NCBI RefSeq assembly: GCF_018977255.1
Contig: NW_024704746.1
Location: 32,860,001 to 32,924,000, forward strand
Direction: 5' to 3'
DNA from: Callorhinchus milii
Lineage: Eukaryota
DNA: 64,000 nt
This document shows positions 1-64,000 of the stretch, piece after piece. The position numbers were made by a program, and so were the translations under genes. Under the pieces are notes generated by a model that worked only from the letters and a program-made list of their open reading frames with translations, searched no databases and had not been told where the DNA came from. The stretch's first letter is position 1; each line of letters begins with the position of its first letter.

Positions 1-229
1 CAATAATATAATAATAATCCTTGAATTTGATATAGCGCCCTATTGCGTCTTCGATGCGTCTCAAAGCACTTCACAGAATATACTGTAAAGTGAATTGACT
101 GTATATTTTGTGGGCAAAACCCGGCAGCCGATTACGCACAGCAGTGTCCCACAAACAGTCGTGGATTATACTCTATGTATATAATTGTTATATGGTTAAA
201 GTTAATATAAATGTTTGTTGATTTTACAG

Positions 230-402
230 TTCACGCTTCATGTTTTCTGGGAAACTGCTGCACACTTGTTACGAGGAAAGGGCATTCTGCCATCGTGGGT
301 ACTCCAGACCTTAATCAAACTTATTTTTCTGGTGCTCAGCACCTTCCTGCTTGTCATTATCCGGGTACAAGTCATTCAATCCCAGTTGCCAGTGTTCACC
401 AG
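230..402 (+). CDS. TMTC3: TMTC3 internal coding exon (approx. human exon 6), 173 nt
   Basis: ttttacag| acceptor and AG|gtaaac donor; encodes FTLHVFWETAAHLLRGKG...IRVQVIQSQLPVFTR, matching recalled vertebrate TMTC3 (protein O-mannosyltransferase). Confidence 0.95.
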
Positions 403-1785
403 GTAAACTTTGTTTCGCTGATCCATGTGATATATTTCACTTTACTAATAAAAAATAAACCTTGTATTTGATATAGCGCCTTATCACATCTTCGAGATGT
501 CTCAAAGAGCTTCATGGAATATATTGTAAAGTGAATTGACTGCATATTTTGTGGCTGAAACGCGTTAATGCATAACCCAATTAATGATTTTTTATTTTTC
601 TTCAAATTTGAATCAATTTTGTCTCCCCGACGCACATATTTGAATGGTTTAGGAGAGTTTCTGTCAGTGCTATTTCACCAAGCAAAACAAATTTTCATGA
701 AAAATTGAAAGTCAAGCTATGTGTTTGGAAGCTTAGTGCTCCACCAAAACTGGGTCAAGAATGCAGTAAGAACAGAAAACTTTTACTTCAAGGGAAATAT
801 GCACCCTGTATTTGCATGGATCGGTATCTGCATGTTGATATGTGTCTGTACGAAAAATGCTCTTTCTTTAGTTTCTCAGACTTGGCTAATTGGCTTACTT
901 CTTCTTTCTTCATTGGACCCAGAAGACAAGTCTTAGCACTCTTGTCTCTGAAGGTCGTTGGTTCAAGTCCCACTATGGAATATTGAGCTATTGCCCTAGG
1001 CTGAAACTCCCAAGGCATAGCTGGGGAGCGCAGGACACGATATACAGCCTGATTAGCGGTAATATTGCAAATTGCAAAGCTGACTGTCAGTATATTTACC
1101 TTTTGATAAGATTATAGAAATTTACAGCACAGAAGGATGCTATTTTGGTACATTGAGTCTGCATCAGTTCTCAGAACAAGGTACTATTAAGCACTTTGAG
1201 GCATCTCAAAGATGTGATAAGGTGCAATATCAAATGCAAGGATGATTATTATTATCCTCTGGAGATTTCATCCCACGTGCCTTTGGGCACAGTTCAGCTT
1301 TGTTCAGTTGTATTTTTACCATTTTTTAATTTCCTTTTTCCAGCATAGTTTTTTCTCAGTCAGTATCAATTGTATCTTATATCAAGTCTTGTTTTTCCTT
1401 AAATTATTTTATTTAGGCTGTAACAGCCCAAGTCTTCTAAATATCTTTCTATAACAAATGCTAGGCCTAAAAATGTTTCTTGATGGCAATGGTTCGGAGT
1501 ATTTATTTGAATCCTGAAAAAATATAATCGTTGAGTAGTTTTGAAAGGTAAATGAGCAAATATGAAAGGATTGACTATTAAAGCAATAATGAATCTGAAG
1601 GTTCAATATGCCGGGTTAGCCAGCAGATGGTGCTCTTGTCTTGCCAGATTGTACAGGTCAAGAACGAGCATCCTGCATTCAAATGACTAAACTTCTTGGT
1701 GATTATAAGACAACTGCAAACATATGTTTGCAAACTGAATGTAAATATAGAGTAGATTGCCCGATATCCACATGGGCTTCAAATG

Positions 1786-2097
1786 GAGTTCTGCAGCTCA
1801 GTGGTCAGAGCACTCGGCTCGCAAGTGAGAGAACGGGATTCAATTCGTGGCAGGGCAAAACCTTGAGCAAGTTTCCTTACTCCACACGCCTGATAAAAAT
1901 CCCTCAAGAAAAAAAATAATAGATTGGTCACTTCAATCCACGATTGTTTGTGGGACACTGCTGTGCACAACTGGCTGCCGCGTATTGCCCACAGATATAC
2001 AGTCAATTCACTTCACAGTGTATTTGGTGAACCCCTTTGAGACATCTAGAAGACGTGAAAAGTGCTATATCAAATGCAAGGATTATTATTTATTATT
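1786..2097 (+). mobile_element. Full-length tRNA-derived SINE (diverged copy)
   Basis: tRNA-like head with A-box (agctcagtgg) and B-box (gattcaattc), Deu-like core gtttgtgggacactgctgtgcacaactggctgcc, L2-type tail and (TTA)n end. Confidence 0.9.
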
Positions 2098-3382
2098 AAA
2101 TTGTAATAATAATCCTTGCTTTTGTTACACCGCCTTATCACGTCTAAAAGCGATTCACAGAATATATTGTCGACTGTTCTTTGTGGGCGAAACAGATGCA
2201 CACACCCATGCTGTTTATTGAATTGGTAAGGAACCTTAGAGAAATTTGGCTTTGATTAAGACAACTTTTGCTTCTATTGCACAATGACATTGAGAGCCAG
2301 GCTGGAAGCTGTCATGGCGCTTATTCCAACTGAAGTAGAAATCCACCTACAATTTCTTTTGTGCTTGTAAGTATCAAAACTGAGAGAAAAGGAGGTCAGT
2401 TGGCAATAAGAAAAAAGAAATTTCAGTTATCTTAACTCTTAAAGTAAGATTACAGCTTAGAAATAACTCCCAGGGGTAGAGGAAAAGAGGCCATTCACTT
2501 GCACCATCCAGCAGTTTCCCAGCGCCATGTGAATCTGAAGGCACTGCTGAAATTTCCAGTGTGAGTGGAACTCTGGTTGGATACTCTTGAGCACAGTGAT
2601 GGGTTTTCACATTTGTCCAACACCTGTCTGACCAAAACGGTGCATAGAAAGCTGGCCTTCTACATTGATTATCTATGTCTTGCTGAGGCACAACCAATGT
2701 GGCCAGTCCCTCTTCACCTGCTCCAGTCTCTTTGACTCTATGTAAGAGCTAATATCCAAGTGCTGCACAGGACAATACTGGAGCGTTCTTTGGATGCTGC
2801 TACTCAACACTTAATACCAGTGATGCCTGTTGTGGCAGCAAAAGGCTCTGTAAATGCTACAAAAGTATAAACTGATGGGAGCCTCAGAGTAATTGCAAAG
2901 CTATAAGCTTGTCTTTAGGTGATGCATGAGCTTGAACTTTTCTATTGCAGTTTTACATTTTTTTTNATCAAGACAAATGTCCAACATGAACCTCTTGCAG
3001 TTTAGCATTGCATACCAATCAGTTAGTTGGTAAGATGTAAGAGCATGTGGTCCTAAATCCAACCTCTAGGTCAATAGCAGTGATGCCAAGCTTTTAGTGT
3101 TTACTTGTCAATGAATAGCGTTCTGAAAGTTCAACTCTAAAGTTGGGTACCAGTTTTAATGGATGTAAACTGATCCTAATGCAAAGGTGCTTGGCAAAGC
3201 AAGGTTCTCATGAAGAGTGACTGCTTATCTGCAACCCTCATTGGGATGATTGCCTAGTAATCGCTTACTGCTGTCTGTAGTTAATCTTTATGTTCAGATA
3301 TCTCTACATACAGAAATATTTAGTCTTGTGAAATTATTTGTTCAGTCAGTGTTTATAATTATTGATTTTTTTTCTGTCATAG

Positions 3383-3635
3383 GTTTGATAATCCAGCGGC
3401 TGTCAGCCCCACTCCTGCCAGGCAGCTAACTTTCAATTACCTCTTGCCATTGAATGGCTGGCTTCTCTTGAATCCATCAGAATTGTGTTGTGATTGGACA
3501 ATGGGAACTATTCCATTAGTGGAATCTATCTTAGATATTCGAAATGTTGCTACAGTAATCTTCTATCTATTTTTGGGACTCCTAATCCATTATAGTCTTC
3601 GTAATCCTGGTGAATCATCTAGAACCATAATAATG
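3383..3635 (+). CDS. TMTC3: TMTC3 coding exon (approx. exon 7), 253 nt
   Basis: ctgtcatag| ... ATG|gtaag; encodes [48 protein letters not shown]..., the conserved TMTC luminal loop (DUF1736 region); phase fits the previous exon. Confidence 0.97.
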
Positions 3636-4526
3636 GTAAGACAGTGATAAAGTTCGTTACATGATGCATGGCTGACAATGTTTTCAGTCTGTACATGCAG
3701 ACACCGGAAATTTACAATAGCAACTTACATTTATATAGCACTCTTCATGCAGGGTAGCTTCACAGTGGTGGAGCCTGACATCAAACTGGGGGAGAGGGGA
3801 GGTTACCATAGGTGTGATCAAAGAGGAAGGTCTAGGGCTCGAGTGGGTGGAGAAGTGCGAGCAGGGTTGATGTGCTTAAAAGAACGTTTAATGAAAATTT
3901 TAAATGATTTCATGTCTCTAATGTTCGGGAGCTTGGAATGCAACAACTTGCATTTATATAGTGCTCTTAGTTTTTTTAGTTTACTTGTCTTTAGTGTATT
4001 TGTTAACAAGCTAATACTTGCTTTTATCAACAATGAAGAGAGCAATTATCAGCTGCCCAGCAGTAAACATCACTTCGACCTTCCCCAAATTCTTCGTCAA
4101 TTGGAAAAAAGTACCATTTTTTGTTCACATTCAATTCTCAGTGTGCATGTAACAATGCTGAATTAATGATTTTGTCAGTGCACATGCACTGTATTCGAAG
4201 ACTGGATATTTACTGAAGCTTTGTAAGTTTGACTTTTTCATTTGACTTTTTTTAGGCCAATTTTTAAGGAAATAAAATGAAATGCACACATATCTGCATA
4301 ATTTCATAGGAATGTAGCTTTAATCACTTGTAATCATTCACACTGTGACTAGGTTAATGGCCTCCACAGTTTATCTGATTTGTGTCATGAAATAAATCTG
4401 GGCACTGACCTGCATGGGGTGGGGGGTGAGAGTCAGTTTTGTCATGTTTAATGTTAAGTTTACTTGAATTACTATATTCATGCCAGGCAATCTTTATGTG
4501 ACTCAAAAATATACTTTTGTTTCTAG

Positions 4527-4675
4527 GCACTTTCTTTCATGGTACTGCCATTCATTCCTGCATCAAATCTATTTTTCCCTGTTGGCTTTGTGGTAGCAGA
4601 GCGTGTGCTGTATGTTCCCAGCATGGGATTTTGTTTGTTGGTTGCACATGGATGGAGGAAGATAGCAATAACTGG
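4527..4675 (+). CDS. TMTC3: TMTC3 coding exon (approx. exon 8), 149 nt
   Basis: tttctag| ... GG|gtatgt; encodes [43 protein letters not shown], the TMTC signature motif. Confidence 0.97.
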
Positions 4676-5044
4676 GTATGTGTACTTAAGTTTAATATTT
4701 GTTTCAGTCTGGAATTGTGGTGTGTAAATGATTTTCAATGGACATATTTACATAAAATAGTCTTTAAATTGTGAGTTAATCCACACTGTGAAATAGAATC
4801 CAGATTTTTGTGTATATGCCAGAGTAAACATCAGTTTGGAACTTCCCCAAATTCTTTGGCATTGGGAGGGATGTTCTTCAGTATTATTTATTTAAACTAG
4901 CTCTAAGAGTGCATGTATTTATCCATGTTCAAAAATATGGTAAATACTGAAATAATGATTGACAGTGCACATATGCTATGTAACAAAGCTTTAGATGTAT
5001 TAGTGTTAAGTTCATGTTTCTACTTTGTTGATGTCCTGTTTTAG

Positions 5045-5165
5045 GAATCTAAAGAAACTGGCATGGATTGGGTTGACAATTCTACTTACCACTCATACCT
5101 TCAAAACAATTTACAGAAATTGGGATTGGGAATCTGAATACTCCTTGTTCATGTCAGGTCTTAAG
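5045..5165 (+). CDS. TMTC3: TMTC3 coding exon (approx. exon 9), 121 nt
   Basis: gttttag| ... AAG|gtacg; encodes [40 protein letters not shown]. Not in the ORF track; translated by hand. Confidence 0.95.
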
Positions 5166-5565
5166 GTACGTTGAATGTTTGGGATGAGGAAAGAGGTTGC
5201 CTCCAAGATGTGTTCCTTAAATATTTAAGACAATGATCTTGCATTACAGTATTTTGCTTAGCTTTCAGTTTTGAATATTTAATATTATTTGAGTTTCCTT
5301 TTTATGAGGTTTGTGTTATGAAATAAACCTGGGCACTGACCTGCATTAGCATTGGGTGGGGGGAAAAAAAGTCAGTTTTGTTTAATGTTAAGTTTTTTTG
5401 AATTAGTATATTCATGCCAGGCAATCTTTGTGAGCAAAATAATTTCAATACTAGCTAATAAATCAAAAATTCTTAAGTAGTTCAGAGTTTAAAGTAGAAC
5501 TTACATCAGGTATTCTGCAGGGTTTTTTTTCTCAGAATAGTAATTGCACATTTTTTAAATTAAAG

Positions 5566-5677
5566 GTCAATAAAAATAATGCTAAACTTTGGAACAATGT
5601 GGGCCATGCTTTAGAAAATGAGCATAAATATGAAGCAGCTTTGAAGTTCTTCATTCAAGCTACAAGGGTTCAACCAG
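5566..5677 (+). CDS. TMTC3: TMTC3 coding exon (approx. exon 10), 112 nt, first TPR
   Basis: taaag| ... G|gtaaga; encodes [37 protein letters not shown]. Confidence 0.95.
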
Positions 5678-7469
5678 GTAAGATTATCTTTATTAGGTCT
5701 TCAAGAGCATTTGTGTGCCTTATAATGGGTGTATATCTCTTTTTTGAACTGAGTCACCTAATTAACTTTGGATCACTTACAGTCAAATTGAGTTAACTGT
5801 GCTGATTGAATACATGGGTTGGTAAGTGCATAAATGGTACTCATTGTGCTGTGCTGTTCACAAACTAGAAGTTGTTGCATTAATGGGGACTTCTGTTTAC
5901 GATCACAGCAAAAACTTTGTTCTCAGACCATTCTTTTGACAAAAGATTGATGAGCAAAATGTTGGCTGCAAAACAACTTTCAACGTTCTTGGTGTTTTGA
6001 TTTCTTTCCCTTCCAAACCCCCCCCACTCCATGGTAAAATTTTGTTGTGAATCCAGCAATTTCATTCACAAAATATAAAGTGCTATTATTATGTATTTTT
6101 GATACTATTATGAATCTTAACATTGGCAGAGATTCAATAACATTTTACTACTTCACATAATCTAAGATCTAACCTTGTCTGTATGTAGAGATCATTGTAA
6201 ATTTACAGGAACATAGCTGGTATACCGACCTATTATATTAGAATAGATACAAATTTGATGATGGCTAGATTAACACAAATAATTGAATGATTTTTAACTG
6301 CTATATCAAACACAAGGATTATTATTATATATTTTTGTTCTAAATTATACAAGGATCCAAGCTGTTCTTTCTTTATCAAAAGAATATTGCTGTGGACAGG
6401 TTTATAATCTGTAAATATTATAATATCCTTGCATTTGATATATCATACATAACAGCGGCCAATTTGTGCACAACAGGATCCCACAAACGGCTAGAAAGTG
6501 AATCACTAACCGATGGGTGAGGTGAACATAAACGCGGTTGAAGAGGTCTTAAGGAGGGACTTAAAGATAGATAAAGGAGGGGTGCGAGGTGGAAGAATAG
6601 AGGTTGGAAGAGGTGTGCAAAGATTTGTAGACCAGGGTGAGGATCTTGAAATCAATCCTTTTGGAGATGCAAAGCCGATGAAGCCTGGCGAGGATTGGGG
6701 TGAAGATGTAGACGGCTGAGTTTTTTATGAATTGGACCTTGTGGGGAGACCAGCGAGGAGTATATTTGAGAAATCAAGGCAGAAGGTGACGCAAGGCATA
6801 GATGAGGGTTTTAGTGGTTTTTAGGGTGAGATGGTGTCAGACGAGCAATAAAGTGGAGTAAAACAGTCTAGTCACAATTTAAATGTGGGGTAGGAAGGAC
6901 ACTTGGGAGTTGAATTGTAAGCCAAGGTTGTGGGCAGGTTCAGTGAGTTTAACGGATAAATTGGGGGAGGTTGAGGAGGTCAGTGAAGAAAGTGAAGAGA
7001 TGTTGAAGGGAGCCAAAGCAAATGTTGGATAGAATACTGAACACTGCTCTTTGTGAACAGTGTAATGGGATCAATAACATCTACCTGAACAACATGTCAC
7101 AAGATGATCTTATAGTATCTGTTTCATTATTTTATAATACTGGCTTGTGAACTAGCAATCTCTTTATTCTAAATTAGGAGTTTCAAAACTATGTTCAGGT
7201 TCCTAGAACTATGAATTGTGTCAAGTCCTACAATAAGAGTGTATAGCTCATAATCCTGGCTCAAAGTGAGGTGCAGCAACAGCTAACAAAATAGATGTTC
7301 CTGATTGAATATTTCTTGATTTATACCACAAAACAAGAAATATCCAATCAAGAAAATAACTGATAACCCACTGCCGATTGAACACAGACTTATCTACACT
7401 CGTGTGAACGCTCTGAGGGGTTCTCTTGACAGCTCCACTATTGCTGTAGTGCATTACTGGGGGAATACT

Positions 7470-7700
7470 GCATGACAGAGTTGCCATCTTTCAGATGAGA
7501 TATTGAAAACTGTTTTCCAGTTCAGGTGGATGTTTTATATTAAAAGAAACTCATGATACTATCAAAATGGAAGGGAGTTTTACCTGTGTCATCCCCAACA
7601 ATCCTCCAAATAAATAGTCATTTTCAATTTGTTGTTTATAGGACTTTGCTGTGCACATTTGCCTGTAGGGTTTGCCTACAAATACAGTCACTGCACTTAA
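7470..7700 (+). mobile_element. Old Deu-domain SINE remnant (similar remnants at about 15590-15885, 25620-25920, 50310-50590 and 56530-56825)
   Basis: Contains ctttcagatgagatatt, ttcaggtggatgt, gggagttttacctgtgtc and tgtttataggactttgctgtgcac, the recalled DeuSINE central-domain layout; heavily diverged. Confidence 0.6.
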
Positions 7701-7841
7701 CAGCATTACTTGTTGATTTCCTTGAGTGCTCCAGTGCTGTATCAAATGCAAGTTATTTTTATATACAAGACTGTGATGGATTGAATTTGTCTTATTAATA
7801 TAATATGGTCCCTTTTTGTCCCAAACTTTCTTGTTGCAAAG

Positions 7842-7945
7842 ATGATATTGGTGCCCATATGAATGTTGGAAGAACGTATAAAAATTTGAACAAAACCAAA
7901 GAAGCAGAAGATGCCTACATGTTAGCAAAATCCCTCATGCCTCAG
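7842..7945 (+). CDS. TMTC3: TMTC3 coding exon (approx. exon 11), 104 nt, TPR
   Basis: ttgcaaag| ... CAG|gtatgc; encodes [35 protein letters not shown]. Confidence 0.95.
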
Positions 7946-8800
7946 GTATGCAAAACCCTGGCACAGAAATTGTTGCCATCATTGATTTTATATAAGATAT
8001 GTTTGTATTCAGATATGAAATGTATACAGCAATGAAAGATTTAGTTCTATTTTATAATCGGCTGGGACAGTATTTAGATGTTTCATTTTGTAATCATATA
8101 GCTCTATCCCATCAAACCTGAACGTCCTTTGCTCAGAATCTGCAAAGATGGAAATTGGCAATTTTTATTTTCTATAGACTAAAGAATAGCTTCCTGTAGT
8201 CAGTTGCAACCGATTATCTTAAAACTGCGTGTTTTTAAAAGGTGACTTTAAACTGATATTGCACTTGTTTGTGGGTCAATTGTGAACTCTTCCAAATTTG
8301 AATCAAAGTAAAATATTAGTGTGCGTTTATGTAACGTATTCTGAAAAAATTGCCAAATTGACTTTTACGCAGATAATTAGTTTACAATTAACAAAAATAC
8401 CTTACGTTGCTTCATTGTATGGGGGGCTTACCCTATAAGGCGGGTACCTAGTGAACCTGAAGGTGGCTTCAGCGCACACTTTGCCTGGCCTTCCTGCGCA
8501 CTAAAGAGTAGCCAACCACACTTCAGCATTCCTCACTGGTGCCAGTTGATATTTTGAAGTGCAGAGGAGCCAGCTGGCCTTCTGCACTAATTCACAGTAA
8601 ATTCTGACCAGCAATCTCTAACCCTTCTTCTCTTCCCCACCCCCTCCCACTAACGTGTTACTGCATGGATTTTTTTTAGAGGAAATTATGAATTGTGTCA
8701 AGATAGGGTATCTCAGGCAGACATCCAAAAATGTTTCATTTGAATGCATATTCGAAAATACGTCTGCCAACGTAACATGTAAGGCTGCAAACCGATTTGA

Positions 8801-8983
<183 letters not shown>

Positions 8984-9485
8984 TAAATTAGTAACTTTTG
9001 TTTTCTTATCTGTCTCTAACCTGGAAAGATTGTTTCTGTGATCTCTTGGCACTGAGGTATGAAGAGTCTACTTCATATCAGCCCATTCAGAGCGCATTTC
9101 CTGCAGATTACTCACTTTCTTCTTTTATATGTGGGACACTGTTCAGTTCACAAAAAAATGAAACTACATTTTCCAGTATTTATTGCAAATTTCCTAAATA
9201 TAAGTAGATTCTAAGTCTTTCTACAAATACATGTTCACTACATTTTACAGGAATTTTGTGATATGCTTTGAGATATATTAAATGCAAGGATATTATTCTA
9301 ATATCACCTTGTGTGCCTTTGTCTCTTCGATAAGAATAATAAGGGAGTAATAATCCCTGCAAATAAAAATAATAATTTGGTCTCTCAATCCAGGACTGTT
9401 TGTGGGACACTGCTGTGTGCAATTGGCTGCCGTGTTTCGCCCAAAAATATACAGTCAATTCACTTTACAGTATATTGAGTACACC

Positions 9486-9798
9486 GAGTCCTGTAGCTCA
9501 GTGGTTAGGGCACTCGCTTCGCAAGTGAGAGACATGGGGTTGATTCCCGGCAGGGCAAAATGTTGGGCAAGTTTCCTTACTCCACATGCCTCTGTTTATC
9601 TAGCAATAAGTAGGAAACCTGTTAAAATTGGTCACTACAATCCACAACTGTATGTGGGACACAGCTGTGCGCAGTTGGCTTCCGCATTTTGCCCACAAAG
9701 TATACAATTATTCACTTCAGATTATATTCTGTGAAATGCTTGGAGACGTCTCAAAGACGTGATAAGGCCCTATATTAAATGGAAGGATTATTATTAAT
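9486..9798 (+). mobile_element. Full-length tRNA-derived SINE, variant with extra internal segment
   Basis: Same head, core and tail as the other copies, plus gcctctgtttatctagcaataagtaggaa after the head; preceded by a headless copy at about 9345-9480. Confidence 0.9.
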
Positions 9799-10179
9799 AT
9801 TGTACTGAGAATTCCGGTTGTGATTGAATGGTAAATGGCTCTACAGAGCTTTGGCTTCTCGCTGACTCACTTCACAATTCCAAGATGAGTTAGTGGATCT
9901 CAAAAACTAAAGCTACATTTTGCAGTGTTTGTTGCAAATTCCCTAAATACACTAAAATAGAGATGTATAATAGCACTATCAATCCAATAAATTAATTTTC
10001 AATACATAATAGTTATATTCGGTTAATAAATAGGAAATGTCAAATTTGGTTCGCAACAAAAATTCATCCTTGAACTGCACTGAACCTTCTCTGCTATTTA
10101 ACAAAGAATTTGCGCTATTATTAACCAGGACTGTTGTGCTGTCTGTGCTTTAACTTTATGCTTTGGGTTTAATTCTCAG

Positions 10180-10406
10180 AGGGGAGTTGCTTCTCAAGAT
10201 GAGTAGACCTCTGGAGGCCAGGGATGCGTACATAAAAGCCGTAGAACTCGACAGAACTAATGCAGATCTCTGGTACAATTTGGCCATTGTTTACATTGAG
10301 CTGAAAGAGCCAGCGGAAGCCTTGAAACATTTCAACCAAGCTCTGGAAATCAATGCAAGCCACAAGCTATCGTTATTCAACTCCGGCCTTCTAATGCAAG
10401 AATCGG
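10180..10406 (+). CDS. TMTC3: TMTC3 coding exon (approx. exon 13), 227 nt, TPRs
   Basis: attctcag| ... G|gtaagg; encodes [55 protein letters not shown]...[10 protein letters not shown]. Confidence 0.96.
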
Positions 10407-11914
10407 GTAAGGCTAGACAATTTATTCTTCAGCTGTGACCGGAATGTAAACGATGGGCTTAAGCCAACAGCTAATTTTAACTTTTTTCATGAAGGGACTC
10501 TTGAAATTTGTAGAGTTGATAAACATCAATACTTAGGGGAATCAACTTCTATTTTTCAACATTTGGGAAAGTTGCATCTTTAGCTTTAATTATTAAAACA
10601 TAATCGTAAACCCCAGAGAGAACTGAAAACAACCTCATAGGCTTCTGAATCTAGTGGGGGGAAGATAAGGGGTGGAAAATGAAATAGTTTTGTTAAGCTC
10701 AACATTTAAACCATACATAGCAAGCTGATTGTAGATGAGCAAGGCTAATAAAAGTGGAACTTTATCTTCAATGACGCACATTTTCCATCGCATTACAGCA
10801 TAGTTGCTAGTTTTTTTTTGTTAAGGGTTACTGTGATGAAAAGAGTTTGTATCTAAAATTTCCCCGTCAAAAAACTATTGATTTTAATTGTAGCTCTGTG
10901 GGTAATTTGTCAAGTGGAGGACAGGTATGCTCCCGCAGGGCAGCAATATATCTATTTTAGTGAAGCCTAGAACTAGTTGTGTGGAAGCTGGAATCGATTG
11001 CCCTCCTTTCTGACACCATTTACTTTGCTTCGTTTTGCTGGACAGCGACTTAGAGGGGCCACTACTGAATCCTGTAGTGATGGTAGCTGCCACCATCACT
11101 GATTGAGATTGAGATTGGAGGTCTAAGGAGAAGCTGGGGGTTGAAAATGGCCCCTGGTATACAATAGTGAAGTATCTGACACCCTGTGCTTGAGTATCCA
11201 AACTGTGTGTGTGTGATATACACAGTAGAAACTCAGTAATTAGCCCCCTCACAATTGCGGGCACATTTTCACAGTCTTTCATGGTCTAAACGATAGGCTG
11301 TCTGCTTCAGTAAAATAGACACCTCACTATTCAGGACAACGGTCACTAATTGTGGCCGCTCCAGAGCCCTCTCCCAGTACAAACGTGGTACAAACACCCA
11401 CCTCTGCTGCTAACCTGTACAGTACTTGGGTCTTGCGCAGTTTCCTTGTTGCTGCTACTTTGGGTGGAGTGGGCTCCGGTTGCGCATTTTCAGCGTGGAA
11501 AGTGTTTGAATCGCGAGTGGGAAATCGACCTCGTCCAAAATCCGCGGCTTAACCTGAGCTCCTACGGACAATTCTTGGTAAGTGCTGTAAACATGCTACC
11601 ACGGAAGGAGTTGTCCTTGCCTGCGAGGGTAGGCTTTATCAAAAACAGTGAGAGCAAAAGTCATAGACAGTTAGCTGTGATCTGTGGCATTGGCAGAACA
11701 CAAGTTGGATGCACGTCAGATATTGCAAGAGTTTAACCAGCTAAAACTCCACAGTTTATTATGTAATTTCTCATAGACTACTGAACGATAATTATTAGAA
11801 GTAGTTAACATTAGGTGTTATTTCCCTGATTGACAAGCTTGTTGTGATTAAAAAAATTGGGATGGAATTAAAATTACTGTACCTTTAAATGATTTTTTTC
11901 ATGTTTGTTAACAG

Positions 11915-12747
11915 GGGATCCTAGGTTAAGACCTGAGGCTGAAAAGCGTTTTCTGAGTTACGTGGATATGGAGCCCAAGGATGCAAATGGCTACTTCAAT
12001 CTGGGCATGCTTGCAATGGATGCTAAGCAGAATTCTAAAGCAGAGGCCTGGATGAAAAAATCCATCCAGGTCGAGCCAGGCTTCAGAAGTGCACTCTTCA
12101 ACCTGGCTCTATTGTATTCCCAGATTGGGAGAGAGTTGGAGGCTTTACCAGTTCTGGCAGAGTTACTTGGGCACCACCCTGATCATATTAAAGGCCTCAT
12201 CCTACAAGGAGATATTCTAATGAACCAGAGGAGAGATATTCAAGGAGCTAAGCAGTGTTTTGAAAGGATTTTACAGATTGACCCAACCAATGTTCAGGGA
12301 AAGCACAACCTCTGTGTGGTGTATTTTGAAGAACGGGATCTTCTAAAGGCTGAGAAGTGTTTATCTGAGACATTGGCTTTAGCACCAGAAGAGGAGTACA
12401 TCCATCGTCATCTGAGTATTGTGCGCAGTAAAATAGCAGCTCAGAGCAATGGTGGCCAGTCAGAACAAATGGCAGCAGGTGCTCAGTCTCACTCAACAAA
12501 AGAAAAAAAAACTTCAATTGAAAATCTGAAGAAAGACCACAGTGAACAAAACAAAGCTGAAACACTGAACTCTTCCAAAGGTCACGCAAAGTCTCCCAGC
12601 AATTCCGAACAATCTGGAGAGGCCCAAAACAATCACAACAAACGGACTAAAAAAAAGTCAAATAAGGAAATTAAAGAGATTGAGAAGAAGAGAGCTGCAG
12701 CTTTAAAACGATTGGAAGAAATCGAACGCATTTTAAATGTTGAATAG
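11915..12747 (+). CDS. TMTC3: TMTC3 last coding exon (TPRs, low-complexity linker, conserved C-terminal helix)
   Basis: gttaacag| acceptor; frame open to TAG at 12745-12747; ends [24 protein letters not shown], as in recalled vertebrate TMTC3. Confidence 0.97.
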
Positions 12748-15021
12748 AGAAAAGGAAATGTCCCATTATTCCTTCAGATTTATCACAGTTTGCACCCTTC
12801 CTGCTATGCAGGATGCTTTGTTTTATGGGAATAATTAAACAAATGTATGGCAGAAGTAATACAGGGCAATCCCATATAAGGCAGTCACCTGGTCCAGTTT
12901 CTCATGACCCATGTTAAAGCAAGGATGAAAATTGTCCGACTTCTGGGTTATCATGCTGCTGCTAATGTGGCTTCCTGTGCAATGTGCATGAGTGCTGCTG
13001 ACGTCATTTTCTTTGTGAAGGAATGTTAGTGATGCTTCTGAAATGTGCACACACTGCCAAGAAGCGACTTCAACGGTGACCTGATGACCCAGTTGTTGAC
13101 AATTTACCAGGGCAGCAAGTTGGCTGGTCAGCACCAGAAGTTTAGTATACAGTACATAGAGACAGGCACTCAACTGGAGGGGAAATATCGCAGGGTTGCC
13201 TTGTACCAGCAAATGTAGTGTTTTTCTTTCCCAATGCTGATTGTGAAAGCAAAATTACTGAAACCTAAAGGTTTCTACCTCCAGTCACTTTCTATAGAGT
13301 TACTTTACTTAGAAGCAATAGCATTAATACAGAAACTGGCAATGTAAATCGCCTTGAAAAGTCGACTTGTGATAGTCATAAAATGACGGCAATTGTGTTT
13401 CAAGGCTGCTATACAATCCAATGGTTTTGCCCATTTTGTGTAAACCAGAGAGAAGAGCTAACTGAAAAGCCACAAGGAAGCATTTGGGTGGTGAAGTCAG
13501 CATTCTCAATTTCTTGTTAGGTCAAATGTTGTTTGATGCAGAGTTTAGCTGTACAGACCTGGAAAATATTAGGTCTGCGCAGATTTATATTGAATAGCTT
13601 TTCAGTTATGGCAGTGGTTGGGTCCCAAAAAAGGGCAAAAATCCATGTTGGGTTCCTGCTTCTGATTTCTCATTGACCATTGCTGAAAAGTGCATGTCCA
13701 ACAAGGACAAAATCATTCAGCTCTGAAGGCCCACCATATCCTAAAGCTTGTCAATACTCTTTGTTCCTGTGAAAATGCCATGTCAGTCACTATTGTAAAG
13801 AGGGAAGAATTAACCTTTTAAGACTTAGGCTTGAATGTATTTTAGAAAGATGAGATTCAAGTTTCCTGTGGGATCCCTAAATAAAGTGAGTTTCACGTGC
13901 TTCCAATATCATCCTTCCATAAGTTTTTTTTAAAAAAAAACACTTCCTGGAATTTGGAACTAATATCTCAGAAGCAAGTCTTGGTGTGATGAATCGAAAT
14001 GGTACACTTGGTACAGTAGGAAATGTCCTCTTGTTGCTAGGGTTAAAAGTGTATTGTACTGTCCGAAGAGCGAATTTTACCCCAACTCTAATTTGTCCTG
14101 TACGTTAATCTGGGAATTCTTGGTGCTAATAGATGTCCTTGAACTGGGATCCCTTACCGTGAGCAGTAACCCCCCCCCCCCTTCCTCTCCCCTGAAAAAA
14201 AAGTATTTAGAATTGGAAAAGATCGTATTGCAGTCTGTAGCACACTTGCACAGTTTCTTATTTATATAAATATATATTTGAATAATTCTTTCACATTAAA
14301 GTTTGAAATGTCTGACAGCAGTGCAGTCTGTTGAAGCTGCTATTTAAAAAAAACATCTCCATTGGTGTCCTATGTAACAGGAAGAGGAAGTTTGCAACAG
14401 TTATTATACAAAACCACTCGTGATAGGTTTGTGGTAAGGCAGCAAATTTAGACTACTGAAATATGCAGTGTGTTTTAACTGACTTTCTACATTATGTATG
14501 TGAAGATTTAATTTTCTATATCATGATACAAAGCAAAGAAAAAATTAGTCATACTATCGTCAAAGATATTAATTTTTTTCACTGTCTCAAACTTTTTTCT
14601 CATTTTTCATGTTTGTGTTGTAACCAGATTAGAGTAATTTTCAGTATATTAAATTGTCTTGTGGCACACACCTGTTCACAGTTGTGGCCTGCTGTTCCCT
14701 TCCTACCTATGTTGAACACTATTGTCACAACGTGCAAATGACTTTATATAATTGGATTGAATACAAACATTTTGCTTATTCTACAGTATATCCAAATTTA
14801 TTTTTTTAGGATAATCTGATGCTTTATTCCCAATGTTACTATTATAGACCATAGGGAATTGAGATTAACCTGTCTACCAAATATGACATGGCGTGATTAA
14901 CATGATGCCTTTTTTATTGTCTAGTTACTGCAGACTACTATAATGTCTTTGTTTGGTTGAGATTGATGAATGGATCAATAGCCTGTCCAAATTGGAATTT
15001 GATTGTTTTTGTTTGAATGCA

Positions 15022-15027
15022 AATAAA
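15022..15027 (+). promoter_or_regulatory. Candidate TMTC3 polyadenylation signal (3'UTR about 2.3 kb)
   Basis: AATAAA after a U-rich tract, with a T/G-rich sequence downstream; an alternative AATAAA lies at 13880-13885. No transcript evidence is available. Confidence 0.45.
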
Positions 15028-16935
15028 CATTGATTTTGGAAACCGTGGGTATTACAGGATAACATTGTTTAAGAGAAAGACTTGTATATCCAGAATATTC
15101 AAACCTCTAATTTTTGCCAGTCAACTTTGATAAAGGCCTCCAGCAGGAAATATTTTTTAAAATGGGAAATTGTAAATTGGCTGGGGCGAGAACAGAAGGG
15201 AGACGAGCTTCAAGGGCACCGGACAATGAATCTTAATAGGATTAATAGTAATAATATTATTATTAATGCCTTGCTGCAATATTTTGAAAACCACTATGGA
15301 AGATGGAGGATTTGCAAACCACAACTTTAAATAGCATCCTACTTGCAGGTAGCATCTCGGATTGCTTAACCGCATTGTGTCTTGAAGCCAAACTCGAAAG
15401 GGAGGGGAGGTGACGTCACTGAAGGCACGGTTGAAGAGGAAAGTGTGATTTGAAAATGGGCAAGGAGGAGGTAAAATGGATTGATTGAATCTAGGAGTTT
15501 CAGAGATTTGGAATAAAGTAGCCGAAAGATTGGGGCCACCAATTGTGGAGGGGATGCCTGACTGTATTTACTGTAGCGAGTAGTGAATGTGGTAGCTAAT
15601 TTTTGCACAGCAATGTCTCACAAACAACCATGGAGTGGAATGACATTTTATCTGGGGGGATTGTTAGCGAAGACACTGGGAGAAACACCCTTTCAAATAA
15701 TTCCATGGGATCTTTTATGTCAATCGGACAGATGGGGTCTCGGTTTAACATTTCATCCAAAATTCAGCATCTCTGGGAATACAGTCCTCTCCCAGAATTC
15801 TACTGGAATGTTAGTTTCTACTGTGAGCGCAGACTCTTGATGTTGGGCATGAACTTAGAAGCCGAGAGCCACCGACTGAGCCGGAGTGGATGTGTGTATT
15901 TATTTTGAAGCAGGGATACTTCATTTAAAATCGATCTGCCTCCATTCTTGGGAAGCCTATTCCGCATGGGCTTTCTGACCCAACTGCCTGCACTTTGTTT
16001 CCCTTCTGCTGCAGTTTTTGTTTTTTTTTAACACAAAATGTTAGATTGTGACCAGATTGCAAATGTTCTGTTAAATTATTTCCTCCAATTGTGTTTTGGG
16101 TTAACTACGAAAATAACCCATCATTTTGGACTCAAATGCAATGGAAAAGATTCTAAACAGGAAGGGACTCTTATTGATGGGGGCTATTTGGGTTGTTACT
16201 CAGCAGTATCTTTACCATCTATGAAATCTTTATTTTGTTAAGGTCCCATGATTATGGTCTGCATCATTCCAGACTTCAGTAAACAAAGTTTGTTTTAAAC
16301 AAACAGCTGGATAATCGTGATTTAATCATGTCTTTGAGATTGGGTTAGAACTCGACCATTATTATTTTTCATTCCTATAGCTATAGACAAAAACAATTAA
16401 ATGAAAGCTCATTCATTCCTGATCCATCTCTTCTTTGAAATAAATTGCGTTTTACATGTTTCTACCATAGTTTATTCTTGGAAATCAACATTTCTGAAGT
16501 TTTGAGAAATTAATTTTTACTGATGTAATATTTTCCTTTGTCACTTTACAAGTTGTTGATTTATTACTGTGATCCATTTTCTCCCCTTACAGAGAACTTA
16601 CCATCTCTGTAGAATCATGGAAGGGGGCCAATTTGGACCATTGTTTCTGCACTAGCTCTTTTCACTCTTATAAACAGCCTTTTCAACATACCCCTGCAAA
16701 TTACTCCGCTTTCGATACCTATGCCGCTCATGTGAATTCTGCCACAATCATCAAATTGAATGTATGCAGTTTGATGCATAAATTTCTAGTCTAAAACATA
16801 AGACATACTTGAAAACCCTTCAGAGGTATTCTTCTGCAAAAAAACTTTACATCCCCATATTTTTTAATAATAATCTTTGCATGTAATATAGCGCCTTATC
16901 ACCTTGTTGGGTGATAAGACGCTATATCACCTTTT

Positions 16936-17249
16936 CAGTAGTTAGAGCACTCGCTTTGCAAGCGAGAGACCTGAGTTCAATTCCAGGCAGAGGGCGAAAC
17001 CTTGGGCAAGTTTCCTTACTCCACACGCCTAATAATAATCCTTCCAAAACCAAAAACAATAATAAATTGGTCAATTTTCAATCTACGACTGTTTGTGGGA
17101 CATTGCTGTGCGCAATTGGCTTCTGCGTTCGCCCACAAATATACAGTCAATTCACTTTACAGTGTGTTCTGTGAAGCGCTTTGGGACGTCCTCCCGACGT
17201 GAAAAGCGCTATATCAAATGCAAGGATTATTATTATATTATTATTATTA
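16936..17249 (+). mobile_element. Young tRNA-Ala SINE, slightly 5'-truncated
   Basis: Near-identical to the copies at 22555, 27528 and 32781; anticodon arm ctcgc-tttgcaa-gcgag. Confidence 0.92.
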
Positions 17250-20059
17250 GCTGAAAAGGTGAGCTTGTGAGCAAAAGAAACTTAAACATTCCCGTGATAC
17301 TATTATTGCATTGAAATTATTCTGATGTGTAACTATCTGACAATGAATGAATCATAGATTTTTAGGTTAACCTTTTAGAATAATGTTTTATAAATTTCAG
17401 TCCACTCTTAACAAAACTGGTTCAAATAGCAAACTATGGGCAAAAGTGGATGAGACATCATGATTGTTCCAGAACTAGACTGTATATTATTGCTCACCAA
17501 CCACAAATTATACCCCTAGTTTCAATTCTTAGCTTAGTGTGTGATTTGGCAAATGTGTTTTGAGGACCAACACTGAAATTAAACCTTGCTTTAATGTCTT
17601 GCCCACAAAATATACAGTCAATTCACTTCAGTATATTCTGTGAAGTGCTTTGAGACATCTAGACGTGAAAAATGCTATATCGAATGCAAGGATTATTATT
17701 TGAAAATTGAAAGCGCCTTTTCATGATTGAGGAATAAATATTTGTAACGTTTTGAATGAATAAAATTCTCATTATATGAGAGGTCTCTTGGACAATTGGA
17801 AGAGAGAAGTAGGGGGTGGATGGTGACATTTTGCTAAATATGCAATGATACAGTAATACTACACACACATTCACTTATTGATCCAAAATAGAGAACTAGT
17901 GCAAGAAAATATTTCTTCAGTTTTATTTCATCGCTACGCCAATAAATTTTAGCAGTAGTAGTGAAATATTCTTTTTAAAGTTTTGAATGAATACCACAGC
18001 TTTAAGTAATTCTGGATATCATCAACCCATGGAAGTGAGATGGCCAGCACTTTCTGACATCATTAAGGAGTCTTTGCCCGCTTGAGTCTACATATTACTA
18101 ATATTTCCTGTTATTGTAGGGAAAAGGACACAGCTGCTTCTCTTTTATTTCAATAGACAAGAGACAGTTTGGCCTGCAAAAGGGTTAACTAATTTTATAT
18201 TTACCTGTTGGTGCAGTGGATAAAAATCAAAGACAGCAAATGATATAGCGCTTTTCATGTTGGGAGGACCTCCCAAGGCCCCGGACAGTCAAAGGTTTAC
18301 ACCTGAACTGGGGGTTGGAATCAAGAGGGATGCAGAGCAAGGAGTGGGAGGATGAATGAAGGCATGATTAAAGACTGGCCTTGAAGGAGGTAAGGGTGGA
18401 GGTGAGGTTAAGGGATTCTAGTTTGGAGTTCCAGAGAATGGGGGCAGAAAGGCTGAAGGCTCAACCATCGATGGTGGGGAGGGCAGGGTGGGAGACAGTG
18501 GAGCAGGAGGGAGGGGAAAGTTGGGAATGTATTTGTAGGTTGCAGAGGTAGGGAGGTGAATTGATGGAGGTGATCAGCTCCTGGAATGTGGTGCAGGAGA
18601 ACTCTTAAGTAATCTGCAGTTTGTGGCGGGAAGAGTTGGGAGCAGGGAGTTAGCATAGTCAGACCTAGTCAATAAAATCAAGCATTTTGAATATTATCTA
18701 TAATCCATAAAAGTTCTCATGAATTAAAGTGACATGTATTAGTTTGGAACGTCACACACATCATCTGAAGTTCCAATCATTAGAACAATTCCTGTTGTGG
18801 GTAGATTATGACATTCAGGGTTTGAAAAAAAATCTATAATACATCTGGGAAAGAAACAATAGTAACCGCACTGTAGAATAATTCTCTAGGAAATCCTACC
18901 TTACGCATTGGGACTTTGGCCCTGCATACCAGTATGAGTACATGTCCACAAATGTATAATCCACTCTGAATCATTCTGATATTATCAATACAAACAGGAT
19001 TTCTATGAATTAAACTTTCACTTGCTGCATTGGAAAGTCCCTCTATTGGAAAGCTCACATTTTTTCAATCGAATTCTTAAAACATTAACAAGGAGCTTCT
19101 CATCAAACAGGCTCTTTAACTAACATTGAAAAAAAAATGATTTGAAAGTTACGCACCTATGGAAAGTATAATTCTGGCTTTTTGCTTTCACATCATAATG
19201 CTGTTTTGAGTGAAACTGCTACACTTCTGTATAAAAACAACACTAGAATCAACAAGCACCATATTCCAGGAACTAATCTAATATGTATTGTGTTTAATCA
19301 TGTAACTTGACTGGATCTTTGGCAGTGGCCTAGGTTAGACAGTTTACTCTGGCAAGGGATGTTGACTTTGCTCGGTGAAAAATAAAATGCCTTTGCTTAT
19401 TTAAGGTACGAGTATTTGTTCTAACGGAAACAGAACAGATAGAAAAAAGCTTTAACTTCTTGCAAGTATTTTATATAATTACTTAATTACGTGATAAGGA
19501 TTATTATTTCAATGACCCTAAATTTGCCTGCTTTTTTTAACTGAACCTTGTGGGCAAAGGCTAGATCCCACCCCCCCCATCCCCGCCCCACCTCACCACC
19601 TATTTTCTCTTCAGAAAGTGGTAATTTACGGTGGGCTGACTGCTCAGGCTCCAGTGTCCCTCAAGCCTTGATAGTATCTCTGCGCTACTTGTACCATAGC
19701 AACAAATCTGAACCTGATGCAACCCAAGTACAAGGAGTCCAGTTCTAAGTGAATTTAAGTGCACTTACAGGTAATGCATTACCAACTTCCGCGAGCCCGC
19801 ATGTAGACTCCTGCTAGATTCTTAGCTCCACGTGCTGTCCAGGGCTTCCCACCTCACTGGTGAGACAGTGTTGGTAAATGCCCTAGAAGTCAAGCGCAAT
19901 TCTTTTTTAAAGAAACTTTTGGGCCCAGTCAACAAACCAACAACCCTTACTCAGAGGCCACCCTTACATACAAGCTACTACATGGCCCTGTTTCCTGAGG
20001 GGTTGCTGGAAACACGTTTGATTTGATGCTGTGAACACACAGAAGGGACCTTGATTATG

Positions 20060-20374
20060 GTGTCCTGCAGCTCAGTGGTTAGAGCACTCGCCTCGCAAGT
20101 GAGAGACCTGGGTTTGATTCCCGGCAGGGCAAAACCTTGGACAAGTTTCCTTATTTCACACGCCTGATAATAATCTGTAGAAAAAAAATAATGATAAATT
20201 GGTCACTTCAATCCATGACTGTTTGTGGGACACTGCTGTGCGCAATTGGCTGCCGCGTTTCGCCCACAAAATATAGTCAATTCACTTTACAGTATATTCT
20301 GTGAGGCAATTTGAGACATCTAGAAGATGTGAAAATGCTACATCAACTGCAAGGATTATTATTATTAATATTAT
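20060..20374 (+). mobile_element. Full-length tRNA-derived SINE
   Basis: gtcctgcagctcagtggttagagcactcgcctcgcaagtgagag head, Deu-like core, L2 tail. Confidence 0.9.
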
Positions 20375-22554
20375 TGATTTAACATCCTATCCAAAGAGCA
20401 GCATCTTCACAACAATGCACAAGAGTATTAACCTAAACCGGAAACTCAAAGTCCCAGCATTGGGCTTTCCTTAGCTAATTAACACCAAAGGGAATTCTCC
20501 TGGTGTGCAAGTCAACAATCACCTAAATAAAACTTACGAGATAAATAAATGCAATGTCTAATAATAATATACAATTGTACAATGTCACTCACAGATACCT
20601 AATGGACAAGTGCCAGTCTTCAGAAACCTGTTCCGCACAGTGTGTCTATTGAGGTGAATAGGGAGCTTTTCCTTTGAAGCTGTGTCAAAATTACTTTTAT
20701 GATGTCAGTCCATTGTTCGACATTTCAATGAACTTGTTCCTCCATTACAATTTATTAACAAAGAGATAGGTTTTCCCACCATAATTTGGCGGAGTATGAA
20801 AATGGTAATCAGAGGTAAATACACTGATCCTTTAATAAACCCTCATAGAAACATAGAAAGGAAAGAACGTTCACTCCTGCGATACTTCTCCCAAACAGAA
20901 GTCGTCATTCTCATTCTCTCCTCTCCCATTACCCCCACTTTCCAGGTGGAAAAATCAGAGAATCCAAAAACTCTAAGGTCAATTTGGTGGAAAAAGGCAT
21001 TTTGGAAAATTCTTCACTAATCGATCAGTCGAGTGAACTCCAGAGAGTTCAAAGCCACACAAGGTCCTATCAAATCTATCTCAGCCCAATTACATACAAA
21101 AGTACAGTACGGATGTATTTATTTTATGAGCCATCAAGTTAAATAATCCCTCAAGAAAAAACAATAATAAGTTGAATAAGTTAAATTCACTACTGTTTGT
21201 GGGACACTGCTATGCACAATTTGGCTGCTGCATTTCGCCCACAAATATATAGTCAATTCACTTTACAGTATATTCTGTGAAGCGCTTTGAGACGTCTCGA
21301 AGACCTGAAAAGCGCTATATCAAATGTAAGGATTATTATTATTATTACTGGTTTTCTATGCTGCCGCGTTCGCCCACAAAATGTAGTCACTACAGTTTAC
21401 CATATATTCTGTACTTTGAGAAGATCTCCTGAAGTGAAAGGCATTCTGTCAAATATAGGAATTATTATTATTACTATTATAATCACAATTTTGAATGCAT
21501 TTGCAATTTATCCAATTTTGTTTGATAAAACTGCAGCTTTTTCACAATGTCACTATACGCCTCTTGCTTAAAATTGATTTCCATAAAAATGATAAATGTA
21601 TGAGCAGAAGCAGAAGACATCCTGGGGGGGAATTCTAAGATGAAGTGGAATCATCTCACAGATCCTTTATTGATATTCACTTTATGGTTAAAAATTGGAC
21701 GGCTCAAAGGGAAATTACTTCACTTCAAGTCTTCACACTGAGCTTCCTGAAATAAATGTTTTATTTTAATGGTGTCCTAATTGGACCTTTATGTTCATAT
21801 TTTAATGATTTTAAAACTTGTTCCTCTAAATTGTGTAGGTATATTTGGTGGCTTGAGATAATCTTCTACGTTCATATGACACTCATTTGTCCTATAGTGG
21901 AAATAATAATCTTTGAAATTTGATGTAGCATTTGAACATTGAAATGACTTTATAGTTATTATTGTTAACTGTGGTGACTGTGTATTTGTAGGTGAATAAG
22001 GTAGCCAATTTACAACAATAACAACAACAACTTGCAATTATATAGCACCTTCATGGGGTGGGGGTAGCATTCTGGATCACATTTACACACAGCAATGTCC
22101 CTCAAATTGAAATAGTGTCATGGATTTCTCTAACATCCAACCAAGGAGGCAGATGGGATCTTAGTTCCACCCCAAATCCCCACCCCCAACACTGCACCAG
22201 AATGTCAGCTTTAATTATGAAGGCTGGTGACTAAGTGAAGGAAGCTTGCACTGGATCTCAAGTAACTCAACAGAAGAACAGAAGAATTTACTATACAAAA
22301 GAAGACCAAGGTCCATCTTGTTTGCCTTCCACCATTCTGGCAGTCTCTTGACATGTCGTGTCCAAAACAATATACTGCATCCTGAGATATTATTTTCTAG
22401 CAGAAATCTATTTAATTTGTTTTTGACACAAATGACATTTTCTACTTCCACCGTCTTCCAAGGGAGCCTGTTCCATAAGTTTACTACTCAAGGTCAGGTT
22501 GCCAATAAAAACCAGGAATTGGGCTCAATACAATATTTCTCAGAATTTCAATGT

Positions 22555-22804
22555 TAATAATAATAATAATAATAATAATCCTTGCATTTGATATAGCGCT
22601 TTTCACGTCGGGAGGACGTCCCAAAGCGCTTCACAGAAGACACTGTAAAGTGAATTGACTGCATATTTGTGGGCGAACGCGGCAGCCAATTGCGCACAGC
22701 AATGTCCCACAAACAGTCGTAGATTGAAAATGACCAATTTATTATTGTTTTTGGTTTTGGAGGGATTATTATTAGGCGTGTGGAGTAAGGAAACTTGCCC
22801 AAGG
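22555..22804 (-). mobile_element. Young SINE lacking the tRNA head
   Basis: Reverse complement of the family body with a long (TAA)n tail; near-identical to 16998-17235. Confidence 0.92.
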
Positions 22805-23049
22805 TTAAAGGGAACTGAAGCTTCCTTCCTTTCCTCTCCTAAATCTTTCCTTGCTAAATCAGATGTTTCCACCTAATGGATCACAATCGCAAAATAAATG
22901 TTTACGTAAGAAAATTGTGGTGAAAGGAAAACAGATGCTATTCAGGTCAGCATATAATTATTCTATGGCCACCTACAAATATACAGACACTGCATTTAAC
23001 AGTCTGCGCTGAAGTCTTTGAGATGTTTTGATATGTTAAGGTATTACAT

Positions 23050-23640
23050 AAGGACATAAGAAATGCTTGACAAAAAAAACCAAGGTCCATCTAGTTCACC
23101 TTCCACCTTCCTGGCGGTCGTATGCACATATGTCTCAAACTACCAATGTACTGTATCCTATGATGTTATTAACTAAAAGAAAACTATGTAATCTGTGTTT
23201 GAAAGAATCAACATTTCCTGCTTAACCGTCTTCCTCGGGAGCCTGTTCCACAGGTTCACTATTTGCTCACTGAAATAGTGTTTGCTTTGATTCGTTCTGA
23301 ATACCCCCGTGGCCACTGAGTTCACTATTCTGGACAAGTTGAAACAGCATGTCATAATCTATATTGTTTTGTCCCTTTAGAATCTTAAAGACAGCAATCA
23401 TGTTGCCCCTCAATTTTCTCTTTTCCAGCGTGAACATGCCCAATTTACTTACTCGCTCTTCATAGTCCAGTCCTTCCATTCCCTCAATCATTTTGGTTCT
23501 CGCCCCCTCATCTTCTCGATTTCTCCCATATCCTTTTTGTACTGTGGCGACCAGAACTCTACACAGTACTCTAAGTATGGTCTCACCAATGATTTATACT
23601 GTGGCAGGATTACCCCACTACTTTGGCTTGCTATTCAGCA
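23050..23640 (-). mobile_element. CR1-clade LINE 3' fragment
   Basis: RPYLEYCVEFWSP and GLDYEERVSKLGMFTLEKRKLRGNMIAVFKILKG, typical of the CR1 ORF2 C-terminus. Confidence 0.9.
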
Positions 23641-26600
23641 TTTCAGTATTATATTAAATGTAAGGAATATTATTATGCTGAATATTGGTGTGACAATAAT
23701 AATAATCCTATTTACATTTGATATAGCGGGTTTCTTGCCCTGGAGGACGTCTCAAAACACTTTGCAGGATTTACTCCAAAGTGTAGTGACTGTGTATTTT
23801 GCAGGCGAATGCCTAGTTCAGATTTCTCTACTCTATTCCTATTCCAGATTTTTAATAACCGTTTTTATTGGAAATCTTTGTATTTTTTTAATTGTATATT
23901 TAATAACTAACATGTTGTTTCTATTAGCAAATATAATGGTAAAATAAGGAGAAAATTGTTATAATAATTTTATTAAGATTGGATCACATTGTAGTTTAGT
24001 TTGCTGAGGGGAGAGAAACCACATCATACCATCTTTTATTGATCATATTATTTTTAATGATCTCAAAACCAATTCATAAAAGATTAATTTCACTAACCCA
24101 TTTTCTTTTTCCTGCCAATGATCTGAAATATTCAGCAAAATTCTTCTCTTCCTCCCATACTCCAAAATATCTATGAAATCTTGCACTCTATATTATACCT
24201 TCTAACTCTCCTGCCTTAGTCCCAGTAATTCAGAAACTATCATAAGAACTTAAGGTAGAAAATCATTCAGCCATCAAGCTTTTCGTACACCCTGCAAAGT
24301 CCATTCAGTAATTGACTCTACTAAATCCATTTAAACTCCTGGGGGAAGGACCTGCTGTACAAATGTTTCCCAGCCTACAACGAAAGCAAGCAAAATTCCT
24401 GAATAGTTTTATCCCCACTCTCTTCAGCCAACAGTGTGAAGCACTTTGAGACATCCTTTCAATGTGAAAGGCTCTATGTAAATGAAACTTTTTCCAAGGC
24501 ATGTGGTGCCAGGAGTTCAGTAGTCATCATACTGAATGATTCCCATGATAGCTTCTCAGCCTATTGCTTAAGAATACATCTACTATCTGTTCTTATCTGT
24601 TACTTTGCAGCCTTATGGCTGGGATTGGTGGTTCTAATCAGAAAAGTGCGATCCAACCAGGATTTACTCATGAAGTTGAGGAGAAACTGACAGCAGGTCT
24701 TTCTCGATACTTGGCTTTCTGGCTCAGATTGAGTTCTCCAGATTGAAGAGGGTGATCCGGCCGAGTGATTTACTCATGAGGCTGTGAGGTGTGATTATCG
24801 GGTCTGCACTGTCCTTTGATAGTTTGAGGCCCAGATTTTGACTGACGTTCCTTGATAGTGAGATAAAATTGGGCTAATTTTGCATGGGGTGGGAGGGAGA
24901 GGTAGTTGCTCAGCAAAAAAAATCATATTCCATGCAGCATTATTATTTGATCATCCCTATCTGTACTGTAAAATGATGATAAAATGTGATACTGTACTGT
25001 ATCTGTGAAAAAAAATGTGGTCATTCAATCCTCTGTTTGTGGGACACTGCTGTGCACAATTGGCTGCTACGTTTTGCCCACAAAATACATAATGAATCCA
25101 CTTTACAGTCTTTTCTGTGAAGCACTTTGAGAAGTCTCAACGACTTGATAAGGCACTATATCAAATGCAAGGATTATTACTTACTAATCCAACTTTGAAT
25201 TCTACTCCTTTGCAGATTTTTATCCAGCCCTTTTTAAAATAAATATAGCATTATCTGGATGTCTATTCTACATATTTGTTGCTCTGTGGGGATGTTTTCT
25301 GAGACTTGTTTACTTTATACTTGTGCCCTCTTGTTACTTGATCAGTTCAAATTAAATAACCGGCTTACATTTACATTCTGTGGTTTTGTTTTAGATGTCA
25401 TCAAAGGCTGCAGATTTAACACACACAAAATGAAAGTGACCCGTTTCTAGGTAAAAGTATGTAAGTACTTCTATTACAAATTGTAAACAGCCTTTTCAAA
25501 TGCCATAGGTAAACAATCAGCAAAGTATTTGAACGAATACGATGGTTTGATATGTGCACTTAGATTTTATCTCAGTTCTTTGAAAGTTTCCAAAGAATTG
25601 AGGATTACAAAAGACATGTGAGTTTGACTCAGTTGGTAGCATTCGTGCCTTTGATTCAGACCGATAGAGGTTCAAGACAAATGTTGAGACTTTCAACTCA
25701 CATAGTTTGGGCTGACATGCCAATGCAGTGTTACGGGTGCACTAGATTGTTGGAGATGTCATCCACACCTCTCTGCCTGTTCAGGTGGATGTTGAAGATC
25801 CCATTGAAGAGAAAAGAGTTTCTCCCATGTCTTGGCCAACAATCTCCCAGATAGAATTAGTCACAGCTGTTTGCAGGACATTGCTGTGTACAAATTACCT
25901 GCTATGTTCGCCTGCAAAATAGACCAGCACCACATATGATAATAAATCAAATGCAAGGATCATTATTTTATCAGTCTGGTTGCTGTAATCTGTGCTGCCT
26001 GTAAAGCCAGTGCTCATACACTATTGTAATTTTTTTCATCTTTTGTATTGATTTGGAAGAGTTAAATCTTACATTCAGGTTTCAGTGGATCATTTCCACA
26101 TGTAAAGTAATCTTTACAGTTGTTTTGTATTTTAAGTCCAAACGTCAGCATTTCTCAGTCTGATAACTCAATAGCACTTTTGTTGCCAGTACTATGCCTG
26201 ACTGTGGTCAATTCAAATGACGACTGTACATATTTACAGAGCTTTGTATTAGCTATTGCAATTTAAGTACTTATGTTTTGAAGCCTTGCCCCTCTACTTA
26301 AATATAAATGGGAAAAGAAAAAACAACTTACATGTATACAGTTACAAGTCAGGAAATAGTGTTTGTGTTCAGATTAACTGAATGCAATCTTTATGCTTTT
26401 ACACACTTTGTGTAACTGTCATAGTATTTTGCTCAGAGTTATTTAAAACGTTTACTCCAGGGATTATTTCCTTCCTGTCGAAGAATGAGACACTCTCAAT
26501 GGAAACCATTAGAATTTGCAAACTATTTTCCAGAATAATGCACTTAGAAGGAAGTTAGTGATGGACAGTTGTTGGTTAGAATTGGCTTTGTGTAGTTTAG

Positions 26601-27527
26601 CATCTCTGAGGTTCATTTAAGTTAGTCCCAAAGCAAAATAAATATGGATCTCCACTTGGATGTATTCTTGAGAACCTTTTATAAACATAAATCTATATTT
26701 AGCATTTAATAGTATTCCAGCTGGGTTTCAATAGCTTGCATTTGAGGGAGCAATTTTATCTGACTGAATGGTCTCTGCACTGGTTAGCAGCAGTGCAGCA
26801 ATCTTTTTCAGATGAGAACAAAATGAATGAATAGATTGGCATTCTATCACGTTTATCATGTTGCAATGTATCATAGTGCTTCACAGTAATTATGGTCACA
26901 TGTGATAACTTTTGGAGGGAAACAAGGCAGCCAGTTTGCACACATTGAAGTCCACCAAACTCCCATCAACAACAACAAAATTATGTTTAGAAGTTGTCCC
27001 TCATCCAGGACTTGATGTCGGACAGACAAGTAATCCTCGAGTTGAGGGTGGAGGCAGAGAGATAGAGTTGGGTTTCATCCGCGTACATGTGGCCCATGAT
27101 GTGAATAACCAATTAATCTGGAGAATTGCTGGCCAAGACGCTGGCAGATTCACCCTTCTCTTTTCAAATAGTTTCATGGTATTTTAACATCCATTTGAGG
27201 ACTGATAGAGGGATCTCAATTGAACACTTCAACTGAAGGGCAGATGGTAGAGCGGTATTCTGGATGAGGTTAAATGAATCAAAGGACTTTCTGCTTCCGG
27301 CTCTTCTATGATCTTATGAAAAGATAATTAATTCATTAACAAGAAAACTGTTTAATCGTAGCATTTTCTGCAATAAAATTTCTGCTGTGATAGTTGGTCA
27401 TTTGTTTTAGGTAAGTCGGGTGTCTGACACACTTCGAAACTCATCGGTAAGTTTAAGAGTGTTCAAACCAGTTTGACAGTTCCACATATGTATGCCACCA
27501 ATGCATGGAGAACGCTTTGTAGTCCTG

Positions 27528-27851
27528 GAGTCCTGTAGCTCAGTGGTTAGAGCACTCACTTTGCAAGAGAGAGACCTGAGTTCAATTCCAGGCAGGGGGC
27601 GAAACCTTGGGCAAGTTTCCTTACTCCACACAGAGCCTAATAATAATCCCTCCCAAACCAAAAACAATAATAAGTTGGTCATTTTCAATCTACGAATGTT
27701 TGTGGGACATTGCTGTGCGCAATTGGCTGCCGCGTTCGCCCACAAATATACAGTCAAATTCACTTTACAGTGTGTTCTGTGAAGCGCTTTGGGACTTCTT
27801 CCCGACGTGAAAAGCGCTATATCAAATGCAAGGTTTATTATTATTATTATT
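27528..27851 (+). mobile_element. Young full-length tRNA-Ala SINE
   Basis: Complete head gagtcctgtagctcagtggttagagcac...gagttcaattccaggc, core and tail. Confidence 0.93.
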
Positions 27852-28854
27852 TGTCATGAGCTTTTCTCCCAGTATCATTGTCTGTAGAAGATATGGCCTA
27901 TTGGTTAAGTAAAAAGAACATTTTGTAAAAGCGATGAAATATTTCTGAAAATAGCTACAGAAAACTGGAAGCTGAAGCCATGTAATACATCTGCTTCTCA
28001 TTCTCTCTTTTAGAGCTGCTAAGCTTGAAAGGAAGGAACATACCAACGATTAAGAGAGCAGAACTGGTGTGAGATATCAATTCCTCTGACATGTTTATTT
28101 TTCTTTCACAAATTGAAGAATGCATTTTAAAGTATTCCTAGTGTGGGTTGCATCTGTCATTAAGTCCTCTTTGTTTGAGTGATTGCACTGAAAAGCTGTT
28201 TGATTTTCCGACTGCTTAGCATGGGTGAAATAAAAGTCAAAATAGTGATACAGTATATTTCTACCAGCTGTTTAAACAGTGGCAACTCAAAATTACATGT
28301 ATATTGCATTCTACGTCAACTAGCAATAAATTCCAAAGTTGCATCTAGGTTTAACACTTTTCTCACAAAATGATTGTTTACAGCACGGCAGAGGCCATTC
28401 AGATCATTCTATCTGTGGTTGCACTCATATGTAGTTTCCCCTTTTGGGAGTTACTTTTTGTGAACGGAAGTATTCTCAGCATCACTAATGCTATCTGGCT
28501 TAGACAATGTATCAGAACTGGGCAAGAGTTACATAAGAACTTGCAAGATGAAAACATGTGCAAGGCTCTACATAGAATACAGATAAATTATCTGCGTTCA
28601 GAGTAACTTTTATCTTGGCAACCGAAGATCCTTGTTTTGTTTCTTAATGGATGTTCTTCAGTTAAGAGCTAAGAAGGTGTGAAATCTGGTTTAGATTGCC
28701 TCTGCAGAGATAAGAAAAGGGGTTTGGGCCATCCAGTCTTGTCTCACTGAATTATTTACTGTTCCAAATATCCCGTTCCCATTCTAAACTGTGGATGTGT
28801 GTAAAATGCGATGTTATGAAGATAATATTACATGTGTTGTGTTGTCATTGCATA

Positions 28855-29685
28855 TAACAAGAACAACAAGATTTCATTTATAGAGCGCCTTTCACGTCGG
28901 GAGGACGTCCCAAGGCGCTGGACAGTTGGGTCAGGACCCAAGCAGGGGGGAAATGGTCAGGGTGAGGGGAGGGAAGGGAGGTAGCGAGGAGGGGGTAGAG
29001 AGTCGAGAGGGGAGCTGAAGGCACGGTTGAAGAGAAAGGTTTTGAGACCGGCCTTGAAGGAAGAGAGGGAGGAAGCGGCGAAGGCACTGGGGGATGGAGT
29101 TCCAGAGCCTCGGGGCTGAGAGGCTGAAGGCCCGACCACCGATGGTAAGGCGATTGGGGCGGGGGACGTGGAGCAGACCGGAGCCGGAGGAACAGAGGGT
29201 ACGGGCAGGTAGGTAGAGGGATAGTAGGTCAGAGAGGTAGGAGGGAGCAAGGCCGTGAATGGCCTTATAGGTGAGGATGAGGATCTTGAATTCGATCCTC
29301 TGGGGGATGGGGAGCCAGTGGAGGCGAGCGAGGGTGGGAGTGATGTGGTCGTGAAGCCTGGTGCGGGACAGTACACGAGCTGCAGAGTTCTGAATGACCT
29401 GCAGCTTGTGGAGGGAGGTGCCAGGAAGGCCGACGAGGAGAGAGTTCCCATAGTCCAGCCTTGAGGTGATAAAGGCGTGGACCAGAGTTTCAGCAGCGTG
29501 AGGGGTGAGGTAGCGCCGTAGTCTGGCGATGTTTTGTAGGTGATGGAAGGTGGTGCCAGTTGTGGCGCGGATATGAGGAAGAAAGGACAGCTCAGGGTCG
29601 AACAGAACCCCGAGGTTCCTGACCGGCTTTGAGAGGTGGAGAGTGCAGCCTTGGATGCTGATGCTGTCAGCGCCTGAGACAACAC
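28855..29685 (-). mobile_element. L2-clade LINE 3' fragment, weakly diverged
   Basis: ORF encodes VRNLGVLFDPELSF, SRLDYGNSLLVGLP, LQVIQNSAARVL and HITPTLARLHWLPIPQRIEFKIL, the typical L2 ORF2 C-terminus, followed by the 3'UTR and a (TTG)-type tail. Confidence 0.95.
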
Positions 29686-29827
29686 AACAGATAAGATTGA
29701 TCACTTACTTGGTTGGCAGTTTGTCGGACATTGCTGTAAGCAAATTGACTGCCTCGTTCACACTACACTGCGTACTAAATTCTGTGAAGCACTTTGCGAC
29801 ATCGTCCTGGAATAAAAGGTGCTATAT

Positions 29828-30135
29828 TAGGAACATAGGAACAAGAGTAGGCCAATTAGCCCCTCGAGCCTGTTCCACCGTTCTATAAAATCTTGGCTGA
29901 TCTGTACCTCAACTCCAATTACACCCCCTTGCCCCATATCCCTAGATACCCTTACCTAACAAAATTCTATCCACCTCAGTCTTCAAAGTTTGAATAGATC
30001 CATCACCCCCAGCCTTTTGGAGAAGAGAGTTCCAGATTTCCACTACCCTTTGAGTGAAAAAATGCCTCCTGATTTCACTTCTAAATAGCCTCGCTCTAAT
30101 TTTAAGACTATGCTCCCTTGTTCTGGATTTCACCC
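29828..30135 (-). mobile_element. CR1 3' end
   Basis: SRTREHSLKIRARLFRSEIRRHFFTQRVVEIWNSL, plus a 3'UTR ending in ctcttgttcctatgttcct. Confidence 0.88.
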
Positions 30136-30646
30136 ATCAGAAGAAATGGTTTCTCTGTAGATTATTAAATACAATTATTATTATATACATAATGGGACAA
30201 ATTGCCTTGGGTGTTGTCAATTTCAGGAGAAGAATGTTAGATTTTCTAGGTGAATCTACTTGGTGAGTTAGTAATAACAAATTTAGTGAGTTGGGGGTAA
30301 GATTATCTTCCTCTGATCTTATCTCTGCTAGTGTTATCACTGCCATGAAAAGGGGAAACCAAGTAGATGACACACACACCCATTCGAACAGCACCTGATT
30401 TATTTTTATTTTATCTGTGCCATCTAGCAGAAGCTCCAATTTATTGTTCCTTCCAGCACTACTTTTGCCTATTCACCATCTGGAACAGCAGAGTGACTCT
30501 TTTGGTGTTCTATGCCATTTACCACAGTAGCAAACATTTGATTCCAAACTCATAAATGTGTCTTGCAGATTATTAAACATTTTTCTTTGAAATAAACTCT
30601 CACGTTTAAAATGGAAAAAGATAGGACTGAAATATAATGTTTTCGA

Positions 30647-31140
30647 ACAACAATAACAGAAAAAATTACATTTATAGAGCGCCATTCACGTTGGGAGGAT
30701 GTCCCAAGGCGCTGGACAGTCAGGACCTGAGCATGGGCGAAGGGGGGTTCGGGGTGAGGGAAGGCAGAGAGATGGGAGGGCGACCGAAGGCACGATCGAA
30801 GAGAAGGGTAATGAGACCGGCCTTGAAGGAGGCGAGGGAGGAAGCGAGGAGAAGGGACCGTGGGATGGAGTTCCAGAGTATGGGGGCAGAGAGACTGAAA
30901 GCCCGGCCACCGATGGTAGGACGGGTTGGGCAGGAGACATGGAACAGACCGAAGCCTGGTGAACGGAGGGAGCGGGCAGGTTGGCAAAGAGTCAGCAGGT
31001 CAGAGAGGTAGGAGGGGGCAAGGCCATGGATGGCCTTGAAAGTGAGGACAAGGATCTTGAATTCGATCCTCTGGGGGATGGTGAGCCAGTGGAATCGGGC
31101 AAGAGTAGGAGTGATGAGGTGACGGAGCCTGGTGCGCAAA
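30647..31140 (-). mobile_element. L2 LINE 3' fragment
   Basis: ITPTLARFHWLTIPQRIEFKILVLTFKAIHGLAPSYLSDLL...GGRAFSLSAPILWNSIP. Confidence 0.93.
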
Positions 31141-31247
31141 AGTACACAACATAACGCACTGACATCTGCACACCGCAAAAAAAAATTAAATCTTCTGTGA
31201 ATTGCCATTCAAATTACCAGAAATAGAACCTGCTAGTGATTTTCAAT

Positions 31248-31258
31248 TTTATTTTATT
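31248..31258 (-). promoter_or_regulatory. Candidate KITLG polyadenylation signal (overlapping AATAAA x2)
   Basis: Minus strand reads tgcaatgtgtttttAATAAAATAAAattg. Confidence 0.55.
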
Positions 31259-32780
31259 AAAAACACATTGCAAGTAGTAAATATTGCTGAAATGTAATGT
31301 ATAAAACCTCCCCCCAAAATAAAAAAACTATCCGCAGCAGAATTTATGGAATTGATCCGGTTAAACTACCCTTTTAAGTTAAACACAATAACATTTGCAT
31401 TATTCCTTTCAAACATGGCAACCAACATTTTGACTACAAATATATCATTTGGCGTAAACAGATACTTGTGATCAACTCATTCTCCACTTAAAAGTAAATG
31501 TACTGACCAGCGACCAGTAGGTGCCCAACCTACAAAGTTAGTAAATTTACTCACGTTAGAGAAATTGTCCTAATTGTGCACAATTGTTTGTTAGTTTGTT
31601 TCCTAGCAAGTTTGTTTTTATTTCAAAAAGAAGCACGTTCATGCGATCAAACTTCAGCCATTTAAAGCATTATTAGCCAAGGTGATATATCAAAAAGAAA
31701 AAAAGAAATGGGGTGATTTGGGTTGAGGGTGAGAATGTTACAAAAACCTTGGAGAAAATCTTTCGGCCATGGAATCATTCTTCACTGGTTATATAATTTT
31801 ATGATCATTTATTTCTAGTTTGTTTTACTTTTTAAAAAAATGTTCTGCGTGAGAAATAAGAAAAATCTCACACTTCTCTCTGACAGAACTCTGAACCGAA
31901 CAGATTTAAACTTTGTAAATTTGAAAACAATTGTGGGTTTTGGGTAGAATTGTGTCAACTCCCGAATCGGGCTCCACAAGCCTATCACCCCCATCGGCTC
32001 CCCATCCCCCAGCAGATCAGGTTCAAGATCCACATACCTTGAAATCCCTCCATAGTACCTCCTCTGCAAACTCCTCAAACCATACAAACCATTCTCCCGT
32101 TCATGCGTGACATGAACAACGCTGTATAAATATTAAAAAATAGTCTAAAAATGTAATTTGTTGTTGTTGTTGTTGGTTGTTGCTGTTTTAGCCTATTTCT
32201 TCCTTACTCTCTGGAACTCCATCCCAGAGTCCTTCCAATTTGCTTCTCTCCCTCACCTCTTACCAGATCCATTTAAACCGCTCGTTGACTACTCCTTCAG
32301 TCACTTTTCCCTTCTCACACCATCAGTTCCCACCCAAATCTTGTGTGCCAAGTGACTTGGGATGTCCTAATTGTGCACAATTGTTAAGCACCGTCCAATG
32401 TCCTTCCAACATGAAGTGCGCTACGTGAATGTAAATTTGTATTATTATTTGTGTAAGAATCAGAATGCATGATTTTTAAAACTTTAATTGTGTAACATTT
32501 CCCACTGTTCTTACCACCCAAAACTATTTGTGTCAATGTGAAGAAGTGTGCAAAGTGTGAGTGTTATATTTGTAGCTCAAAATATTTATCAGTTACTGTC
32601 AGACCATAGTTTACTTCTGGTTCCATACATTCATACTTATCGTTAAACTTTTGAGGCAAAAAATAATTGTTTGTAAGTACAAACACTCTGACCATGTGCG
32701 CCTCTAATTGGAGAATCATACTTAATGGATATTTGGCAAAGACTCTATCCTTAGTGGCAACAGGTATTCACCCTTTGCCA

Positions 32781-33108
32781 TAATAATAATAATAATAATA
32801 ATCCTTGCATTTGATATAGCGCTTTTCACGTCGGGAGGACGTCCCAAAGCGCTTCACAGAACACACTGTAAAGTGAATTGACTGTATATTTGTGGGCGAA
32901 CGTGGCAGCCAATTGCGCACAGCAATGTCCCACAAACAGTCGTAGATTGAAAATGACCAATTGTATTATTGTTTTTGGGTTTTGGAGGGATTATTATTAG
33001 GGCTCTGTGTGGAGTAAGGAAACTTGCCCAAGGTTTGGCCCTCTGCCTGGAATTGAACTCAGGTCTCTCGCTTGCAAAGCGAGTGCTCTAACCACTGAGC
33101 TACAGGAC
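32781..33108 (-). mobile_element. Young full-length tRNA-Ala SINE inside the predicted KITLG 3'UTR
   Basis: Near-identical reverse complement of 27528-27851, in sense orientation to KITLG. Confidence 0.93.
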
Positions 33109-34037
33109 ACACATATATTTTCATCTACAATTATTTATAATTTTTAATTTCATAATTCTATTTTCCAATCCAGTTACTTGACAACATAGGCTTCTATTAG
33201 CCAATTTTTAAACTTTTGAGGCAAGAAATAATTGTTTGTAAGTACTATCACTTTGGATTAAGAGTTCAGTGGTGAACAATGGTAGCGAGATTAGTGAACG
33301 TTCCCAAATTGTCAGTAAATGTACTAATTAACAAAGAAGCATTCCCTTTTCTTATGATACCGATTTATTCGAGAATTTATTTAAGCATAAAAATCCTTGC
33401 ATTTGATACAGCGCCTTATTGCGTCGTTGAGACTTCTCAAAGCTCTTCACAGAATATATTGTAAAGTGGATTGACTGTGTATTTTATGGACAAAACGTGG
33501 CAGTCAACTGCGCACAGCAGTGTCCCACAGTCGTGGATTAAGTGATCAAATTTTTTTATTTATTATCCCTGGAAAGTAATCCGCCAATCGACTAACAACT
33601 GGGTTCCTACTTAATTTAAATGATAATAATCAATTTAAATGACCAAATATTGTCAACTCCTATGCGTTTTGGAAATCTACAAGGTATCTTCTAGGTCTGA
33701 AAACTATAAATTTGCTTTTTCTTTTGAAATCACTCTTAGATGCATGTGCATTGTTGGCAGAAAGGATAATTTCTTCTTTCTGACAATTGAGAAACTGACA
33801 ATCCGACACATCTGGAAACTGATAGGCTTAAAATAATGAAACCAAATTATTCCCGTAATGTTCACAACTCATTATCATCATGTTTACATCATCTGCTTAG
33901 TCTCAAAGAATTCTAAAGTACCAAACCCTTCCCTATCGATATCTAATAGAATTTAATCTGTTTTGGTAGAATTAAGTTCACTTAATAGCACAAATGCTCT
34001 TATGTCAAAGCAGATTTTAATGTGAACACTTGAACAT

Positions 34038-34693
34038 TTCTGCATCTAGCCTATTTGTGAAATGCCTTATTGTCAAACTGCTTTGTATTATGAGAGTAGT
34101 TATGAACACCGAGTTAAAGCTTTATTTCCTTCACATCTGTTTCACTACGTTTTTCCAACCATTTCTATTTTGTGTTGCCTTCCTTGAAGTATATCTACAT
34201 CTTCTCATGTTCTTGATTCACTCTTAATTCCACTGTTACCCTTTTCAGTCGTTTGATGAGCCGACTTGATGTCACAGCCTGATAAATGTGAATTTGACTA
34301 GCAAATTAGGATTGATCATAAGAGGACTCCACTGTAGAACCATAAGCATGGACTGTTCAGCCAAAATGTCCACTTGGCACTGGTGGAGAACATTCTTCAA
34401 AGTAGAACACCGGAAGATAAAGCTAGAAGTCCTTCACATTAATTCCATCTCTTGCGCCATACCGAAAGGGGAATATACATGTCCAGTAAAACTGCTTCGA
34501 ATAAGAAGCAAAAAAAAACCTGCAAATAAGAGATACAAGAATGAAAAAGTTTCCAATAAAATATCCATAATGTCTTTAACATGTAGTGAAATAGATGTGA
34601 AGGAACTAAAGGTTTAACTCAGTGGTCATAACTACTCTCATAATACAAAGCAGTTTGGCAATAAGGCATTTCACAAATAGACTAGATACAGAA
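34038..34693. repeat. Long inverted repeat, arms 34038-34148 and 34583-34693
   Basis: Arms align by eye over 111 nt with 8 substitutions and no gaps. Confidence 0.95.
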
Positions 34694-36449
34694 TGATCAC
34701 ATAGGTTAGAACCTGTGTCCTGTTCTACTGTCTCATTGCATCCCAAAGTTGTTCTGGGTTCACTTTTTCAAACCCATTTAAAATTTTGTATATCCAGACA
34801 AGTTTCCTTCAGTAGCACTGCAATAATCACCAATTATGAAGTTAAACTGATCTTAATTATCAAGCTCGGCTGTGACTATCACTGTTTAGCACACTTGAAC
34901 AAGTATAAAAGGAACTCTGACTTCAGAGATGGGTTTATAACAAATTTCAAAGCTACGTCCCTAAAATCATTGCAAAGAAACTGCTTCAAAAACACTATGC
35001 AACTCCTGGCTATGATGACAGAAATATTTGGCTTAGGTCCATCTGTCCTAACCTTCATACCAGAGAACTGGAATGCCTGGAAAGATCAAAGTCATTGTAG
35101 AAAAAAAGGATAAATATGGTGTCAGAAATGGCACTTGGCCACCTTGGCAGAGGTTATTGTCATTGAAAACTAACACTAGTTACTAGATGCACTTAGTTGT
35201 AAAAGTCTTCCGGTATATGTCTAATAGATGTCTCCAACCTTCACATTTAACCTGCTCTTTCAAAACATGTTAAGGCAGTGACCATTGAATAAAATCCTAT
35301 GTAATAAGGGAATGTACAGGACCTGAAAACATGATTACAATCTATTTGGCTCATTCTAAAGTTATTCTTTTTAAATCTCATACTATCTTTCATAACCATC
35401 AAATAACTTGTTTGACAGAAAGCTACCTGATACTCTCTTTGCAGACACATTCTGTCTCGGTGGCAGTTAACCTATTTCACACTTCACCACTTCTCTGTGC
35501 AAAATAATTCAATCTGAACTGTCTATCATCTTCTTTCTTCTGAGCTCAAGTTCCTGTCTCCATGTTAATTTTTTGCTGTGCTCATTGAAAGTGTCATTCC
35601 ATTTATTGGATTTGCAGGCCCCTTCGGAGTAAGATTATAGCTTAATTATGGGAGGAACATTCTGGTTGTTGGGTGCAGTTATTTCAAATAAAACCCCAAT
35701 AATGATTAAGACAAATTCTTAAACATAAGATTAAACTGTGACACTGGGAAATTCCATGCTGACTAACCTTTCAAAGTGTTTAGGAACCGATCAATATTTT
35801 TTAGCTTTCTATTTCCTGATAATAGCGGCTCATCAAAGTCGACATGTTCCAGATTGGGCCTAGAATTCAATGTGTAGGTGGATAAAATGGAGAAAATGGT
35901 ACTCGAAGCTTTAAAGGGAGGGCCACTTCATTGATGTCGAAATCCTGTGGATTGTCCGCAAGTCATGTGGAGGAGGGCTGTTGTCAGCTCTGGCCATCAG
36001 CCTACAGATTCTGTGGCCAGGGCTAAAGTATAGGGCGGAAATATATTCCCTGGTGAATGCTGTTCACAGCACCTGCCAGAGAAGCAATATTTTTACCAGA
36101 AATCAGGAACATTTCAGTGGGTCATGAGCAAGGAAAATGATGAATACAATCGAGGAGTCAGAAATAAATTGCACTAAAATCCTCAGATCAACGCAACAGC
36201 ACACAGCTCTCTGTCACCATATATTCAAGTGAATCTGTTCAGGAGCATGTTGTTGAGTAATGTATATCAATGTCATTTAAAATGATACATGACTGTTCTG
36301 TGCTCACTCTTCCTCCCTGCAGAAAGTTGCCAAAATCTTTTAAGATACATATATCAGGCAGCCATTTATGAGAATTTGTCTGTAAAAAAGAATTATGGTT
36401 GGAAAAATCGAAGTAATAAATTACCTACCACATTGCCTCTTGTATAGCT

Positions 36450-36507
36450 TTATGTCATGGATTGTGCAGGTTCACACATAAACTGGGTTTGCACTTCATT
36501 TTCCTCC
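36450..36507 (-). CDS. KITLG: KITLG last coding exon (approx. exon 9); exon continues as UTR to a donor at about 36429
   Basis: ggttttacag| acceptor in phase 2; encodes EENEVQTQFMCEPAQSMT* with TAA at 36452-36450, then TG|gtaggt donor. Stop-then-short-UTR-then-intron layout matches recalled mammalian KITLG. Confidence 0.68.
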
Positions 36508-37267
36508 CTGTAAAACCAGATCAAGGTGAGCATTACTTTCCTGGCAAGAAACCAAATGCTTTTAACGACCTTGATGTATCAGAAATGCCAAATTTTACTT
36601 TAACTGAATTAATTACTACCATTATACTGGAGTGGTCAGTGCACAACACAACCTTAAATGATTTCAATGGATTATATGATGTCTCAGGTCATTTGGTTCA
36701 CTTTGGGATTAGCAGTTTTGTGGCCATCACTATTTAGACAGCACTTCAAAGTTGCAATTTGCACTTCCCAATCCAATGGCATCCCAGCCTGCAACCAGTG
36801 GTAGGCAATCCTTTTGGTTGGTCAACAAAATAAAATAAAATAGATGTATGCCATAAATCAAGAAATATTCAATCAACAGACATTTTTTTGTGGGCCAACC
36901 AAAGAGGACATTTTACATGACTATAGATGGGCGCTGCAAATAACAACGGTGGAAATTAGGTTTAAAGTGCACTTGCCTTTGTGTAGTTTGTATTGAAGAT
37001 GGGCCCCAGAGAGGGCTGAAAATGGATTAACACAACTCCTAACCCACTGGCGGGCCATAAAAAGGCTTTCATAAGGCGTGATAATGGCTTATAAATTACT
37101 ATAAAGGGTTTCAATTGCTCATAATTGCTCATGTCCAGGAAGCAAACCGTTTGACTGAGTGAATGCACAGTGAAAGGCTAACACCTGGTTTATAGCCTGG
37201 ATTGGAATTTTATCTGTGCTTTGGAGTAAATGATGTGGGCAGCGACATGATGACCCAGAAGTTAGTT

Positions 37268-37294
37268 CACACACACACACACACATACACACAC
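37268..37294. repeat. (CA)n microsatellite; other simple repeats at about 55182-55237 (TA/TATG) and 61537-61564 (GA)
   Basis: Directly visible. Confidence 0.9.
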
Positions 37295-40127
37295 AGAGTG
37301 AATGGTATCTGCAGCGCAATTAAATTGTAACCCATTTCACACAATAAAGAAGTGGTTATATGGTGCTGTACTATATTTTCTGCAATCTGCACTTGCCAAA
37401 TAATGCTACTGGCAATGCAAAACAAGTTGGAATTAAAGTTACCTGAGGTAGCTGAGGCAACATTTTGTCACAGTCAGCCCCCTCTTTTACATAACCTGTT
37501 TGTCTTCAATATTATTTATCAGAAAATTATATTTTCTGTTGTTCATTGTATGCATTGGAAACATTAACCAATTGAAAGTGTTTAATGTTTCTATTATGTA
37601 GTTTAAAGCATTGATTGCTTAAATGGGGTTATTACCTGACCTGAATTCGCTCGGGTAAACCCGTACAAATGGCGAAAGTTCGGAAAAGAAATAACACATG
37701 GGCATATCGGTTTTCAGTGTAATATTTCTTTAAATATACTTTTAATGTATTTAAATAAGATTGTGACCCAGATGGTGCCATCAAGTCTCCAAAGGCATCG
37801 GTTGCAACAGTTTGGTGGGGTAACTTACCATTCTAATATACAAATGAAGGATTGGAAAGCGTACTTGTACTTGTACCCTATTTGGCAACTGAGGGGAGAA
37901 CCCTCTAAGTTAAGAACTGGTTCAGTGCACATAGGTTTACCCACAAAGTTCTCTGGTAAGGCCTGTTTTTCATCATTAGCCTGAGGGATTTTTTAAGCCT
38001 TAAATCATGTAGCTAGTAAGCAGAGTTCTAGCGCCTGCAGCACTTTCATGTCTTGTGCCCCAAGATTCCCCTGCAAACTATTTGGTTTGTATAATAATAA
38101 TAGTCCTTGCGTTTGATGTAGTGCTTTTCACGTCTTCTAGACGTCTCAAAGTGCTTTGAGAATATACTGTAAAGTGAATTAACTGCATTTTTGTGGGGGA
38201 AATGCAGCAGCCAATTTCGCACAGCAATGTCCCACAAACAGTCGTGGATTGAAGTGACCAAATTATTATCGTTTTTTTCTTTTTTTAATGAAAGAATCTA
38301 AAATATATATGTTTATCCAACATTGGCCTTGTAACTGTGGCATTAACATTAACTAACTGTTTCAGTAATGTCTATCAGTCTAAGTCACTAATAATGTATT
38401 CATTATTGTAAGCTGATGGCAGAGTTGTTTACATACGACCCCATTATAATGCACTTCGGTATATCAGAGATCCATGCACTGTGAATGCCCAGCACATTGG
38501 AAGTGTGGTACACACTGGGTTCGTAGTACAGAGGCACTGAGGTGCTCAGTGCAGTCAACAGCAATAGCGTTGATGACCTGCCCACCTGGAAGTGCTGAAT
38601 GTCAACCAACACAACAAATACTTGTGCTTATATGGCGCCCTCCACTCAGAGCAGTGTCTCAGAGCACTTGAATACAATCACGCTGCATTGTGATCTGTTT
38701 TAACACGGGGTCCAATTTCATGGACCAGACCACTGTGTTATAACAAGATATGATTCATTTAACGCTCTGTTTACAATGTTCTGTCAGTGATTTTTGCTTT
38801 CAGGTTCCTGAAGTCTACTCCCATCTTTGAACATCTTTCTTTCTCAGTCTTTAGCAGTTATGTGTAAATATGCTTTTGCCTTTTTTGTGGTATATTTGTA
38901 GACTAATGGAATCGTAGAAATTTACAGCGTAGGAGGCATCTGGCGCATTGAGTCTGCACCAGCTCTCAGAGCCAGCTACACTTTCAATCCCAATGCCCTG
39001 CCCTCTCCCCATACCCCTTCAAGCTTCTTTCATATATGTCTCCTTCCCACTTGAAACCCACAGTGTAATCTGTCTCTACCACTTAACTTAGCAGGGCTAT
39101 CCACATCCCAACAACTTTCTATTTGATGAGAAGACTCTTAGCTATAGTTATTTTAGTTACTCGCTATTGACTAAATAGAATTATATGCTCAGAAATGAGC
39201 CTTTCTTCCCCATGTTGGCTGTTTTTGTTTTTTCACTATATTTGGAAAATAAAAAAGCAGTTAAAAAGTACTGTATCAAAGCTGAAATAGGCTGACTAAA
39301 ATTAATAGCATTTTAATAATAAGAATTTGGGAAGATGTGGCATAAAAAGTTTTTTTTGACCCATCAAGCCAGTTCCTTGCCATAGACAGTAGACAATCAT
39401 AGAGTCACCTGTTATAGACTCCTTCATTTTAATCTCCTGCAGAAGGAAAACTCAGAAATGTAGCTCCCGTAAATTAACCCAGTTGAGGTTTTAGGTCATT
39501 TAGTCTTGTGTTGCAGGTCATCAGTAACACTAAAATCCACATTACTGAGCCCTGCCTCAACGCATTCCACAGATAACATTCCCATGGTCCCAATTTGATT
39601 GGATCACTGTGTTCCAGAGAGTATTTGTTGGTCTATGTCAGTACTTGCCCCTCCAGCCTTTTGTCAATTTCTTAGCCAGATGCTTAATGGACTACAATAT
39701 TCCTGTAATTACATTACCGATAACATTGTGGGAATAGTGAATGGATGAGAACGCTTGTAACGCCCATGGTATACCAAAAGTGTTGAGACATCTGCAATGT
39801 AATCTGTGTTGACTGTATTTTATAAGAAAACACGGCAGTCAATTTGTGCAATGCAGTATCCCGTAAAAAGCCATGAAGTGAATAATTAATTTCACCGGGG
39901 GAATTGTTGGGCAGGACACTTTTGTATTAGTGCCATAGGATATTGGGAGCATAGCAGATTACAATCCAAGAATATTAGAAAACAGAATTAGGGAATGTCT
40001 TTTTCACTTCTGATATATTTTGAATTCAGAATTTATAATAACCTCTGTATTTTGATGTTGCATCTTATGGGGGAAATAATATATTTTTGAAATAATGCCC
40101 AAACTCTGGATAATAAAAAAGTTGTAC

Positions 40128-40174
40128 CTTCTTTCCTCTGGTTGGCTTTGATTCTCTCTGTTTCTTCTCCTTTG
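40128..40174 (-). CDS. KITLG: KITLG juxtamembrane cytoplasmic exon (approx. exon 8), 47 nt
   Basis: tctttccatag| ... AG|gtacaa (phase 0 to 2); encodes QRRRNRENQSQPEER(R), a basic stop-transfer segment after a 95-nt intron. Confidence 0.75.
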
Positions 40175-40269
40175 CTATGGAAAGACATTTGTACAGATTT
40201 AAAAAACTGACTAAACTGTATTCTTTCTAATTGAGAGACATCTATTATCAATTTAGAGAGCAACCATAC

Positions 40270-40427
40270 CTTCAGTCTAACTGCCAGACATGTTAGAGGC
40301 ACAGAGAGACTCACAGTGGAAAGAATGGTGACTATAACCACGATAAGGTATTTCACTGATGTACGACATCCAGGATCTTCAATTCTGCTCTCTGAATCAA
40401 TTGAAAAAGGGATTTCTGTTGTTGGGT
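40270..40427 (-). CDS. KITLG: KITLG transmembrane exon (approx. exon 7), 158 nt
   Basis: ttttgtcaacag| ... AAG|gtatgg (phase 1 to 0, as in mammals); encodes PTTEIPFSIDSESRIEDPGCRTSVK, hydrophobic YLIVVIVTILSTVSLSVPLTCLAV, then RLK. Confidence 0.85.
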
Positions 40428-41688
40428 CTGTTGACAAAATAATAATAGTTTTGCGTCAATGTGGCATCAAACAGGATAACTTTTCGTGCAGTTTCGGCAC
40501 AAAGTTAAACTGAGATTTCAGTAGTAGTAAACGATTTACTGTTCAGTTTACAAACATCAGCTATTCCCTTGGACCACACCTTTCCCAGTTCTTAAGGGAT
40601 ATGGGTCGACCAGTGGGAACAGAACCACTTTGCTGGCCTTTATGGACCAGTGATTCAGTTATTAAGTTAAGCAGAGTTCAAAAAATAAGCACTCGCTACA
40701 GATTGGAAATACAGAAAGCAATTGACTGCTTTGTAGGCTGGTGAGAAAAGGTGATCCAGGGGTAATCACACTCATCACAGCTGCAATCATAAAGCTGCAA
40801 AAGATAAAATCAAGTAAGAAAAGGGTTGGGACACAGCAATAAAAGTTAATAAAGGGAATTTATTAATTGTAATATTTTATAAAGTTGTGTTACAGTATTT
40901 GCAGAAAGTTACTGGAAGTCCAAGCTCAAGTGAAAAGAGAATAGTGCGAGAAAGAAGATATCACGGGGGGTGGGGGGGGGTTTCTGCTCCATTTATTTCA
41001 TGAAGCAAATTCATTGGCAATGGCTAAGCAACACCAACAAACAAACAACAAATTACATTTGTATACCGCCTTTCACGTCAGGAGGATGTCCCAAGGCGCT
41101 GGCATTCCATTTGGTAAGCTTCCCTAACTTATATTTGTGTACTTGTAAATAACTGCAATGCAACTTTGTATGCATAATGTTATGCTCCATTTATAATACG
41201 ATATTCAAATTGCATTGCAGTTATCTGTAGGTGAATTGATCAAGAGCCAATAGTGATCTGAGCCTGGGGTTGCAGTACAGCTCTGTTAAAACGCACCTCT
41301 TTAGAACTTCAGATATAACACGGTTGTACTGTGGACCCCATTCACTGTGAGTACGTACAACCAGCCCAATTGTTTCCTGTGTGATCTGGGCGACTTTCAT
41401 GCTAAGATTGCTGATATCTGGATCATGAGGTCAGTGCCGAACTGATGATGGCAGCGACAAGATGACCTGGAAGTTGGCCATTTTACTTTTAGCACAGCTG
41501 TGTGTTTGTGAGGTCCATCCAGCTCTTTTGCCTCGCTACAGATTGGAATTTTATGAATTTTCCAAACATTGCATTACAACAAGGCTCCACAGCTGTTTCA
41601 GACAGTTCGCCAAAGTGGTTCATCAAAACACTAGAAAAAAAACAATTTTTTCCTGCTTCACACATTACAGCAAATGTAAATAGGGATT

Positions 41689-42013
41689 AATAATAATAAT
41701 AATCCTTGCATTTGGTATAGTGCTTTTAACATCTTCTAGTTGTCTCAAAACGCCTCAAGAGTATACTGTAAAGTGAATTGACAGCAGTGTCCCAAAGTTA
41801 AGTGAATTGACGGCAGCATAGCAGTGTCCCACAAACAGTCGTGGATTGAAGTGACCAATTTCTTATCGTTTTTTTTCTTGAGGGATTATTTTTTTCTTGA
41901 GGGGGAGTGGAGTAAGGAAACTTGCCCAAGGAATCGAACCTGGGTCTTGTTGGGTGTAGTGTAATAGTCGCTCACTGCGAGGCGAGTGCTCTAATCATTG
42001 AGCTACAGGACTC
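41689..42013 (-). mobile_element. Rearranged tRNA-derived SINE
   Basis: Tail, core and head all present, with an internal duplication (aagtgaattgac...cagtgtccc twice). Confidence 0.85.
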
Positions 42014-43669
42014 TGATTCAACTTCAATGGTACATAAGGGCAAATTTCTGCATGCAGGGGTCTAATTATATCAAGTAATTTATGTGGTACAAATAAACTT
42101 GAAACTACAATAAGAAACTATCAGGAGTTCCCAAAGCCTTTGTGAGAAAATATAAACATTTTAAAATTTCTGTAAGCATGACGTCAACTGATTTGGTGTC
42201 TGCAGTCATAGCAACAATGAGTCATGCAACATAGGAAATACAAACATAAAATAACATTTTGAAAAAAAAATTTACATGAATGGATTGTCTTTAGGAATAC
42301 CACACCTATGACCCCAATTTTATTTGATCTCTCAAGGAAGTTAATCAAGGGAAATAAGACGCTCTCTTATTTCGGTAATATTTTATCAATATCAAGTTCT
42401 CCCTGATCAATTGTTCTAGAACAATTAGATGAAAAGCAAAGTTCCCTGTTCTCAACAGTGCCTTGTTCACAACCTCAGAAATATTCTTCCTGTCCTAGTT
42501 TTACATGTTTCAAATTCCTTGGAATTTAGGGCTTAAGGGCAGAATTACAGGTAGTTTTGTGAACTCACAAGTGACTAGAACTGGGCTGAGACACCCAAAT
42601 GTATTTCATATAGGACCCTACAGTTAACAGCTACAATACACTTTACACTTATATTACACCTTTCACATTGGGAGGGAGCAAGTCAGGCATCTGGGAATAT
42701 AGCTCCAGAGAGTGGGTGCCAACTGGCTAAATGCACGCCCACCAATGGTGGGGCAGATAGAGCAATAAGGTGAAGTAAGCCAGTGTCAGGTGAGCAAAGG
42801 GAACCGCTGGGTTGGTATGGATGATGGAGGTTGCAGAGGTAGGTTGGGGCAAGACCAAATTTAAATGAGGATTTTGAACTCGAATTTGCTGGGGAATGGA
42901 AAGCCAGTGGAGCCAAGCAAGGATGGGCTGATGGGATTGTGGAGGCCAATACGGAGAGGACACAGCCTGCAGACTTCTGGATAGTCTGCAGTCTGTGCAG
43001 GGAAGATTGCACTCGATTTGAATCCAGGAACCCCAATTTTGACTCAGTCTCACCATAGGATCTTTTTTGACTAACATTTAAATTAATGCAGAACTGCGAA
43101 AAGTTCCTCAATTTAATCTTAATTTGCAGGCTATTTTCTACAGTCCTTAATAAGAACTGGCCGCCAAATTAAGACTGAGTGAAACAGAGATGAAGACTTG
43201 GTAACTTCCATTTTGTATCTTGCCTGCATAAAGAAGAAAATACAAAGTATGGTCAGCACTTGACGTCACTTGAAATTTTGTATTAAAAAGCTGAATATTA
43301 CAGATCACTCTGTACTGTGTTAATCCTTGATAATTTAAACAATTGTGTTGCAAAAAGTGCAGGTCAGAAGCTTGAAACATATCATTGCCATCTGGTTTTA
43401 ATAATAATCCTTGCATTTGATATAGAGCCTTATCACATCTTCTAGATATCCCAAAGCGCTTCACAGAATATAGGGTAAAGTGAATTGACTGTATGTTTTG
43501 TGGCAGCCAATTGTGCACGACAGCATCCCACAAACAGTCCGTGGCTTGAGTTATTATTATTATTGAGTGAAAAAATAATTATTATTACTTATTTTTGGAG
43601 AGTTAGAGTCCTACTTAACCAACTTCTTCTCAGCAAATGGATTCTCCTCCTGCCCCCACCCGGTCACCT

Positions 43670-44705
43670 GCGGATTACCCCAGAACTCCATCCTTGGCCC
43701 TCTTCTTTTCCTTATCTATATGCTACCTCTGGGTGATGTCATCCGCAGACACAGCGTAAACTTCCACTTGTATGTGGATGATACACAAATCTACTTGGCC
43801 TCCTCCAGTACCAACTCCAGGTCCGCCAATGTTCTATCAGCTTGTCTGGCAGACATCAAAGCCTGGATAAGTGTAAACTTCCTGCAGCTGAATATAGACA
43901 AGACGGAAGCCATACTCCTTGGCTCCCGTCAAAGTCTTCACTCCTGCAGATCTAAACTCCTCAACCTCCCTGGGCTCACCCTCAGACTCACCGAACCAGT
44001 GCACAATCTAGGCATCCGGTTCAACTCCCAGCTGAATCCCCCACATATGGTCCCTGACCAAGACCGCCTTCTTCCACCTCCACCACATTGCTTGCCTCCG
44101 ACTGTACCTTAACCCAAATGCAGCCGAAACCCTCGTGCATGCATTTTGTCACCTCCCACTTGGATTAGTCCAACACACTCCTCGCTAGTCTCCCCAGCTC
44201 CACCATTCACAAGACCCAGCTCATTCAAAACTCTGCTGCCCGTATACTGACCTGGACCAAACTCCGTGTCCACATCTCACCAGTTCTGGCCCAGTCTCCA
44301 CTGGCTACCCATCACCATATGTGATGGGTAGCCAGTGGAGACTGGGCCAGAACTGGTGTTTGAACTCGTGTTCAAATCCATTCACTCCCTGGCACCTCCC
44401 TACCTCTCCGACCTCCTCACTCCCCAATCCACCAACCGGAGCCTCTGCCCGACTGGCACCGGCCTCCACTGGAGGTCGTGTTTTCAGCCACTATGCCCCA
44501 AAACTCTGGAACACTCTCCTACAATCCTCCCGCCTTGCACCCTCTCTCCCCACTTTCAAGTCCCGCCTGAAAACTTTCCTCTTCAACCATGCTTATGCTC
44601 ACCTCCTCACTCCCCCCGGCTTGGAGTCAGGCTCCGCCACTGTTAAGCGCTCTGAGACGCTACCCTGTGTGGAGGGCGTTATATGAGTGAAAGTTGTGGT
44701 TGATG
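43670..44705 (+). mobile_element. Degenerate L2 LINE (RT domain end to 3' tail)
   Basis: PLGDVIRRHSVNFHLYVDDTQIY (YADD-like), FLQLNIDKTE, FSHYAPKLWNTL and FKSRLKTFLF, with frameshifts. Confidence 0.93.
44278..44358. repeat. Perfect 38-bp hairpin with 5-nt loop
   Basis: caccagttctggcccagtctccactggctacccatcac-catat-gtgatgggtagccagtggagactgggccagaactggtg. Confidence 0.97.
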
Positions 44706-45529
44706 TTGAATGACTAACAACCGGGTTCCTACTTACTGCTCGGTAAACAGAGGCGTGTGGAATAAGGAAACATGCCCAACATTTTGCCCTGCCCGGGAAT
44801 CAAACCCAGGTCCTCTTGCTTGCAAGGCAAGTGGTCTAACCACTACACTACAAGGTTTTGCGAGTTAATGTTTTAGGAATGTCTATAATCCATGTCCATG
44901 AGTCAAAATACAATGGTGAATTAATACAAGCTTTCTGAAGCTGAATGATTCAAGAAAGAAGGGGTGCATTTTCAACGGGAGTAATCAACAGTATCTGATT
45001 TCCTTTCTCCACCACCACCAACTTCTCCACCACCAGAAGTTGACGGTACACCTTTGTGGCTGGTGCATGTTCAATGCAAGAACAGTCACCGAAAGAAAAA
45101 ATATTGTGTAAAATAAAAAGTAACATCGTGAAAACTACCTTCAGAAACATTCTCAAGATAACAAATCGAGATAAAAGGATCATGGAAATTTCATGTTTGA
45201 ATTGGTTTCAGTTCAGCCTAAAAAAAAACGTTATCAGTCATCTCATCTTTCAGATTATTATCTGTTCCTCAAATGTAGCAGGTCCTGACAAGTATGAACG
45301 AGACAAACAAGACTCAGCACACAGTGAGTTCCTGCTGTTGGTGAACCAGTTAGGAAAAGGATACCACATGGAGTTGAGGCAACAACAACCCTTCATGCAG
45401 GGTAGTGTCCCAGAGCACTGCTCCATCTATTACTGAGCAATGTCAGCTAACTCCAGGGATAAGTCTGCTTGTCCTCTAGGCATGTGATTGGAATGCAGTA
45501 AAATAAACTCAACAACCAAAACAATCTTT

Positions 45530-46145
45530 GAACAACAACATCAAAATGACATTTGTATAGCGCCTTTCATGTCGGGAGGACGTCCCAAGGCGCTGGACAG
45601 TCAGTGTTTTGGACCCGAGCTGGGGGTCGGGATCGGGGAGGGTGGAGGACAGTGGGGCAAGGAGGATGATCGAAGACACTGTCAAAGAGGAGGGTCTTGA
45701 GATGGGACGTAAGGATGCAAGTGAGGAGGTGAGGCAGAGGGACTGCGGGGTGGAGTTTCAGAGGGTGGGGGCAAAGTGGCTAAAGGCCTGCCAGGCCGTG
45801 GTGGGGCGGGCGAGGCAGGGGACGTGAAACAGGCCAGAGACCGCTGAGTGGAGGGTGCGGACAGGTTGGTAGGGAGTTAAAAGGTCGAAGAGGTAGGGCG
45901 GAAGCGAGGTCATGGAGGGCTCAGGATGTTGAATGTATCCTCTGTGTGATGGGAAGCCAGTAGAGTCGGGCGAGGATGGGGGTGATAGGATCACGGAGCC
46001 TGATGCGGGAGAGGACACGGGCTGCAGAGTTCTGGATGATCCACAGCCTATGAAGGGAGGAGGTGGAGAGGCCAACAAGCAAGGAGTTTGCATAGTCAAG
46101 CTGGATGTCATAAATGCATGTATGAGGGTTGTGGTGATCTGCGGT
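45530..46145 (-). mobile_element. Degenerate L2 LINE 3' fragment. Older L2 remnants also at about 6510-7020, 18235-18660 and 42655-43020
   Basis: TTLIHAFMTSSL, PPYLFDLLTPYQPVRTL and AFSHFAPTL motifs, plus the L2 tail gcgccttgggacgtcctcccgac. Confidence 0.88.
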
Positions 46146-48443
46146 GAAGGCCGCCGAAAGATTAGCTCTAATTTTATTTCGGTTATTTCACACCTGACTG
46201 CCTTAATTAGATCTCCATGTGGTTCGGCTTTGGGTTTTGTTACAGCTACATTTTCTTCACATCTTTCTCTGCCTCGTTCCCTAAAGTTCCTCATTTCCTC
46301 CTCCAATAGGGCTGGTTGGCCTGGTTGCTGGACTTCTCTACAGACAACGTTATTACTTTACTTTGAGGTGAAACTTTCTACTGCCAAACAGAATTCCACC
46401 TCAAAGTGCACAATCTGCTCACCTTCTTTACGCTGAAAAGAACCAACTGAGGACTGTTCAGCTGATGTGCTGTGTGCAAGTTGGCCGCCATGTTCACCTA
46501 CAAAAATACAGAATTACTACACTTTTTACACTAAATCCCGCGAAACCTTTTGAGACGTCCTCCCAATGTGAAAGGTACTATAAATACAAGGATAATTACT
46601 ATTAACATAATTATGTTAGCATGTGCTATCTGAAAAGGAAGACCATTTGGAGAGACATCTAACTGGGTTAACAGACAGTAGATTGTATTATTTTTCAAAA
46701 AAAATCAGATTAATACTGTAATACAGTAATGATATGATTTGAATCAGGAAGTTATGGCTGTGGGGTTGAAAGTCACAACATTGACTTAGATGTATCCATA
46801 GAACCATGAAACCATGACTAATTCTCAATTAGCCCTCTATTGCACTGATTCAACTACAAATACAGACACTTACACTTTTTACAGTAAAATCCTGTGAAGC
46901 ACTTTGAGACATTTTGATGACATGGTATATCAAGTGCAGGAATCATTATAACATGACCATGTCATTATGGCAAAGAGGCAACACCCCCATTTAACTAGAC
47001 CTCTGATCTCACCAGTGACTGCTGGAAATTACTGGAGTCATTGAATGACACCTCAGCGACAGATTGAGTGAATGTATATCTACTGCTTAAATAATGCACA
47101 TGTATTGATTAAATTAGGCCTTTCTCACTCTTCTTTTGACATAGAAACTGCAATTGGGCTAAACTCTTAGTACCATCTGAATTAATTGTCTTGAGGCTGA
47201 CAGAATAATAATAATACTTGCATTTGATATAGCGCCTTATCACATCTTTGACATCTTAAAGCGCTTCACAGAATATACTGTAAAGTGGATTGACTATATT
47301 TTTGTAGGCAAAACACAGCAGCCAATTGCACACAACACCAATGTCCCACAAACTGTCGTGGATTGCATGACCATACTATTATTTTTTTATATAAATGTTG
47401 AAGGGATTATTACCCCCTTCAACTGGAAACTGGAGTGCAGGACTTCACACCGTGCTTCTGGACACGCAATAGATTGGAACTGAAATGAAACCTCACTAAA
47501 CCTTTTCAATGGAAGCTTCTTCTAGCAAGAAGTCTTGCATGCTACTACCTGATGTATTGCTCATAGTACACAGGAAATATGAGACAGAGATTCTAAGAAA
47601 AAGTGCAAAGGAATGGACGTGAAGTACCACCTAGTCATAGTCGGTAAGGCTGTTTAGTCTTAAAATCTAAGATCTTGTAAAATTGTGGAAACATTCTTAA
47701 ATTCAATTCTAATCTGGAAAATAGTTATTTTTCAACAACTGTGAAAAACAATTTTCCTCAATTCTAGACCATCTAAAATTTCAGAATCTTACAAGCTAAA
47801 TTTGGGATCCACCACATAAATTCGTAAAATGAGCCACACGTTGGCTCAGCTGGTAAAACTATGAACTGGTGTTAAACTAAACCATCACCTCCTAGCCAGT
47901 CCTATGTTCAATGTCTAGCCTCTGATGGAACTATCTGATTGCAGTGAGGGGAAGTACAGTAATAAAATTGAACCCAAGCTAAGGAGGAGAACAATCATCA
48001 GATTTCCTACTTCAAACAGTAACCCAATAACCTCTGCTGTAAAACAGGCTTGCGTGGATGTCAGGTGAAGACAGGGCCAGCCTCAGCTGCAATGCGTCCC
48101 ATGGCTGAATTTGTAAGATAACATTCAACGTCTTGACTCGTGCAAAGAAAGAACAACCGGACAAGGTTTTGGAGGGTTCCAGGAGGTCCGAGAACTGTAC
48201 ATCAGAAAGTGTTGGCAGCTTCGGGACAGAACGGGAGCAAATTGACAAGGGAATAATCACAGAAGGAGCTGAGGTTATAAAAGTGACCCTGTCCTTGTAT
48301 TTATGAATGCAAACTTGAATGAAACATCGGTAGGAATGTGCCTCTACAACTTTCACACTGAGATGTTACTAAGTTTTAGTATAGGGAAAAAGGTGGAAAA
48401 TAAGATATTATAGTAATTTAGTTTAATTTTAGGTTTTCTTTAG

Positions 48444-48712
48444 TAATAATAATCCTTGCATTTGATATTGCGCCTTATCACATCTTTGAGACATCTCAAA
48501 GCGCTTCACAGGATATACTGTAAAGTGAATTGATTATATTTTGTGGGCGAAATGTGCAGCCAATTGCGCACAGCAGTGTCCCACAAAGAGTCATGGATCG
48601 AGTGATCAAATTTTTATTATTTTTATTTTACTTGAAGAGATTATGACCCCCAGTAATGCGATCTGCCAATCGACTAACAACCGGGTTCCTACTTATTGCT
48701 AGGTAAACAGAA
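48444..48712 (-). mobile_element. SINE body, variant with internal segment. Further partial family copies at about 3-166, 445-565, 2104-2195, 17600-17700, 21143-21480, 25018-25180, 33390-33611, 38092-38270, 43399-43545, 44710-44852, 47205-47370 and 57879-57980
   Basis: Recurring aataatccttgcatttgatatagcg...cttcacagaatatactgtaaagtgaattgac...gtcccacaaacagtcgtggatt. Confidence 0.85.
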
Positions 48713-49503
48713 GCAAGACTATGATACTATTCAGAGTCTGAAGAGTTACTGATTGGCAGTCAACATGAGGTTATGTAAGAGCAACTATTGAAGCACTACA
48801 TCGTTGCTATCTCACTATTCAACATCCACAATTCTAGTAATACAGAGCTCAGCATATCAAAACTTCCCAGCTATGTCTCAGATACATTACTTACCAAAGA
48901 GTAATTACCAACTGACAATTTATAACTGAGGAAATAATTAACTAAGTAAAAGATAGCTGGACAGCTACTTGGCCCTTATTTTCTAAAAAGGGGAGATTCT
49001 TCATGCGTTTGTGTAGTGTCCTTGATGATGTGCATTGACAAGGGTTGAATGCCCTGTTAACACAAATTGACAATGTTACTTAATGGCACAAGGAATTTCT
49101 CACTTGAGGTTTATATTGGTAGTCAGGCTCTAATAAACTGAAATCATTCTATAAATGTCAAGTGACATTTAAAGGTCACAACACTTCTGAATTGTTCACC
49201 AACCTTTGGCGCTTTCTGAACAGTTCAACTCAATTTGTTTGATTTTCACTTGAGCAATAAAATGTTAACAAAACAAGAACTGCCATTACAACACACCGAT
49301 TTACCCTTTCCCAGTCACTACAGGATGCTGTTACGACCCATCTCCAAAGCATGTGTACTGCACGAAGCTATCCTCTAGATTCCGAAGTTAAAGAGCTAGA
49401 GATCAGGAATTTCACAGGAAAGATTTAACACACTGGCCTTGGGTCATAATAACATGCCACTTTTACAGCTTTCTTGTCCAGCTATTAGTGTGTAGATACT
49501 TAC

Positions 49504-49629
49504 TGGCTGTGAGAATGTGTCTTTTTGCACGGCCCGGCCTAGCCAGCTCCGGATGTATGCGTTCACACTTGGACGCACGGGTTTTATTACTCTGCTCCAG
49601 TACATGTGCAGTGGAGTTTGAGCCACGCC
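49504..49629 (-). CDS. KITLG: KITLG stalk exon (positional equivalent of the alternatively spliced cleavage exon 6), 126 nt
   Basis: ccttttctacctag| acceptor and A|gtaagt donor; phase 1/1 and open in the required frame: GRGSNSTAHVLEQSNKTRASKCERIHPELARPGRAKRHILTA. Called from splice signals, phase and position, not from sequence similarity. Confidence 0.75.
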
Positions 49630-52600
49630 CTAGGTAGAAAAGGGTGGGGTGCTGTCAGTGTATTATATGAAAGAAAGACTCTTTGCAAGTACTGTGACTC
49701 TTTCACTGAGCTTTCCAGAACTGGCTCCCATTGTATTAGTATTACTTCTGAAGCAGGGCCAGGGAGCAATACAAAGCTGGATGTGCAAACATGCAATTTC
49801 CTTTTTCTCCTTTAGTCGTTCCCACAAAGCAATGATTGACCACAGATATAATTATGTAAGCAGATATTTTGGTTGACCCATTACAACACAATGTAATGCT
49901 CACACATTGACATTATATATCAAAAAGCTGAAAGAACTGCCCCCCGTGGGGTAACATATATGACCTTTGATAACGCATTCCTTGTGATAATTATCACTAG
50001 CAATGCGTTTCTTGCGATCATATCAGAGATACATCAACAGGCCTTCAAATGTGTTTACCTACCGATCATTTTACGGAGCGGTTATAGGTAGAGGTTCTCA
50101 CTATCTCACTGAGGGAGCTCCAACTATGCTGTACCTGACCTGAGAATTAGGAATCTGTTTGATATGAAACTAGATGACTACAATGAGAGACTGTTCTATT
50201 TCCCAGCATTAGATGATTCAACTTGGTGAACATGAAATTCATCAATGCATATATGGTTTTAAAAAAGTAGACATTTCCTTCCCAGTCATATAAAGTCCTT
50301 TTTTGTTGATAATTGGAACTCTCAGTCTAAGATGATACTCCAGCACACTATTGGGGGACTTGCTGTATTGTCTGAGTTGTCATCTTTTAGAGGATGGCCT
50401 TAAAACATGGTTCCATCATGTGGACATTAAAGGTCCCATGACACTGATCAAAAAGGGAAGTGAGGTTCTTTTGGTGTCTTGACCATCAATCCTCCGGATA
50501 AGTTGGCCATTCACCTCATGGCTGTTCTTGGGACCTTCCAAACACACAAATATGTGATGTTTGTCCACCAAACAGACAACCGCACTTTACAGAAATTATT
50601 TGTGTAAATTATTATTTAATCACTAGGTTTAGCCATGAATGCACTATAAAAATTCAAATTCTTTTCTAATGAAATGTAATTTGTGAAGGATAAGGTTGGT
50701 GCTTTTGTATGTGTTTATGAAATAATGCCAACAGAACTGTAATAATATGGTTTCCTCCTCAATAATAGATCTCCCAAACTGCTACTTGTAAACTTTTTTT
50801 ACTTAATATTGAAAGAACTGCTGATTGTTTACAGATGTTTGTGCAACTGCAATACAACGTGGAAAATCTCTGCAGTGAATCATCTCAACCAGCATCACCC
50901 TCTCCCAAACAGTTATATATCGCTGTGTACAGAAAGCCATCTTACCAGAAGTGAAAAAAGGATAATTTGTCTTAAGGGAAATTTAATTTAATTTGTCAGG
51001 AAAAGATTGAAAAATTGGTCACCGGATTTCATCTGTTAGAAAGGTCCAATCATTTTCAGAATTTTAGAGCAACATTTGACAATGTCAAAGTCTCAGCAGC
51101 ATCTGATTCCCACTCGTCTACAAACACTCCTGACGCTTTTACTTTCATAAATAATAAAAATGAACAATCGTTACATTTGGTGTAGCACAACTACATGTCA
51201 GGACAACTCAAAGCACTTCAAGGAATATACCTTATACTATTTTAAAGTGGCCTTGTGTTTTGCAGGCAAAACGTGGCAGCCGATTTGCGCACAAATTTGC
51301 ACACGGTGGCTCGGCCACCGATGGTAGTGGAGAAGGGGCAGGGATGCACAGCAGACTTGTGTAAGCTGAGCGGGGGAGCAGAGTATGAGTAGACCTGTTT
51401 ATTAAGAAAGAATCGGAACTATAGACAGCTCTGAGTTCAGTCCTAGAAATCAAAGGTTCCAAGAAGAAGGTGACCTTGCATTACATTGGTTGTATTTTTT
51501 TTCACTGCCACAGTTCAGAAGTGCAAATGGTACAAAAGAGCCCAGTGGAGGTACAGCTGTGTTGTGCCAATACCAGGCTGGAGTGAACAGTGTTCCTTTA
51601 CACTCTCTTTACCAGTGCAATAGAAATCGTATCGCAACTGTAATGGCGAAGATGTGGTACGGAGACCATACACACAAAAAACAACATAAATGTGAGTAAT
51701 GCGGAAAGAGCTAAAGTTACATTGAAATTACCACATCAGTTCCAGGGAAAGAAAGTTGAGAGAGAAATGAATGGGGAGGAACTGTTGCTCAGTTAGCGAT
51801 TTGCTTGACAATGGGAAATTAAACTCACAATGAACTAAGACATCTTAAAATATGCCAAAAAAGTAGATGGGGCTCACTAATATGCAATTCAACCTTACCA
51901 AATGAACTCTGTACTTGTATAGGGTCATTATTTAAGATCCTCATCCTCATCCTATAAGTGACTATCTTTCCCTTTCAATTCCCTTCCCTGGAACTTTGCG
52001 CTTTCTAATAGAACTATTCACTATTCACATTTTAGTTTCCAGAAGACTTCAAACAGTACAAAAAGAAGATTAATAGTAGATGTGCATATAGATTATTCAC
52101 TTTTATTTTTAAATTAGCTAAAATATCAAAATTAAAAGCGTAGATCTAGACAAACTGATCACAATAGTCCCTTGTATCCTCTTTTGTATTATGATTTTGC
52201 AAGCCCATTAGCCCAATCCTTGCTTGGCTACAATGGCTTCCAATCCCTCAGTGAATTCAACCTTCCTATGACACCAAATCCATGCATCAACTTGCTTCTC
52301 ATCATACTCGATGCTTGTGAGAACAACGCATTCCATTATATCCATTCCATTTGAAGTCAAGCTCACCATGCTGAATTAAAATCTAGTTTCAATTGAAACT
52401 AAAGCACACTCAGAATTTCAATTGAATTTGTCAGAAACTATGCGAGGTAAACAGAATAACAGAATATGTGACGTTGTTCGTGCATCGCAACTCAAAAGCT
52501 CAACTCAATCCTTAAAAAAGAAACATACACTACTTTGTCTCATTGCTATTCTACACTCAAACATGATAAATCTGGAAGTAAGAACCTCTACAAAAATAAT

Positions 52601-55451
52601 TTCTTTCACAGTAACAGTTAAGCTCTGGGATTTCAACTGAAAGTTTAAATGTATTTTTTCTTTAGAACTGAGGAAAATTACAGTAATTCAAGGAACTGCA
52701 ACTCCCTGACATCTGATAGTGAATAAAGGTTTATATAATGCAACAAGAACATTCAAGAAATGGTACAACATTTTTCTCGTAGATGAAATAAATATCAATA
52801 GCCTGTCTTAGGACCACAGTTTCAATTGCTTTCCAGTAGCAAATTACTCCTTAGTTAAACAAACATTGTGAACGATAGTTATATAAGAGCCAAGATTCTA
52901 TCGGAATACACTATTAAAACCATTATAATTGTATTCTGCAGTAAGTACATCTCTTTGAGAAGTCTCAAAGACATGATAAGGTGTTATATCAAATGCAATG
53001 ATTATTATTATAAGTAGGTTTATTTGTAAAGGGCCTGTTCTCTAACTTTTGGCAACACAAAATAAAACATTCTTGCTTTTATAAACTCTCCTCTAACTAG
53101 ATTCCTCAGTTTAGACAGAGCAGTTTCATATTCAAAAATACTACACAACAAATAATGACCCTTAGGTGTGTGGTCTTTAACTATAATAGTAAACTAATAC
53201 TAGTTTACTGTTGATCTCCCTGATAGTGCTTTGGCCTGATCTGTCTAATCCGGATCAGAAAGTCTTGATTAAATTACCCTGATCCTCAGCTATTTTTGCA
53301 AGATTGGGAATTTGAGATTAATGTAGTCTGCTTGAAAATAGCACAGCTTGTAACTCTCTCTCACTAAGCAAATATACAGCAAAATGCCACGTATTTTTAG
53401 ATTGTCTACTGTTGGAAGGGATTTGAACATCGGATGCCAAGTCTTTAATAAATTGTTTTCTTGAAATATTGGAAGGGTGTGCTTCTTAACAATTACCAGA
53501 TGTACAATAAGTTGGAGAATGTCTCAAAGCACATGATGTGGGACTGTGTGGGGCACAGGGCACGGTAAGAAGTAGGGGGAAATGGAAACGGTGATTAAAG
53601 GCAAGGCCAAAGAGGTAGTTTTTTTGACAAGTTTCTGACATCAGGGAGTCTCTAGAGGATACATTGTGGAGGGATTTTGGAATCCCGCTCTACATTCAGT
53701 AAAGATTGTTTTTTGAGCTGCAGGACTTTAACATAAGAGAGTGAGGCTGTGGCTCTAGGAGACTGAAGCGGCTGAACACCAATAATATGAGTTCGGAAAA
53801 GTACTTGTGAATGCCAGAGACTACGTGGCTCTGCTATGCAAGCAAAAATGCACTATTTGCTTAGTGAGAGAGAGTTACAGAAACAGAAAGATTGGGCCCT
53901 CCTGAAGGGCAGAGAGGGGAAGGACGGAGAGATGGTTTGATTCTGAGATCATGGCTCAAGTGGTGGAAATGACAGAGAGAATCTGATGGATGTGAAGGCT
54001 GGTAGATAAGTCACGACTCAAACACATTGAAACCCACTTCAGATTTGGGTACGAGACCTGAACTGTTTTGAGTTTGGATTTCAGATTTGCATGTGCCTGG
54101 AAATGTGGCTGCCACCTCACTTGTTTCCACGCATCCAATTCAAGCAAGTTTTCCTCTATTTATTTTGACCATTAGGCAGATTACAAAAGGTTTTGAAAAA
54201 AAATTGCTGAGAGTAAAGCTTACTTCATTTCAACACATGCGGGCAAGCAAAGGTAATAGAAATGTTATGGGTACTGCCATAAAATACAGCCAGTGTAAGA
54301 GTGGGATAAAAAGCAGCTGAAGATCAAAACAAGATAATATAAAAGTAAAATCTGAACTGCTTTTGACTGAATTCAATTCTGTTGACTTTACCAGTAAGGG
54401 CAGTAATAGTTGGTATTGAGCAGATACTTTAATAGCACTCTTTTTATGACGACACAAACAACTGTATTTGTATACGTTTCTTCAGAGCACATAAAACACT
54501 TTGATACAATGCTACTCCGTGCGTTTTAACATTAGAAACATTAGTGCTGCTTTGTCTGCTCCAAAAGGATATCCTTACATCTGCACATTCTTTTGTCAGA
54601 ACATGCAGATGGTAAACATCATTTTAATGCTTAGCCTATGATTTCACATAACCACACCAAAGGCCTCCTGACAGTGTGTGCTCAAAGTCAACAAGAGAGC
54701 AGAGTCTACAGGGAACTTGTGTTCATCGTAGAAAACAAAGAATACCTGGAGAGAACTTACACATAGTTCAGAAGTATAAATCCTTTTTAAAAAAAAAAGT
54801 AATACAAACTCCAAGTTTTAAACGATAGACTAAAGGTCACTTATCCAACTTTGCCGTTTACTTTTTTTTACTGTTTATAACGCTGGGAGCAAAGCAATTA
54901 TAAGTATTGTATTGACAGTATTACCACTCTAAATGTCTACTTAACTGCAATGCTACATGAAAGTAATCTTGAATACCTGAATATGCTTTGAGACCATATC
55001 ACTCGAGGAGTTTCGCAAGGTTATTAAAGTCCATCGACATTTTTAAACATTCCATATTCTTAACATCAGAAGATAGTACTTACACGTTTTATTGAAGTAA
55101 AAACATAATCAAAGTCAGTAAACGCCCAATAACTCGACACTGCCTGAACTTATCATTTACACTAAAGTCAATATCCCGGCCATATATATATATTTTTATG
55201 TATGTATGTATGCATGTATGCATGTATGCATGTATGTCTCTAACTAGCTGCTCTGGATAACTCGTCACTGAGCCCTTTCCCTTGGAGTGTGTGCGATTGT
55301 ATGTCAGCAAACTCAAGAACATTTTCTTCCATTGGACAGTAAGAATTATTTTGGTGGCGTGAGTTTGGAATTGGACGTTATACATTTGAACCTTGATGGA
55401 GTTGCTACACTTAAGATGAATTTTGAGTAGACTAACTATAATGGACTTTAC

Positions 55452-55611
55452 CTGGGGTTGTTGGGTCTATTCTGCTGCAGACAACCTCAGAATCACATGG
55501 GCAGTTGTTATCTGCTCTTTGAAATGTGTTGACAATTTCACGAAAGTAATCAAAGTAATCTGTTGGTTTACGGCTGGAACTTTCACAATCATAGTCCATT
55601 TCTTCCAAATC
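55452..55611 (-). CDS. KITLG: KITLG exon 5 (helix D), 160 nt
   Basis: ttcttttag| ... G|gtaaag (phase 0 to 1); encodes DLEEMDYDCESSSRKPTDYFDYFREIVNTFQRADNNCPCDSEVVCSRIDPTTP. Confidence 0.88.
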
Positions 55612-55749
55612 CTAAAAGAATAATCAACGCATTAGTTATTTAGGTAACTTGAATTGTTCTTTTGCAGAATCATGTACTAGGTTTAGATGTCTTGGTCACT
55701 CCCATATGCATAACAAATGCAATTAATCAAACAGAAACCAAAGTAAAGT

Positions 55750-56156
55750 CTGTATTCCCATTGTTTAGAAGGTTAATGAGTGATCTGATTGAGCTATTTA
55801 AAATGATAAAGGGATTCGACAGGGTAGCTACAGAGAAACTATTTTCTGTGGTGGGGAATCCAGAACAAAAGGGCATAGTTGTAAACTTAGAGCTAAGCCA
55901 TTTAGGAGTGAAATCAGGAGGCAGTTTTCATGCAAAGGGTCATGGAAATCTGAAACTCTCTCTCCCAAAAGACTGTGGATGCTGTATCCATTCAAATTTT
56001 CAAGACTGAGGTGGATAGATTTTTATTAGGTCAGGGTATCAAGGGATATTTGGATAAGAGCGGATATTTGGAGTTAAGGTAAGATCAGCCATGATCTAAT
56101 AGAATGGCGGAGCAAGTTTGAGCGGCTGAATAGCCTACTCCTGTTCCTATGTTCCT
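55750..56156 (+). mobile_element. CR1 3' end in KITLG intron 4
   Basis: FRRLMSDLIELFKMIKGFDRV; 3'UTR ends cctactcctgttcctatgttcct. Confidence 0.88.
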
Positions 56157-57049
56157 GTAAACAGATCCAAACAGATGTCATCTTAACAAGATTGGAAATG
56201 TATTAATTGACAGATAAATAATCAATTGGTTCTTTTATCAATTTTTAGTCCTGTTAAGACTGAAACAGTTTTAGCATCTGGCCCAACCAAAATTAGCTAA
56301 TGCCAGCACAGAGGAAGAATCTGCAACCTTCTCGTCTGTATGACCAAATTCTGTACATGCAGCGCCTTTATCTACTATGTCATCAGAGGAATACATAATA
56401 ATAATCATTAATAATAAGTGATGCTTGCATTTGATATAGTGTATTATGGAAACATTATCAAAACATCTCAAAGCACAGGATTTGCATGCTGCAACAGGAT
56501 TTAATGGAATGGTGACTCACTGTAGCCAAGTTGCACAAAGCAATGTCCTACAAAAAGACCTGTGAATGACCTGTTTTATGTGAAGGATTGTTGGCCAGGA
56601 GACTGGAAGAAACTCCCTTTTCTTTTCATGATGCGGTAAGCAATTTAATGACCATATTAACATGGATCCTCAATTTAACATTTCATCTGAAAGATTATAC
56701 CTCTGACAACACAGTGCTATCCCAGCACTGCACTGGATTGACAGCCTCGACTAGGAGCTACCATTATCGGGTTTGAATCTACAACCTTCTGCCTCAGCGA
56801 TCAGAGCCCTGCCAACTGAGCCAGACATAAATTCTACTTTGTTCATTTGAAGTGAACCTCCCATGAAACAAGTGAAAACATATAGAAAATTACATAGATT
56901 TATGTTTTTTCAAGGTATAATGGGTTGAGTATTCCTCCACTGGTACTGAATGGGGAGAAATTCCCTCCAACAATACATTTTTCATTCTATCGTCCTCAAA
57001 GGATTTACTTACAGAATCTTACTAACATCACATTGAGTCAACACTGTAC

Positions 57050-57208
57050 CTTGCTTGCTGCAACCAGGCAACTGTAAATTCCATCCATAATCCGTTGGAG
57101 TTTTTTGATAATTAAATAATTTGATGAGTTTTCTGCAAACTTTCGCAAAAGGCTATCCAGGCTAAGTGACATTTCAGGTACTGTCAAATACATCCAGCAT
57201 GAGTCATT
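57050..57208 (-). CDS. KITLG: KITLG exon 4 (helices B and C), 159 nt
   Basis: ttcccctacag| ... AAG|gtacag; encodes NDSCWMYLTVPEMSLSLDSLLRKFAENSSNYLIIKKLQRIMDGIYSCLVAASK, with the CW, LL.KF, SNY.II and helix-C Cys landmarks. Confidence 0.92.
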
Positions 57209-58407
57209 CTGTAGGGGAAAAAAAACAATGAAAGCAGATGTAATGCAAACAGGGACAAATCTCTGCTAACATATAATTGTGCCATCGTTTTTGATCACTT
57301 TATGCAAAATAATAAGATATGTAAACGTCACCATGCTCAGAGTTCTGCGTATGCTACCTACGCACGGCAATTCCCGTGCACTGGAATGGAACGCAGAAAT
57401 TTCTCCCTGAAGTGATACATTTTGCTGACCTAATTTTGGAGAGCATTCGGTAAGGCTCGCAAGAGCGAAGGAATAAATACACCTGATCTGGATTGACCTG
57501 ATTTCTGATTGTGCGCCTATGAGATATTATTATTGTTGTAGCTTGTTTCCAGCTCCTGATAACTATCCAGGAAAAGTGCAAGTGCAAGCGCACATTGAAC
57601 AAGCACGGTTTAGATATTATACTTTTAGGACAGAGATCAGCAAGTACTTCTTTCAGAGAGGGTAATCAATAACTGGAAGGGTTACCAGGAAGGGTGGTAG
57701 ACATCAGGACACTGCAGGGGAGAAATTCCACCTGGTCCTGGATTGACTCTTATTAAACAAATTTTGGACTTTAGCAAATTCTTATATGTAGCCTTAATTG
57801 TGAAGCCTTTTTTCTGTACGTTTCTTTGAAGAACTACAGAGAAACAACTTCAAAGTTAAGATTGAACCACTACTACTGATAATAATCCTTACATTTGATA
57901 TAGCGCCTCATCATGTCGTTGAGGGGTCTCAAAGTGCTTCACAGGATATACTGTCAGGTGGATTGACTGTGTATTTTGTGGATGCATTGAAATGTTACTT
58001 TAATAGGGTAAATCTAGACCCAGGTGGAATTTCTCACTTTGGACTTATTTAAGAATCCGCTTCATACAGCGTTAGTAGGGTGACAGGATGAGAGCAAACA
58101 GAAAGGCCTTTTCATCCATACCAAAATTGTGATTTCATGACCAACATAGTTGAATAGCATTCAGACTCTCCCACTCCAGCCTCACACATGAATGGGCACA
58201 TGGGCTTCCTATAGCAAGGTTCCAGTTCTCATGAAATCATATCCAGTGCAAGCTATTGTTTTCAGGAAAGCTATAGGAAGCTTTTTTTTAAAACTAATAC
58301 TCAAAGAGCTCCCATCACTTTAGGCATGAGACACATTTTCTCATTCTACAACTTTTCTTATGTCAGGGAGCTATGTGTTAAAATCATATTAAGTGGGATA
58401 TACATAC

Positions 58408-58470
58408 CGCATTTGCTATTTTTGGAAAAAAATTGATCTCGATTGAATAATCACTTGGTAAATTTCCAAC
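58408..58470 (-). CDS. KITLG: KITLG exon 3, 63 nt
   Basis: ttattcccag| ... GCG|gtatgt; encodes VGNLPSDYSIEINFFPKIANA (SCF V.NLP.DY motif); same length as recalled mammalian exon 3. Confidence 0.93.
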
Positions 58471-58787
58471 CTGGGAATAAGAAGAGAGAATGTTTATAAA
58501 ACTTGATATATTGAATAAGCCCTCCAATGAATATGATTGTCTCAGCTGGAGCTCACAGTTACTTAAAATTAATACAAATAATACCAAAATATTGCAATAC
58601 ACATTGATTTAGGGGCACAAATGAAACATTTATTACGCTGCAAAACTAATCAGCCTAAAAACAAAAGCACAACTGCTCAACCGTTAGCTCGACCACGATC
58701 AAATATAGTACTAGAGATTGTCAAATGTCAATTTATAAAACAAATTGCTTTCTAATTATTCCTAGCCTAGAATATGAACCTTTAGAG

Positions 58788-59184
58788 CAGTGGTTTTCAA
58801 ACTTTATTTGTGGGGCCCTACTTCGGAGCTTAATGTCCCATATTTGCCACCATATTTTTTTCAACATACCATGTTTGTGCGCTCATGGGGAGATATGGGC
58901 TCATCTCTCTCTTGGCTTCTTGTCCCCGGGCTGGTTAGCAATCGATATTTCAATCGGACAGAAGAGGCCAAACCGATATTTTGTGTGTGTGTGTTTGCGT
59001 GTGCGTGTGGCGTGTGTGGGAAGGGGTTCTCTCTCTCTGAGGCCCGTCCTCTCCTCACAATCAGCTTCTCTCCCCCCCTCCCCCCAGGCTTGGGTAAAAT
59101 GCTGATAAAGCAAGAAAAAAAAATTACCCAGTAACCTGTTTATGTATCCCCAGGGGTACATGCCATCCAGTTTGAAAACCCTTG
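58788..59184. mobile_element. Non-autonomous hAT (Charlie-like) DNA transposon / MITE
   Basis: Terminal inverted repeats cagtggttttcaaact (58788-58803) and agtttgaaaacccttg (59169-59184); flanking 8-mers ctttagag and ctttagtc match at 6 of 8, consistent with a decayed hAT target-site duplication. Confidence 0.75.
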
Positions 59185-59862
59185 CTTTAGTCAGTGTATC
59201 CAAACCAGACCAGAGTTCCACAAATGTATGCAACATGCACTTGGAAATTTTCTTGTGTCTGAAATGGGGTGCACGCTCCCAGAGAGATGCACCCTGCTTA
59301 GCTAATTCTAGAGAATATTAGGTACAGGTTGGCAAGGGTCAAGGCTCTGGGACCTGGCTGTAGGTCTTGGGTATTGCTGAAATTTCGCCAGCCAAAACTT
59401 TAGCTTGCAGGGCTAATAGGAGTGTATGGGAAGAATCCTTGCCTCAGTGACTGGCCTGCCCCTGTAAGTCTTGCCGATGAGCCAGCCACTTCCTCTGTCT
59501 ACCACAAATCCATCTCACTGCTTGGTCCTGGATATTAGTGACACAATGTGATATCTGGTATTATGGACTATTGTTGGAGTGGTCATTTTGACATATAAAA
59601 ATGAATTTCAAATATATTACTCCTATTTATCTCTAACCTTCCACTGCACTGGAGGCAGATGTTTGTCAAATAGCTAATGATGAAATTCTGGGGCTTGATG
59701 ACATTTGCACTCTTCACTTTCTGAGGTTGGCTGAGATCAGCCTAGAATAGGACTCAAACTTGTTTCTTTCTGGTCTTTAAAGACTAGCATTGCATCAGGC
59801 AGGAACTTTACCAAATTGTCCATTGTTGGAGCACCAAACATCATATGGGTTCTTGTACTTAC

Positions 59863-59976
59863 CAATTTATCAATATCTTTTATATCATCAGTCACTGGGT
59901 TTCCTTTTTGGCATATATTTTCTCCAAATAAGGTGGTCAGAAACAACTGCAAGTAGATAATGCTGTTTATTAAAGT
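59863..59976 (-). CDS. KITLG: KITLG exon 2 (signal peptide end and helix A start), 114 nt
   Basis: Minus-strand ttttgtgttgcag| ... TTG|gtaagt; encodes TLINSIIYLQLFLTTLFGENICQKGNPVTDDIKDIDKL, matching the SCF pattern IYLQL...C.NPVTDD..D..KL; TMTC3-KITLG adjacency is conserved in vertebrates. Confidence 0.93.
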
Positions 59977-62855
59977 CTGCAACACAAAAGAAAAAAGAAG
60001 TTATTTTGGTTGCATCTTGTCCTATGTATGTTGGCCCCTCAATCTCAGGAGGCTCCGATAGGCAAGATACGTCAGTCTCCTGGGACCTTAATATAATAAT
60101 CCTTGCATTTAGTCTTTGTATCATCCACAAATGGCAGTGGTTTGATAACTGCAGCAGTGCATTGAAACAGCTGGTAAATTGTCCAACCCAAAATCTTAGC
60201 GCCTCAGGGAATTGCATACAAGTTTATTACCTAGTTGGCTGCCACTTACCACTTTCATCATTATTTTGTTATTTATTACCGATATAATCAGGTACTTGGA
60301 ACTGTTGAAAATGGAAATGTCTGGAAACGCACATAGGGACAATCAGTATTTGGGGACTGATTTTTCCTGCTTGGCTCCTGTTAACCCTGCAAGCCATAGC
60401 CCTTATAGGAGGGTGGTCCTAGATTGTCCCAGATGATATGTTTCCAGTTGGTACTAACAGTGGTAAGCTGCTTAAACTCCAGCAGTACTCAAACCACTGC
60501 CCAAAGTTTGTCCCTCTCCAACCTGAGTCTAATCTTCACTGGAATTAGGTAAACAAAGTGTGTCCCTCTTAAGCAAGAGTGTATACTCCATTCCATACAC
60601 ATTTTCATGGATAGATGTCATGCATATGTCAAACCCTCAGGCTGTTTGGGATTTTCTTAAGTATAGTAATGTGCTACAAAACCCAGCTGACCCAAAATAA
60701 ATCCCAAAAAGGCTAATGTTATGATCTTGACTTTTAATCTGAATTGTAACAATTGGGTTGGGGAAACCACTATATTGGACTAAAAAGGACAAGTAATACT
60801 AGACTGAAAAACAAAGGCATTTGGGGGGGAAAAAAACAAAAATTCCAATCTCCGATCACTATTTACAAATCTACTACAGTATACATCCTGATTCCAGGTC
60901 AGCTGTTGCAGCTCTGCTGAAGGATTGATTCTGGCACATTAAGTTATCTTTCTCTGGCAGAAAGTGAAAAATTTGTGTATTTATGGTTTTCATCTCAGAT
61001 GTGCAGGTCCACAATGTGTTGTGAAGTGAACTGGTTTCCATGCATGGTTAAAACTGGTTGATTTTCAAATTTTCCAAGGAAAAGGAAGCCAGAAATTCGG
61101 GTTTGTAAAGGGCAATTTCAGGTCAGTTACCAGGAAGTAATGTATTTTTTTACCCAGTGGGTAACTAATAGCTGAAATGGATGACCAAGATTGATGATTG
61201 AGGCCAGCATGCTATGTGTAGAGGCAATATGTGAAGCAAGAAGGAAGAAAAAATAAGAATCGGTAATCCTTTTGGACCCTTATTACCAGTTTATAGTCAT
61301 CCTTAAAAGCTCAAAAATACTGCTTTGCTGTGCAACAAGGAATGCAATTATACCTCTTGCCTTGCAGGACGTAGGGTGTTAATATTTATTTTTGTAGTGA
61401 AGCTGGTAACATTTCTATTATGTCAACATTCCCCTGCTGAGGTATAGAGTGCTAAAGACAGGTAAAACTCGCTCTGCCTCAACAACCCCCATTAAACTTG
61501 GCCAATTCTCACAACAGCCATCGTTACAACCCACTGGAGAGAGAGAGAGAGGAGAGAGAGAGAGATTCCCACTTGAGTGCAATTTTGGGGCCAGTTTTGA
61601 GTTCTGTGCCCCCATCCACCATGAGCTGGGCTGAGACTAACAAAACTCATTTCACTGGGTACATTTCCGGCTGGGAAGAGAAAATTGTCATCAGTGCGGG
61701 TAACATTCAAACTAGGCTTCCAAGTGAAAAAAAAACTATTACACAGCTCCCAGTGATCCATTAAGTTTAAACTCTTCTTGCAGCCTCTTGGGTAATGACA
61801 TTGCAGCTTGCAAACTATTTTTAGAATACTCTACAAGAAACCAGGACTTTTCTGCTCTGTTCGGTGCTGAGGGGAGGGTAAGCAGATCACTTTATAAGAG
61901 AGATTTTTTTGAAACAAATATTCTGGACATTTTAACTGAATTGTTTTTTTAAGGATTTGAGGAGTTGTTATCCAGGACAGTCCCTGGGAGATAAAGTGGA
62001 CAATGAATGGATGAAGTCCAAGATAACAGTAGGTTTTGTTTGTATGGTGTTTTGTTCAAAACCATTTCCTTTTTTCTAGTATGCACAAGACCAAATTCTA
62101 GGAAACAATATTCCAGGAAAGAATAGATACTACGAGAGTAAAGCTGAAGATCTACGTCTATGATATTGCCTATGATCAACCCCTCCCCTCTTGCTCAGTG
62201 TCCAACCTGCCACTGTTGCAAGCCAACATAACATAAAAGTTGCTGTTTTGTCTGATTATTTTCTTCCCTCTGGAAATGAAATAATGTATAGAACCCATGA
62301 CAGTACAAGTTGTTCTTGGGCATTAGATCATGTGGGTGTAATGAGCACAATGCCCTTTTCTTACCTTATACATTTTACTGGTCTATAAAAGGGAAGAGAA
62401 TTTGATATCTGTGCAGGAGCACAAACATTGAACAAAATGAATGGATTGTCTTCAAACTGTAAGATTGAATCAATGGGGGACATTTATGCAACACAACGGT
62501 CGTTATTGTCTGTAAATTTGTCCGTTGTACGGAAACAATAAAGATAAGATTGTCAGTGTACAGTACAAGATATTTGTCAGAAACAGTAATGTAGAATACT
62601 GTTTGCTTAATTTAGTGCTTCCTAATCAGTACTTGCATTGTAGCTGGGGGTGGGTGGTAGGGGGTGGAAATCATAAAAATACATAGTGGGGTAGTCAAAT
62701 AATGAAAAAAAAGGTGAACTTTCTCCCTCTCAAATCCTCTACCAATGAGCGGCAAGAACTTCTGGAATATTACTGTGTTGCACTTTAGTCTTTGCATTTA
62801 ATGAGTAACATCTCACAAGTTAGCTCGTGCATTCATTATTCACAATTGTATACTT

Positions 62856-63765
62856 AGGAACATGGGAATTAGGAGCAGGAGTAGGCCATTCAACCTCTCG
62901 AGCCTGCCCCGCCATTCAATAAGATCAAGGCTAATCTTCTAACCTAACTCCATCTGCCTGTCTTATCCCCATATCCCTTAATCCATCTATCCTTTAGAAA
63001 TCTATCAATCTCAGTCTTGAATATGTTCAATGTCTGAGCATCCACAGCCTTCTGGGGTAGAGAATTCCATAAATTCACTTCCCTCTGAGTGAAGAAGTGT
63101 TTCCTCAACTCTGTTCGAAAGGGCTAACCCTTAATCTTAAGACTGTGACCCCTAGTTATAGATTCTCCTATCAGGGGAAACAGTCCCACACTGTCTGCTC
63201 TGTCAAGCCTTAAGAATTTTAAGAATGTTTTCATAAAATCACCCTAATTCTTCTATATTCTAGATAATATAGACCTAATTTACACAACATATCCTCATAA
63301 GTCAACCCCTTCATCCCAGGAACTAACCTAGTGCATCTATGCTGCACCCCCTCTAAGGCGAGTATGTCCTTTCTTAAATAAGGAGACCAAAACTGCACAC
63401 AATATTCTAGGTGCGGTCTCACTAAGGTCCTATTCAGTAATAATCTACTTTTTTGTTTTTACTACTTAGGTGAATAACTTCACACTTTCCCAGATTATAT
63501 TCCATCTACCACCTTCTTGCCCACTCACCTAGCCTATCTATATCCCTTTGCAATCTTTCTGTGTCATCCTCAGAGCTTACTCTCCCACCTAGCTTAGTAT
63601 CATCCGCGAATTTAGATATTTTAATTTCTATGTCCTCGTCTAGATCATTGATATAGATTGTAGATAGTTGAAGCCCAAGCACTGATCCTTGTGGCACTCC
63701 ACTAGTCACATCTTGTCAATCTGAGAAGGACTCGTTTATCCCTCCTCTCTGTTTTTTTCCCGTTA
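62856..63765 (-). mobile_element. CR1 LINE fragment (RT domain to 3' end, internally deleted)
   Basis: TSGVPQGSVLG, ISKFADDTKLGG, LQRDIDRLGEWARRW and RPHLEYCVQFWSPYLRKDILALEGVQ. Confidence 0.93.
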
Positions 63766-64000
63766 ACTCAGTTTAGGTGGAGCCCATCTCAATGGAATAG
63801 CTCCCTTTTCCTCCAATAGTGGTGCCAGTGGCCCACAAAATGAAATCCTAGCCCTCTGCACCACTCTTTCAGCCACGCATTTAATTCCTTAATGTGTTTG
63901 TGCGTGTACCAATTTGTACATAATTCATGTAATAATAATAACAATCCCAATATTATTACCTTGGAAGTTCTTCTTTTCTAATTTACTTCCCAATTCCTTG

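What the first reader, a model, noticed from the sequence alone, without database searches (positions are those of the whole stretch)
34038..34693. 111-bp inverted repeat that loops out the 3' splice site of the KITLG terminal exon
Seen in sequence: arms 34038-34148 and 34583-34693 are reverse complements with 8 substitutions and no gaps, and resemble no repeat family elsewhere in the window. One arm is in the last intron, ending about 60 nt before the acceptor (AG at 34521-34520). The other is about 370 nt into the 3'UTR. Inference: the pre-mRNA, but not the spliced mRNA, could form a long duplex enclosing the branch point, pyrimidine tract and acceptor. It could therefore tune last-intron splicing, direct ADAR editing of the UTR arm, or mark intron-retaining transcripts. 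Three of the substitutions give G-U pairs on the KITLG strand. A neutral local inverted duplication remains possible.
Basis: partly seen in the sequence, partly recalled or inferred. Interest (0 to 1): 0.72.

Follow-up and report, generated by a model that had tools for sequence, protein, structure and literature searches.

The report
Backwards UTR copy in KITLG intron
A cartilaginous-fish KITLG (stem cell factor) gene has a 111-base backwards copy of its own 3' untranslated region in the last intron, which is predicted to pair across the splice site in unspliced RNA but is most likely a tolerated DNA-copying scar, because the normally spliced message is present in the samples examined.

Summary
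The repeat is real: arms 34038-34148 and 34583-34693, 8 substitutions, no gaps. The acceptor at 34521-34520 is used: contigs of 4 of 4 runs join across it. It is not a MITE: only three full copies were found in the genome. The third, 630 kb away, matches the UTR for about 280 nt, past the arm, so the UTR arm is the parent and the intron arm its inverted copy. The G-U argument fails (3 G-U against 2 A-C), changes split 4:4 between the arms, and one paired base varies in 2 of 4 runs. No editing or special retention was seen, but contigs cannot exclude them. Two hints favour function: the arm is closer to the third copy than its flank (simulated p 0.003, 0.014-0.018 given detection; natural control 2 of 76), and the UTR arm gained an AAUAAA that the duplex would cover. 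Best reading: a local inverted copy with little effect. The geometry is known from a SPINK1 Alu allele. The scan noted similar intronic inverted copies in four other genes of this genome.

The parts
34583..34693 (-). Intron arm, 111 nt; likely the derived inverted copy
   Evidence: its flanks have no homology to the third locus (217 and 225 of 300 shuffles as good)
34038..34148 (-). UTR arm, 111 nt; parent context
   Evidence: homology to the third locus continues past its outer end (0 of 300 shuffles)
34520..34560 (-). Acceptor AG (34521-34520), pyrimidine tract and likeliest branch-point motif (A at 34542), all in the loop
   Evidence: junction in 4 of 4 runs; motif scan; the branch point itself is inferred
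34520..36428 (-). Last intron seen, 1909 nt, GT-AG, inside the 3' UTR
   Evidence: joints; sequence
33584..34519 (-). Terminal non-coding exon (minimum extent; 3' end not mapped)
   Evidence: contig pieces, table 8
36429..36507 (-). Penultimate exon; stop codon at 36452-36450, 21 nt before the donor
   Evidence: joints; frame read by eye
40128..40174 (-). Cytoplasmic-tail exon
   Evidence: joints
40270..40429 (-). Exon with the hydrophobic, transmembrane-like segment
   Evidence: frame 40033-40455
34121..34126 (-). AATAAA inside the UTR arm, made by a UTR-arm-specific change at 34125; use as a poly(A) signal not shown
   Evidence: predicted 4-5 of 6 bases paired in pre-mRNA, 0 of 6 in the exon alone
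33865..34144 (-). UTR segment with an old collinear copy at G000:C5:32263671-32263937
34405..34439 (-). Degenerate direct copy of the start of the UTR arm, in the loop (28 of 35 columns)
   Evidence: 0 of 1000 shuffles, best of 6 comparisons

Best explanation
The last intron of this KITLG gene holds a 111-nt inverted copy of part of the gene's own 3' UTR, likely made by a local template switch or break repair, which is predicted to pair with the UTR in unspliced RNA but likely has little effect on the gene. Shown: the repeat, the acceptor in use, three full copies found on one contig, and the UTR as parent context. Inferred: an old duplication first copied about 280 nt of this UTR to or from a site 630 kb away, and a later event laid the first 111 nt backwards 434 nt upstream. 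Both arms then drifted equally (4 changes each). The stem can form seconds after the acceptor is transcribed, but it leaves the tract and AG in a 434-nt loop, so splicing goes ahead and removes the duplex.
For: UTR arm, not intron arm, shares flank with the third locus. Changes split 4:4, evenly spaced (longest run 32, P 0.51), with no G-U excess. A base paired in the model (34097) differs in 2 of 4 runs. Spliced joins in 4 of 4 runs. Tract and AG accessibility 0.53 to 0.47. Close inverted repeats are common here: 51 in 960 kb, 7 of them locally low-copy, and 3 repeat-derived pairs also reach 100 bp, 88% and a spacer under 1 kb. Short-range template switching is widespread in vertebrate genomes (PMC7954356, abstract). 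With the most gap-tolerant flank alignment the all-neutral model has the best AIC.
Against: The arm is closer to the third copy than the flank is: 22 of 106 differences against 28 of 143 to 53 of 155, Fisher p 0.026 to 0.87 over six settings; simulation 15 of 4661, and 13 of 939 or 4 of 218 given detection; natural control 2 of 76 pieces from 2 of 18 queries. With the stricter flank alignment the model 'one old event, both arms slow' beats neutral by 6 AIC units. The third copy starts within 4 nt of the arm's inner end, which two independent events do not predict. It has the highest arm identity and length of the 7 low-copy repeats. The same geometry lowers expression in SPINK1.
Confidence: 0.58

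Rival explanations
1. The duplex is old and kept by selection. It damps last-intron splicing or covers the proximal AAUAAA at 34126-34121 until the intron is out, and so would set KITLG output or UTR length.
For: Slow arm against the third copy; star model favoured under one alignment; shared inner boundary; AAUAAA gained in the UTR arm, predicted paired in pre-mRNA and open in the exon alone; SPINK1 precedent; long-range pairings are linked to splicing and 3' end choice (PMC8052449, passages).
Against: Use of that signal is not shown: contigs run through it in 4 of 4 runs. About 6% chance of gaining it with 4 changes (5 of 333 single changes), noticed after the fact. The gaining change itself broke a pair. 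Pair-breaking variant in 2 of 4 runs. The rate contrast vanishes under 3 of 6 alignment settings.
Confidence: 0.2
2. The intron arm acts as an editing-complementary sequence: ADAR would edit the UTR arm before splicing.
For: A 111-bp near-perfect stem with 44 adenosines in the UTR arm; intron-guided editing depends on splicing rate (PMC5291252, abstract). A>G on the KITLG strand at 34023, 15 nt outside the arm, in 4 of 4 runs.
Against: Both A>G differences (34023, 33914) are at full depth, outside the arm and, for 34023, mostly unpaired in the model (0.86). That fits reference-specific alleles: the four best holders also lack 8-10% of the reference words. No DNA comparison was obtained. Low-level editing could be incidental.
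Confidence: 0.1
3. The repeat is as old as the third copy and neutral, but its arms are kept alike by conversion or template switching between them.
For: Shared inner boundary; arm homogenisation is a described process (PMC8604942, abstract).
Against: No conversion tract in the mismatch spacing. Conversion alone would not slow the arm against the third copy (inference).
Confidence: 0.09
4. The arms belong to a MITE or other mobile element.
For: Four related pieces start at about the same boundary and have different lengths, as truncated retroposed copies do. Genome DNA search misses copies near 64% identity.
Against: 3 full copies found genome-wide; the 22-mer gave 9 hits against 14 for the control and none of the 6 extra hits extended; loop is single-copy; no clear target duplication or tail; no Rfam family.
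Confidence: 0.03

Closest known systems
SPINK1 3' UTR Alu insertion pairing with inverted Alus of intron 3 (bioRxiv 10.1101/2020.01.30.926790; abstract, section 3.7 and Discussion read)
   Same: One arm in the 3' UTR and one in the upstream intron, enclosing an acceptor; duplex possible in pre-mRNA only.
   Different: SPINK1 is a disease allele built from multicopy Alus, with loss of mRNA and inferred intron retention. Here the arms are low-copy, 111 nt, and spliced RNA is present in 4 of 4 runs.
Short-range template-switch copies (PMC7954356, PMC8604942; abstracts read)
   Same: Local inverted copy of nearby unique sequence with abrupt ends.
   Different: No outgroup genome was available to show the event; a third, older copy shares one boundary.
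Intronic editing-complementary sequences for ADAR (PMC5291252; abstract read)
   Same: Exon-intron duplex that splicing destroys.
   Different: No edited site shown; target is non-coding; conservation untested.
Conserved long-range complementary regions and loop-out of splice sites (PMC8052449, PMC7404189; passages read)
   Same: Long-range pairing near splice and poly(A) signals.
   Different: Those are defined by cross-species conservation, untested here. There is no downstream acceptor seen to skip to.

Membership tests
MITE / non-autonomous DNA transposon | Many dispersed copies | tested here: not met
   3 full copies, all on C5; no further significant hit in 960 kb, next best E 0.066. Old copies can be missed.
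MITE / non-autonomous DNA transposon | Arms plus inner part move as one unit | tested here: not met
   Loop is single-copy and holds the used acceptor; the third locus has one arm only.
MITE / non-autonomous DNA transposon | Target-site duplication | tested here: inconclusive
   None clear by eye in the flanks.
ADAR editing-complementary sequence | Stable exon-intron duplex | tested here: met
   Predicted only: -164.1 kcal/mol arm to arm, z -14.85.
ADAR editing-complementary sequence | A-to-I editing in the exonic arm | tested here: inconclusive
   No T>C row inside 34038-34148 in the 4 runs, but contigs drop rare variants; no DNA comparison.
ADAR editing-complementary sequence | Editing lost when the intron arm is removed | not testable with these tools
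   Needs a minigene.
Splice-regulating long-range RNA structure | Encloses or covers a used splice signal | tested here: met
   Acceptor used and inside the loop; enclosed, not base-paired by the stem.
Splice-regulating long-range RNA structure | Conservation with compensatory changes across species | not testable with these tools
   No relatives held; all 14 runs listed are one organism; 2 metagenome scans empty. Paralogue-based rate test gives a hint only.
Splice-regulating long-range RNA structure | Altered splicing or retention | tested here: inconclusive
   Median contig depth, last against previous intron: 2.4/1.7, 2.1/0.2, 5.3/5.5, 0/0; contig depth cannot rank parts of a gene.
Local inverted (template-switch) duplication | Copy of nearby unique sequence with an identifiable parent | tested here: met
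   UTR arm continues into homology with the third locus, intron arm does not.
Local inverted (template-switch) duplication | Absent in an outgroup, with junction microhomology | not testable with these tools
   No outgroup genome.
Known non-coding RNA family (Rfam) | Match to a family model | tested here: not met
   None of the 5 hits at E up to 5 overlaps an arm.

The most novel reading that the evidence does not exclude
An old, selected intron-UTR duplex works as a splicing-released lock on 3' end formation. While the last intron is present its arm covers an AAUAAA that the UTR arm gained; splicing removes the arm and opens the signal, so KITLG UTR length or output is tied to last-intron removal. 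Both arms would have changed about five times more slowly than neutral DNA since one founding event, with the copy 630 kb away as the clock.
Probability: 0.1. Interest if true: 0.68.

Novelty: new member of a known kind. Interest (0 to 1): 0.33.

Why it matters
If neutral, it is one more intronic inverted copy, and it shows that a geometry linked to disease in SPINK1 can be tolerated when the arms are about 110 nt and the splice signals stay in the loop. If functional, it would be a unique-sequence natural switch linking last-intron splicing to poly(A) choice in a dosage-sensitive developmental ligand (dosage sensitivity recalled), and it is cheap to test. The third copy gives an in-genome clock for the age of the arms.

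Tried and rejected
No RNA holder was on record (10 runs guessed RNA); the spliced joins show that the four laid are transcript-derived. No DNA run could be laid (one search gave no result), so the A>G differences at 33914 and 34023 stay unresolved. The bin holding the intron arm has almost no cover; this is not used, since the arms share 31-mers and assembly may drop the rare path. No T>C inside the arm: not evidence of absence. My first idea, a discrete 110-bp mobile unit with the same ends in all copies, was dropped when homology ran on past the arm. A shared SINE further along is not shown to be one insertion: two segments between give 43 and 232 of 300 shuffles. G-U enrichment rejected. 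An inversion breakpoint at the UTR was rejected because CEP290 and KITLG keep the same strand (human order recalled). No gene found at the third locus: no Pfam hit over its curated cut-off in 87 frames and none at E 0.001 in 94 shorter frames, atlas best 0.83; this does not show it is intergenic. MGAT4-type hit on C5 lies 4.5 Mb away. Metagenome scans 0 and 0. Scan look-ups by sequence, near place and words were empty.

Full report
Observation. The arms 34038-34148 and 34583-34693 are reverse complements with 8 substitutions and no gap. The minus strand folds at -277.6 kcal/mol, z -14.85, 0 of 20 shuffles as good. In 960 kb around the locus there are 51 inverted repeats of at least 50 bp, 80% identity and a spacer up to 2 kb. 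Seven are locally low-copy, and this one is the longest and most alike of those seven. Three SINE-type pairs also reach 100 bp, 88% and a spacer under 1 kb. So the repeat is not chance sequence, but a stem of this strength is not rare here.

Gene and splice site. PF02404 (SCF) matches two minus-strand exons in the window, and CEP290 lies about 68 kb away on the same strand. Contigs of 4 of 4 runs laid (4 of the 14 listed; 2 studies; RNA status a guess) join three GT-AG introns: 40270 to 40174, 40128 to 36507 and 36429 to 34519. The stop codon, read by eye, lies 21 nt before that intron's donor. A mostly UTR tenth exon is also described for human SCF (PMC3376141, passages). The branch-point motif at the usual distance (A at 34542) is in the loop; two weaker-placed ones lie in the intron arm.

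Copy number and parent. DNA and pattern searches give three full copies, all on C5 (two with the stricter 30-mer). A 22-mer with 3 mismatches gave 9 hits against 14 for the control, and none of the 6 extra hits extended. The loop is single-copy and no Rfam family overlaps an arm. The third copy, at G000:C5:32263671, first seemed to share both ends with the arms. It does not: homology runs on, collinear, to about 33865 in the UTR (0 and 1 of 300 shuffles for the two flank segments), with none beside the intron arm. The UTR arm is thus the parent context and the intron arm the inverted copy. The third copy does begin within 4 nt of the arm's inner end, and a degenerate 35-nt piece of the same start lies in the loop. 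This shared boundary is unexplained. The genome search misses copies near 64% identity, so older copies may exist.

Signs of selection, against. With the third copy as outgroup the 8 changes split 4 and 4 and are evenly spread. The five transitions give 3 G-U and 2 A-C pairs on the KITLG strand, the reverse on the other strand, so G-U pairs are not enriched. A base paired in the model, 34097, differs in 2 of 4 runs; its partner is poorly covered. Predicted unpaired probability of the tract and AG moves from 0.53 to 0.47 as the duplex forms. Intronic contigs occur at similar low depth in the last and previous introns in 3 of 4 runs, higher in the last in one, which contigs cannot measure well.

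Signs of selection, for. The arm differs from the third copy at 19-22 of about 105 sites with 2-3 gaps. The flank differs at 28 of 143 to 53 of 155 with 6-17 gaps; Fisher p runs from 0.026 to 0.87 over six settings (0.003 or less with a longer flank that overshoots the homology). A score-based simulation under even rates gave 2 of 1330 and 15 of 4661, or 13 of 939 and 4 of 218 among detectable cases. Natural old repeat pairs gave 2 of 76 non-independent pieces. A model with one founding event and both arms slow beats the neutral model by 6 AIC units on the stricter alignment and loses by 3 on the looser one. The contrast could also come from a conserved UTR element, constraint at the third locus or uneven mutation. 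Separately, one UTR-arm change (34125) made an AATAAA that is predicted 4-5 of 6 paired in pre-mRNA and fully open in the exon alone. The chance of this is about 6%, it was noticed after the fact, and contigs run through the site.

Editing. No A>G row falls in the arm in the 4 runs. Two lie outside it, at 34023 and 33914, at full depth in 4 of 4. They fit reference-specific alleles, since the four best holders lack 8-10% of the reference words (inference), but no DNA comparison was obtained, so they remain open.

Mechanism. Most likely a template switch or repair event laid 111 nt of UTR backwards into the intron (inferred; PMC7954356 and PMC8604942, abstracts). Terminal introns are often removed late, coupled to 3' end formation (established knowledge, recalled), so the stem likely does form in some transcripts. 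It encloses but does not cover the tract and AG, and splicing removes it. I put about 0.58 on little effect, 0.2 on a selected splicing or poly(A) role, 0.1 on an editing role, 0.09 on an old repeat kept alike by conversion and 0.03 on a mobile element.

Known kinds. The geometry matches the SPINK1 3' UTR Alu allele, where pairing with intron 3 Alus is linked to loss of mRNA and inferred retention (bioRxiv 10.1101/2020.01.30.926790; abstract, section 3.7, Discussion). Loop-out of splice sites and links between long-range pairing and 3' ends are described (PMC7404189 and PMC8052449, passages), as is intron-guided editing (PMC5291252, abstract). Searches for KITLG with inverted repeat and splicing (5 papers, 4 listed), with cartilaginous fish (5) and with alternative polyadenylation (1) showed nothing on this element in listings; no supplements were read. 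Earlier scan notes report intronic inverted copies in CLNK, VAX2, PRAG1 and MOB1B of this genome; I did not check them.

Verdict. Real, correctly placed, low-copy, origin largely explained, function unshown, with two modest hints worth one comparative alignment. New member of a known kind; interest 0.33.

Noticed in passing
G000:C5:32263671-32263937 (L003:1501-1767): Old collinear copy of about 280 nt of the KITLG UTR, opposite strand, 630 kb away; gene context not identified. Its first 40 nt are the best kept (5 differences in 40) and hold a 27-nt perfect match to the intron arm.
   Followed up: yes
window 34405-34439, minus: Degenerate direct copy of the start of the UTR arm inside the loop; a 61-nt stretch holding it could pair weakly with the intron arm earlier in transcription (-34.9 kcal/mol, no control).
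   Followed up: partly
window 34493-34510, minus: Small six-base-loop hairpin 10 nt into the terminal exon, pairs at 0.87-0.99; resembles Roquin/Regnase decay stem-loops (recalled, untested).
   Followed up: no
window 40385-40600: The spliced contig of X2 (and by length X1) starts at 40429, and sequence upstream has depth 12-17 in 3 of 4 runs; may reflect alternative splicing upstream of the transmembrane exon, as for mammalian exon 6.
   Followed up: no
window 34510-34518: The T run just after the acceptor seems to differ by one base between runs (skip 1908 in 2 of 4, 1909 in 2 of 4).
   Followed up: no
window 33914 and 34023: A>G on the KITLG strand at full depth in 4 of 4 runs; allele or editing unresolved.
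   Followed up: partly
G000:C5:32300436-32300855, 32963390-32964088, 32933224-32933582 (L018:9224-9582): Other close inverted repeats of low local copy number (82-106 nt, 82-90%); the first has a further palindrome in its spacer.
   Followed up: partly
L060:3303-3899:+: 199-aa frame with weak PH and His-rich hits; possibly PHLDA1 (guess from recall).
   Followed up: no
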